DNA from: Centroscyllium fabricii
Lineage: Eukaryota
Direction: 5' to 3'
DNA length: 64,000 nt
Assembly (NCBI GenBank): GCA_051313645.2
Contig: JBNRSN020000009.1
Location: 25,730,001 to 25,794,000, forward strand
Below the pieces are notes generated by a model that worked only from the letters and a program-made list of their open reading frames with translations, was not told the DNA's origin and searched no databases. Positions 1 through 64,000 of the stretch are shown here, piece after piece (within the stretch, counting starts at the first letter, position 1; each line of letters begins with the position of its first letter). A program made the position numbers and the translations under genes.

Positions 1-171
1 CATTTTGAATGGTCCCGAACGATTGATGCTTCGGCGAGCGCATGCGCAGACCATTCAAAATGGCCGCCGGCCTTTCGCGCATGCGCTCGCCGAAGCTTCA
101 ATCATTTGGAGTTTTCAAAAATTCGGCGCGGTCCTGGTCCCGACCGTGCCGGATTAACGGTGCTCAACCTG
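1..171. mobile_element. Right end of a Tigger-like MITE, same TIR family as 34481
   Basis: Ends CGGTGCTCAACCTG|TA; CpG-rich. Confidence 0.7.
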
Positions 172-180
172 TATCAATAA

Positions 181-1050
181 ATTGGTCAGGTTATCAGAAC
201 AGTGGCAAATGGAATTCAATCCAGAGAAGTGTGAGGTAATGCATTTAGGGAGGGCTAACATGGAAAGGGAATACACATTAAATGGTAGGACACGGAGTAG
301 TGTAGAGGAACAAAGGGACCTTGGAGTGCATGTCCACAGATCCCTGAAGGTAGCAGGCCAGGTAGATAAGGTGGTTAAGAAGGCAGACGGAATGCTTGCC
401 TTTATTAGCCGTGGCATAGAATACAAGAGCCAGGGGGGTTTATGCCTCTACTGTATAAAACACTAGTTAGGCCTCAGCTAGAGTACTGCGTGCGGTTCTG
501 GTCACCACATTACAGGAAAGATGTGATTGCACTAGAGGATACAGAGGAGGTTTACAAGGATGCTGCCGGGAGTAGAGAATCTTAGCTATGAGGGAATGCC
601 GGGAATTAGCTGCCGGGAATGGGGGGAAAGTCGTACGAGGAGAGGTTGAGGGAGCTGGGACTCTTCTCCCTGGAACGGAGAAGGAAGAGGGGGACTTAAT
701 AGAGATGTTTAAAATGATGAAGGGGATCGATAGAGTAAACGTGCAGAGACTGTTTCCCCGGGTGGGAAGAACGACAACAAGAGGGCACGAGCACAAGATT
801 TAAGGAGGAAGATTCAGAAGGGATGGCAGGGGCAAGTTCTTTACGCAGAGAGTGGTCGGGGAATGGAATAGGCTACCATCTGAAATAGTGGATGTGGACA
901 GTCTGGGTGCTTTTAAAAGGATGATAGATAGGTACATGGAAGGGAAGGAACAGTAGGGGGGACAGGAAAAATCAGAGACGGACTAAGCGCGGCACTACAT
1001 TGAGGGCCCAAGGGCCTGTACAGTGCTGTATGTTCTATGTTCTATGTTCT
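181..1050 (+). mobile_element. CR1 LINE 3' fragments
   Basis: WQMEFNPEKCEVMH..RDLGVHV; (TTCTATG)n tail. Confidence 0.85.
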
Positions 1051-2936
1051 AAGACTGGAGAGGCTGGGTCTGCTTTCCTTGGAACAGAGGAGGCTGAGGG
1101 GAGACCTTATACACCAATGAAACTATTAAACGGTCCAGTATAGCTTTGTTTTCAGTGATTTTAAATCAGGTAACTCACAAGTAGAGGGCTGGACACCCTT
1201 ATTGAAAATGCTTACTTTGGTGATAAATCCATTTTCAGCTGTACTAATAAATCTGCAGCAGGTTACCACTCTTAAATACATCAAGGAATACTTTTTAATG
1301 GAAATAAAATTACATTTTATTACGCTGCCTCATGGAAGATTTTACGTTTGTGATTATGCAAATGAACTTTGGCAGAAACTTGATGTGTAATCTAACCAGC
1401 GCAATTCCAAGCGCATTTTGGGCACAATTTCCCGATCGCGCCCAAAGCGGAAACCCTACCCAAGCAATGTTTCCTTTAAGCTGCGCATCGCTCCAGGTGT
1501 CCCGCGCAGCCAGTGAGCTGGCTTTTAAATTGAAAAAAAAACATGCGTGCACGGACTTTTGAATGGACCTGTTAAAAAGGGGCCCCCCAAATATTTACGG
1601 GAAACATTGACCCCCAAGATGTATAATTTTGGGGATGTTTTCAGACAGTGACTTTTCCCAGCCAAGTTTTCCTGATCATTAACAACTGCTTCAGATTCTA
1701 CAGTCTTCCCCTCTTGCTGACAAAATTACACAGTCCTTCAATTTAATCATAATATTTATATTGTTCCCTTTTCCCCACTGATCTGTGCTGCTTGTTGAAC
1801 CTTAGCCATGTAGTTTTCAACCACTGACACCATTCTGTGGCCAAATGCAAGAAGTCACACAACACCAGGTTACCTCACATCATTCTGTGGAACAATTCAC
1901 TTAAGTAAGAGGGAGTTACCATCATTTGTGTAAGATTTACATATCTAATTCTGAAGTTTCAAACACTGGGACCCACCCAGCATCAGAATGTTAAAACTAA
2001 GACACCGTTACTCCTTAGACTGGGTTCAAATGTAGCCCTGACTCATGTGGTAAAGGTCTCCTGTGTGTGGCTGCTACAAAAGTCCTTTTTAAAATGGGTT
2101 TGACTCGTCTCAATCCAGTTCCAACAACAACAACTTGTATTTATATAGCACCTTTAACATAGTAAAATGCCCCAAGGCGCTTCACAGGAGCGTTATAAAA
2201 CAAAATTTGACACCGAGCCACATGAGGAGAAATTAGGGCAGGCTTGGTCAAAGAGGTAGGTTTTCAGGAGCGTCTTCAAGGAGGAGAGAGAGGTAGAGAG
2301 GCGGAGAGGTTTAGGGAGGGAATTCCAGAGCTTCGTGCCTCAGCAGCTGAAGGCACGGCCACCAATGGTGGAGCGATTAAAATCAGGGAGGCCAGAATTA
2401 GAGGAGCGCAGATATAGAAACATAGAAGATAGGAGCAGGAGTAGGCCATTCGGCCCTTCGAGCCTGCTCCGCCATTCAATGAGATCATGGCTGATCATCC
2501 AAACCCAGCACCCCGCCCCTGCCCTCTCCCCATATCCCTCGATCCCTATATCTCGGGGGGGGGGTTGTCAGGCTGGAGGAGATTGCAGAGATAGGGAGGG
2601 GCAAGGCCATGGCGGGATTTGAAAACAAGTTCCAAGGGGGCCTAATAGGCAAACTTACTCAGAGGGCCACAGGATGGCTGATGTGGGAAGTGGAAATATT
2701 GGAAGAGTTGGAAGAGAATTCTCTTGTGAGATTCAAGTCGTGTTGAGAGCTTTACTTTGTATCTAATCAATGCTGTATCTGATCTGAGAGTACGTTACGC
2801 TGACCCCGACTACTCCCAGCGCTAGTAGCCCTCAATTTGATTAGCAAAAATTCACGAATATGTTTGGGGCCATAAATGACTTTAAAAGCCACAATACCTA
2901 CAGAACTGAGGTACTGTCCTAAGTAACACTATATAC

Positions 2937-3127
2937 CTCTTTCATCTGTAGCTGTCCATCTTGGTTGTAGTCAAGTAGGTTGAAGATTTCCTCCTTGCTG
3001 ATATCCATCTCATCGATGACCTCCTGCTGAAGGTCAGATGGCATGATCTGGCTCTCCTGGAGACCCTTCAACTTCGCGAGATGGATAACCAGTTTACATT
3101 CTTCCTCTGAAAGGAAGTTTGCGATTT
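2937..3127 (-). CDS. P4HTM: P4HTM coding exon 3 (191 bp), includes EF-hand loop
   Basis: EIANFLSEEECKLVIHLAKLKGLQESQI...LLDYNQDGQLQMKE. Acceptor cag ends at 3128 and donor gt starts at 2936. DYNQDGQLQMKE is a canonical 12-residue EF-hand loop. No further exon was recognised in 1-2936, so the gene continues left of the window. Confidence 0.93.
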
Positions 3128-3244
3128 CTGAGGGAAACATAATGGATGAGATACAAATAACTGGGAAGACAAAGGCTTACAATATACAGAAAAAATATTA
3201 GCAAACTACAACTATAATTGCCTATGTCTGATCATTTCTTAAGG

Positions 3245-3535
3245 ATGGTTAGCACTGTTGCCTCACAGCGCTGTGGGCCCGGGTTCAAATCCGGCCTCGG
3301 GTGACTATCTGTGTGGAGTTTGCACATTCTCCCCGTGTCTGCGTGGGTTTCCTCCGGGTGCTCCGGTTTCCTCCCACAGTCCAAAGATGTGCGGGTTAGG
3401 TTGATTGGCCAGGATAAATTGACCCTTAGCGTTAGGGCGATTGAATATGTGGGGTTATGGGGATAGGGTGGGATATGTGTCGGTGCAGGCTCGATGGGCC
3501 GAAATGGCCTCTATCTGCGCTGTAGGGATTCTATG
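3245..3535 (+). mobile_element. V-SINE (HE1-like)
   Basis: tRNA-like head with GGTTCAAATCC B box and V-domain GGGTTTCCTCCGGGTGCTCCGGTTTCCTCCCACA. Confidence 0.82.
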
Positions 3536-4054
3536 ATGTCAGTTCAAATGCTACTTCAGAGACCTGAACCCATAATTTAGGCTGACACTTCAAAGCAATA
3601 CTGAGCACATTACAGCAATGACTACACACGGCTGTCAAACACTTTGGGATGTCCTGAGGATGTGAACGGTGCTATATAAATGCAATTCTTTGTACTCTAT
3701 GGCCCAAATTCTATGGCCTTTTTATGCATTATTTACCAAGACTCACATATTCATGGAATTATATATTTGAACCCCCTACGTGTCTCGGATCCTCCACACC
3801 CTCCAGTGCCTTTCCATTAAGTGTATACTCCATTTCCTTGTTTCCCCACCCCCCCCTAAAATGTACTACCTCACACATATTCACATTAAATTACATTTCC
3901 TATTGTTTTCTTATTCAGCTAACCTGTCTGGGTCTTCATGGAGGTCTTTTACAGTCCCCACACTGTTTGCCAAACTTTGTATTTTTGTATCGTCAGCAAA
4001 TTTTAAGATGGTGTTCCCTGCATTCAAGCCCAAATCATCCATATGGAGAATAAA

Positions 4055-4605
4055 ATATAACACCGAGGCAATGCTGAAGGCGGCACACCAGCGTCTCTAC
4101 CCTCTACGGTGCCTGAGGAAATGCGGCATAAGCACACAATGGCTTGTGAACTTTTACCGCGGCGCCATAGAGAGCGTCCTGACGGGTGGTGTCACTGTGT
4201 GGTGACTGCTCAGGACAGGAAAGCCATTCAGAGGGTCGTGAGGACGGCTGAAAAGATCACCGGGCGTGCACTTCCGTCCATCGAGGAGATCTTCCAGACC
4301 AGGTGTCGGAACAAGGCCCGCTCCATCATCAAGGACCCCAATCACCCTGGGCACGATCTGTTCTCCCTCCTGCGCTCCGGCCGTCGGTACCGCAGCATCC
4401 GAACCAGGACCAGCAGGTTCAAGAACAGTTTCTACCCACCGGTGTCTGCTGAATTGCTAACCGTACTTGTTTGCTTATTATTTTTTATATTTATACTTGT
4501 TTTTTTTTATTACTTTCGCTTTTTATACTTATATTGTGGGAGTGAGTGGGGAGTAAGCATTCCATTGTACCAGTTACATATGGCAATAAAATTATCTTGA
4601 ATCTT
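4055..4605 (+). mobile_element. Rex1/Babar LINE 3' fragment
   Basis: KAAHQRLYPLR..FYRGAIESVLT..SGRRYRSIRTRTSRFKNSFYP. Confidence 0.8.
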
Positions 4606-5015
4606 AAAAGTGGTCCACGCACTGACCCCTGGGGTAGACCACTTAAAACCCTTCTCCAGTCTGAGCAATACCCATTTACCCAAGCTCTTGGTTTCTTGTC
4701 TGTTAATCAATTTTCTAGCAATGCCAGTACACTTCCTCCTGTGCAACATGTTGGACTTTTTCCAACAAACTTCTTGCGAAACACCTTCTGGAACATCATC
4801 TGAAAATCTGTATACATTACATCCTTTTATCAGAAATAAAAATAGAAAATGCTGGAAATGCTCAGCAGGTCAGGCAGCATTTGTGGAGAGAGAAACAGAG
4901 TTAACGCTTAAGTTCGATGACCTTTCGTCAGATCTGGAAAATGTTGGAGATGTAAGAGGTTTTTAAGCAAGTGTAGGGCAGGGAAATCCCGTCGGAGAGA
5001 AGAGCAGAACTTCAA

Positions 5016-5328
5016 GGTGGACAAATGTAAGAAGTCACAACACCAGGTTATAGTCCAACAGCTTTATTTGAAATCACAAGCTGTCGGAGCGCTGCTCCTT
5101 CGTCCGGTGAAGTGATGCATACAGGCACAGCATATATAGTCAGGTATAGTCAGACTTTTCTGACTATATATGCTGTGCCTATATGCATCTCTTCACCTCA
5201 CCTGAGGAAGGAGCAGCGCTCCGAAAGCTTGTGATTTCTAATAAAACTGTTGGACTATAACCTGGTGTTGTGTGACTTCTTGCATTTGTCCACCCCAGTC
5301 CAACACCGGCACCTCCACATCATGGCTT
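5016..5328. mobile_element. Penelope-like inverted-repeat (hairpin) element, nested in a second inverted-repeat family (4836-4935 / 5385-5490)
   Basis: Arms AAGAAGTCAC...ACCAGGTTATAGTCCAACAG and their reverse complement; carries a hammerhead motif. Confidence 0.7.
5198..5234 (+). ncRNA. Minimal type I hammerhead ribozyme motif
   Basis: TCAC-CTGAGGA-A-GGAGC-AGC-GCTCC-GAAA-GC-TT-GTGA: stem I TCAC/GTGA, stem II GGAGC/GCTCC, palindromic AGCT in place of stem III. Confidence 0.6.
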
Positions 5329-5664
5329 CTTCAAGGTGGGAATTCTTAGAAGATCCATAGAAGAGAACTGACAGTGAATGGGGCAGGTCGATGATCGGCC
5401 TGAAACATCAACTCTGTTTCTCTCCACAGATGCTGCCTGACGTGCTGAGAATTTCCAGCATTTTCTGTTTATATTTCAGATTTCCAGCATCCACAGTCTT
5501 TATTAAACGGCTCAGCTAGACTGGAATTTAGTCGTGTAAATGCAGGGTGATGGCTTACAGTTGCTAGTCTACCAGAATCTGAACTAAATGTATGCCAATA
5601 TTAAAGCACTCACTGTTTCATTGCCAACTTCAAGATTACTAGTTGAGCATTCAGCAAAGCAAAT

Positions 5665-6047
5665 GGCTAGTCAAAACTGCCCAACGAATCACCGGCACCC
5701 AGCTACCGTCAATTGAATGCACCTACCTCAAACGTTGCCTCCGGAGGTCTCTGAACATTATTAAAGACCCCACACACCCCAGCCACAGTCTGTTCGCCCC
5801 CCTGCCCTCCGGGAGACGCTACAGAGCAATTCGCACCCGCACGACCAGATTCAAGAACAGCTTCTTCCCCAGGGCTGTCAGCCTCCTGAACTCTAACAAA
5901 AAACTCCAGTATCTGCACACCTGAAATGTACTTTACTGTATGCAATTGTATGTAATTTATTTGCACTACTCTCGGGAGCGGCGAGTCTTCGTCTCGTTGC
6001 ATTGCACTTGTACTCTGCAATGACAATAAAACTTGAATTGAATTGAA
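5665..6047 (+). mobile_element. Rex1/Babar LINE 3' fragment
   Basis: LPSGRRYRAIRTRTTRFKNSFFP; AATAAA and (TTGAA)n tail. Confidence 0.8.
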
Positions 6048-7629
6048 TTCTTTCCCTGACACAGGTCTCTAGCAAAAAATTGAAAGGATTTGTGTCATGA
6101 AATTTTAAACAGTTTCTCTTTTAAAAGCTGGCATCATTAAATGCTATTTCAACCAAATAATTACAGCACTGTGGATCATTCCTACAAATAACATCATTGG
6201 TTACATGGCAATGCCTTCAAACAGAACTGTTACATTAATGTAGGAAAACTGGCGCCTAGCACATCTTTAAGAACGGGAAAGAAAGCAGCTAATTGGTGAC
6301 AGCTCTTATAAAATGACGCGTTGCTCGAGTGTAAACTCCCGATTTCCATTATAATTTAAAAATAATGGAAACCTAACTTTCTCAATCACTCATTTTCAGA
6401 ATTCATTCCGGAGTTTTCAGCGTGGGCCCCTTTTGTTCGACAGTCGTTAGCAGCGGGGGAGAGTCCCTCAATTGCTGTCGTCAAAAAATTAAAATGACTA
6501 AAGAGTTTTTCACTGCCATGCTTGTTTTCCTTGGCAAACGCCAGCCTGGTTAGAAAGTGGAATTTGTACTTTCCGGAAGAAATGTTGTTGCTTCCGTGGA
6601 GAAGAACAAAACACATAAATACATTGTGTTTAGTTATTCAACTATCACAATAAAGCCATCATTACAGAAAGCGAACTGCACCAGCAAGCAAGCAAACTTT
6701 TAATATCCAAATTAACGTTCGTCTGAATATTTAATTGGAATTCGGTTCATTTGTAAATATTTGACTACAGACCAACTCCATCAAGGATTTTAAGTAACGG
6801 GGCAAACTGGTTTGCATCAAAACAGTAAAAGAAAGGTTTATAATTATAAATACATTATCCAGCTAGCTAGAAAGTCAAGGCTCCTTCCAATCCAGAGGAC
6901 ATGACGAAGGTTCTTTCAAACACGATATTTAAAATACTAAATTCATGCAGGATTGGGCTGGTTTTGCTGCAAATATTAACTTTATTTTTAAAACAGTCCG
7001 ACTGGTATCAAGGCAATTTCAATAACATTTGAACGCAGATCTTTACAACACCAACATTGCCAGCTTGCGTTTTCGCATCGACAAAAATGCACTGGGAATA
7101 TGTGGTTACTCTGTAATAAATCCCAACTAGACCACATTTAAAAAAACAACGTTAATTGGTTGCAGGAATTCCAATTTACACGATACACATCATTTGCCAA
7201 TATAATTAACGTTAAATGTGTCGTTGGAGCAGCTTGCAGAGGGGGGCTGTTCATTTGGTAATGACAATTAATGATTTATGTCAAAATAATCGAGGAAATC
7301 GCAGTCTACGGTGACAAAGTACAGAATAAAACTTTTCAGCCTTTGGAATACAAGTTATTTTATTGGGGGTGTTTTCGTTTCTGCAATGCTTTTGTTAGTT
7401 GCAGAATTGAGAGTTCTCCATATAACCCCCTCACCACCCCCACCCACCCAAAAAAAAATCTGGATCTATGGCTCATGGTCACGGTGAAATCTAACGTTCT
7501 CAAAACAATTTCAAATGTTGACGAAACGTCCAGTTTTCTGCGGCACCGACACGTGTTGGTCTTATTTGTAAACAGATCAACCGCAAAGCCGAATGGAGCC
7601 TGCGAGTCACCAATTGCCTGACTTGCAAC

Positions 7630-7927
7630 CAGGGCCGGCTCAAGGTATTTGGGGGCCCCAAACAAGGTATTTTGGGGGCCCTTTCTGTTTGTGTCTGTAG
7701 ATATGTGTGCACAAGCACAAGGGGGGCTTCTTCTGCCGGCACTAAAACCTACTGTACCCAGTATATAATTATGTACCAGTACATTGTGCACAATATTGTG
7801 CAGGGGCAATGTATGTCTATCATGGGCTATAATTTAAGAATGAAAACACTTAGGCCTATGAGGGGCCCTCTCAAATCGGGGGCCCTAAACAAATGTTTAC
7901 ATCGTTTATATGGTAGGGCCGGCCCTG
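7630..7927. mobile_element. hAT MITE
   Basis: TIR CAGGGCCGGC/GCCGGCCCTG; perfect 8-bp TSD CTTGCAAC. Confidence 0.88.
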
Positions 7928-8077
7928 CTTGCAACACACATTCAAAACTTCAAAGAAAACGAGCAATCTCGCCACACCTGCCTTGGGGAAAAACAAGTCA
8001 GAAAGCGGAAAGGTGCAACACTGTAACTGGGATTGCAACATGCCTTAACCCAAGCTTGATTTGAATTGAATTGAATT

Positions 8078-8240
8078 GAGGTGCCGATGTTGGACTGGGG
8101 TGGACAAATGCAAGAAGTCACACAACACCAGGTTATAGTCCAACAGTTTTATTAGAAATCACAAGCTTTCGGCTTCGAAAGCTTGTGATTTCTAATAAAA
8201 CTGTTGGACTATAACCTGGTGTTGTGTGACTTCTTGCATT
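8078..8240. mobile_element. Penelope-like hairpin, short version
   Basis: About 63-bp perfect inverted arms around a short loop at about 8170-8177. Confidence 0.7.
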
Positions 8241-8617
8241 AACCCAAGTTTAGTATTTGTGTGGTTCAATAAACACGCCTCCGTTTATGTAATTTGATGT
8301 CTTTCCAACACAAACAGGTTTGCAGATGTAACATTTCACTGCCGGGTAATTACCGAGCAGTGTGTGGAGGGGCCGAGACAAGGGTCAGTCTCCGACATGA
8401 GGAAACCTGATGGAATAATTGGAAAGGCATGTACAATAGCCAGCCCCCCCCCTCCCCCCTCTCCCCCTCCCCCTCCTGTTCTCATTAAGGTACCTGCTGG
8501 TCCCAGCTTCGGCCCCCTGGAAAAACTCCAAACAAGAAGAGCAATTCGTATAAATCAAACTATGGCATTGTCCTTACTCGACCTAATGAGCAAGGGATTA
8601 GGCAGAGTCTCTCTGCC

Positions 8618-8625
8618 TATAAAAA
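8618..8625 (+). promoter_or_regulatory. TATA box of Crescent
   Basis: cTATAAAAAgggg, 125 bp upstream of the ATG in unique sequence. Confidence 0.7.
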
Positions 8626-8742
8626 GGGGCCAATGGAAACTTGGGAATAGCCAACACAACACTGGGGCCAGAATACTGAGATCCGCTTGATATTTGTTTT
8701 TGGTCTCATTTAAGTCACACAGAACCCAAAAAAAGAGCTAAG

Positions 8743-9059
8743 ATGGGCTTCGGGGCAATTGGAAGTGCCCTCACACGCCAGAGCCTGTGGTTGGTTGTCG
8801 CCTCCTTGCTGCCCCTGGCTTCTGGCGGGTTGTTGGTCCACCTGGGCAGTTCCAGCCGGTGCCTGGCCATTCCCAAGGCCATGGCCCTGTGCTACGACAT
8901 TGGCTACGCCGAGATGAGAATCCCCAACCTCCTGGAGCATGAGACGGTGGCCGAGGTTATTCAGCAGTCGTCCAGCTGGTTGCCCTTGCTGGCCCGAGAG
9001 TGTCACCCAGACGCCAGGGTCTTCCTCTGCGCTCTGATCGCACCCGTCTGCTTGGACAG
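8743..9059 (+). CDS. frzb2: Crescent (secreted Frizzled-related protein, sizzled/crescent group) exon 1: signal peptide and first half of the CRD
   Basis: Hydrophobic leader followed by CLAIPKAMALCYDIGYAEMRIPNLLEHETVAEVIQQSSSWLPLLARECHPDARVFLCALIAPVCLD, close to amphibian Crescent as I recall it. Donor AG|GTAAG at 9059/9060. Confidence 0.9.
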
Positions 9060-9227
9060 GTAAGGAGCGTGTTCAGCCAACTCACAGACACACGTAGCCA
9101 GACGCAACAGCCCGGGGGGAAAAGTTTCAGCATATCTTAAATCAGAAAGGAACATTCAATCTCAGATGGAAACGGACGTGTAACAGTTGCTTTGTGAAAT
9201 GCTTTGAGTTCGGTTCAGCTGCTGCAA

Positions 9228-9790
9228 TATATAAGATTGTGAGAGGGCTTGATCAGGTGGATGCGGTGAGGATGTTCCCAATGGTGGGTGAGACTAGGAC
9301 TAGGGGGCATAATCTTAAAATAAGGGGCTCCCATTTCAAAACTGAGATGAGGGGGAACTTCTTTACTCAGAGGGTGGTGCGGCTGTGGAATTTGCTGCCC
9401 CAGAGAGCTGTGGAAGCTACTACGTTGAATAAATTTAAAACTGAGATAGACAGTTTCCTGGAATTAAAGGGAATTAGGGGTTATGGTGAACGGGCTGGTA
9501 AGTGGACGTGAGGCTAGGTTCAGATCGGCCATGTGATCTCCTGGACCAGTTTTCGATCGCCTAGATGGGTCGGAGAGGAATTTTCCTGATTTTATTTTCT
9601 CCAAAATTGGCTACTGGTTTTTTAAATCTGGTTTTTCACCTCTCCCAGGTGATCACATTGGTCTGGGCGGGGTGGAGAGTAAAAATAAAATTGAGGTTAG
9701 GATCAGATCAGCCATGATCTTGTTGAATGGCGGAGCAGGCTCGAGGGGCCGATTGGCCTACTCCTGCTCCTATTTCTTATGTTCTTAAAC
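9228..9790 (+). mobile_element. CR1 LINE 3' end
   Basis: TRGHNLK...FFTQRVVRLWNLLP followed by 3'UTR; an inverted sister copy lies at 38873-39370. Confidence 0.85.
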
Positions 9791-11084
9791 TGACATATTT
9801 TGTCAATTCACGAATTGGGAATCCGTTTCAACATTAGTCCAATGCGAGTTTTGTGTGTGTGATAAAAGTCCATTTTTGTTTTAAAGGGCTGGCTGGTCTA
9901 AAATCGCCGAATTATTTTAATTTCTGAAAGGGAGCGTGAAATGTGATTATTCCAGTTTACAGGATCGATGCCTCCAGTTTACGCGACCCGACAGTTTTCA
10001 GTTGATTTTTTTTAATTTCCAACAGTTCCCACTGTATTTTGGGAACACGTGTTTCCACCTCTTCCAACATCCTTGGTCCAATCGAGTCTGCGCGGCCTCC
10101 AGCCACCAGCAACATTCCGGTACCTCACCCGGGGGGGGGGCTCGTCTTTCCTGTGGGAGAATGTTGAAGTTCCCAGTCCTCCTTGGACATCTCCAGTCAT
10201 ACATTTTCCAATGAGGACTCACCGAGCCGAGAGCAGGAACAGTAACCCGGTCTGATTTTTGCCCTTTGCTAGCACCCCAAGCACCAGTCCCAACTCACCC
10301 ATGGGATGCTGCACAACAGCTCATGGGTCCATCTGCAGATTTCTAAAATTCTAAATGGATTTCAGTGTCTAAAATATTCACACACACACTTGAAAGCTCA
10401 TTAATCCCAGTAACATCAGTTACATTTACACAGCATGGATTTTTTTTATTAAGCTGGCTTATATGCTCCCAGAGCTAATGAACTGGATCACACAGTATTT
10501 ATCATCCCGAGTGTCTGACCTATTTTGTTGTGATTGAATATTGATTTGCTCTGGCAAAGTCAACATGGCCATTGGCCTTCTGTCTGACTGCCTTGCCCGT
10601 CTGACATCAAGCTCTGCCAGAGTGGAAATTTCCGACAGCTCAACGCTAGCATACTGAAGCCACCCTCTTGGGTTGACGCCTGTATGGATTTGCTTCAACT
10701 CCACCCCCCTGCTCATTTAGGCTGAGCCAGGTGGTGCAGAGCTTTGGTGTTCTGCCTGTCAGTACACAGCCAGTCAGCCACAAACTCTCTTTTTCACATC
10801 TGTGACAATGCTCACTTAGAATCATAGAATACTACAGCACAGAAGGAGGCCATTGGGCCCATTGAGTCTGTGCCGGCTCTTTCGAAGAGCAATCCTGAAA
10901 TTTCAATTTCAATTTAAAAACTTTATTGGCATGACAGGATACATCCCTATGTTGCCAAAGTATAAAACATAACATGACAGTCCCACTCCCTTGCTCTTTC
11001 CCCAAATCCCTGCAATATTTTCTCCTTCAAGTATTTCTCCAATTCTCTTCTGAAGGCTACGATTGAATCTGTATCCACCGCCCT

Positions 11085-11494
11085 GGGCGGCACGGTGGCA
11101 TAGTGGTTAGCACTGTTGCCTCACAGCACTGGAGACCCGGGTTCAAATCCAGCCTCGGGTACTATCTGTGTGGAGTTTGCACATTCTCCCCGTGTCTGCG
11201 TGGGTTTCCTCCGGGTGCTCCGGTTTCCTCCCACAGTCCAAAGATGTGCGGGTTAGGTTGATTGGCCAGGATAAATTGACCCTTAGTGTTAGGGGGATTG
11301 AATATGTGGGGTTACGGGGATAGGGTGGGATTACGGGGATAGGGTGGGATATGTGTCGGTGCAGGCTCGATAGGGATATGGGGGGAGGTCAGGGGCAGGG
11401 TGCTAAGTTTGGATGATCAGGCATGATCTCATTGAATGGCGGAGCAGGCTCGAAGGGCCGAATGGCCTACTCCTGCTCCTAGTTTCTATGTTTC
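11085..11494 (+). mobile_element. V-SINE (HE1-like), full length
   Basis: A/B boxes, V-domain, CR1-derived tail. Confidence 0.85.
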
Positions 11495-12771
11495 TATCAG
11501 GCAGCATATTCCAAATCCTAGCCACTCGTTGGGAAAGAAGCTTTTCCTCGTGTCGCCACTGGTTCTTTGTGCCATTTACCTTTTATTTCCTCCTCCGCTG
11601 AAACCCTAACCCATGTTTTCCTAACCTCCAGGATAGATTTCTAAAATGCACTCCCCTCTCCTCCACCCTCCAAACTTCAGCTGATCCAGAACTGGTGACC
11701 CATATCCCTCTGTGGCGTTCCCATTGCGGGCAGTGGTGTCAGCACAGAGCACTCCCACACACCCATGTCACCAGTGATCTTATTCACACATACCTCCCAG
11801 CCTACACCCTCCTGTCTCTGGATCACTGCTTGACCCCCCCCCCACTCCCTGCTTTGCTTCATCAGAGACTGAACTTGCAGCCACTGTACTCCTGCTCTTG
11901 GCATTCTGGACTGCCTGAGCATCGTGCTCTCTCCTCCTGAAGCCTCACTGGAGGTCAGGAATGTGCAGGTATCGGTCACTGAGGGAGGCTCAGGAGACTG
12001 AGGAACGCCAAGGCACCATTAGTTAAGAGCTGTATTTGAAATGCCAAGGAACTCTAATGCTACCGCTAGTTTACACAGAACTGTTTTAGGTCATGTCTTT
12101 GGCTGTTGGAGCTGTGGAGTTCACCCAGTTTGCACTGCTGTGCGATCCCACAACAGGTAAACTGTGCGGCAATTATTTAAAAGTCACAATCTTTAATTTC
12201 TGGGTCACGGACTTTCCTTTAACACAAAGTAAACACCATTGCTATTCAACATAAACGGGATAAAGGCAAAACGACTTCTAGAGGTGGCTCCAAGGGGGTG
12301 CCATTAGTACTGTCATTAATATAGCATTAAACACAAACGGGGAATGCCAGAACACACTGGTGCTGCTAAAGGCCCTGTCACACCTTGACGTTTTAGCCAG
12401 CGTATGCAAATTTGGCTAAAACGCTGAACTTTCGACTTTTTTGTCAGTTTTCGGCGTATAATAGCGTATTCATAACGTATTGGACGTATGCATAACGTAT
12501 TAGTAACGTACACAGAACGTATCGATATCTTTATAACAACTTATACCAACGAATGCTTAGCGTGTTGTCGGCGTTCACAACTTATGCCCAACGATAGTCT
12601 AACGTATGCATAGCACGCGGCAGCGTATCGCCGACGATCACATGGTGTAGCCTATTCAAAGGCTGTCATTGGACGATTCAAATCATACCACTAGACATTT
12701 AAGTGCAGCTCCACCCACCCAAACTGATTCCAGTTCTACATTCGAATGTGCCTTGAGAAGTCTATTTAAAA

Positions 12772-13299
12772 ATGCCCAGGAAAAGTTGTAAGAAGTCTCC
12801 TGGCCGTGGACGCGGACGCGGACGCATGGAGGATCCATCACCCACACCCTTCCCATCACGCTCACCCTCTGACGGAGAGGATGCTGGTTCCAACGCCTCT
12901 CGGGCATCGTCGGTGGCTGCGTCCGTGGCCTCCACCTCCTCTCAAACAACCCTTGCGAAGAAGAGGGCCAAGAAGACACAGTTTTGTCTTGATGTTGAAG
13001 AGGAGCAGCTGATGTGCAATTTTCTTTTTGAGAACGCCATCCTCTGGGACATTAAGAAAACTGACTACCGGAGGGTGGACAAGAAGGCAAAGCTCTGGGA
13101 GGATCAGGCAAAGGCCATGGGGAAGAGTGTCGAGCACCTTCAAGGGTGGTTCAAGTCCCTGCGAGACACCCACACCCGTCTCCACAAGAAGAAGAGCGGT
13201 GATGGCGCCCCATTCCTGACAGAGAGGGAGCAGTGGGTGAAGGCAAAGTTCGGCTTCCTCAAGACTGTGGTCCGCCATCGTCCTGAGCCCGTCCACAGT
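12772..13299 (+). CDS. Transposon MADF (Myb/SANT-like) DNA-binding protein, exon 1
   Basis: LWDIKKTDYRRVDKKAKLWEDQA...WFKSLRD...KKSGDG...W..AKFGFL is the MADF pattern. Basic N-terminus; donor AGT|GTAAGT. Confidence 0.82.
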
Positions 13300-13411
13300 G
13301 TAAGTATAAACACATATTAATATCCATAATAATATTTATTTATATTAGTTTTACTGTACTTTGCCTCGTATTTTTGCATTGTATTTTACTAATCAATTGT
13401 CATAATTGCAG

Positions 13412-14143
13412 GTAAAGGAAACCATTGCAGCACACAGCGGGGACCTCGAGGCTGGCGAGGCTGCCTGTGCAGAGATGATGTTGCTTGACGACAGCACACC
13501 CTCCCCTGTCCCCAGGGGGAAGCGTGGCCAGGACGATGACCAGCTGCAGTCACTCCAGAAGAGGCTGCACGAGACTGGGGAGCTCCTCAAAAATCTGGCA
13601 CAGCCTCAGCCCATCACAACCACCTCAGCCTTCGCCAACTACGTGCGTGACACCCTGGTCAGCATGCCCATCCGCAAATTCCAGGAAGCAAGGTTGCGCA
13701 TCAACACCATCTTCACTGAGCTGCTGGTGGAGGACACTGAGGAAGAAACCCCCATTTACGTGCGATCACCTTCAGCACCAGCTACCTACACCCCCACGGC
13801 GTCGCCGATGTTCCAGCAACATACCCACAGGTGGAGACACACGGCACCGGCTGCGTCAGTCTGTGGACCGTACCACCAGATGATGCCACATTATGAGCAG
13901 GTGATGCCTCCTCCCCCTCAGCTTGTGTTCCAGCATCCTCCTCCTCCTCTGATGACGCAGCAGCCAAGCCTCGCCTCTTCATCTGCTGCTATAGGCTCGG
14001 CTGGCCAGGTACTGAACCAGAGCCAAAGCACCTTTGACAGTAGTGAGATGTTTAATATCTCAGGATTCAGCATTTCCAGCGGTCCTAATGCTGCAAGCAG
14101 CCCGTCTGGGGAGCTGAACGCACTTCCACCATCAGAGGACTGA
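13412..14143 (+). CDS. Transposon MADF protein, exon 2 (BESS-like motif, P/S/Q-rich tail)
   Basis: 112-bp AT-rich intron with TACTAAT branch point and ttgcag acceptor; phase 0 join gives 419 aa. AFANYVRDTLVSMP..KFQEARLRI is BESS-like. AATAAA overlaps the stop. Confidence 0.78.
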   Translation, partial: VKETIAAHSGDLEAGEAACAEMMLLDDSTPSPVPRGKRGQDDDQLQSLQKRLHETGELLKNLAQPQPITTTSAFANYVRDTLVSMPIRKFQEARLRINTIFTELLVEDTEEETPIYVRSPSAPATYTPTASPMFQQHTHRWRHTAPAASVCGPYHQMMPHYEQVMPPPPQLVFQHPPPPLMTQQPSLASSSAAIGSAGQVLNQSQSTFDSSEMFNISGFSISSGPNAASSPSGELNALPPSED

Positions 14144-15075
14144 ATAAAAGGTGACATTGTTTTTGCCATGTTTGTGCAATTTTGTATATAGGTTTGATTT
14201 TTCGATTGTTTTTTCCATGTTTGTGCAATTTTGTATATAGGTTTGATGTTTCAGAGAAGTTGAGATTGTTTTTGCCATGTTTGTGCCATTTTGTCTATAC
14301 GTTTTTAGACCATTGTTATCATGTTAAATTATTTAATAAAAGTTGAGCAAACTCTTGATGTTTGTTGATGTTATTGTTTTAATATTTAAATCATAAACAA
14401 TAATTAACAATAATAAATTCATACACTTTGGAAAAGGTATAATAATATAATGGAGAGAGAGAGGGGGAGAGGGAGTGGGGAGAGACCGGGAGAGAGAGCG
14501 AGGGAGAGAGAGATAGTGGGGAGAGAGAGAGAGAGTGGGGAGAAAAGGCTTTTTAAGATGTTCATCAGGAGCTGTAAGTTAGAAACACGTTCAGTAAGTT
14601 CTGTGGTCGTCCGGAAGACGTCAAATACGTCAATATGCGTTGGAGATACGTTACACATAAGTTCAAAGCACGTTACTCATAGGTTAGACATAAGTTCCAG
14701 GTACGCTAAACATTATCTCGACGTATTTTGACGTATGACTAACTTACAAGTAACGTGTGTCAACGATCGCCTAACGTGCCTACAACGTATGGCCAGCGTA
14801 TGCGGAACGTTTAAATCATATGCTAGATACGTCGAGATTTTTTGTGCATGCTCAAAAAATCTCGACTTATTCGAAGAACAACGACGTATACAACGTATGT
14901 CCAGCGTATGCCAGCGTGCTCTTAACGTATACAAAACGTACCCATAACGTATCCGACGTAAACCAGCGTTTTAGCCAAATTTGCATACGCTGGCTAAAAC
15001 GTCAAGGTGTGACAGGGCCTTTAGAAACTTTTTCTTCAGTGATGAAGAAAAGCATAGTAAATGCTTCTTTTTTTA

Positions 15076-15253
15076 AATGCAAGAAGTCACACAACACCAG
15101 ATTATAGTCCAACAGTTTTATTTTAAATCACAAGCTCTCGGAGCTCCAAAAGCTTGTGATTTAAAATGAAACTGTTGGACTATAATCTGGTGTTGTGTGA
15201 CTTCTTGCATTTGTCCACCCCAGTCCAACACCAGCACCTCCACATCATGGCTG
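15076..15253. mobile_element. Penelope-like hairpin, short version
   Basis: Same family with inverted arms; lies about 55 bp from the Harbinger right end. Confidence 0.7.
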
Positions 15254-15637
15254 CTTTTTTTAAAGCATCTGATTACAATGTAGTGTTATCCCGAGGGCAG
15301 GAACACCTTCAAATTGGGTTTACTGATTATGACACAATTAATGCACGTGTATTGAAAAACAATCTAAGTTTGATTTAGAGAAATTCCAGGGGAAAATTCC
15401 TCTTTGCGGGAAACAGGAAAATGATGGTTTTCCTCCCTAATTGATGCTTGGCTACTGAAATCACAGAATGCACAGCTTTGAAACGTACTATTTGAGAATG
15501 GGATTGTATAACAGGTCAGTAACTTGGAAAAAAACAGGCATTCTCCCTTTTATTATTAAAAGAAAATGTCACCCCTTTACGTCCAATATATATTACACCG
15601 TGTATATTAATGTATTAAGCCACAGGGCGAATCAGTT

Positions 15638-16020
15638 GGGCGGCACGGTGGCACAGTGGTTAGCACTGTTGCCTCACAGCTCTGGAGACCCGGGTTCAAA
15701 TCCAGCCTCGGGTACTATCTGTGTGGAGTTTGCACATTCTCCCCGTGTCTGCGTGGGTTTCCTCCGGGTGCTCCGGTTTCCTCCCACAGTCCAAAGATGT
15801 GCGGGTTAGGTTGATTGGCCAGGATAAAATTGACCCTTAGTGTTAGGGGGATTGAATATGTGGGGTTACGGGGATAGGGTGGGATATGTGTCGGCTGGAT
15901 AGGGATATGGGGAGAAGGCAGGGACAGGGTACTGGGTTTGGATGATCAGCCATGATCTCATCGAATGGCGGAGCAGGCTCGAAGCGCCGAAGGGCCTACT
16001 CCTGCTCCTATCTTCTCTGT
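15638..16020 (+). mobile_element. V-SINE (HE1-like), full length
   Basis: Same structure; ends about 100 bp before Crescent exon 2. Confidence 0.85.
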
Positions 16021-16127
16021 TTCTCCCAACTGGGATCGACTTGTGCACTTGTCGGAAGAGAATTTATTGCGGAAGAGAATTGCATGAAATAATTTCTAAT
16101 TTCCTCTTGATTTTTGCCCTGTTGAAG

Positions 16128-16297
16128 GTTTATATACCCTTGTCACAGCCTCTGTGTAGCAGTGAGGAGCAGCTGTGCCCCCATCATGGCCTGCTATGGC
16201 TACCCGTGGCCAGAAATACTGAACTGCAACAATTTCCCTGCTGACCACGGCATGTGCATCTCCACCATCAGCAACAAGACAGCATCACACAGAAGGA
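16128..16297 (+). CDS. frzb2: Crescent exon 2: second half of the Frizzled CRD
   Basis: gttgaag|G TTT ATA TAC..., giving RFIYPCHSLCVAVRSSCAPIMACYGYPWPEILNCNNFPADHGMCISTISNKTASHRR. Donor A|gtaagt; phase 2 in, phase 1 out. Confidence 0.92.
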
Positions 16298-16919
16298 GTA
16301 AGTGGTTTTGATTGAACAGTGGATTTTCATGTAACGGCATATCATACAACAAAACCACACTCAACATATTCACATCAATCCTCAGATAAGCATCAATAGA
16401 TTTTTGGTTACTAAGGGAACCGAGGTACATGGGGATAGTGCAGGAAGGTGGAGTTGAGGGCAAAGATCAGCCATGATCTTATTGAATAGAAGAGCGGACT
16501 TGAAGGGCCGAACGGTCCACTCCTGCTCCTATTTCTTATGTCCTGGTTATAACCTTCAAACTATTTCAATCTAGTTTCTAGTACTAATTTTTTTTTATTT
16601 TTTATTATTCATTGATGGGATGTGGGCGTCGCTGGCTGGCTAGGCCTGCATTTAGTGCCCATCCCTAATTGCCCTTGAGAAGATGGTGGTGAGCCGCCTT
16701 CTTGAACCGCTGCAGTCCATATGGTATAGATACACCCACAATGTTGCGTAGCGGTTGTTTACAACTGAGTGGCTTGCTGGGCCATATCAGAGGGTATTAA
16801 GAGTCAACCACATTGCTGTGGGTCTGGAGTCACATGTAGGCCAGACCAGGTAAGGATGGCAGATTTCCTTCCCTAAAGGACATTAGTGAACCAGATGGAT
16901 TTTTGCAACAATCGAATCA

Positions 16920-17190
16920 TGGAGTCATAGAGCCATACAGCACAGAAAGAGGCCCTTCGGCCCATCACGTCCGTGCCGCCCATCCAAACCTAGTCTATTC
17001 TAATCCCACTTTCCTGCATTTGGACCGTAGCCTTGTATGTTGTAACCTTTCAGGTGTACATCCAAATGCTTCTTGAACGTTGTGACTGTTCCCGCCTCTA
17101 CCACCCTTTCAGGAAGTGAGTTCCAGACTCCAACCACCCTCTGGGTGAAAAAGTTCTTCCTCACATCCCCCCAAAACCTCCCGCCTCTCA
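16920..17190 (-). mobile_element. CR1 3' fragment
   Basis: FFTQRVVGVWNSLP on the minus strand. Confidence 0.8.
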
Positions 17191-17894
17191 CCCTGTATCC
17201 TCATGGTCGCCATTACTAAGACTAATTCCAGAATTAAATTGAATTGAATTTAAATTCCACCAGCTGCCGTGGTGGGATTTGAACCCATATCCTCAGAGCA
17301 TTTGACTGAGCCTCTGGCTTACTAGTCTGGTGACATAACCACTACGCCACCGCCTCCCCCCACTAATACGAAGATAAGGAAGCATAAGATGCAAAATAAA
17401 GTCACTAGGATCATCCAGCCTGTTTCTTTGGGAAGGACTTTAGAATATCTGCACTGTTCATTGCATGTATTCGCTAAACCACAAAGTGGAACAATACCAG
17501 TTGTCGCTTGGAATTCTCCACATGACAAACCCTGTCAGGTCAAGAGGAGGAGAAAGTGAGAATCATTTGTGTTGCTCTCCTGCGGTTATTGCATTCCGTT
17601 CGAAATCTGGAAGCAACTTAGATTCTCGGCAGGAAATAATCCATGAAGCAGGAGGATCCTCTAATCTAGAGACTGGTTCTAGAAACCCTACAGGCACACT
17701 GGCTGATCAGGTAACAGCACAGATTGATCAAACCTGGTCTATATCGCTCAGCTCCTCTCTAGGTAAACTCACTAGGCCACTGTTGATTGTAATTTCAGAC
17801 AAGTGCAGTACATCTTAATTTGACAGACACCGTGTAAGGTTAAATGCAGTGTCGTGGTTATATTACTGTACTGATCATTCAGAGGCCTGGATTT

Positions 17895-18398
17895 ATAGAA
17901 ACTAGGAGCAGGAGTAGGCCCTTCGAGCCTGCTCCGCCATTCAATGAGATCATGGCTGATCATCCAAACCCAGCACCCCGCCCCTGCCCTCTCCCCATAT
18001 CCCTCGATCCCTATCGAGCCTGTATCGACACATATCCCACCCTATCCCCATAACCCCACATATTCAATCCCCCTAACACTAAGGGTCAATTTATCCTGGC
18101 CAATCAACCTAACCCGCACATCTTTGGACTGTGGGAGGAAACCGGAGCACCCGGAGGAAACCCACGCAGACACTGGGAGAGGGCAGGGGTGGGATACTGG
18201 GTTTCGATGATCAGCCATGATCCAATTGAGTGGCGGAGCAGGCTCGAAGGGCCGAATGGCCTACTCCTGCTCCTAGTTTCTATGTTTCTATGTTTCTAAT
18301 GTGCAAACTCCACACAGATAGTACCCGAGGCTGGATTTGAACCCGGGTCTCCAGTGCTGTGAGACAACAGTGCTAACCACTGTGCCACCGTGCCGCCC
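17895..18398 (-). mobile_element. V-SINE with an inverted SINE/LINE tail inserted at about 18178-18298
   Basis: Reverse complement of the 15638 copy, interrupted by a plus-strand tail. Confidence 0.8.
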
Positions 18399-19227
18399 GT
18401 TATAATAGAGTTCAGATCTCCGCACAGCAGTTTGAGAATTTGAAATCAGTTTTTAAAATCCGGAAATGGAAAAACTGTCTCAGTGAACAGTGCCTGGAAC
18501 CTGTTGGATTGTCATTAAAAACCCAATTGATTAGTTAATGGCTTTAGGGAAGGAAATCTTCTGTCCTTATCCGATCGGACTTATCCACGACTCCAGTCCC
18601 ACTCGAACTTCACTGACTCTTAACTGAAGTGGCCTAGCAACACCCACTTGTATCACCAACATCTCAGGGCAACTAGGGATAGGTAATAGACGCAGGCCTG
18701 GTCAGCGACACCAACGTCCCAAGAATTCATTTTAACAACATGCTCTACACCACTATGGTGTTGGTCTCCAATATTTAAATATGAATGGTATTTACAGTGT
18801 GCACTTTTTACAATAAAGATGCAGTTGAAGTAAATAACAGTGGACTTTCGTATATAAACATGGCCAACATTCCATTATTATCCCTCTTTGGACCTTTTTT
18901 ATCCCCTTTTAAGTGGCAGTTTGGTAATTCAGGTCTATATAAGCGTTTATAACATGGGCATTTCAATGGGTTCTCTTTGTACAGAGACAGAATGTACAGT
19001 AAACCAGAGCAAATGCTGAAAACTGGAAATCAAGCTTGATTTTTTTCCTCACCCTCCATCCGTGCAGGCATACTCTCCTGTAGGGATCATTAGATAGTGG
19101 AAGTCCTGGCAATTTCCCCCCCATCCCCCAAAGTCTTGGAGCACTAAGGCTAATTGTGGCAGCACTGTTGCTACCATCGATGAGATCGGGTACCTCTGTA
19201 CAGACCAGAGACGAAACGTAGAACTGT

Positions 19228-20014
19228 GGGGGGGGGATTTTCATGTCCCCGTGAGGCAGGGTTTTCGGCGGGTCGGCCGGCAAAATAGCGGAACCGGTGG
19301 GTCGCGACACCCCCCCCCCTTGCCGGATCCCCGCCGCTTTTACATTTTCCCCCGCCCTGTCTCCCCGCCCCAAATCTTTCCCGCCGGCAGCGATGGTTTG
19401 TCAGCTCATTAAGGGCCCTTAGGAAATTTCACCTGTAATGCCATTTTAAGGGCCCTTAGGAATTTTCACCCCCTTCCCACCCTAACCCTGCCATCCTTAA
19501 ACCCCACTAGTGAAAACCCAGCGGGAGCACAGTGGTCTTCCTAACTTTCTCCTTCAAGGTGTTGAAGGACCTGGAGCAAAATGCTTCCCAGGCCTTCAAT
19601 ACCCTGGAGGAGTAAGTCACTCCCTTGGCTCAAGACCAGCTGTGACCAAAAACTTAAAAATCTTACTTTTCCAGATTTGCTGACAGCCGGTGGCTAGCTG
19701 TCAAAGATTCGGATCCCGTCCGCCCACCTGTCAGTCACCAGCACTTGGCCTTTCCCATTGGTTCCACTCCCACTGTGATGTCACAGTGGAGTGTTTCCAT
19801 GGGAACTGTCAACAACCAGTCCTGGAACTGTCGGTCAAGCTCCTCGCAGCCTACTGGAGCTCCGACTCGATTGAGTCAATTACCACCGGCTCCCCGCACG
19901 CGGGGATTTAAAATGATCAATTAAATGAAAATTGTGCCGGCTTCCCAGGCCCTTGGCCGGGTGGGACAGGAACCCGCCCCAACCAATCCCCGCACTTCCA
20001 GGAAAATCCCCCCC
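19228..20014. mobile_element. Non-autonomous TIR element (Harbinger-like)
   Basis: GGGGGGGATTTTC ... GAAAATCCCCCCC termini; GC-rich ends. Confidence 0.55.
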
Positions 20015-20175
20015 TCCAGTCTGTATAAGTCAGTACCATACATGGTAGTGCATCAGTCCACTAAACCATTGGGGTGTTGCAAATCATTTCCCCCCAATCT
20101 TCTCTTCAATAAATTGCACTCTTTTTGTTGCAACCCAATCAATCTCCGGTTAAGCACGTATAGGTTTCTAACTTT

Positions 20176-20885
20176 GGCCCAGAAATTGGCCTCTGAACCC
20201 GTGAGTACGGACGGGGTCCTCACCCGTAGGCCATTGGAAAGTGCCGGTTTCCTGCATGCACTGCGCATGCGCGGGAAACCGGCACTTCCGTTCCCCGAAC
20301 TAAGGGGTTACGCGGTGAAGCGCGGGAGCGGCAGCCCGTGCGCATTGCACTTACGCTGTTTTTACAGGTGTTTCTGTCCGGGTAAGTAAGAAAAAGTTAG
20401 ACATGGAAAAACAAGGCCTGCTTTTAACAAGGTAAGTGCTGAATTAATTCAAATTAAAAACATTTTTTACTCTCCGGTTTATTATTTTTAAATACTTTAA
20501 AGAAAGGTAAGTTAATTTTTAGGAAAAATAATTAATTTTTTCAAATTTAAATTGTTTAAAATAGTTATTTCATGTAATTTAGTTATTTTACAAATGTGAT
20601 GTTTTTAAAAACATTTTATTTGAAGTTTCAGTGATGTTTCAGGGCTTGTAGTTTTCATAGTTTTGACAGCTCTTCCTGTCAAACTTATGAATGGAGCATT
20701 CTCTGCTCCGATTGACTCTCCGTGGCCCATGTGATCCATCGCACTATCTTCGCCACTGGGATACGTGAGCGCAGTGCGCCGGCAGTTGAAGCAGGCCCCA
20801 GATCGGAATCTCATGCGGGCCCACAGCTCAACGGCCGGCGCGCAAGGTTAAGCGCAGGGAAGCCTCCAACCCAAATTTCTGGGCC
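20176..20885. mobile_element. Non-autonomous TIR element (Harbinger-like)
   Basis: GGCCCAGAAATT ... AATTTCTGGGCC termini; GC-rich ends and AT-rich core. Confidence 0.65.
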
Positions 20886-21171
20886 AATATGTTAAACAAA
20901 TTCTGCATTACAATCCTATTCCATAATCTAGGCAAATGCCTGAAGTAGCACTGAAGGGCTGCTTCATTGGAGATGTCATCTTTTGGAGAAGACATTAATT
21001 GAGGCTCTGTCTGCCGAGTCGGGTGGATTTGGAAGATCTGATGACTCATTTTCCAAAGAGGAGCATGCAGTCCTCCCAGAGTGCAGGTCAACATTCAGCC
21101 CTTAAACACCAGCAAACAGACTCTCATTTACTCTTTTGCACATTGACTGCCATGTTAGTGTAAAAAACAAT

Positions 21172-21907
21172 GGCCCAGAAATTAGCCTTGGAGCCTTCGT
21201 GCGAGTGCAAGGCTCCAAGGTACACTTACCCTGCACTTCTGCCGTTTTGCAATTATGGGATGTGAACTCCCGAGTTGTACAGCTGCTGAAAGCTCCAAGC
21301 GACCGGCTGGTGCAACTGAACGTCACAGTTAGTGCGAGATATCGCACGAGACCGCGTGATCTGCAGGGAGCCAATGAATGGAAGCAATCCTCCATTCATA
21401 ACTTACACAGAGAAATTGAAAAGGAAGAGCTTCAAAAACACATCTAAACACAAAAATAACATTTAAAAAAACACCACATTTTAACAATACTCTAACTAAC
21501 ATAAATTACCTATTTTAAAGAAAAAATAAAAATTTAGAAAAAAAAATTAACATTTTTAACTGGCCTAAAAGAATACTTACCGGTCTTTAAAGTTTAAAAA
21601 AAATTAAAAACCTGTTAAAACAATACTTAAATTGAATAAAATAAAGACTTACCTGCTAAAAACGCGTGGTTACAGCTGATATTTTAAAATGTAAAATCTT
21701 CCATACTTACCCCGATAAAAAACGCTGATCGGAAGTGCACTGCGCACCTCCTGGTGCACAGGCGAATGCGATCCAGATTGCGACCCCCCGCTGGACGCCA
21801 TCGGAATTGCAGGTAGCAGCTGGAAACGGCTGCTCCCTGCAGTTAGGAGCTCGGGTGCGCGAGTCCCCGGCTCCAAAACCTCCTGCGCTCATCGGAATTT
21901 TTGGCCC
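21172..21907. mobile_element. Non-autonomous TIR element (Harbinger-like, AAT TSD)
   Basis: AAT|GGCCCAGAAATT ... AATTTTTGGCCC|AAT. Confidence 0.68.
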
Positions 21908-22213
21908 AATGACTACACTTCAAGAAAGAAATTAATTGACTTTGGAATGCTCTCAGTGTGAAATGTGCAATATAAATGTAAACTCTTTATTTTCTCTATT
22001 GCTCGAAAAAAGCTTCTCTGTCGAATCACTATAAATAATGCCCTTTTAGTTTTGTTTTTAAAAAACAACCTACTCCAGGCCTCTTTTGTGCTTCTTGCAG
22101 TAGATGGATCAACAGCAGAGTCAACAAAGACCTAAAAGTATCAATTCCCCCCACCCCACCCCCTCCTCACAAAGCTAGGAAATGGCAGGGTCAGTTCATT
22201 GTCGAGCTTTGTA

Positions 22214-23631
22214 CAGGTACACAATCCGTTAATTCAATTCAATTCAAATTGCTTTATTGGCATGACAAGATACATCTTATGTTGCCAAAGCACAGAAAAA
22301 GGACATAGAAACATAGAAGATAGGAGCAGGAGTCGGCCATTCAGCCCTTCAAGCCTGCTCCGCCATTCAATGAGATCATGGCTGATCATCCAAACCCAGT
22401 ACCCCGTCCCTGCCCTCTCCCCATATCCCTCGATCCCCATCGAGCCTGCACGGACACATATCCCACCCTATCCCCGTAACCCCACATATTCAATCCCCCT
22501 AACACTAAGGATCAATTTATCCTGGCCAATCAACCTAACCCGCACATCTTTGGACTGTGGGAGGAAACCGGAGCACCCGGAGGAAACCCACGCAGACACG
22601 GGGAGAATGTGCAAACTCCACATAGATAGTACCCGAGGCTGGATTTGAACCCGGGTCTCCAGTGCTGTGAGACAACAGTGCTAACCACTATGCCACCATG
22701 CCGCCCATATACAATTGAACCACAAACACAGGTCCAGACATAGTGAATGGATAAATATGCAAACGTATACATAAATAGACGCATATAAATCTCATAACAT
22801 ACAAATGCAGAACTAGACATACAGTGAATGGATAGCTATGCAAACACATACATATATACCCGCATATAAATCTCATATGCTCTGCTTAGCTTCGGTGGTC
22901 ACTGGTTGTCACTCTGCTTATGGCAAGCTGTGACGTAGTTTGCCGCTAATTTTATACAGTCCCTCTGTTCCCCCAATAGATATGGGTTTTTTGGTGGTCG
23001 TTCAAATTTTTGAATTCCGGGCATGTTTTTCCAAATTTTGGGTAGAAATTCCCCCTTATGCCCTGATAGTTTTCACAAGTTGTGAGGAAATGCAGCTCTG
23101 TCTCCACCACTCCCTGACTGCAGTGAGAGCACAGCCTTTCCTCTCTGGGCAGCCAAGTCTGTCTGTGTCTGCCTTTTTCGATGGCTAGTCTGTGCTCACT
23201 AAGTCTGTACATTGTCAGGGTTTTTCTCAGTTTGCTATCTTTCACCATGGTCAGGTAATCAGCCATGGTGTACGGTCTGTTTAGGGCCAAATAACAATCT
23301 AGTTATCCGAAACCCTTGGGACCGGACGGGTCTCGGATTTCTTCGGTTTTTGGAATGGTGCCTAGTGTGCATGCGCAGATCACATGTGCATGCGCATGGC
23401 CGTGTTGGCGGCCCAGTGCGCAGGCTGAAACGGTAGGAGATTGTGGGCTCGGGGAGGAATTGGACCCGTGGGTCCATTTTTTTTTACATTGGTAAGCTCT
23501 ACTTTCTTATTAATTTTACTTTTATCACTGGATTATATTGAATTGGCTTTCAAAACGGGTCAGTTTTGGCGCAACTCGGGTTTTCGGAGCTTTTCGGTTT
23601 TCGGATGTGCGGTTCAGGGATTGTGTACCTG
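22214..23631. mobile_element. Tigger-like MITE split by a LINE fragment and a SINE
   Basis: TA|CAGGTACACAATCC ... GGATTGTGTACCTG|TA. Confidence 0.72.
22231..23295 (-). mobile_element. 3' fragment of a non-LTR retrotransposon with C-terminal CCHC finger (RTE-X-like), containing a V-SINE at about 22305-22705
   Basis: YRLSEHRLAIEKGRH...RLCSHC...ETELHFLTTC; AATAAA and (TTGAA)n tail on the minus strand. Clade assignment is tentative. Confidence 0.65.
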
Positions 23632-23681
23632 TATCGGGACTGCCTGCATCTAACAAATATACATTTCCGTTCACTACGCAG

Positions 23682-23771
23682 CAGTGCCCCAAGCAAGCTG
23701 TCAAGATTGTGAATTGGAAGAAACCACCTCATCAAAAGAAATACTGAATACGTTTTGCTCACATGATTTTG
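23682..23771 (+). CDS. frzb2: Crescent exon 3: start of the netrin-like (NTR) domain
   Basis: acgcag|CA GTG CCC..., giving TVPQASCQDCELEETTSSKEILNTFCSHDF. Donor G|gtgagt. Confidence 0.9.
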
Positions 23772-24574
23772 GTGAGTACAGTACAAGATGATAGTTGATT
23801 TGCAAAACCTCTTCTTGCGTGAAGCTATTTTATCTATTAGAAATATTTTGGCATTTTAACGAGCCTGTCGTCAAAAGTGCCGTTTGCAGCATTTGCCTGA
23901 ATCTGCAAAATCAGGAATGAGATTTTGAGACATCATAGGTGGCAGAGCATGTTGGACCTCTTGATGAGAGTTTCTAGCAGTCCAACTTCTCACTGTTCAA
24001 TGGAAATTTCTCAAAAAGGTCAGAGATTTTTATTGAGAGGGGAAAATACATTTCAGTAGTTATGGTAATGGCCCTCGCAACCCATAGCATACAAGTTCCA
24101 ATCCTACCAAAGCAAGTCATGAAAATAAAACCAATAAATGTTGTTATTTGTAAACTGGCACCAGAAAAATGACCACAAAATCTGTTTGGTCATAAAAACC
24201 CCAACTGGTTAACAATGTTCTTCAGGGAAGGGAAACTACCACCCCAATTTTTTAAAAATTGGTTCTCTGGATGTGGGCGTCACTGGCAAGGCCAGCATTT
24301 ATTGCCCATCCCTAACTGCCCTCGAGAAGGTGGTGGTGAGCCGCCTTCTTGAACCGCTGCAGTCCGTGTGGTGAAGGTACTCCCACAGTGCTGTTAGGGA
24401 GGGAGTTTCAGGATTTTGACCCTGCGATGATGAAGGAACAATCGATATACGTCCAAGTCTGGATGGTGTGTGACTTGGAGGGGAACTTGGAGGTGGTGTT
24501 TCCATGCGCCTGCTGCCCTTGTCCTTCCAGGTGGTGGTAGAGGTCGTGGGTTTGGGATATGTTGTCCAAGAAGC

Positions 24575-25085
24575 CTTTGAGGAAATAACTGGTAAAATAG
24601 ATGGGGGAGAGCCAGTAGATGTGGTGTACCTTGACTTCCAGAAAGCCTTCGATAAGGTCCCACATAAAAGATTAGAATGCAAAATCAAGGCTCATGGGAT
24701 TGGGGGCAAAGTATTGACGTGGATAGAGAACTGGCTGGCAGATAGAAAACAGAGAGTTGGAATAAACGGTTCGTGACTAGTGGGGTGTCACAGGGATCTG
24801 TCCTGGGACCCCAGCTGTTCACAATATATATTAATGATCTGGACCAGGGAATTGGATGCAACATCTCCAAATTTGCAGACGACACTAAACTAGGGGGGGG
24901 GGGGGGGGGCTCTGAAGAGGATGTCAGGAAGCTCCAGTGCGATTTGGACAAGTTGGGGCAATGGGCAGATACATGGCTAATGCACTATAATGTGGATAAA
25001 TGTGAGGTTATCCACTTAGGGGGCAAAAACAGGAGGGTAGATTATTATTTAAATGGCAATAGATTGGGAGATGGGGAAGTGCAGA
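24575..25085 (+). mobile_element. CR1 RT fragment
   Basis: YLDFQKAFDKVPH, QGSVLGP, KFADDTKL. Confidence 0.85.
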
Positions 25086-25099
25086 AATTGGCTGAAGAC

Positions 25100-26800
25100 T
25101 GTGATGGTGTAAGGGGCGTGCGCCGTATATTTTATTTACGACTTGGGGTCCGTTACTGCCTTGCTCTAGCAGTCCGCTAGGCCTCGCGCAATAACCTCCT
25201 CCCCCGTGAGCGGTTCGAATCGCTCACCCTTACGGTTCTAGACGCTGGACTTAGGTGCAGGAAGAGAGAGACGAGATGGATACAGATTGGACTCCGACTT
25301 GGACTCGAATAAAAGTTGCAAAGTTGGATGATTTTATTACAGCAAAAGATATATATACAGCAGTTAGATTGTCCTTCATAAAACCAACACAGTATGATAC
25401 GCAAACAGTCGTTTCCCAAATATATATATATATATAAACATACACAAGTAACTTATAGGATGGGGAACGCACGGCACATCGTAAATCGGGGCAATGACTC
25501 TATAAATTCGCCCAAATAAGCCACCCTCCCCTCTATTGCCTAGCTATGTCCAGGTGTGTAGGATCGGGGCACATGCTCACCACTCGGTCAAACTCGGGGT
25601 CTGCTACGAAGTCCTTCGTCCCTTCGGCTGCAGCGTCGGTCGTCACGTGGCTGTGGAAGATTCGGGAGACCACTTGTTGTCTTCTCCCTCTTGGCGGTGG
25701 CTGCTTCTGCTCGGGCTGGTCCCGGACGGGTTCCTCGAGGCTGCTCTACCTCCTCGCACCAACCGCACCGTCTCCCTGGCTGAACCGGACCCTGGGGTAT
25801 GCCGATCCTGCCCTCTCAAGCCGAACTGTAACGGGCTGCTAGCCTACTTGCTTTCCCACTCTTCCGACGCCAGCTTATTCTCAGTGTTCAACAAGATGCT
25901 TTACTAATGGGGCCCAACAACCAACTACCTCACCAGCAATGGTCTTCCGATGCGATACAGCCCTGACCCAGCTCTACTGTCCTGCCAGAACCTGCACCCG
26001 GCTTGCCCTGCACCCAGAAAGCTGAACTGGAGTCTTCGAAAAGGAGAGCCCACCCAAAGTTACTGCTAAAGTTCAAGAAGTCCTACAAGTTCTGCCAGAG
26101 GACTGTACCTAATGTCTTTCCCTTCCTGAGGAGAGACTTTTCAGAGACCTCACCGCTTCAAGAGGTCGATTCCAAGAGCCTTCTCCAAGAGCTCTTTCCC
26201 AAGAGATTCTGCAGAGCTAAGAGAGATACGAACCCCCCTCTTCCAGAGAGTCAGAGATGAAGAAGAGATCCAACTGTAAAATGTTCTGCCAGTTATACTC
26301 AGAAAAATGTTGAGCCTAATGTCTTTCCAATTATGGCAGGTATTGTCTTTAAAAACGGTTACTGCATCCTTTTGTCCAGCCAAACCTGCTGGTAATGATT
26401 TGATGGCGGCCCTAACCTCTCCTGTTAGAGCTCCATTGTTTTCAAAGGGTGCTAATCGCTTTAATGCTTGATTGCTGTACAATTTCTTGTACCTGGCTAA
26501 ACGGGCCAGTTAGTTCATATTTGCAGTTATATTTGGTGCTTATTTAACTGGGTGCATTTCTTTGTTGGGCTAAGCGGTTCTAAGGGGCTGGTTATTTATT
26601 TCCAATCGCACACTGGCTTCCAGCACCTCTATGTCTGGGCTTTTTCGCGGGCTTTCTAGAATTCAGTTTTAGTTTCGTTTTGGCTCTGGCCGTTATGTCA
26701 TGTGGTCCGGTGGCCATCTTGTGAGGCCCCTTTTCTCTGATCAAGCCGCAGCTTGTCTTTTTCTGCTACTGTTCAATAAAACATGTTTACTCCATCCATC
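25100..26800 (-). mobile_element. Probable long solo LTR (ERV-like); boundaries uncertain
   Basis: 1.7-kb non-coding block starting just after a CR1 fragment. Imperfect inverted termini GATGGTGTAA/TTACTCCATC; minus-strand TATAA near 26295 and AATAAA near 25335. Confidence 0.4.
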
Positions 26801-27399
26801 TGTGAATCCGTTTTAACCTTGGAATATTGCGACCTTACAGTGGTGAGGATCTTGGGAGGAGGCCGAGATGGATCATCCACTTGGCATTTCTGGCTGAAGA
26901 TGGTTGCAAATGCTTCAGCCTTGTCTTTTGCAATCTGGTCTTTACAAGGCTCTGGTCCACACTGTGGTGAACTCTTAATACTCGTTGAAGTGGCTTTGCA
27001 AGCCGCAAGCCACTCAAACAATCACTAGAAGGCCCACTACCAACGTCTCAGTTAAGTGTCAGCTGTGGCTCACTTGGTAGCACTTAGGGTTGCAAAATTC
27101 TGGGAATTTTTAAGAGGAAACTTTCCATGGGAATTTTCAGACATTTATTGGAAGAGTTTTTTTGCACACAATGGTTTTTGTCCCTGACCCTCACGTTATC
27201 TTCGTCATCAAAATAGACATACTGTTCCATACAAATAAAAACAGGCTTTCAAAACTTTATTTAGGTTATAATTTTGAACTTTATTGAACCCCCACAAAAA
27301 GACCCATCTAAAATAAAATAAAAAGCACATCAGCTTATTTAGCCTGTAATTTGTCCTTATTTTGCCCCTCTGAGTCTTCTGCTATGAGTCTTCTACTCA

Positions 27400-29392
27400 T
27401 CATTGCTCCTCCTGATTCTCTGACTCTGACGTGTCCATTTCCTCCTCAGTGTCACTGTCGAGCTGTGTGGTGGACACTTCTGTATTTGGCTCAATAAGTT
27501 GTAGGTTCGCCCGGATAGCCACCAGTTTCTCCACTCTCTTGTTAATCAGCCTGTTGCGCACCTTTGTATGCGTATTCCCAAAAAGTGACCGGTTTCGTGC
27601 AGAGGCCACTGATGAAGGTGGGATTTGGAGTAGCACCGATGCAATGGGTGACAGGGCCTCAGATGCACAAAGTCCCTTCCACCAGGTATGTGCACTGATA
27701 TCCCATATCCCGTCCCCATTCCAAAGACCTTGCTTGGTAGAGAACTTTGCCAGACTTCCCAGAACTTTGCCCACGTCCAGATTGAGATGGCGTGAGAGGG
27801 TAGAAATCACACTGTAAGCGCTGTTGATCTGTTCTCCAGAAAGTATTGGTCTCCCAACATGCTTTGGGTGCAGCATGTATGCTGCAGCATGAATCGGCTT
27901 GACAAAATGTGGGTAGGGCAATGCTGATTTGTTCTTTTAAATCAGCAAAACACCGGAGGACATTGACAAGACAGCGTCATTTCCTTCAATCTGAGCAATT
28001 GCAGATGCTACTGGAAAGGGTAGTTTAAGGCTGCTAACCACTCTCTCCCAAAACACATCATCCAGCAGTATTTTCTTGATGGTGGTTTCCATATCCCCAG
28101 ACTGGAATATTGCCATTTCTTGCAGCGACTCCTTACCCTCCAGAAGACTGTTGTACATTACGACAACACCACCCCATCTAGTGTTGTTGGGCAGCTTCAG
28201 TGTGGTGTTCTTGTTCTTTGTCATTTGCTTGGAGTTGTAGGTTGCTGCAACTACCTGTTTTCCCCTGACATACATAACTTGCTTGGCTCTCTTGTACAGT
28301 GTTTCCATGGTTCTCAAACCCATGATGTCCTTGAGGAGCAGGTTAAGCCCATGAGCGGCGCACCCAATAGACATAATATGAGGGTAGGCCTCCTCCACTT
28401 GAGCCCAAGCAGCCTTCATATTCGCAGCATCGTCAGTAACTACTGCAAAGACCTTTTGTGATCCAAGATCGTTGATGACCGCTTTCAGCTCATCAGCAAT
28501 GTATGTGCCTGTGTGTCTGTTGTCCTTCGTGTCTGTGCTCTTGAAGAACACTGGGAGAGGAGGGGAGACGATGTAGTTTATGATGCCCTCCCCTCGGACA
28601 TTTGACCACCCATCTGAGATAACTGCAACACAGTCTGCCATCGCTATCGTTTCTTTGAGCTTTCCTTGGACTCGGTTATACTCAGCCTCCAGCAAATAAA
28701 TAGACAAAGCATGTCTGGTGGGAGGACAGTGTGCAGGACGAATAACATTGAAAAATTTCTTCCAGTACACATTGGCTGTGAGCATGAGGGGTGAGCCTGT
28801 TGCATATACAGCTCGAGCAAGGGACTCATCTGCATTCTTCTGGCTATGGTTATCCATTTTATCAAAGAACCTTCCAAGTGGGCCAGGAGTTGATGATAAG
28901 AAGCCTGATGATGAATGTGAACCATCATCTTCTTGAATGGAAGCAGAGGAACTCTGGGCTGACTGCTGTGAGCTTTGAGTGAAGTTGTTGCATTTGGATA
29001 AATGCAGCTGCATCTTTGTGGCATTCTTTACATATGGCTTTGTACAGTGTTTGCACATGTACACAGTCTTTCCATCTTTAATGCCTGGGGTAAAATGCTT
29101 CCACACATCCGACGGTAAACGTGATTGATGTAATAAAGACTTACCAAGCTTTTAGTGAACATAAAGCAAGGCTTTATTCAACTTATAACATAACATGAAG
29201 ACAGCTAGTTCAGTCACTAGCCTCCAAGTTCTAGAGTGTCTCTGTTTAAACTGGTCCTTAAGCCCCAGTATTTATACTTCCTGGTCAGGTGCCCTCAGCT
29301 GGCCGACCAGTAACTGTTCCTAGGTTGTTTGGAAGTCCAACCAGTAACTTTTCCTAGATTATTTAGGAAGTCGCGTTTTACGACCGTGACAT
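27400..29392 (-). pseudogene. hAT transposase pseudogene (BED finger, DUF659-like core, dimerisation domain)
   Basis: WKHF..CKHC..H...C BED finger, DGWSN, VTDDAANM, CAAH and WW motifs. Frameshift near 27940-27990. The usual SERNWS motif reads SARNRS, so the catalytic Glu is lost. The ATG is separated from the ORF by an LTR insertion. Confidence 0.85.
29126..29385 (-). mobile_element. Solo LTR (Gypsy-like) inserted in the hAT transposase start
   Basis: TGATGTAA...TTACGACC termini; 5-bp TSD GTGAT/GTGAC. Minus-strand TATAAATA and AATAAA. Shares motifs with the 40066 LTR. Confidence 0.7.
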
Positions 29393-30521
29393 TGTTCTAT
29401 GCAGAGAAATAAAGGGCATTCGTATGCAGAGAAATAAAGGGCATTCGTCACTGTCGAACTGCAGTCGATCAGCACGATTGCAACAGGGTGAGTAAATTTT
29501 CCTGATTATCCTGATGTGATGGAAGCATGACCTGTGCATGCACAACACTACATAATCGATAGAGGAAGCTAATCGCTCATCCAACCAATCAGGACACATT
29601 TGTTCACGATCACAAAACTTGTAATTATTAAAACAAGCCAAGTAAGAAGATAAACATATATTGATTAAGAAGTTACTTAATAATTAAGATTCTATCTCTG
29701 TTAGTAATTTTAAGAGGACCTGTGGGGGAAAATAATGAAAGAAATACCAAAAAAACATTTTGCTAGCATGTGCTTTTTTGGGCAAAATTCCAAAGCTAAA
29801 CTTTCCATAGGAAATTTCCGGAAACTTTCCACCCCTTCACAACCCTAGTAGCACCCTTGCCTCCGCGTCAGAAGGTTGTGGATTCACCAGAGACTTGAGC
29901 ACAAAATCCATACCTGACACTCCAGTGCAGTACTGAGGGAGCACTGCACAGTTGGAGCTGCCATTTTTCAGATGAGACATTAAACTGAGGCCCCGTCTGC
30001 GCTCTCAGGTGGGTGTTGAAGATCCCATGGTATTATTTTGAAGAGGAGCTGGGGAGTTATCCCCGGTGTCCTGGCCAATATTTATCCCTCAACCAACATC
30101 ACTAAAAACAGATTATCTGGTCATTATCAGATTGCTGTTTGTGGGAGCTTGCTGTGCACAAATTAGCAGCTGCCACGTTTCCTACATTACAACAGTGACT
30201 ACACTTTCAAAGTACCTCATTGGGACCTCCAGTAGTCGTGAAAGGCGCTATTAAAATGCAAGTCAGTCTTTTTACTACGGAGTAGGAATTCAAAATGGAA
30301 CCATCCAGGATATATGGCTTGTTGTTACACTAGATACTGTTGTAATAAGATAAATTATAAAATCTCTGCAAACTCCATCCACCTGCCAATATTATTTGTA
30401 TATTACACAGGCTCCTCAATAACACGGCAAGATTCTCATTATTTGGCGTTGGTATTTGTTTTTAAGTTGTGAATGATATGCTGAAAACTTACTCTTCAAA
30501 ATATTATCCGACCTCCCGCAG

Positions 30522-30844
30522 CTGTGAAAATCAGAATCTCAAAGAAAAACACGAGTTTTTCCCGGATCTCCGATTTCAACATGGACAGCAAGCTGGAGGT
30601 CTTCAAGCACGGGCCCCTCCTCAAGACAGAGATTCATGCCAAGCTTCAGCACTGGCTTGACTTGGATGCAACTTGCGTCCAGAACATGACGAGAGGTAGC
30701 CGCGGGGGAACTTACATGATTGTGGGCCGGATCCAGAACGGCAAAATTGTGGTGAACAAGGCGTACTTATGGCAAAAGCGTGACAAAAATCTCATGCTCG
30801 CCGTCAGAAAGTGGAAGCACTACAGGTGCCGTACGCAATACTGA
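30522..30844 (+). CDS. frzb2: Crescent exon 4: NTR domain to stop
   Basis: cccgcag|CT GTG AAA..., giving AVKIRISKKN...LQHWLDLDATCVQNMTRG...AYLWQKRDKNLMLAVRKWKHYRCRTQY*. The four exons sum to 317+170+90+323 = 900 nt (299 aa plus stop). Confidence 0.92.
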
Positions 30845-30899
30845 GACTGAAAATTATATATCTGTAAATATATGTATTATTATGCAAGTGTAAAGATCC

Positions 30900-30905
30900 A
30901 ATAAA
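30900..30905 (+). terminator. Crescent polyadenylation signal
   Basis: AATAAA 55 bp after the stop, followed by a T-rich tract. Confidence 0.65.
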
Positions 30906-31169
30906 GTACTTTATCTTTTTCACTGCCGATGTCTATTCTTTATAGCAAATTCCGATCAGGAATCAGAAATGTAGAAGTCAATCAAACAGTGAACGCAGGC
31001 GTCTTTCTACACAGGTACCACAAGGTCAGACTAGATGGAGACTTTTCGAAACTGATATGAAGTTAGCAGCATTTCCTTACTTGCACAAGCAAGAAATTCC
31101 TGTTGAAAGCCTGCTTATTCACAGCCTACACGAATAGCAGACAGACTGAGACAACCATGAGTACAAAAT

Positions 31170-32110
31170 CAAAGAGGTATTGCTAAACCAGCCGGAGTAT
31201 GGTGTCCAATTTTGAGCACCACACTTTAGGAAGGGCATGAAGGCTTTGGAGAGGGTGCAGAAGAGATTTACTGGAATGGTTCTAGGGATGAGGGACGACA
31301 CGGTGGCGCAGTGGTTAGCACTGCTGCCTCGCAATAAGGAGCTCCTGGGTTCGAATCCTGCTTGGCCTGCGACACCTCTGCGTGGAATTTGCATGTTCTC
31401 CCCGTGTTCATGTGGGTTTCCTCCGGGTACTCCGGTTTCCTCCCACCACCCAAAAGACATGCAGGTTAGGTGAATTGGAGATACAATAAAAAAAAATTGC
31501 CCATGAGTATGTGTGTGAGATGTGGTTCTTAGAGTTGGGGGTGTCGAGGGAGAGGGTGGGAGGGGGGTGCTGGGTTTGGATGATCAGCCATGATCTCATC
31601 AAAATGGCGGAGCAGGCCCAAAGGGCTGAATGGCCGACTCCTGCTCCTATCTCCTGTGTTTCTGTGTGTTTCTGTAATTACATGGATAGACTGGAGAAGC
31701 TGGAGTTGTTCTCCTTAGAGCAGAAAGGGCAAAGAGGAAGTTTGATAGCGGTGTTTAAAATTGTGAAGGGTTTAGATAAAGAGAAACTGTTTCCAATGGC
31801 TGAAGGGTCGATAACCAGAGGGCGCACAGTTTTCGATCGCCGAGATGGGTCGGAGAGGAATTTCCCAGATTTTTTTCTCCCCAATTGGCCACTGGGTTTT
31901 TTATCTGGTTTTTCGCCTCTCCCGGGAGATCGCATGGGTTCGAGTGGGATGGAGAGTGAAGGTAGATTTGAGGTTAAGATCAGATCAGCCATGATCTTGT
32001 TGAATGGCGGAGCAGGCTCGAGGGGCCGATTGGCCGACTCCTGCTCCTATTTCTTATGTTCTTATTTAAGGTGATTGGCAAAAGGCGAGTTAAGGAAAAT
32101 CTTTTTTTAC
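31170..32110 (+). mobile_element. CR1 fragments with nested V-SINE (about 31298-31672)
   Basis: ALERVQKRFT, RLEKLELFSLE; tRNA-like SINE head. Confidence 0.75.
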
Positions 32111-32292
32111 ACAATTACAAATGACCATTTTGTCCTTACTAATATAATGCAAACGCTTTGGTGCTAGGGGTTTGCAAACTGTTGCCACTAGTGTTAAAGC
32201 TATCACTCTGGATTCCAACTTCAAAACACCCTAAGACAAGGATTCAACTTCCACTTGCCCAAGATCATTGAAAACACCAGTCAAATCCTTAC

Positions 32293-32374
32293 CAAACAGA
32301 AGTGGTTTTAGGCTCAGTGTTTTCAAGTAGTGTACTTTGTTAGGGACAAGATCCACCTTTTGCATGTGACCAAC
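32293..32374 (-). CDS. P4HTM: P4HTM coding exon 2 (82 bp)
   Basis: Not in the ORF track. Read by hand: ttttctttctttgcag|GTT GGT CAC..., giving VGHMQKVDLVPNKVHYLKTLSLKPLLF, then G|gtaagg. Phases 0/1 join exons 1 and 3 in frame. Confidence 0.93.
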
Positions 32375-32501
32375 CTGCAAAGAAAGAAAAACAATGTAAC
32401 GTGACAGTAATTAGAACAGCGACAAAAATATGGATCCTAAGGATGGAATTAAAAGATTACAGAACCAGTTACTGATGGGCTAATGTAACAGAAAAGAAAT
32501 A

Positions 32502-33612
32502 CAGGAAACTCTCTTAACCGGCACCTAAATATCCGGAAATCTCTTAACCGGCAAACCGGCAAAATTCAGGAGTAGGTTCAGGTAAGTTTTACTATATATT
32601 AGTGGCCGTGTAACCGGGGTTCCTGTACCTGTGGCCATGTAACTGGGACTCCTACACAAGTGCCGTGTAAGCGGGGCTCCTGCACCTGTGGCCGTGTAAC
32701 CGGGGCTCCTACACAAGTGCCGTGTAACCGGAGCTCCTGCACATGTGGCCATGTAACCGGGACTCCTACACAAGTGCCGTGTAACCGGGGTTCCTACACA
32801 AGTGCCGTGTAACCGGGGCTCCTACACAAGTGCCGTGTAACCGGGGCTCCTACACAAGTGCCGTGTAACCGGGGCTCCTACACAAGTGCCGTGTAACCGG
32901 GGCTCCTACACAAGTGCCGTGTAACCGGGGTTCCTACACAAGTGCCGTGTAAGCAGGGCTCCTGCACCTGTGGCCGTGTAACCGGGGCTCCTGCACATGT
33001 GGCCATGTAACCGGGACTCCTACACAAGTGCCGTGTAACCGGGGCTCCTACACAAGTGCCGTGTAACCGGGGCTCCTACACAAGTGCCGTGTAACCGGGG
33101 CTCCTACACAAGTGCCGTGTAACCGGGGCTCCTACACAAGTGCCGTGTAACCGGGGTTCCTACACAAGTGCCGTGTAAGCAGGGCTCCTGCACCTGTGGC
33201 CGTGTAACCGGGGCTCCTGCACATGTGGCCATGTAACCGGGACTCCTACACAAGTGCCGTGTAACCGGGGCTCCTACACAAGTGCCGTGTAACCGGGGCT
33301 CCTACACAAGTGCCGTGTAACCGGGGCTCCTACACAAGTGCCGTGTAACCGGGGCTCCTACACAAGTGCCGTGTAACCGGGGCTCCTACACAAGTGCCGT
33401 GTAACCGGGGCTCCTACACAAGTGCCGTGTAACCGGGGCTCCTGCACCTGTGGCCGTTTAACTGGGACTCCTACACAAGTGCCGTGTAACCGGGGTTCCT
33501 GCGCCTGTGGCCGTGTAACCGGGACTCTCGTACCTTGGTAAGTATACCTCTCTGTAACCCAGACTTTTTGATCAACCGGCACCACGTCGGTCCCGGATAA
33601 AAGAGTTTCCTG
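32502..33612. mobile_element. Tc1/mariner (pogo/Tigger-like) MITE containing a 28-bp minisatellite
   Basis: TA|CAGGAAACTCTCTTAACCGG ... CCGGATAAAAGAGTTTCCTG|TA: 20-bp TIR with 2 mismatches and TA TSD. Confidence 0.82.
32604..33530. repeat. 28-bp minisatellite GTGCCGTGTAACCGGGGCTCCTACACAA (about 33 units)
   Basis: Direct tandem units with no unique spacers. Confidence 0.95.
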
Positions 33613-34480
33613 TATGTCCTTAATAATAACCGCTCACATAAGAAGCATCTTGCACGTGAGCATAATGCGATAAGCATTTCAATTAGCGACCCTCCCAATA
33701 GCACTAGCCCACTGGGATCACTGACACTTCCCTTGCATTCCTGGTCAAGGTAGAAGGGAACTAACTCATGATCTGATTGGTGATCCTTCTCTCACCTCAA
33801 ATCTCCAACTCCGCTCTCCACTACAACCTTTCTTGTTTCTGTTTTATCAATACTATTACGGACACTGCTCCTCTGAACTTACCCCCTCATGTTTCTCCTC
33901 AGCTCCAAATATGCCATGAAACACGTTTTTACTCCTCCCTACATAGCACTAAGTTGAAACGAAGACTCGTCACGGTGCCCCCTACGCTAACTCACTCTTT
34001 TACAACTTTACACTTCAGAGAAGCATAGACTTAGGAGTCATCTGACTGAGATTTGTAAGATAATGAAGGGAATGGCTTGTGTTCGAGCTGACAGTTTGTT
34101 CCAATTAAATAGGTTGGAGAGGACCAAGGATCAGAATTTGAAGCTGTAGAAGGCCAGATCTAGGTTAGACGGCAGGAGATGGTTCTTTCCCCAGAGAATA
34201 GCGGATCTCTGGAACAGGCGGCCGTCTCGTGCGATGGACGCTCGTTCGCTGAATTCCTTCAAGCGAGAGCTGGAGCTGTTTCTGGCTGGGGCAGAGATCG
34301 CCTCTTACAGAAGGTAGCTACTTCAGTGAATTCAGGGCCAGAGTGATCTCCTGGACTAGTTTCGATCATCTAGATGGGTCGGCGAGGAATTACCTAGATT
34401 TTTCCCCCCCAAATTTGCCTGGGTTTTTCACCTCTCCCAGGAGATCACATGGTTTCGGGTGGGCTGGGGAAGTGTATATG

Positions 34481-35015
34481 CAGGTTGAGCACCGGTAATC
34501 CGGCACCCTCGGGACAAGGCCGGTGCCGGACCATTGAAAATTTCGAACCACTGAAGCTTTACAATTCTAGACATAAAGTGTGTATTTACTAGCTGGAGTA
34601 TAATGAGACGGTCTTTATCCAACACTAAAAGAAACAAGGATTGTACCCGTGAAGAGCCGAGAAAAACTTTTAATGAGAATTGCTGCATTGTTGGTGAGAT
34701 CCCGCAGCTGCCGTTTCCTGTGGTTGTCCGCGGGAGGATGTGCGAGCCACTGACATTTGCACAGGTCCGCTGCAATTGCTGAGAAACACTCCCCGGGGCC
34801 CGGAGTGCGCGGGTAGAACACTCCCCGGGAGGGAGCCCGGATATAGAACACGAAAAAGCAGAAACCCAAACGCCTTCGGCGCTCGCCCACCCTTCGTGGG
34901 AAACGGTGGCGCTGCCGAGCGGCTGCCACACAAACTGAAGACCGCCGGTTTCGATTCGTGCCGGACCACTGAAGGAGCCGGACCATCGGGTGCCCGGTTA
35001 CCGGTGCTCAACCTG
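34481..35015. mobile_element. Tc1/mariner (Tigger-like) MITE
   Basis: CAGGTTGAGCACCGGTAA ... TTACCGGTGCTCAACCTG|TA TIRs; left TSD reads TG. Confidence 0.8.
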
Positions 35016-35634
35016 TATTGTGATACACGAGGTATCGCAACTGTGTGGGACTGGATGGACCAGAGGGTCTTTACCTGTCCGTCATTGTTCGTATGTTTGC
35101 AAGACCTCAACTCTGGAACCCTTCATCTCTCTGTCTTTCTTCCCTCCTACAACCTACAATTAAAAAAAAATCCAAACCCAATACCACCAACACTCCTCGA
35201 TTTACCTTACCACCTCTCCGAATCTTGGTAATTTCCTGTACCACGGGCTTGGGTCCTTCACATAGGTTTCTCAATAGAATTAAACTGCTATATATTTTGT
35301 CTGTTGATCGATCCCCCACAACACTCCTCTCCTCGTATCAAGCATTCATTCTTGGCTAAGCAGATGGGTGATCAGCCTGTTCCCAGGCTTTTGCCAGGAC
35401 CCTTTAGCAACTGGCAGTTAGGTGGTACACCAACGCAGTCATGACCATCTGACCCTCGGACTTTCCATTTAGTTCACCGAGAAAACAATTAACTTCACTT
35501 GGACTCCCTCTCCCCGACGGTGCAGCTCAGATCACAAGCTCACAGGTCAGAAACAACAGTGGCAAGCCCACATCTTGCCATTCTATGGCACAGTAAGTTG
35601 ATATACTGCTGCACTGTTCTCCAGCACATCGCCA

Positions 35635-35965
35635 TAGCAGATCAAAGCCTCCTTGAAAAAGTGTAACATCCCCACCGACATCTGGGAATCCCTGGCCCAA
35701 GACCGCACAAAGTGGAGGAGAACAATCCGGGAAGGCGCCGAACACCTAGAGTCTCTTGGCCTGGAGCAAGCGGAGGCCGAGCGCAGGCAACGCAAGGAGC
35801 GCACGTCAACCCGAGCACCCCACCCACCCGCCCCTTCAACCACCGACTGCCCCACCTGTGACAGAGACTGTAGGTCTCCCGCATTGGACTCATCAGTCAC
35901 CCTGAGAACTCATTTTTAATGGATGCAAGTCATCCTCGGTTCCGAGGGACTGCTTAAGAGAAGAC
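35635..35965 (+). mobile_element. RTE-clade LINE 3' end
   Basis: KASLKKCNI...WESLAQDRTKWRR...CPTCDRDC. Confidence 0.7.
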
Positions 35966-36829
35966 GATAGCAGGTCAGTGATGCTTTGTGTGTCTGTTCC
36001 CTTGCCCTCTCTCTACTTTGTTTCTGCTCATATTCTTCTTGCAAATTGCATTCCTGCAAAGCTACAGTTGGAAAGCATTTGTTTCAAATCCAATCCCATT
36101 GCATTCGCTGGAGGATTTCAACTGCTGACCCAATCAGTACTGAGCAGAAACAGTGAAATTAGGTGTTAGTTGCAAACCCAGTCTCAACGATTATCTGGGT
36201 ATCAAGCAAAATGCAGCAAGATAGGGTAAAAGTAGATTGTTGAATATTTGAATTTACATAGAAACATAGACGATAGGAGCAGGAGTCGGCCATTCGGCCC
36301 CTCGAGCCTGCTCCGCCATTCAATGAGATCATGGCTGATCGTCCAAACCCAGTACCCCGCCCCTGCCCTCTCCCCATATCCCTCGATCCCGATCGAGCCT
36401 GCATCGACACATATCCCACCCTATCATTTGTGAAAGAACTGTGCTGGGAACTCAAAGCCCTTCTCCAATACAAGTGTTGCCACTAAAATGATATGCTGCA
36501 GATCAAATCACATTTAAACCAACAAGCCATAAGCCCCTGATCTCAGTGATTGCTCTTTTTCCCTCCAAGTCCTTGGTCTGGGTGTTGTTAACCCACCACC
36601 CAAAGACATGCAGGTTAGGTGAATTGGAGATACTAAAAATTACCCATGAGTATGTGTGTGAGATATAGTTCTTAGACTTGGGGGTGTCGGGGAATATGGG
36701 GAGAGGGCAGGGACAGGGTGCTGGGTTTGGATGATCAGCCATGATCTCATTGAATGGCGGAGCAGGCTCGAAGGGCCGAATGGCCTGCTCCTATCTTCTG
36801 TGTTTCTGTAATCCCCCAGTTTAATCATT

Positions 36830-37750
36830 GAATCATACAGCATAGAATGTGGCCATTCGGCCCATCATGCTTGTGCCGGCTCTTTGAAAGAACTCTCCAA
36901 TTAGTCCCACGCCCCGCTGTTTCCCCGTCGTCATGCAAATGTTTCCCTTTCAAGTGTTTACTGAATTCCCTTTTGAAAGTTACTACGGAGTCTGCTTCCA
37001 CCGTCTTTTCAGAACATAATAACTTGCTGCCTAAAGAAAATTCTCATCACCCCTCTGTTTCTTTTGCCAGTTATCTTCAATCTGTGTCCTCTGATTACTG
37101 ACCCCCCCTGCCAGTGGAAACAGTTTCTCCGTCTACTAGATCAAAACCCTTCATATTTTTGCATGCCTTTATTAAATCTCTCCTTAACCTTCTCTGCTCG
37201 AAGAACAACAATCGCAGCTTCTCCAGTCTCTCCACATAACTGAAGCCCCTTGTCCCTGGTTCCATTCTCGTAAATCTCCTCTGCACCCTCTTGAAGGCCT
37301 TGACATATTTTCGAAAGTGTGGTGCCCAGAATTGGACACAATACTTCAGTTGAGGCCCAACCAGTCAATTATAAAGGTTTAACATAACTTCCTTCCTATG
37401 TTTCTATTACTAAAGCCAAAAAAAACAGTATGCTTTTTTAACAGCCTCATCAACCGGTCAAAGATTTGTGCATGCGATGCTCCAAGTCTCCGTTTCCCTT
37501 TAAAATTGTACCATTTAGTCTATATTTCCCACATTACAACAGTGACTACACTCAAAAAGTTCTTCATTGGCAGTATGGCGCTTTAAGACGTCCGGTAGTC
37601 ATGAAAGGCGCTACATAAATGCAAGTCTTTTCTTCTTTCGTTGCCTCTTCTCATTCTTCCTTCCAAAATGTATCACTTCACACTTCTCTGCATTAAATGC
37701 CATCTGCCATTTGCCTGCCCATTTCACCAGTCTGGCTATGTCCTCCTGAA
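36830..37750 (-). mobile_element. Degenerate CR1 fragment
   Basis: QRRFTRM..SYVERLEKLRL on the minus strand. Confidence 0.7.
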
Positions 37751-38029
37751 GTCTGCCATCATATTAGAATCTATATTATCCCACTCCCTCCTCAGTGCTC
37801 ACCCACAGCCCCTGCTGGCAGTCTTTCTCTCCAGTTTCTCCTTTTCCTCTCCTTATCCCAGCAGCCAGTACCCCATCCCAGCTCAAACCCCCAGGGCTCC
37901 GTCAAACTTCAAAATCTCAGCATTCTCTCCAACCCCCACTCCGTTCCCCCAGCCCTTTGTGTTCTCCAATCGCTCTGGCTCCCTTAATCACATCATCCCT
38001 CTCCCTTGCAAATCCATCGCACCCCTTCG

Positions 38030-38320
38030 GCCTTGCCAAGCCCCACTCACTCCTCTCTCCCGGCCCCTCCTCCTACAGCCCCTCCCCTCACTCTGGCCCC
38101 TCCCTCCCCCGGGTCTCTGGTCCCTCCCCCCTCCCTCACCCGGGTCTCTTGCCCCTCCCTCCCTCCCCTGGTCTCTGGCCCTTCCACCCTGTCCCCTCCC
38201 TCAAACCCCTCCCCCTCCATGGCCCTGGCCCCTCCCCCTCTCCTTCACCCTGGCCCCTCCCCCGCTTTCACCCTGACCCCTCCCCCTCACCTTGGCCCCT
38301 CATAAGAACATAAGAAGGCC
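38030..38320. repeat. C-rich low-complexity tract related to the 43855 minisatellite
   Basis: GGCCCCTCCCC and CTTCACCCTGGCCCC motifs. Confidence 0.7.
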
Positions 38321-38333
38321 CAACAGCGCCTGT

Positions 38334-38872
38334 ACTTCCTAAGGAAGCTGAAAAAAGCCAAGCTGACATCCGGCATCCTCTCCCAACTTCTACCGCTGCA
38401 CAATCGAAAGCATACTGACAAGCTGCATCACAGCCTGGTATGGAAACTGCACCATCTCGGACCGGAAGACCCTGCAGCGGGTAGTCAAAACTGCCCAACG
38501 AATCACCGGTACCCAGCTACCGTTAATGGAAAGCATCTACCTCAAATGTTGCTTACGGCGGTGTCTGAACATTATTAAAGACCCCACACACCCCAGCCAC
38601 AGTCTGTTCGCCCCCCTGCCCTCCGGGAGACGCTACAGATCAATTCGCACCCGCACGACTAGATTTAAGAACAGCTTCTTCCCCAGGGCTGTCAGCCTCC
38701 TGAACTCTAAAAATAAACTCCGGTACCTGCACACCTGAAAATGTACTTTACTGTATGCAATTTGCATGTAATTTATTTGCACTACTCTCGGGAGCGTCGA
38801 GTCTTCGTCTCGTTTTATTGTACTAGTACTCTGCAATGACAATAAAACTTGAATTGAATTGAATTGAAATTG
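38334..38872 (+). mobile_element. Rex1/Babar LINE 3' fragment, same family as 5665
   Basis: Near-identical to 5665-6047; (TTGAA)n tail. Confidence 0.8.
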
Positions 38873-39370
38873 AAATCGGACCAGGAGTCGGCCAATCAGC
38901 CCCTCGAGCCCGCTCCGCCATTCAACAAGATCATGTCTGATCTGATCCTAACGTCAAATCTACTTTCACTCTCCATCACGCCCAAACCCATGTGATCTCC
39001 CGGGAGAGGCGAAAAACCAGATAAAAAACCCAGTGGCCAATTTGGGAGAAAAAATCTGGGAAATTCCTCTCCGACCCATCAGGGCGATCGAAACTGGTCC
39101 AGGAGATCACATGGCCAATCTGAACCTAGCCTCACGTCCACTTACCTGCCCGCCCACCGTAACCCCTAATTCCCTTTACTTCTAGGAAACTATCTATCTC
39201 TGTTTTAAATTTATTCAATGTAGTAGCTTCCACAGCTCTCTGGGGCAGCAAATTCCACAGCCCCACCACCCTCTGAGTGAAGAAGTTTCTCCTCATCTCG
39301 GTTTTCAAAGGGCAGCCCCTTATTTTAAGATTATGCCCCCTAGTCCTAGTTTCACCCACCATTGGGAATG
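38873..39370 (-). mobile_element. CR1 LINE 3' end
   Basis: TRGHNLKIRG...FFTQRVVGLWNLLP on the minus strand. Confidence 0.85.
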
Positions 39371-40065
39371 TGGGAAACCTAAGTTTCTCACTCTTAAATA
39401 ATTAATAAACGGAGGAAACGGATATAGGTAAAAACCAGGATGAGGTCCTAAAAGCTGAATATAGGGAGTTAGGAGGTAAATTAAAAAATAGGACCTCAAA
39501 GGTAGTAATCTCTGATTGCTACCAGTGCCACGTGCTAATCAGAGTAGAAATAGAAGGATATTTCAGATTAATAGGTGGCTAGAGGAATAGTGCAAGGGGG
39601 AGGGATTCAAATTCCTGGGACATTGGAACCGGTTCTGGGGGAGGTGGGACCAGTACAAACCCGACGGTCTGCACCTGGGCAGGACCAGGACCGACGTCCT
39701 GGGGGAGTGTTTGCTAGTGCTCTGGGGGAGGGTTTAAACTAAAATGGCAGGGGTTTGGGAACCTGAGCAGGGAGACAGAGGAAAGGGAAACAAGGATAGA
39801 AGCAAAAGACAGGAAGAAGAAAAATAAAGGTGGCAGTCAGAGAAATCAAGGGTTTAAATCAAACATGGCCACAGTAAATAATAATTCTAAAAGGTCTAAG
39901 AGCGTTTAAAAAAATAAGCCTGAAGGCTTTGCGTCTTAATGCGAGGAGCATTATCAATAATGTGGATGAATTAGCTGCGCAAATAGAGGTAAACGAATAT
40001 GATATGATTGGAATTACGGAGACATGGCTCCAGGGTGACCAAGGCTGGGAACTCAACATCCAAGG

Positions 40066-40293
40066 TGTGGTAATACAGAACAGCTTCTAGCTTGGAGTTT
40101 TTGCTTACATCACTTCTGGGGACCTATGAACTTTGTATGATGTCACTTCCTGTAATTAGCCCAGTATAAATACTGGGCTACTCAGTATAATTTAGTAAGA
40201 GGCATGGTGAAGACCTCTTTTGTATGTATCACAGTTATAAGTTGATTAAAGCTTACCTTAAGTTCATATCATGTAAGTTTCATTCTTACAACA
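40066..40293 (+). mobile_element. Solo LTR (Gypsy-like) inserted in a CR1 LINE
   Basis: TGTGGTAA...TTACAACA termini; perfect 5-bp TSD CAAGG; internal TATAAATA and ATTAAA. Confidence 0.85.
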
Positions 40294-42378
40294 CAAGGGT
40301 ATTCAATATTCAGGAAAGACAGGAAAAGGAGGTGGGGTAGCATTGCTGGTTAAAGAGGGGATTAACACAATTGTAAGGAAGGATATTAGCTCTGATGATG
40401 TGGAATCTGTATGGGTAGAGCTGAGAAATACCAAGGGGCAGAAAGCGTTAGTGGGAGAGTTATATAGTGGGAGTGTTATATAGTGGGAGTAATACGGAGG
40501 TTGGGCATGGCATTAAAAGTGAAATTCGAGAAGCGTGCAATAAGGGCACAGCAGTTATCATGGGTGACTTTAATCTAACCAAATTAGTAACATAGAAACA
40601 TAGAAGATAGGAGCAGGAGTAGGCCATTCGGCCCTTCGAGCCTGCTCCGCCATTCAATGAGATCATGGCTGATCATCCAAACCCAGTACCCTGTCCCTGC
40701 CTTGTTCCCATATCCCTCGATCCCTATCGAGCCTGCATGGACACATATCCCACTCTATCCCCGTAACCCCACATATTTAATCCCCCTAACACCAAGGGTC
40801 AATTTATCCTGGCCAATCAACCTAACCCGCACATCTTTGGACTGTGGGAGGAAACCGACGCAGACACGGGGAGAATGTGCAAACTCCACACAGACAGTAC
40901 CCGGTACCAGTAACAATACTGTGGAGGAGGAATTCCTGGAGTGTATACGGGATGGTTTCCTGGACCAATAGGTCGAGGACCCAACTACAGATCAGGCTCT
41001 CTTAGACTGGGTATTATGTAATGAGAAAGGATTAATTGGCAATCTTGTTGCGAGAGGCCCCTTGAGTCGGAGCAATCATAATATGATAGAATTCAGCATT
41101 CTTCATTAATTTGGAGAGTAAAGTATTTGACTCAGAGACTAGGGACCTGAATTTAAATAAAGGAAACTACGATGGTTTGAGGCGCGAGCTGGGTACGATT
41201 GATTGGGGAATGTCCCTCGAAGGGTTGACGGTGGATAGGCAATGGCAAACATTCAAAGATCGCACGGATGAACGACAGAATTTGTTCATCCCTGTTTGAC
41301 GTAAAAATAAAGCAAAAAAGGTGACTCAACTGCGGCTGACAAGGGAAATTAGGGAGAGCATAAGATCCAAGGAGAGGACATATAAAGTGGCCAGAAAAAG
41401 CAGTAAACCTGAGGACTGGGAGCAGTTTAGGATTCAGCAAAGGGGATTAATTGAGAGGGGGAAAATAGAATGAGAATAAGCTTGCAGGAAACATAAAAAC
41501 TGACTGTAAAAGCTTCTATAGATATGTGAAGAGAAAAAGATTGGTTAAGTCAAGCGTAGGTCCCTTGCAGACAGAATCAGGGAAATTTATAATGGGGAAA
41601 CAAAGAAATGTCAGACCAATTAAAAACATACTTTGGTTCTGTCTTCACAAAGGAGGACACAAATAACCTCCCAGAGATGTCGGGGAACATAGGGTCTAAT
41701 GAGAGGAAGGAACTGAAAGAAATCAGTATTTGTAAGGAAATGGTGTTAGGGAAATTGACGGGATTGAAGGCCGATAAATCCCCAGGGCCTGATAATCTAC
41801 ATCCCAGGGTACTTAAGGAAGTGGCCCTTGAAATAGTAGATGCATTGCTGGTCATCTTCCAGAGTCTGTCAAATTCTGGAACTGTACCCATGGTAGGACG
41901 GTAGCTAATGTTCCACTATTCAAAAAAAGTGGTAGAGAGAAAACGGAGAATTACAGACCGGTAAGCTTGACATTGGTAGTGGGGAAAATGCTAGAGTCCA
42001 TTACAAAAGATGTAATAGCAGAGCACTTGGAAAACAGTGACAGGATCAGACAAAGTCAACATGGATTGACAAAAGGTAAATCGTGCTTGACTAATATACT
42101 GGACTTTTTTGAGGATGTAACTGATAAAATAGATAAGGGAGATCCAGTGGATGTGGTGTATTTGGATTTTCAGAAGGCTTTCGATAAGGTCCCGCGTAAG
42201 AGTTAAGACACATGGGATTGGGGGCAAGGTATTGACTTGGATAGAGAACTGGTTGGCAGACAGAAAGCAGAGAGTTGGAATAAACAGCTCTTCGAGTGGC
42301 AGGCAGTGACTAGTGGGGTACCGCAGAGATCGGTCCCTGGGACCCCAGCTATTCACAATATATATTAATGATCTAGAC

Positions 42379-42668
42379 CAGCGGTCCCCAACCGCCGGTC
42401 CGCGACCCGGTGCCGGTCCGCGGGACATTATTACCGGGCCGCGGAAGGGTCTGTGCCTCGGCGCATGCGCAGATCATTCGCCGATGGAAGACGTTGAACA
42501 AGGCACAGACGGAAGACACCCCGCCTTCGGTCAGTCAAAAAATCTCCGCCAGCACCCCCCCTTCGGTCAGTCAAAAAAACTCCGCCGGCACCGCCCCCCC
42601 ACACCGGTCAGCGAAAAAATTGACAAGTCCAAAATGGGCCGCGGTCCAAAAAAGTTTGGGGACCCCTG
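42379..42668. mobile_element. hAT-Charlie-like MITE inserted in CR1 RT
   Basis: CAGCGGTCCCCAA ... TTGGGGACCCCTG; TSD ATCTAGAC/ATCTAAAC, fitting the Charlie target NTCTAGAN. Confidence 0.82.
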
Positions 42669-43051
42669 ATCTAAACGAGGAAACTAGATGTAATATCTCC
42701 AAGTTTGCAGATGACACAAAGCTGAGTGGGCGTGTGTGCTATGAGGAGGATGCTGAGAAATTCCAGTATGATTTGGACAGGTTGGGTGATGGGCAGAACC
42801 ATGGCAGATGCAGTATAACGTGAATAAATGTGAGGTTATCCACTTTGGTGGCAAAAACAGGAAGGCAGATTAACTGAACGACAATAGATTGGGAGAAGGG
42901 GAAGTGTAACGAGACCTGGGTGTCCTTGTGCACCAGTCGCTGAAGGTAAGCATGCAGGTGCAGCAGGCGGTCAAGAATGCAAATGTTTTGTTGGCCTTCA
43001 TAGCGAAAGGGTTTGAGTACAGGAACAAGGATGTCTTGCTGCAGTTGCCAT

Positions 43052-43275
43052 AATGTGGAGGTGCCGGTGTTGGACTGGGGTGGACAAATGCAAAAAGTCA
43101 CACACCACCAGGTTTATAGTCCAACGTTTTATTTTAAATCACAAGCTTTCGGAGCGCTGCTCCTTCCTCAGGTGACAGACAGAAGAGACCTGAGGAAGGA
43201 GCAGCGCTCCGAAAGCTTGTGATTTAAAATAAAACGTTGGACTATAAACCTGGTGTTGTGTGACTTTTTGCATTT
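43052..43275. mobile_element. Penelope-like hairpin inserted in CR1
   Basis: About 105-bp inverted arms, each with a hammerhead core. Confidence 0.72.
43139..43175 (-). ncRNA. Minimal type I hammerhead ribozyme motif
   Basis: Exact reverse complement of the 37-nt motif at 5198-5234. Confidence 0.6.
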
Positions 43276-43854
43276 GCTGCAGTTGTACAGGGCCTTGGTG
43301 AGACCACATCTTCAATATTTTGTGCAGTTTTGGTCACCTTATCTAAGGAAGGATGTTCTTGCCATGGAAGGAGTTCAGCAAAGATTCACACAAGGCTAAT
43401 ACCTGGGATGGCAGGAATGACGTATGAGGAGAGATTGGGTCAATTGGGCTTATATTCGCTGGAGTTTAGAAGAATGAGGCGATCTCATTGAAACTAACAG
43501 GACTGGACAGACTAGATGCAGGAAGGATGTTCCCTGTGGCCGGGGAGTCCAGAACCAGGGGTCACAGTCTAAGGATAAGGGGTAAGCCATTTAGGACAGA
43601 GATGAGGAAGAATTTCTTCACCCAGAGAGTGGTGAACCTGTGGAATTCTCTACCACAGAAGGCAGTTGAGGCCAATTCATTAAAAATATTTAAGAAGGAT
43701 TTCGATATAGTTCTTAAGGCTAGGGATCGAGGGATATGGGGAGAAGGCAGGGACAGGGTACTGAGTTTGGATGATCAGCCATGATCTCACTGAATGGTGG
43801 AGCAGGCTCGAGGGGCCGAATGGCCGACTCCTGCTCCAATCTTCTATATTAACC

Positions 43855-45085
43855 CAGGCCCCTCCCCTCTCCTTCACCATGGCCCCTCCCACACCTTCAA
43901 CCTGGCCCCGCCCCCTGCACCATCACACAAGCCCCTCCCCTTCACCCAGGCTCCGCCCCTCCTTCACTCTCAGGCCCCTCCCCTCCTTCACTCAGGCCCC
44001 TCCCCTCCTTCACTCAGGCCCCTCCCCTCCTTCACTCTCAGGCCCCTCCCCTCCTTCACTCTCAGGCCCCTCCCCTCCTTCACTCTCAGGCCCCTCCCCT
44101 TCTTCACCCTCAGGCCCTCCCCTCCTTCACTCTCAGGCCCCTCCCCTCATTCACTCTCAGGCCCCTCCCCTCCTTCACTCACAGGCCCTCCCCTCCTTCA
44201 CTCACAGGCCCTCCCCTCCTTCACTCACAGGCCCTCCCCTCCTTCACTCTCAGGCCCCTCCCCTCCTTCACTCTCAGGCCCCTCCCCTCCTTCACTCTCA
44301 GGCCCCTCCCCTCCTTCACTCTCAGGCCCCTCCCCTCCTTCACTCTCAGGCCCCTCCCCTTCACTCTCAGGCCCCTCCCCTTCACTCTCAGGCCCCTCCC
44401 CTTCACTCTCAGGCCCCTCCCCTTCACTCTCAGGCCCCTCCCCTTCACTCTCAGGCCCCTTCACTCTCAGGTCCCTCCCCCTTCGCTCAGGCCCCTCCCC
44501 TTCACTCAGGCCCCTCCCCTTCACTCAGGCCCCTCCCCTCCTTCACTCTCAGGCCCCTCCCCTCCTTCACTCTCAGGCCCCACCCCTCATTCACTCTCAG
44601 GCCCCTCCCCCTTCTCCTTCACCCTGGCCCCGCCCCTCATTCACTCTCAGGCCCCTCCCCTTCACTCTCAGGCCCCTCCCCTTCTCCTTCACCCTCAGGC
44701 CCCTCCCCCCTTCACTCTCAGGCCCCTCCCCTCCTTCACCCTGGCCCCACCTTCTCCTTCACCCTCAGGCCCCTCCCCTTCACCCCAGGCCCCTCCCCTT
44801 CACTCTCAGGCCCCTCCCCTTCTCCTTCACCCTGGCCCCGCCCCTTCTCCTTCACCCTCAGGCTCAGGCCCCTCCCCTCCTTCACCCTGCCCCCTCCCCT
44901 TCTCCTTCACCCTCAGGCCCCTCCCCTTCACCCCAGGCCCCTCCCCGCATTCACCCCCAGGCCCCTCCCCTTCACTCTCAGGCCCCTCCCCTTCTTCACC
45001 CTGGCCCCTCCCCTTCACCCTCAGGCCCCTCCCCTCCCCTTCACCCTCAGGCCCCTCCCCTCCCCCTCCCTCAGGCCCCGCCCCC
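43855..45085. repeat. Pyrimidine-rich minisatellite (about 21-24 bp, CAGGCCCCTCCCCTCCTTCACTCT)
   Basis: Tandem degenerate repeats directly abutting the P4HTM exon-1 donor. Confidence 0.93.
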
Positions 45086-45089
45086 TCAC

Positions 45090-45503
45090 CTTGATGCCTT
45101 CCAGGCGGTGCAGGCGGCCGAGCGGGGCGCCCCGCTGCAGGGTGTGAGGCGGTTGGGGTGGAGTCTGGGTCGCCGGCTGGCCCTGCGGTGGGCTGTCGGT
45201 GTGGGCGGCCGGCGGGTGCTCGCTGTCGCTGGTGTAGTGAACGTAGAGCAGCAGGGCCATCACATTGAGGATGTAAACGTGAACAAACACCATGACAACC
45301 AGGAAATAGGAGCGCGAGCACACGCTGTCCTTCTGGACCATCCTCAGGCCCAGCTCCCCGGCCTCCCCGCCTGCGGTCAGCGGGTGGCAGCGACTCCCCG
45401 GCCTCCCGTCAGCACCGAGCGCGCTCCGCATCGCCCCTCCCCCCGGCCGCCCGTTATCCTCAAACCGGGCTCGGGACACCGAGCTCGCCGCGCCTGACAT
45501 CAT
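45090..45503 (-). CDS. P4HTM: Transmembrane prolyl 4-hydroxylase, coding exon 1
   Basis: Translation MMSG...[30 protein letters not shown]...RLEGIK matches the P4H-TM transmembrane segment and exon-1 end. Donor is AAG|GTGAG at 45090/45089; region is CpG-rich. The ORF track start at 45506 is GTG; the first ATG is at 45503. Confidence 0.92.
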
Positions 45504-45734
45504 CACGTCGCCTCGCGCGGCTGCTGTGCCGCACGCCTACTTTGACGGCATCACGTTGCCGTACGTCGAGACGACCACGTGCTCATGGGACAACATTCAA
45601 AAGGGGAGGGGAGAAGATGGAAGGGATTGGGGGACAATGCAAGGGATTGGGGGAACAATGCAAAGGATTGGGGGACAATGCAAAGGATTGGGGGACAATG
45701 TAAGGGATTGGGGGACAATGTAAGGGATTGGGGG

Positions 45735-47748
45735 TGATACCGAATCAATGACCTCGGAGAGGAGATGTAACGAGGTGAAACAAAAGGCTTTTATTAGCTA
45801 AAAGGTTGAGCATGCACCAGCTAGTCGACCGCTCCCAGAATGAATGGGGGAAGGGAGACAGTCGCTTATGTACCTGTCCTGGGAGGAGGAGTCACAGGCG
45901 GGGCTAGCATAGGCATGCCCAGGTAAGCAATATACAGTTACACACATATATATATACACAAAGTGGTTTACCACATTCACCCCTTGTTTAAAACAAAGTC
46001 CGGCGGGTCGAATGCGACGCAGTTCTTAGAGGTCAAGCCTGTCGGGCGACGGGCTTGCAGTCCGGGGTGAGGTTGGCAAAGAGCGAGGGGGGGGCGACCT
46101 TAAGGGTCGAGAGGCCGCAGGTAGCGCGCTGTAGGTACTGCGGTGAGTGCTGGTTTCTGACCGTGAGCGGGGGAAGGGGCCCAACGTACGCCATGGTAAC
46201 GCTCTGGAGGTGGCACTGAAAGTCGAGGCCCAGCAGTAAGGGAGCGCAGAGTTGCGGCAGCACGAATACTTTAAAATTACTGAAGTGTACGCCCCGCACT
46301 GTCAGGGTCACTACGCAGCGACCGCAGACATCCGCAGATTCGGACTTAGACGCCATCGATATTTTTTGGCTAGCCGGCATGACTTTAAGGGAGAAGCGCT
46401 TTACCGTATCTGGATGGATGAAGCTCGCCGTGCTCCCGCTGTCAAAAAGGCAATCCGCACTCCGCCCGTTCACCTGCACCGTCATCATAGATCTGCTCAG
46501 TGACTGGCTCTTGTTCTGGTCGAGTGTGATGGAGGCCAGAAACGGGTCGGTTGAGAGGTCTGGGGCCTCGTCCCAAGATGGCTGCCGCCACGCGGCGTGC
46601 TGTGATGGAGATGGCTGTGTCCAAGATGGCGTCTGCTCCCACGCAACGGGCTGTGGTGAAGATGGCTGTGTCCAAGATGGCTGCCCCCACGCGGCGCTGC
46701 CCGGTTTGGAGGGCGGTATTGCCGCTGCTCTGCAGACTTTAGCAAAATGTCCTTTATTACCGCATCTCTCGCCGGGCAGTTTCGTCTTTGATGTTGGGCC
46801 TGGCCGCAGAAGTAACATTTAGGCCCTCTTGAGTGCGTAGCCGCAGTCATCTCTTCCGCCGGTCGCGGCGCGGCCGGCTGTGTCCAAGATGGCGGCGCCG
46901 GCGATGGGGCCGCGTGGTTGCCCAAGTAAGACGACAAGTTAAGGGACGCCAAGTCCAGCGCGTTCCCCAGGTCAGCTGCCGCCTGCAGGTCCATACCATA
47001 CCATTTTGTTCCAAAAGTCTTTGGCGGTTGTAATCGGACCTGAGGCCAGTCACATAAGCGTCCCTGATGAGACTTGCCGAGTGCACCTGGGCTGTCTGTG
47101 ACTTACAGTTGCAGGCCCGGCAGAGGACTCTCAGCGCTCGTAGGAACTCCACGCTCGATTCCCCGGGTTGCTGCTTTCTGGTGGCCAGGAGGTGTCTGGC
47201 GTGGACGAGGTTCGGTGTCCGGTTGTACTCAGCTTTCAGAATCCGGATCGCATCTAAGTAGGACGACGCATCCGCGATCATCGAGTAGACTTAGGGGCCC
47301 ACCCGGGTGTTGAGAAGGCACTTGTCCTCCGTCCGGACGACCGCCGCGTTGGCTAGGAGGAACGCGTCGAAACAGCTGAACCAGTGCGTAAAAGTATTGG
47401 AGGCGCCTGGTGTTTGGGGATCCAGTCCGAACGTTGCTGGTTTTAGCATGGACTCCATGGTTATAATTTAGCTAATAAAATTGATACCGAATCAATGACC
47501 TCGGAGACGAGATGTAACGAGGTGAAACAAAAGGCTTTTATTAGCTAAAAGGTTGGGCATGCACCAGCTAGTCGACCGCTCCCAGAATGAATGGGGGAAG
47601 GGAGACAGTCGCTTATGTACCTGTCCTGGGAGGAGGAGTCACAGGCGGGGCTAGCATGGGCATGCCCAGGTAAGCAATATACAAAGAACCATATACATTA
47701 TCACAGGCCGTTGGTTACACACATATATATACAAAGTGGTTTACCACA
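45735..47748 (-). mobile_element. Internally deleted Gypsy LTR retrotransposon (gag and protease only)
   Basis: Two similar LTRs, TGATAC...ACCACA, at 45735-45975 and 47482-47748. Apparent TSD TGGGGG. Polypurine tract on the minus strand next to 45976. Confidence 0.92.
46033..47458 (-). pseudogene. Gypsy gag-protease pseudogene
   Basis: ATG at 47458; ARHLLATRKQQPGES gag motif; zinc knuckles CYFCG...H...C and CGNKGHFAKVC; aspartic protease LFDSGS. Contains a premature stop and frameshifts and ends before RT. Confidence 0.85.
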
Positions 47749-48522
47749 TGGGGGACAATGTAAGGGATTGGGGAACAATGTAAGGGATTGGAGAACAATG
47801 CAAGGGATTGGGGGACAATGCAAAGGATTGGGGGACAATGTAAGGGATTGGGGACAATGTAAGGGATTGGGGGACAATGCAAAGGATTGGGGGACAATGT
47901 AAGGGATTGGGGACAATGTAAGGGATTGGGGAACAATGTAAGGGATTGGGGAACAATGCAAGGGATTGGGGGAACAATGCAGGAGACTGGGGAACAATGC
48001 AAGGGATTGGGGAACAATGCAAGGGATTGGGGAACAATGCAAGAGATTGGGGAACAATGTAAGGGATTGGGGGACAATGCAAGGGATTGGGGAACAATGC
48101 AAGGGATTGCGGGACAATGCAAGGGATTGGGGAACAATGCAAGGGATTGCAGAACAATGTAAGGGATTGGGGAACAATGCAAGGGATTGGGGGACAATGG
48201 AAGCAATTGGGCGACAATGTGAGGGATTGGGGAACAATGCAAGTGATTGGGGAACAATGCAAGGGATTGGGCGACAATGTAAGAGATTGGGGGACAATGC
48301 AAGGGATTGTGGGACAATGTAAGGGATTGGGGGACAATGTAAGGGATTGGGGGACAATGTAAGAGATTGGGGAACAATGCAAGGGATTGGGGAACAATGT
48401 AAGATATTGGGGAACAATGCAAGGGATTGGGGCACAATGCAAGGGGTCTGGGGGAACAATGCAAGGGATTGGGGAACAATGCAAGGGATTGGGGGAACAA
48501 TGCAAGAGATTGGGGAACAATG

Positions 48523-48796
48523 GGTTTCCTCTGGGTGCTCTGGTTTCCTCCCACAGTCCAAAGATGTGCAGGTTAGGTTGATTGGCCATGATAAATTGAC
48601 CCTTAGTGTTAGGGGGATTGAATATGTGGGGTTACAGGGATAGGGTGGGATATGTGTCGGTGCAGGCTCAAGAGTGATATGGGGACAAGGCAGGGTCAGG
48701 GTGCTGGGTTTGGATGATCAGCCATGATCTCATTGAATGGCAGAGCAGGCTCGAAGGGCTGAATGGCCTACTCCTGCACCTAGTTTCTGTGTTTCT
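48523..48796 (+). mobile_element. 5'-truncated V-SINE in the satellite, copy 1
   Basis: GGTTTCCTC...CCCACAGTCCAAAGATGTGC core with CR1-derived tail; flanked by AATG on both sides. Confidence 0.85.
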
Positions 48797-51549
48797 AATG
48801 CAAGGGATTGGGGGAACAATGTAAGGGATTGGGGAACAATGTAAGGGATTGGGGGACAATGCAAGGGATTCGGGAACAATGCAGGGGATTGGGGAACAAT
48901 GCAAGGGATTTGGGGAACTGCAATGGATTTGGAACAATGCAGGACATTGGGGAACAATGTAAGGGATTGGGGAATAATGTAAGAGATTGGGGTCAATGCA
49001 AGGGATTGGGGAACAATGCAAGGGATTGGGGGACCCATGTGAGCAATTGGGGGAACAATGCAATTGATTGGGGAACAATGCAAGAGATTGTGGAACAATG
49101 CAAGGGATTGGGGGACCCATGCGAGCAATTGGGGGAACAATGCAATTGATTGGGGAACAATGCAAGAGATTGGGGGAACAATGCAAGGGATTGGTATAAC
49201 AATGCAAGTGATTGGGGAACAATGCAAGGGATTGGGGAACAATGCACGTGATTGGGGAACAATGCAAGGGATTGGGGAACAATGCAAGAGATTGGGGGAA
49301 CAATGCAAGTGATTGGGGAACAATGCAAGGGATTGGGGAACAATGTAAGGGATTGGGGAACAATGTAAGGGATTGGGGAACAATGTAAGGGATTGGGGAA
49401 CAGTGCAAGTGATTGGGGAACAATGCAAGGGATTGGGGAACAATGCAAGGGATTGGGGAACAATGCAGGGGATTGGGAACAAAGCAAGGGATTGGGGAAC
49501 AATGCAGGAGATTGGGGAACAATACAAGGGATTGGGGAACAATGCAAGAGATTGGAGGACAATGCAAGGGATTGGGGAACAATACAGGAGATTGGGTAAC
49601 AATGCAGGAGATTGGGGAACAATGCAAGAGACTGGAGAACAATGCAAGGGATTGGGGAACAATGCAGGAGATTGGGGAACAATGCAAGGGATTGGGGGAA
49701 CAATGCAAGGGATTGGGGACAAAGCAAGGGATTGGGGAACAATGCAGGAGATTGGGGAACAATGCAGGAGATTGGGGAACAATGCAAGGGATTGGGGAAC
49801 AATGCAAGGGATTGGGGAACAATGCATGGGATTGGGGAACAATGCAGGAGATTGGGGAACAATGCAGGCGATTGGGGAACAATGCAAGTGATTGGGGGAA
49901 CAATGCAAGGGATTGGGGAACAATGTAAAGGATTGGGGAACAATGTAAGCGATTGGGGAACAATGCAGGAGATTGGGGAACAGTGCAGGAGATTGGGGAA
50001 CAATGCAGGAGATTGGGGAACAATGCAGGAGATTGGGGAACAATGCGGGCGATTGGGAACAAAGCAAGGGATTGGGGAACAATGTAGGAGATTGGTGAAC
50101 AATGCAGGAGATTGGGGAACAATACAAGGGATTGGGGAACAATGCAAGAGATTGGAGGACAATGCAAGGGATTGGGGAACAATACAGGAGATTGGGGAAC
50201 AATGCAGGAGATTGGGGAACAATGCAAGAGATTGGAGAACAATGCAAGGGATTGGGGAACAATGTAGGAGATTGGGGAACAATGCAAGGGATTGGGGGAA
50301 CAATGCAAGGGATTGGGGACAAAGCAAGGGATTGGGGAACAATGCAGGAGATTGGGGAGCAATGCAGGAGATTGGGGAACAATGCAAGGGATTGGGGAAC
50401 AATGCAAGGGATTGGGGAACAATGCAAGGGATTGGGGAACAATGCAAGAGATTGGGGAACAATGCAAGAGATTGGGGAACAATGCAGGAGATTGGGGAAC
50501 AATGCAGGAGATTGGGGAACAATGCAAGGGATTGGGGAACAATGCAAGGGATTGGGGAACAATGCAAGGGATTGGGGAACAATGCAAGAGATTGGGGAAC
50601 AATGCAGGAGATTGGGGAGCAATGCAGGCGATTGGGGAACAATGCAAGGGATTTGGGGAACAATGCAAGGGATTGGGGAACAATGCAAGGGATTGGGGAA
50701 CAATGCAAGAGATTGGGGAACAATGCAGGAGATTGGGGAACAATGCAAGTGATTGGGGGAACAATGCAAGGGATTGGGGAACAATGTAAAGGATTGGGGA
50801 ACAATGTAAGTGATTGGGGAACAATGCAGGAGATTGGGGAACAGTGCAGGAGATTGGGGAACAATGCAGGAGATTGGGGAACAATGCAAGGGATTGGGGA
50901 ACAATGCAGGGGATTGGGAACAAAGCAAGCGATTGGGGAACAATGCAGGAGATTGGGGAACAATGCAGGAGATTGTGGAACAATGCAAGGGATTGGGGAA
51001 CAATGCAAGAGATTGGAGAACAATGCAAGGGATTGGGGAACAATGCAGGAGATTGGGGAACAATGCAGGAGATTGGGGAACAATGTAAGGGATTGGGGGA
51101 CAATGCAAGGGATTGGGGAACAATGCAAGGGATTGCGGGACAATGCAAGGGATTGGGGAACAATGCAAGGGATTGCGGAACAATGTAAGGGATTGGGGAA
51201 CAATGCAAGGGATTGGGGGACAATGGAAGCGATTGGGCGACAATGTAAGGGATTGGGGGAACAATGCAAGGGATTGGGGAACAATGCAAGGGATTGGGCG
51301 ACAATGTAAGAGATTGGGGGACAATGCAAGGGATTGGGGGACAATGTAAGGGATTGGGGGACAATGTAAGAGATTGGGGGACAATGTAAGGGAGTGGGGA
51401 ACAATGCAAGGGATTGGGGAACAATGTAAGAGATTGGGGAACAATGCAAGGGATTGGGGAACAATGCAAGGGGTCTGGGGGAACAATGCAAGGGATTGGG
51501 GAACAATGCAAGGGATTGGGGGAACAATGCAAGAGATTGGGGAACAATG

Positions 51550-51823
51550 GGTTTCCTCCGGGTGCTCTGGTTTCCTCCCACAGTCCAAAGATGTGCAGGT
51601 TAGGTTGATTGGCCATGATAAATTGACCCTTAGTGTTAGGGGGATTGAACATGTGGGGTTACAGGGATAGGGTGGGATATGTGTCGGTGCAGGCTCAAGA
51701 GTGATATGGGGACAAGGCAGGGTCAGGGTGCTGGGTTTGGATGATCAGCCATGATCTCATTGAATGGCAGAGCAGGCTCGAAGAGCTGAATGGCCTACTC
51801 CTGCTCCTAGTTTCTGTGTTTCT
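51550..51823 (+). mobile_element. 5'-truncated V-SINE in the satellite, copy 2
   Basis: Same junctions and diagnostic variants as copy 1. Confidence 0.85.
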
Positions 51824-53154
51824 AATGCAAGGGATTGAGGGAACAATGTTAGATTGGGGAACAATGTAAGGGATTGGGGGACAATGCAAGGGATTCGGGA
51901 ACAATGCAGGGGATTGGGGAACAATGCAAGGGATTTGGGGAACAGTGCAATGGATTTGGGGGAACAATGCAGGACATTGGGGAACAATGCAAGGGATTGG
52001 GGAACAATGCAAGGGATTGGGGAACAATGCAAGGGATTGGGGAACAATGCAAGAGATTGGGGAACAATGCAGGAGATTGGGGAACAATGCAGGAGATTGG
52101 GGAACAATGCAAGGGATTGGGGAACAATGCAAGGGATTGGGGAACAATGCAAGGGATTGGGGAACAATGCAAGAGATTGGGGAACAATGCAGGAGATTGG
52201 GGAGCAATGCAGGCGATTGGGGAACAATGCAAGGGATTTGGGGAACAATGCAAGAGATTGGGGAACAATGCAAGGGATTGGGGAACAATGCAAGGGATTG
52301 GGGAACAATGCAAGAGATTGGGGAACAATGCAGGAGATTGGGGAACAATGCAAGTGATTGGGGGAACAATGCAAGGGATTGGGGAACAATGTAAAGGATT
52401 GGGGAACAATGTAAGCGATTGGGGAACAATGCAGGAGATTGGGGAACAGTGCAGGAGATTGGGGAACAATGCAGGAGATTGGGGAACAATGCAAGGGATT
52501 GGGGAACAATGCAGGGGATTGGGAACAAAGCAAGCGATTGGGGAACAATGCAGGAGATTGGGGAACAATGCAGGAGATTGTGGAACAATGCAAGGGATTG
52601 GGGAACAATGCAGGAGATTGGAGAACAATGCAAGGGATTGGGGAACAATGCAGGAGATTGGGGAACAATGCAGGAGATTGGGGAACAATGTAAGGGATTG
52701 GGGGACAATGCAAGGGATTGGGGAACAATGCAAGGGATTGCGGGACAATGCAAGGGATTGGGGAACAATGTAAGGGATTGCGGAACAATGTAAGGGATTG
52801 GGGAACAATGCAAGGGATTGGGGGACAATGGAAGCGATTGGGCGACAATGTAAGGGATTGGGGGAACAATGCAAGGGATTGGGGAACAATGCAAGGGATT
52901 GGGCGACAATGTAAGAGATTGGGGGACAATGCAAGGGATTGGGGGACAATGTAAGGGATTGGGGGACAATGTAAGAGATTGGGGGACAATGTAAGGGAGT
53001 GGGGAACAATGCAAGGGATTGGGGAACAATGTAAGAGATTGGGGAACAATGCAAGGGATTGGGGAACAATGCAAGGGGTCTGGGGGAACAATGCAAGGGA
53101 TTGGGGAACAATGCAAGGGATTGGGGGAACAATGCAAGAGATTGGGGAACAATG

Positions 53155-53428
53155 GGTTTCCTCCGGGTGCTCTGGTTTCCTCCCACAGTCCAAAGATGTG
53201 CAGGTTAGGTTGATTGGCCATGATAAATTGACCCTTAGTGTTAGGGGGATTGAACATGTGGGGTTACAGGGATAGGGTGGGATATGTGTCGGTGCAGGCT
53301 CAAGAGTGATATGGGGACAAGGCAGGGTCAGGGTGCCGGGTTTGGATGATCAGCCATGATCTCATTGAATGGCAGAGCAGGCTCGAAGGGCTGAATGGCC
53401 TACTCCTGCTCCTAGTTTCTGTGTTTCT
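53155..53428 (+). mobile_element. 5'-truncated V-SINE in the satellite, copy 3
   Basis: Same junctions and diagnostic variants as copy 1. Confidence 0.85.
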
Positions 53429-56400
53429 AATGCAAGGGATTGGGGGAACAATGTAAGAGATTGGGGAACAATGTAAGGGATTGGGGGACAATGCAAGGGA
53501 TTCGGGAACAATGCAGGCGATTGGGGAACAATGCAAGGGATTTGGGGAACAGTGCAATGGATTTGGGGGAACAATGCAGGACATTGGGGAACAATGTAAG
53601 GGATTGGGGAACAATGTAAGGGATTGGGGAATAATGTAAGAGATTGTGGTCAATGCAAGGGATTGGGGAACAATGCAAGGGATTGGGGGACCCATGTGAG
53701 CAATTGGGGGAACAATGCAATTGATTGGGGAACAATGCAAGAGATTGTGGAACAATGCAAGGGATTGGGGGACCCATGCGAGCAATTGGGGGAACAATGC
53801 AATTGACTGGGGAACAATGCAAGAGATTGGGGGAACAATGCAAGGGATTGGGGTAACAATGCAAGTGATTGGGGAACAATGCAAGGGATTGGGGAACAAT
53901 GCACGTGATTGGGGAACAATGCAAGGGATTGGGGAACAATGCAAGAGATTGGGGAACAATGCAAGGGATTGGGGAACAATGCAAGGGGTCTGGGGGAACA
54001 ATGCAAGGGATTGGGGAACAATGCAAGGGATTGGGGAACAATGCAAGTGATTGGGGAACAATGCAAGGGATTGGGGAACAATGTAAGGGATTGGGGAACA
54101 ATGTAAGGGATTGGGGAACAGTGCAAGTGATTGGGGAACAATGCACGTGATTGGGGAGCAATGCAAGGGATTGGGGAACAATGCAAGAGATTGGGGAACA
54201 ATGCACGTGATTGGGGAACAATGCAAGGGATTGGGGAACAATGCAAGAGATTGGGGGAACAATGCAAGTGATTGGGGAACAATGCAAGTGATTGGGGAAC
54301 AATGCAAGGGATTGGGGAACAATGTAAGGGATTGGGGAACAATGTAAGAGATTGGGGAACAATGTAAGGGATTGGGGAATAGTGCAAGGGATTGGGGAAC
54401 AATGCAAGCGATTGGGGAACAATGCAAGGGATTGGGGAACAATGCAGGCGATTGGGGGAACAATGCAGGCGATTGGGGAACAATGCAAGTGATTGGGGAA
54501 CAATGCAAGCGATTGGGGAACAATGTAAGGGATTGGGGAACAATGTAAGGGATTGGGGAACAGTGCAAGTGATTGGGGAACAATGCAAGGGATTGGGGAA
54601 CAATGCAGTAGATTGGGGAACAATGCAGGAGATTGGGGAACAATGCAGGAGATTGGGGAACAATGCAGGAGATTGGGGAACAATTTAAGTGATTGAGGAA
54701 CAATGCAAGGGATTGGGGAACAATGCAAGGGATTGGGGAACAATGCAAGAGATTGGGGAACAATGCAAGGGATTGGGGAACAATGCAAGGGATTGGGGAA
54801 CAATGTAAGGGATTGGGGAACAATGCAAGGGATTGGGGAACAATGCAGGAGATTGGGGAACAATGCAGGCGATTGGGGAACAATGCCGGAGATTGGGGAA
54901 CAATGCAGGCGATTGGGGAACAATGCAAGTGATTGGGGAACAATGCAAGTGATTGGGGAACATTGCAAGGGATTGGGGAACAATGTAAGAGATTGGGGAA
55001 CAATGCAAGGTATTTGGGGAACAGTGCAAGGAATTTGGGGGAACAATGTAAGGGATTGGGGAACAATGCAAGGGATTGGGGAACAATGCAGGAGATTGGG
55101 GAACAATGTAAGGGATTGGGGAACAATGCAAGGGATTGGGGAACAATGCTTGCGATTGGGGAACAATGCAGGAGATTGGGGAACAAGTAAGGGATTGGTG
55201 AACAATGTAAGGGATTTGGGGAACAGTGCAAGGGATTTGGGGGAACAATGCAAGGGATTGGGGAAACAATGCAAGCGATTGGGGAACAATGCAAGGGATT
55301 GGGGCACCCATGCAAGCAATTGGGGGAACAATGCAAGTGATTGGGGTAACAATGCAAGGGATTGGGGTACAATGTAAGGGATTGGGAAACAATGCAGGAG
55401 ATTGGGGAACAATGCAAGGGATTGGGGAACAATGCAAGGAATTGGGGAACAATGTAAGGGATTGTGGAACAATGCAAGGGATTGGGGAACAATGCAAGGG
55501 ATTGGGGGACCCATGCGAGCAATTGGGGGAACAATGCAAGGGATTGGGGGAACAATGCAGGCGATTGGGGAACAATGCAGGAGATTGGGGAACAATGCAG
55601 GAGATTGGGGAACAATGCAAGGGATTGGGGAACAATGCAAGAGATTGGAGAACAATGCAGGAGATTGGGGAACAATGCAAGGGATTGGGGAACAATGCAA
55701 GAGATTGGAGAACAATGCAAGGGATTGGGGAACAATGTAGGAGATTGGGGAACAATGCAGGAGATTGGGGAACAATGCAAGAGATTGGAGAACAATGCAA
55801 GGGATTGGGGAACAATGCCAGAGATTGGGGAGCAATGCAAGGGATTGGGGGAACAATGCAAGGGATTGGGGAACAATGCAAGGGATTGGGGAACAATGCA
55901 TGAGATTCGGGAACAATGCAGGAGATTGGGGAACAATGCAGGCGATTGGGGAACAATGCAAGTGATTGGGGGAACAATGCAAGGGATTGGGGAACAATGT
56001 AAAGGATTGGGGAACAATGTAAGCGATTGGGGAACAATGCAGGAGATTGGGGAACAGTGCAGGAGATTGGGGAACAATGCAGGAGATTGGGGAACAATGC
56101 AAGGGATTGGGGAACAATGCAGGGGATTGGGAACAAAGCAAGGGATTGGGGAACAATGCAGGAGATTGGGGAACAATGGAGGAGATTGGGGAACAATACA
56201 AGGGATTGGGGAACAATGCAAGAGATTGGAGGACAATGCAAGGGATTGGGGAACAATACAGGAGATTGGGGAACAATGCAGGAGATTGGGGAACAATGCA
56301 AGAGATTGGAGAACAATGCAAGGGATTGGGGAACAATTCAGGAGATTGGGGAACAATGCAAGGGTTTGGGTGAACAATGCAAGGGATTGGGGACAAAGCA

Positions 56401-59400
56401 AGGGATTGGGGAACAATGCAGGAGATTGGGGAACAATGCAGGAGATTGGGGAACAATGCAAGGGATTGGGGAACAATGCAAGGGATTGGGGAACAATGCA
56501 AGGGATTGGGGAACAATGCAAGGGATTGGGGAACAATGCAAGAGATTGGGGAACAATGCAGGAGATTGGGGAACAATGCAGGCGATTGGGGAACAATGCA
56601 AGGGATTTGGGGAACAATGCAAGAGATTGGGGAACAATGCAAGGGATTGGGGAACAATGCAAGAGATTGGGGAACAATGCAAGAGATTGGGGAACAATGC
56701 AGGAGATTGGGGAACAATGCAAGTGATTGGGGGAACAATGCAAGTGATTGGGGAACAATGTAAAGGATTGGGGAACAATGTAAGCGATTGGGGAACAATG
56801 CAGGAGATTGGGGAACAGTGCAGGAGATTGGGGAACAATGCAGGAGATTGGGGAACAATGCAAGGGATTGGGGAACAATGCAGGTGATTGGGAACAAAGC
56901 AAGCGATTGGGGAACAATGCAGGAGATTGGGGAACCATGCAGGAGATTGGGGAACAATGCAAGGGATTGGGGAACAATGCAAGAGATTGGAGAACAATGC
57001 AAGGGATTGGGGAACAATGCAGGAGATTGGGGAACAATGCAGGAGATTGGGGAACAATGCAAGAGATTGGAGAACAATGCAAGGGATTGGGGAACAATAC
57101 AGGAGATTGGGGAACAATGCAAGGGATTGGGGGAACAATGCAAGGGATTGGGGACAAAGCAAGGGATTGGGGAACAATGCAGGAGATTGGGGAACAATGC
57201 AGGAGATTGGGGAACAATGCAAGGGATTGGGGAACAATGCAAGGGATTGGGGAACAATGCAAGGGATTGGGGAACAATGCAAGGGATTGGGGAACAATGC
57301 AAGAGATTGGGGAACAATGCAGGAGATTGGGGAACAATGCAGGCGATTGGGGAACAATGCAAGGGATTTGGGGAACAATGCAAGAGATTGGGGAACAATG
57401 TAAGGGATTGGGGAACAATGCAAGGGATTGGGGAACAATGCAAGTGATTGGGGAACAATGCAGGAGATTGGGGAACAATGCTGGAGATTTGGGAGCAATG
57501 CAAGCGATTGGTGAACAATGCATGAGATTGGGGAACAATGCTGGAGATTTGGGAACAATGCAAGGGATTGGGGAACAATGCAAGAGATTGGGGAACAATG
57601 CAGGAGATTGGGGAACAATGCAGGAGATTGGGGAACAATGCAGGAGATTTGGGAACAATGCAAGTGATTGGGGAATAATGCAAGGGATTGGGGAACAATG
57701 CAGGAGATTGGGGAACAATGCAAGAGATTGGGGAACAATGTAAGGGATTGGTGAACAATGCAAGGGATTGGGGAACAATGCAAGGAATTGGGGGAACAAT
57801 GCAAGGAATTGGGGGAACAATGCAAGGGATTGGGGAACAATGTAACAGATTGGGGAACAATGTATGAGATTGGGGGAGCAATGCAAGGGATTGGGGAACA
57901 ATGCAAGTGATTGGTGAACAATGCAAGGGATTAGGGAACAATGCAAGAGATTGGAGAACAATGCAAGGGATTGGGGAACAATGCAAGGGATTGGGGAACA
58001 ATGCAGGAGATTGGGGAACAATGCAGGAGATTGGGGATCAATGCAAGAGATTGGAGAACAATGCAAGGGATTGGGGAACAATGCAGGAGATTGGGGAAAA
58101 ATGCAAGGGATTGGTGAACAATGCAAGGGATTGGGGGACAAAGCAGGCGATTGGGGGAACAATGCAGGCGATTGGGGAACAATGCAAGTGATTGGGGAAC
58201 AATGCAAGCGATTGGGGAACAATGTAAGGGATTGGGGAACAATGTAAGGGATTGGGGAACAGTGCAAGTGATTGGGGAACAATGCAAGGGATTGGGGAAC
58301 AATGCAGTAGATTGGGGAACAATGCAGGAGATTGGGGAACAATGCAGGAGATTGGGGAACAATGCAGGAGATTGGGGAACAATTTAAGTGATTGAGGAAC
58401 AATGCAAGGGATTGGGGAACAATGCAAGGGATTGGGGAACAATGCAAGAGATTGGGGAACAATGCAAGGGATTGGGGAACAATGCAAGGGATTGGGGAAC
58501 AATGTAAGGGATTGGGGAACAATGCAAGGGATTGGGGAACAATGCAGGAGATTGGGGAACAATGCAGGCGATTGGGGAACAATGCCGGAGATTGGGGAAC
58601 AATGCAGGAGATTGGGGAACAATGCAAGTGATTGGGGAACAATGCAAGTGATTGGGGAACATTGCAAGGGATTGGGGAACAATGTAAGAGATTGGGGAAC
58701 AATGCAAGGTATTTGGGGAACAGTGCAAGGAATTTGGGGGAACAATGTAAGGGATTGGGGAACAATGCAAGGGATTGGGGAACAATGCAGGAGATTGGGG
58801 AACAATGTAAGGGATTGGGGAACAATGCAAGGGATTGGGGAACAATGCTTGCGATTGGGGAACAATGCAGGAGATTGGGGAACAAGTAAGGGATTGGTGA
58901 ACAATGTAAGGGATTTGGGGAACAGTGCAAGGGATTTGGGGGAACAATGCAAGGGATTGGGGAAACAATGCAAGGGATTGGGGAACAATGCAAGGGATTG
59001 GGCACCCATGCAAGCAATTGGGGGAACAATGAAAGTGATTGGGGTAACAATGCAAGGGATTGGGGTACAATGTAAGGGATTGGGAAACAATGCAGGAGAT
59101 TGGGGAACAATGCAAGGGATTGGGGAACAATGCAAGGGATTGGGGAACAATGCAGGAGATTGGGGAACAATGTAAGGGATTGTGGAACAATGCAAGGGAT
59201 TGGGGAACAATGCAAGGGATTGGGGGACCCATGCGAGCAATTGGGGGAACAATGCAAGGGATTGGGGGAACAATGCAGGCGATTGGGGAACAATGCAGGA
59301 GATTGGGGAACAATGCAGGAGATTGGGGAACAATGCAAGGGATTGGGGAACAATGCAAGAGATTGGAGAACAATGCAGGAGATTGGGGAACAATGCAAGG

Positions 59401-62400
59401 GATTGGGGAACAATGCAAGAGATTGGAGAACAATGCAAGGGATTGGGGAACAATGTAGGAGATTGGGGAACAATGCAGGAGATTGGGGAACAATGCAAGA
59501 GATTGGAGAACAATGCAAGGGATTGGGGAACAATGCCAGAGATTGGGGAACAATGCAAGGGATTGGGGGAACAATGCAAGGGATTGGGGAACAATGCAAG
59601 GGATTGGGGAACAATGCATGAGATTGGGGAACAATGCAGGAGATTGGGGAACAATGCAGGCGATTGGGGAACAATGCAAGTGATTGGGGGAACAATGCAA
59701 GGGATTGAGGAACAATGTAAAGGATTGGGGAACAATGTAAGCGATTGGGGAACAATGCAGGAGATTGGGGAACAGTGCAGGAGATTGGGGAACAATGCAG
59801 GAGATTGGGGAACAATGCAAGGGATTGGGGAACAATGCAGGGGATTGGGAACAAAGCAAGGGATTGGGGAACAATGCAGGAGATTGGGGAACAATGCAGG
59901 AGATTGGGGAACAATACAAGGGATTGGGGAACAATGCAAGAGATTGGAGGACAATGCAAGGGATTGGGGAACAATACAGGAGATTGGGGAACAATGCAGG
60001 AGATTGGGGAACAATGCAAGAGATTGGAGAAGAATGCAAGGGATTGGGGAACAATTCAGGAGATTGGGGAACAATGCAAGGGTTTGGGGGAACAATGCAA
60101 GGGATTGGGGACAAAGCAAGGGATTGGGGAACAATGAAGGAGATTGGGGAACAATGCAGGAGATTGGGGAACAATGCAAGGGATTGGGGAACAATGCAAG
60201 GGATTGGGGAACAATGCAAGGGATTGGGGAACAATGCAAGAGATTGGGGTACAATGCAGGAGATTGGGGAACAATGCAGGCGATTGGGGAACAATGCAAG
60301 GGATTTGGGGAACAATGCAAGGGATTGGGGAACAATGCAAGGGATTGGGGAACAATGCAAGGGATTGGGGAACAATGCAAGAGATTGGGGAACAATGCAG
60401 GAGATTGGGGAACAATGCAGGAGATTGGGGAACAATGCAAGTGATTGGGGGAAAAATGCAAGTGATTGGGGAACAATGCAAGGGATTGGGGAACAATGTA
60501 AGCGATTGGGGAACAATGCAGGAGATTGGGGAACAGTGCAGGAGATTGGGGAACAATGCAGGAGATTGGGGAACAATGCAAGGGATTGGGGAACAATGCA
60601 GGTGATTGGGAACAAAGCAAGCGATTGGGGAACAATGCAGGAGATTGGGGAACCATGCAGGAGATTGGGGAACAATGCAAGGGATTGGGGAACAATGCAA
60701 GAGACTGGAGAACAATGCAAGGGATTGGGGAACAATGCAAGAGACTGGAGAACAATGCAAGGGATTGGGGAACAATGCAGGAGATTGGGGAACAATGCAG
60801 GAGATTGGGGAACAATGCAAGAGATTGGAGAACAATGCAAGGGATTGGGGAACAATACAGGAGATTGGGGAACAATGCAAGGGATTGGGGGAACAATGCA
60901 AGGGATTGGGGACAAAGCAAGGGATTGGGGAACAATGCAGGAGATTGGAGAACAATGCAGGAGATTGGGGAACAATGCAAGGGATTGGGGAACAATGCAA
61001 GGGATTAGGGAACAATGCAAGGGATTGGGGAACAATGCAAGGGATTGGGGAACAATGCAAGAGATTGGGGAACAATGCATGAGATTGGGGAACAATGCTG
61101 GAGATTTGGGAACAATGCAAGGGATTGGGGAACAATGCAAGAGATTGGGGAACAATGCAGGAGATTGGGGAACAATGCAGGAGATTGGGGAACAATGCAG
61201 GAGATTTGGGAACAATGCAAGTGATTGGGGAATAATGCAAGGGATTGGGGAACAATGCAGGAGATTGGGGAACAATGCAAGAGATTGGGGAACAATGTAA
61301 GGGATTGGTGAACAATGCAAGGGATTGGGGAACAATGCAAGGAATTGGGGGAACAATGCAAGAGATTGGGAACAATGCAAGGGATTGGGGAACAATGTAA
61401 CAGATTGGGGAACAATGTATGAGATTGGGGGAGCAATGCAAGGGATTGGGGAACAATGCAAGTGATTGGTGAACAATGCAAGGGATTAGGGAACAATGCA
61501 AGAGATTGGAGAACAATGCAAGGGATTGGGGAACAATGCAAGGGATTGGGGGGAAATGCAGGAGATTGGGGAACAATGCAGGAGATTGGGGATCAATGCA
61601 AGAGATTGGAGAACAATGCAAGGGATTGGGGAACAATGCAGGAGATTGGGGAAAAATGCAAGGGATTGGTGAACAATGCAAGGGATTGGGGACAAAGCAA
61701 GGGATTGGGGAACCATGCAGGAGATTTGGGAACAATGCAGGAGATTGGGGAACAATGCAAGGGATTGGGGAACAATGCAAGAGATTGGGGAACAATGCAA
61801 GGGATTGGGGAACAATGCAAGCGATTGGTGAACAATGCAAGGAATTGGGGAACAATGCAAGTGATTGGGGAACAATGCAGGAGATTGGGGAACAATGCAA
61901 GGGATTGGGGAACAATGCAAGAGATTGGGGAACAATGCAAGGGATTGGGGAACAATGCAAGCGATTGGTGAACAATGCAAGGGATTTGGGGAACAATGCA
62001 AGAGATTGGGGAACAATGCAAGGGATTGGGGAACAATGCAAGGGATTGGGGAACAATGCAAGAGATTGGGGAACAATGCAGGAGATTGGGGAACAATGCA
62101 GGAGATTGGGGAACAATGCAAGTGATTGGGGGAACAATGCAAGTGATTGGGGAACAATGCAAGGGATTGGGGAACAATGTAAGCGATTGGGGAACAATGC
62201 AGGAGATTGGGGAACAGTGCAGGAGATTGGGGAACAATGCAGGAGATTGGGGAACAATGCAAGGGATTGGGGAACAATGCAGGTGATTGGGAACAAAGCA
62301 AGCGATTGGGGAACAATGCAGGAGATTGGGGAACCATGCAGGAGATTGGGGAACAATGCAAGGGATTGGGGAACAATGCAAGAGACTGGAGAACAATGCA

Positions 62401-64000
62401 AGGGATTGGGGAACAATGCAGGAGATTGGGGAACAATGCAGGAGATTGGGGAACAATGCAAGAGATTGGAGAACAATGCAAGGGATTGGGGAACAATACA
62501 GGAGATTGGGGAACAATGCAAGGGATTGGGGGAACAATGCAAGGGGTTGGGGACAAAGCAAGGGATTGGGGAACAATGCAGGAGATTGGGGAACAATGCA
62601 GGAGATTGGGGAACAATGCAAGGGATTGGGGAACAATGCAAGGGATTAGGGAACAATGCAAGGGATTGGGGAACAATGCAAGGGATTGGGGAACAATGCA
62701 AGAGATTGGGGAACAATGCATGAGATTGGGGAACAATGCTGGAGATTTGGGAACAATGCAAGGGATTGGGGAACAATGCAAGAGATTGGGGAACAATGCA
62801 GGAGATTGGGGAACAATGCAGGAGATTGGGGAACAATGCAGGAGATTTGGGAACAATGCAAGTGATTGGGGAATAATGCAAGGGATTGGGGAACAATGCA
62901 GGAGATTGGGGAACAATGCAAGAGATTGGGGAACAATGTAAGGGATTGGTGAACAATGCAAGGGATTGGGGAACAATGCAAGGAATTGGGGGAACAATGC
63001 AAGAGATTGGGAACAATGCAAGGGATTGGGGAACAATGTAACAGATTGGGGAACAATGTATGAGATTGGGGGAGCAATGCAAGGGATTGGGGAACAATGC
63101 AAGTGATTGGTGAACAATGCAAGGGATTAGGGAACAATGCAAGAGATTGGAGAACAATGCAAGGGATTGGGGAACAATGCAAGGGATTGGGGGAAAATGC
63201 AGGAGATTGGGGAACAATGCAGGAGATTGGGGATCAATGCAAGAGATTGGAGAACAATGCAAGGGATTGGGGAACAATGCAGGAGATTGGGGAAAAATGC
63301 AAGGGATTGGTGAACAATGCAAGGGATTGGGGACAAAGCAAGGGATTGGGGAACCATGCAGGAGATTTGGGAACAATGCAGGAGATTGGGGAACAATGCA
63401 AGGGATTGGGGAACAATGCAAGAGATTGGGGAACAATGCAAGGGATTGGGGAACAATGCAAGCGATTGGTGAACAATGCAAGGAATTGGGGAACAATGCA
63501 AGTGATTGGGGAACAATGCAGGAGTTTGGGAAACAATGCAGGCGATTGGGGAACAATGCAGGAGATTGGGGGAACAATGCAAGGGATTGGGAACAATGCA
63601 AGGGATTGGGGAACAATGTAACAGATTGGGGAACAATGTATGAGATTGGGGGAGCAATGCAAGGGATTGGGGAACAATGCAAGTGATTGGTGAACAATGC
63701 AAGGGATTAGGGAACAATGCAAGAGATTGGAGAACAATGCAAGGGATTGGGGAACAATGCAAGGGATTGGGGAACAATGCAGGAGATTGGGGAACAATGC
63801 AGGAGATTGGGGATCAATGCAAGAGATTGGAGAACAATGCAAGGGATTGGGGAACAATGCAGGAGATTGGGGAAAAATGCAAGGGATTGGTGAACAATGC
63901 AAGGGATTGGGGGACAAAGCAGGCGATTGGGGGAACAATGCAGGCGATTGGGGAACAATGCAAGTGATTGGGGAACAATGCAAGCGATTGGGGAACAATG

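Follow-up and report, generated by a model that had tools for sequence, protein, structure and literature searches.

Probable self-priming in a Gypsy lineage of the Centroscyllium fabricii genome through a helix between the LTR and the primer-binding site

The element copy at the locus

We analysed a stretch of 64,000 nucleotides of Centroscyllium fabricii DNA (hereafter the window), which contains a 2.0-kb retrotransposon copy on its minus strand. The copy sits within a 20-bp satellite (strand not assigned) that occupies 47749–48522 and resumes at 45617–45734. Its 5' LTR (TG...CA; 267 nt) lies at 47482–47748 and its 3' LTR (241 nt) at 45735–45975, and the two share 235 identities in 241 aligned columns. 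A polypurine tract at 45976–45989 adjoins the 3' LTR. Between the LTRs there is a gag gene with a CCHC zinc knuckle and a protease remnant (46033–47458), both broken up by a stop codon and frame changes. Compared with a natural full-length sibling, ~2.4 kb have been lost at an internal deletion junction (46045–46048), and RT, RNase H and integrase are missing. The motif CCCCCA flanks the copy on both sides, whereas the family otherwise makes 5-bp target duplications.

The window element is a dead, internally deleted copy of an abundant 4.5-kb Gypsy family with a single open reading frame. The host genome contains 1901 exact matches to the normal LTR–PBS junction (PBS, primer-binding site) of this family. 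Most siblings are ~4.5 kb long with one gag-pol frame, and a 5-bp target duplication flanks 50 of the 64 sibling copies that have both LTRs. The usual hallmarks of Ty3/Gypsy elements are present (i.e. the order gag-PR-RT-RNase H-IN, TG...CA LTRs, a polypurine tract and a short target duplication).

Other features of the window concern its repeats and composition. The 20-bp satellite can be traced to 55 kb, with SINE-like insertions recurring at ~48.7, 51.7 and 53.3 kb, and both GC and AT skew are strong from 47749 through to the window end at 64000. An 89-nt inverted repeat, 99% complementary and with 14 nt between its halves, lies within CR1-like sequence at 43085–43276.

The helix between LTR and primer-binding site

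On the minus strand, the 5' LTR terminates with ...TCA at 47482 and is followed by a single A (47481) and not by TGG. The next 14 nt, TTTTATTAGCTAAA (47480–47467), form the PBS, which is the exact reverse complement of an arm inside the LTR, TTTAGCTAATAAAA (47549–47536). The arm recurs in the 3' LTR at 45802–45789. This agrees with a preliminary description of the locus, as does the length of the loop (47481–47535; 55 nt), which comprises the rest of R, U5 and the one-base spacer. The gag ATG was also correctly placed close behind the PBS; it starts at 47458, so that 8 nt lie between, and the distance of 9 nt given previously counts to the A.

The LTR has no other canonical poly(A) signal than the AATAAA hexamer (47542–47537) inside the arm, and the sense strand of the 5' LTR contains no further match to AATAAA, ATTAAA, AGTAAA or TATAAA. 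Upstream, a predicted TATA-like box, TACATAAG (47612–47619), lies 31 nt before an initiator-like TCATTC, and the same spacing recurs in two other families of the host genome. From this prediction and from the pile-up of fold-back ends described below, we infer that transcription starts at 47588–47589, which would be the capped 5' end of the RNA. The arm (47536–47549) would then cover +40 to +53 of the predicted RNA, and its 3' end would be the end that primes.

The helix is longer than expected by chance. Twenty dinucleotide-shuffled versions of the surrounding 236 nt have a longest helix of 6.2 bp on average and 9 bp at most. Folding energy gives z = -2.2, with 3 of 200 shuffles equally stable. 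An Rfam search returned a single match at chance level (E 0.16).

Relatives and placement of the lineage

The best relative with a solved structure is Ty3 Pol. A chromodomain is absent from the six natural frames of two siblings and from the Pfam annotation of the 120 homologues listed. The closest named proteins come from rays and a catshark (72–81% identity), while further relatives at 54–65% identity include many in metagenome assemblies and one in a cnidarian (a sea anemone). The lineage therefore appears to reach beyond vertebrates, and the preliminary proposal of tRNA-independent priming in a vertebrate Gypsy lineage, of which the self-priming part is well supported by the covariation reported below, was too narrow in host range. 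No relatives were found in viral contigs. Ten contigs binned in bacterial metagenome-assembled genomes (L161–L170) also carry the lineage, probably through host contamination. The RT active-site motif is YLDN in the family (P0001), and YxDN and YxDD alternate among its relatives.

In a quick RT–RNase H tree of 60 rows, the lineage falls into one clade with a support of 100, apart from the sushi-, Mag- and Gmr1-type elements of the host genome, to which it shows 27–30% identity; the tree carries a long-branch warning and represents the sushi type by one row (L220). Gmr1 is the type to which we presume the host-genome elements so labelled to belong. Identity in RT–RNase H is ~30% to the sushi-type element and 27–29% to the Mag-type elements, which form a separate clade. 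Inspection by eye shows that the lineage and the Mag type both have one extra residue behind the DY motif. The sushi and Mag labels, including that of L220, derive from by-eye comparison of motifs with supplement 3 of PMC2871265.

Two further host-genome loci deserve mention. In a sushi-type element (L296), two adjacent copies of the integrase region of the self-priming lineage, on the opposite strand, break the sequence after RNase H/integrase. At L305:7180–7430, a short palindrome seems to take the place of TGG behind the candidate 5' LTR boundary of a Mag-type element.

Covariation of arm and primer-binding site

We then compared the LTR–PBS region across families. From 90 loci outside the host genome, 52 without a gag start and three with too little upstream DNA were dropped before counting, and an exact helix of 11–18 bp is present in 24 of the remaining 35 (metagenome and genome contigs). 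Together with 45 host-genome loci of other families and the window, these 35 make 81 loci, which we grouped into 25 families. The best copy has a helix of at least 11 bp in 18 of the 25 families, though its letters change, and shuffled sequences give mean helices of 6.2–7.8 bp. An exact 11-bp helix is missing in the other seven families at the gag match that was scored, and in one of the 18 (L157) the helix lies away from the position one base after the terminal CA. LTR pairs place the PBS arm directly after the LTR end at 11 outside loci and at three host-genome loci of other families.

To follow individual base pairs, we used 20 representatives that were selected for having the helix. At positions 1–13, 257 of 260 cells are Watson–Crick pairs, one is G-U and two are other combinations, and most positions from 4 on show several pair types. 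Helices between the arm and PBS of the same family average 13.95 bp compared with 4.9 bp for cross-family combinations, none of which (0/380) reaches 12 bp. Because the representatives were selected, the weight lies on this cross-family contrast and on the lack of G-U pairs and not on the pairing rate. The arm ends with AAA in 19 of the 20 representatives, and RCC then follows in 17. Conservation of the complementarity among relatives, which the preliminary description had named as a test of its proposal, is thus found in the form of pairing that covaries across families.

Within the window family, the spacer A between LTR end and PBS is present in 166 of 167 rows. After 15 rows without an arm (mostly false reverse-strand matches) had been set aside, 152 copies remained; 120 of these have a perfect helix, every difference is one-sided, and compensatory variants of arm and PBS are absent among them. 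In 58 copies, variants common to both LTRs number 0 in the arm and 50 in 165 other sites, which is no more than suggestive because the copies are related. In one host-genome family (L201–L215), the gap between PBS and gag start is ~87–94 nt, compared with 2–32 nt in most others.

These observations bear on whether a host tRNA, a tRNA half or another small RNA could be the primer and the match to the LTR incidental. The PBS varies among families in step with the LTR arm, TGG is lacking, and the longest match of the PBS to 52 sampled tRNA-Lys and tRNA-Cys genes is 5 nt. The comparison with tRNAs that the preliminary description had proposed thus gave no match, for these two tRNA types; their number leaves such a primer some room, but we regard it as hardly credible. 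Self-priming independent of tRNA is well supported by these sequence comparisons.

Fold-back siblings and the predicted transcription start

If plus-strand synthesis continued beyond the 14 paired bases into an RNA primer that was still attached, the product should carry the LTR end and PBS followed by inverted LTR sequence from upstream of the arm; a query was designed accordingly. The host genome contains 112 exact junctions of this kind, and the reversed control gives 0. We examined the end of the inverted part in 70 of these fold-back siblings. Before this test, the start had been predicted to lie at 47588, at a distance of 39 nt upstream from the arm.

Most inverted parts (41/70) end at LTR positions 157–168, at or just short of the predicted start, including 28 at positions 160–162 (window 47589–47587), and the next 20 nt upstream of this cluster hold one end. 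Ten fold-backs stop early, and 19 run past the start site (three end in U3, 15 at the LTR start and one in the internal region). Among the 54 fold-backs with a complete 5' LTR, there are 52 distinct flanks. At a polymorphic site (47584), the copied segment matches the allele of its own LTR in 41 of 44 copies. In addition, C follows the inverted part in place of the genomic A in 10 of the 11 fold-backs that end at 47589 (p = 5e-5 at p(C) = 0.3), as would be expected if RT had copied the cap. This sign is only supportive, because the alignment to the joined partner starts at or before that C in seven of the 10 ends and two of the C-followed ends have one junction in common.

The simplest reading of the fold-backs is likely that of a capped primer of 53–54 nt derived from the same source RNA. 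The arm would thus lie downstream of the start, a position that the preliminary description had singled out as informative. In a second host-genome family, one of 10 fold-backs ends at the predicted start (then C), so the start-site footprint rests on one family.

Alternatively, priming might come from the copy of the arm in the 3' R, or from the arm of another RNA molecule, and the 5' end of the template would then need no cut. Fold-backs that run through U3 into the internal 3' region would be expected from such priming, and they make up one of 70 in the window family and three of 10 in the second family, where seven of 10 reach the LTR start and the three among them continue for 160–480 nt into the internal 3' region. 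A few fold-backs (L421, L415 and L477) also have a sense part that begins at the start site. By contrast, the 41 of 70 that stop at the start site, frequently followed by an extra C, require a 5' end there. The own-LTR allele of the copied segment speaks against an RNA of another subfamily, but not against a second RNA from the same source. The counts are against this alternative in the window family and partly for it in the second; overall we consider it improbable. The long fold-backs of the window family fit plus-strand DNA folding back onto itself or use of the 3' arm, and those of the second family are likewise compatible with use of the 3' arm or a fold-back at the DNA level.

Three host-genome loci (L427, L448 and L467) are tiny palindromic insertions that consist of LTR, PBS and inverted LTR back to the LTR start. 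Each is flanked by a 5-bp duplication, which suggests that products with two U3 ends can be integrated.

Proposed priming mechanism

Taken as a whole, we think that the family probably primes reverse transcription with the capped first 53–54 nt of its own RNA and not with a tRNA. The steps might be as follows: (i) the RNA would start at 47588–47589; (ii) bases +40 to +53 would pair with the PBS; (iii) the RNA would be cut just after the arm (...AAA|RCC), with the RNase H of the element assumed as the cutter by analogy with Tf1; (iv) from the 3' end so released, RT would copy the spacer and U5, the loop (47481–47535) being the presumed template of minus-strand strong-stop DNA; (v) this short DNA would jump to the 3' R by way of the only part of R that lies between the cut and the poly(A) site; and (vi) plus-strand synthesis would later copy the RNA primer while it is still attached, and thereby restore the PBS. 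Rebuilding of the PBS by primer copying could explain why the pairing stays almost purely Watson–Crick. Copying that ran on to the cap, with the product then joined elsewhere, would yield a fold-back sibling. The poly(A) signal may lie at the 3' end of the primer mainly since the poly(A) site must fall slightly downstream of the cut, where homology is needed for the jump.

Extra duplexes beside the primer helix, as in Tf1, are mostly not above chance in the 20 representatives: stems of 2–6 bp after the arm reach P <= 0.05 in five of 20, and stems closing on the LTR end in one of 19.

A different source of capped primers can also be envisaged. If the 5' poly(A) signal were used on purpose, short capped transcripts trimmed to the end of the duplex might act as primers in trans. 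These too would start at +1, as the fold-backs show, and their use would account for the hexamer at the end of the arm. But a canonical hexamer is missing from the arm in six of the 20 representatives, and the fixed RCC after the arm (17/20) better suits a cut site than trimming, which makes such primers very unlikely.

Possible masking of the poly(A) signal

The preliminary description had further proposed a dual role, whereby the AAUAAA of the 5' LTR would be concealed by the same helix and premature polyadenylation thereby prevented. Such a role is compatible with self-priming. The sole canonical signal of the LTR lies in the helix, and the predicted unpaired probability of the signal is 0.01 once the PBS has been made compared with 0.48 in the context of the 3' LTR, so the fold itself would mask the signal as proposed. 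AATAAA or ATTAAA is present in the arm of 14 of the 20 representatives, including all five from the host genome. A precedent exists in HIV-1, where a poly(A) hairpin masks AAUAAA near the 5' end.

Several observations weaken this proposal. (i) Transcription must reach +122, 70 nt beyond the hexamer, before the helix can form, and until then the predicted exposure is 0.34, about as in the 3' LTR. (ii) Six of the 20 representatives carry GTTAAA, GGTAAA, TTTAAA or AATTAA in the arm; in two of these six, a canonical hexamer lies in the loop and thus not in the helix, and a second hexamer occurs there in one further family. (iii) The signal lies 47 nt from the cap, and poly(A) signals close to the cap are poorly used anyway. 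(iv) A purely structural hairpin should tolerate G-U pairs, but only one of 260 cells has one. A pattern search for retroposed, poly(A)-tailed LTR ends gave 0 matches, and contigs from three sequencing runs yielded nothing on where transcripts start or end. A simpler reason for the overlap of hexamer and arm is the need, noted above, for a poly(A) site just downstream of the cut. We therefore see masking as a possible but doubtful second role of the helix.

Novelty and implications

In our literature search, which extended to sources other than subscription journals and Repbase notes (where such elements may be catalogued), no paper was found on self-priming in an animal Gypsy element that is not a chromovirus. 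The name 'Smag' denotes a self-priming group, and the same search found no paper under it. The accessible parts of PMC3601003, PMC10886601, PMC6238403, PMC8556966, PMC2836005, PMC6934838, PMC12440569 and PMC2871265 hold no account of the primer of this lineage, and a term search of PMC2774666 and of the supplements of PMC2642776 returned nothing.

The most far-reaching interpretation would be that self-priming arose independently of Tf1/sushi in a large Gypsy lineage spread across animals; that the primer of this lineage is a long capped 5' fragment whose 3' end carries the poly(A) signal, a single helix thus serving both to define the primer and to spare the 5' LTR from polyadenylation; and that failed products record the start and the cap in the genome. 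In this complete form, we offer the interpretation tentatively and rate it as rather unlikely. The added value would lie in the genomic footprint of the capped 5' end of the primer.

Self-priming in a second lineage of animal elements, one that is abundant and has a different geometry, would mean that the mechanism arose or persisted more widely. Silencing by tRNA fragments directed against the PBS would presumably not reach such elements. Fold-back siblings would allow the primer 5' end and the start site to be read out from DNA alone, and the fold-back test is applicable to any predicted self-primer (e.g. those of the sushi and plant lineages). Should the link to the poly(A) signal be real, it would offer a compact way for a short LTR to keep its own transcript from ending early.

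Comparison with known systems

To our knowledge, experimental proof of self-priming exists only for fission-yeast Tf1, whose self-primer is 11 nt long, and the mechanism is regarded as characteristic of Tf1/sushi chromoviruses. As in the poly(A) hairpin of HIV-1, a helix close to the 5' end would sequester AAUAAA in the present lineage. In HIV-1, however, the hairpin is local and priming is by tRNA; in the present lineage, the strand that pairs with the hexamer belongs to the PBS, at a distance of 55 nt, and is available at the 5' end only.

Short LTRs and a single open reading frame of ~1200 codons fit what we take to be the features of Cigr-1, and the range in aquatic animals fits too; this comparison with Cigr-1 is by description. 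The Cigr-1 clade of Ty3/Gypsy is named in PMC6238403 and PMC8556966, in the accessible parts of which its primer is not mentioned, and neither a Cigr-1 reference sequence nor clade motifs were found in the paper supplements that we searched by motif.

In plants, self-priming of Tcn1 (Gypsy) and TAR (Copia) has been predicted from complementarity to the LTR, according to the accessible part of PMC6317226. The rule stated there calls for at least 10 bp complementary to the LTR, starting 0–5 nt after it, and the window element conforms to this rule as given in that part. Tcn1 and TAR belong to lineages unrelated to the present one. Since self-priming in TAR arose outside the chromoviruses before, its occurrence in the present lineage is less surprising.

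As described in the accessible parts of PMC4600332, PMC5341516, 10.1101/2022.12.06.519325 and PMC6317226, Tf1/Tf2, Tj1, Tosmo and Tf1/sushi chromoviruses, including vertebrate members, are self-priming, and the self-primer of Tf1 begins at the RNA 5' end. The present lineage resembles the Tf1/sushi group in having no tRNA PBS, in the pairing of a segment of R with the bases that immediately follow the 5' LTR, and in the Ty3/Gypsy domain order. It differs from that group in lacking a chromodomain at the C-terminus of integrase and in the position of its RT in a clade of its own (support 100 in the quick tree). Compared with Tf1, whose self-primer runs from +1, the arm here lies 39–40 nt after the inferred start, so that the primer would be 53–54 nt long; the arm ends on the poly(A) hexamer; and most of the stems that a 'pretzel' of three duplexes would add are not above chance. 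The lineage thus appears to work like Tf1 and yet not to be a member of the Tf1/sushi group.
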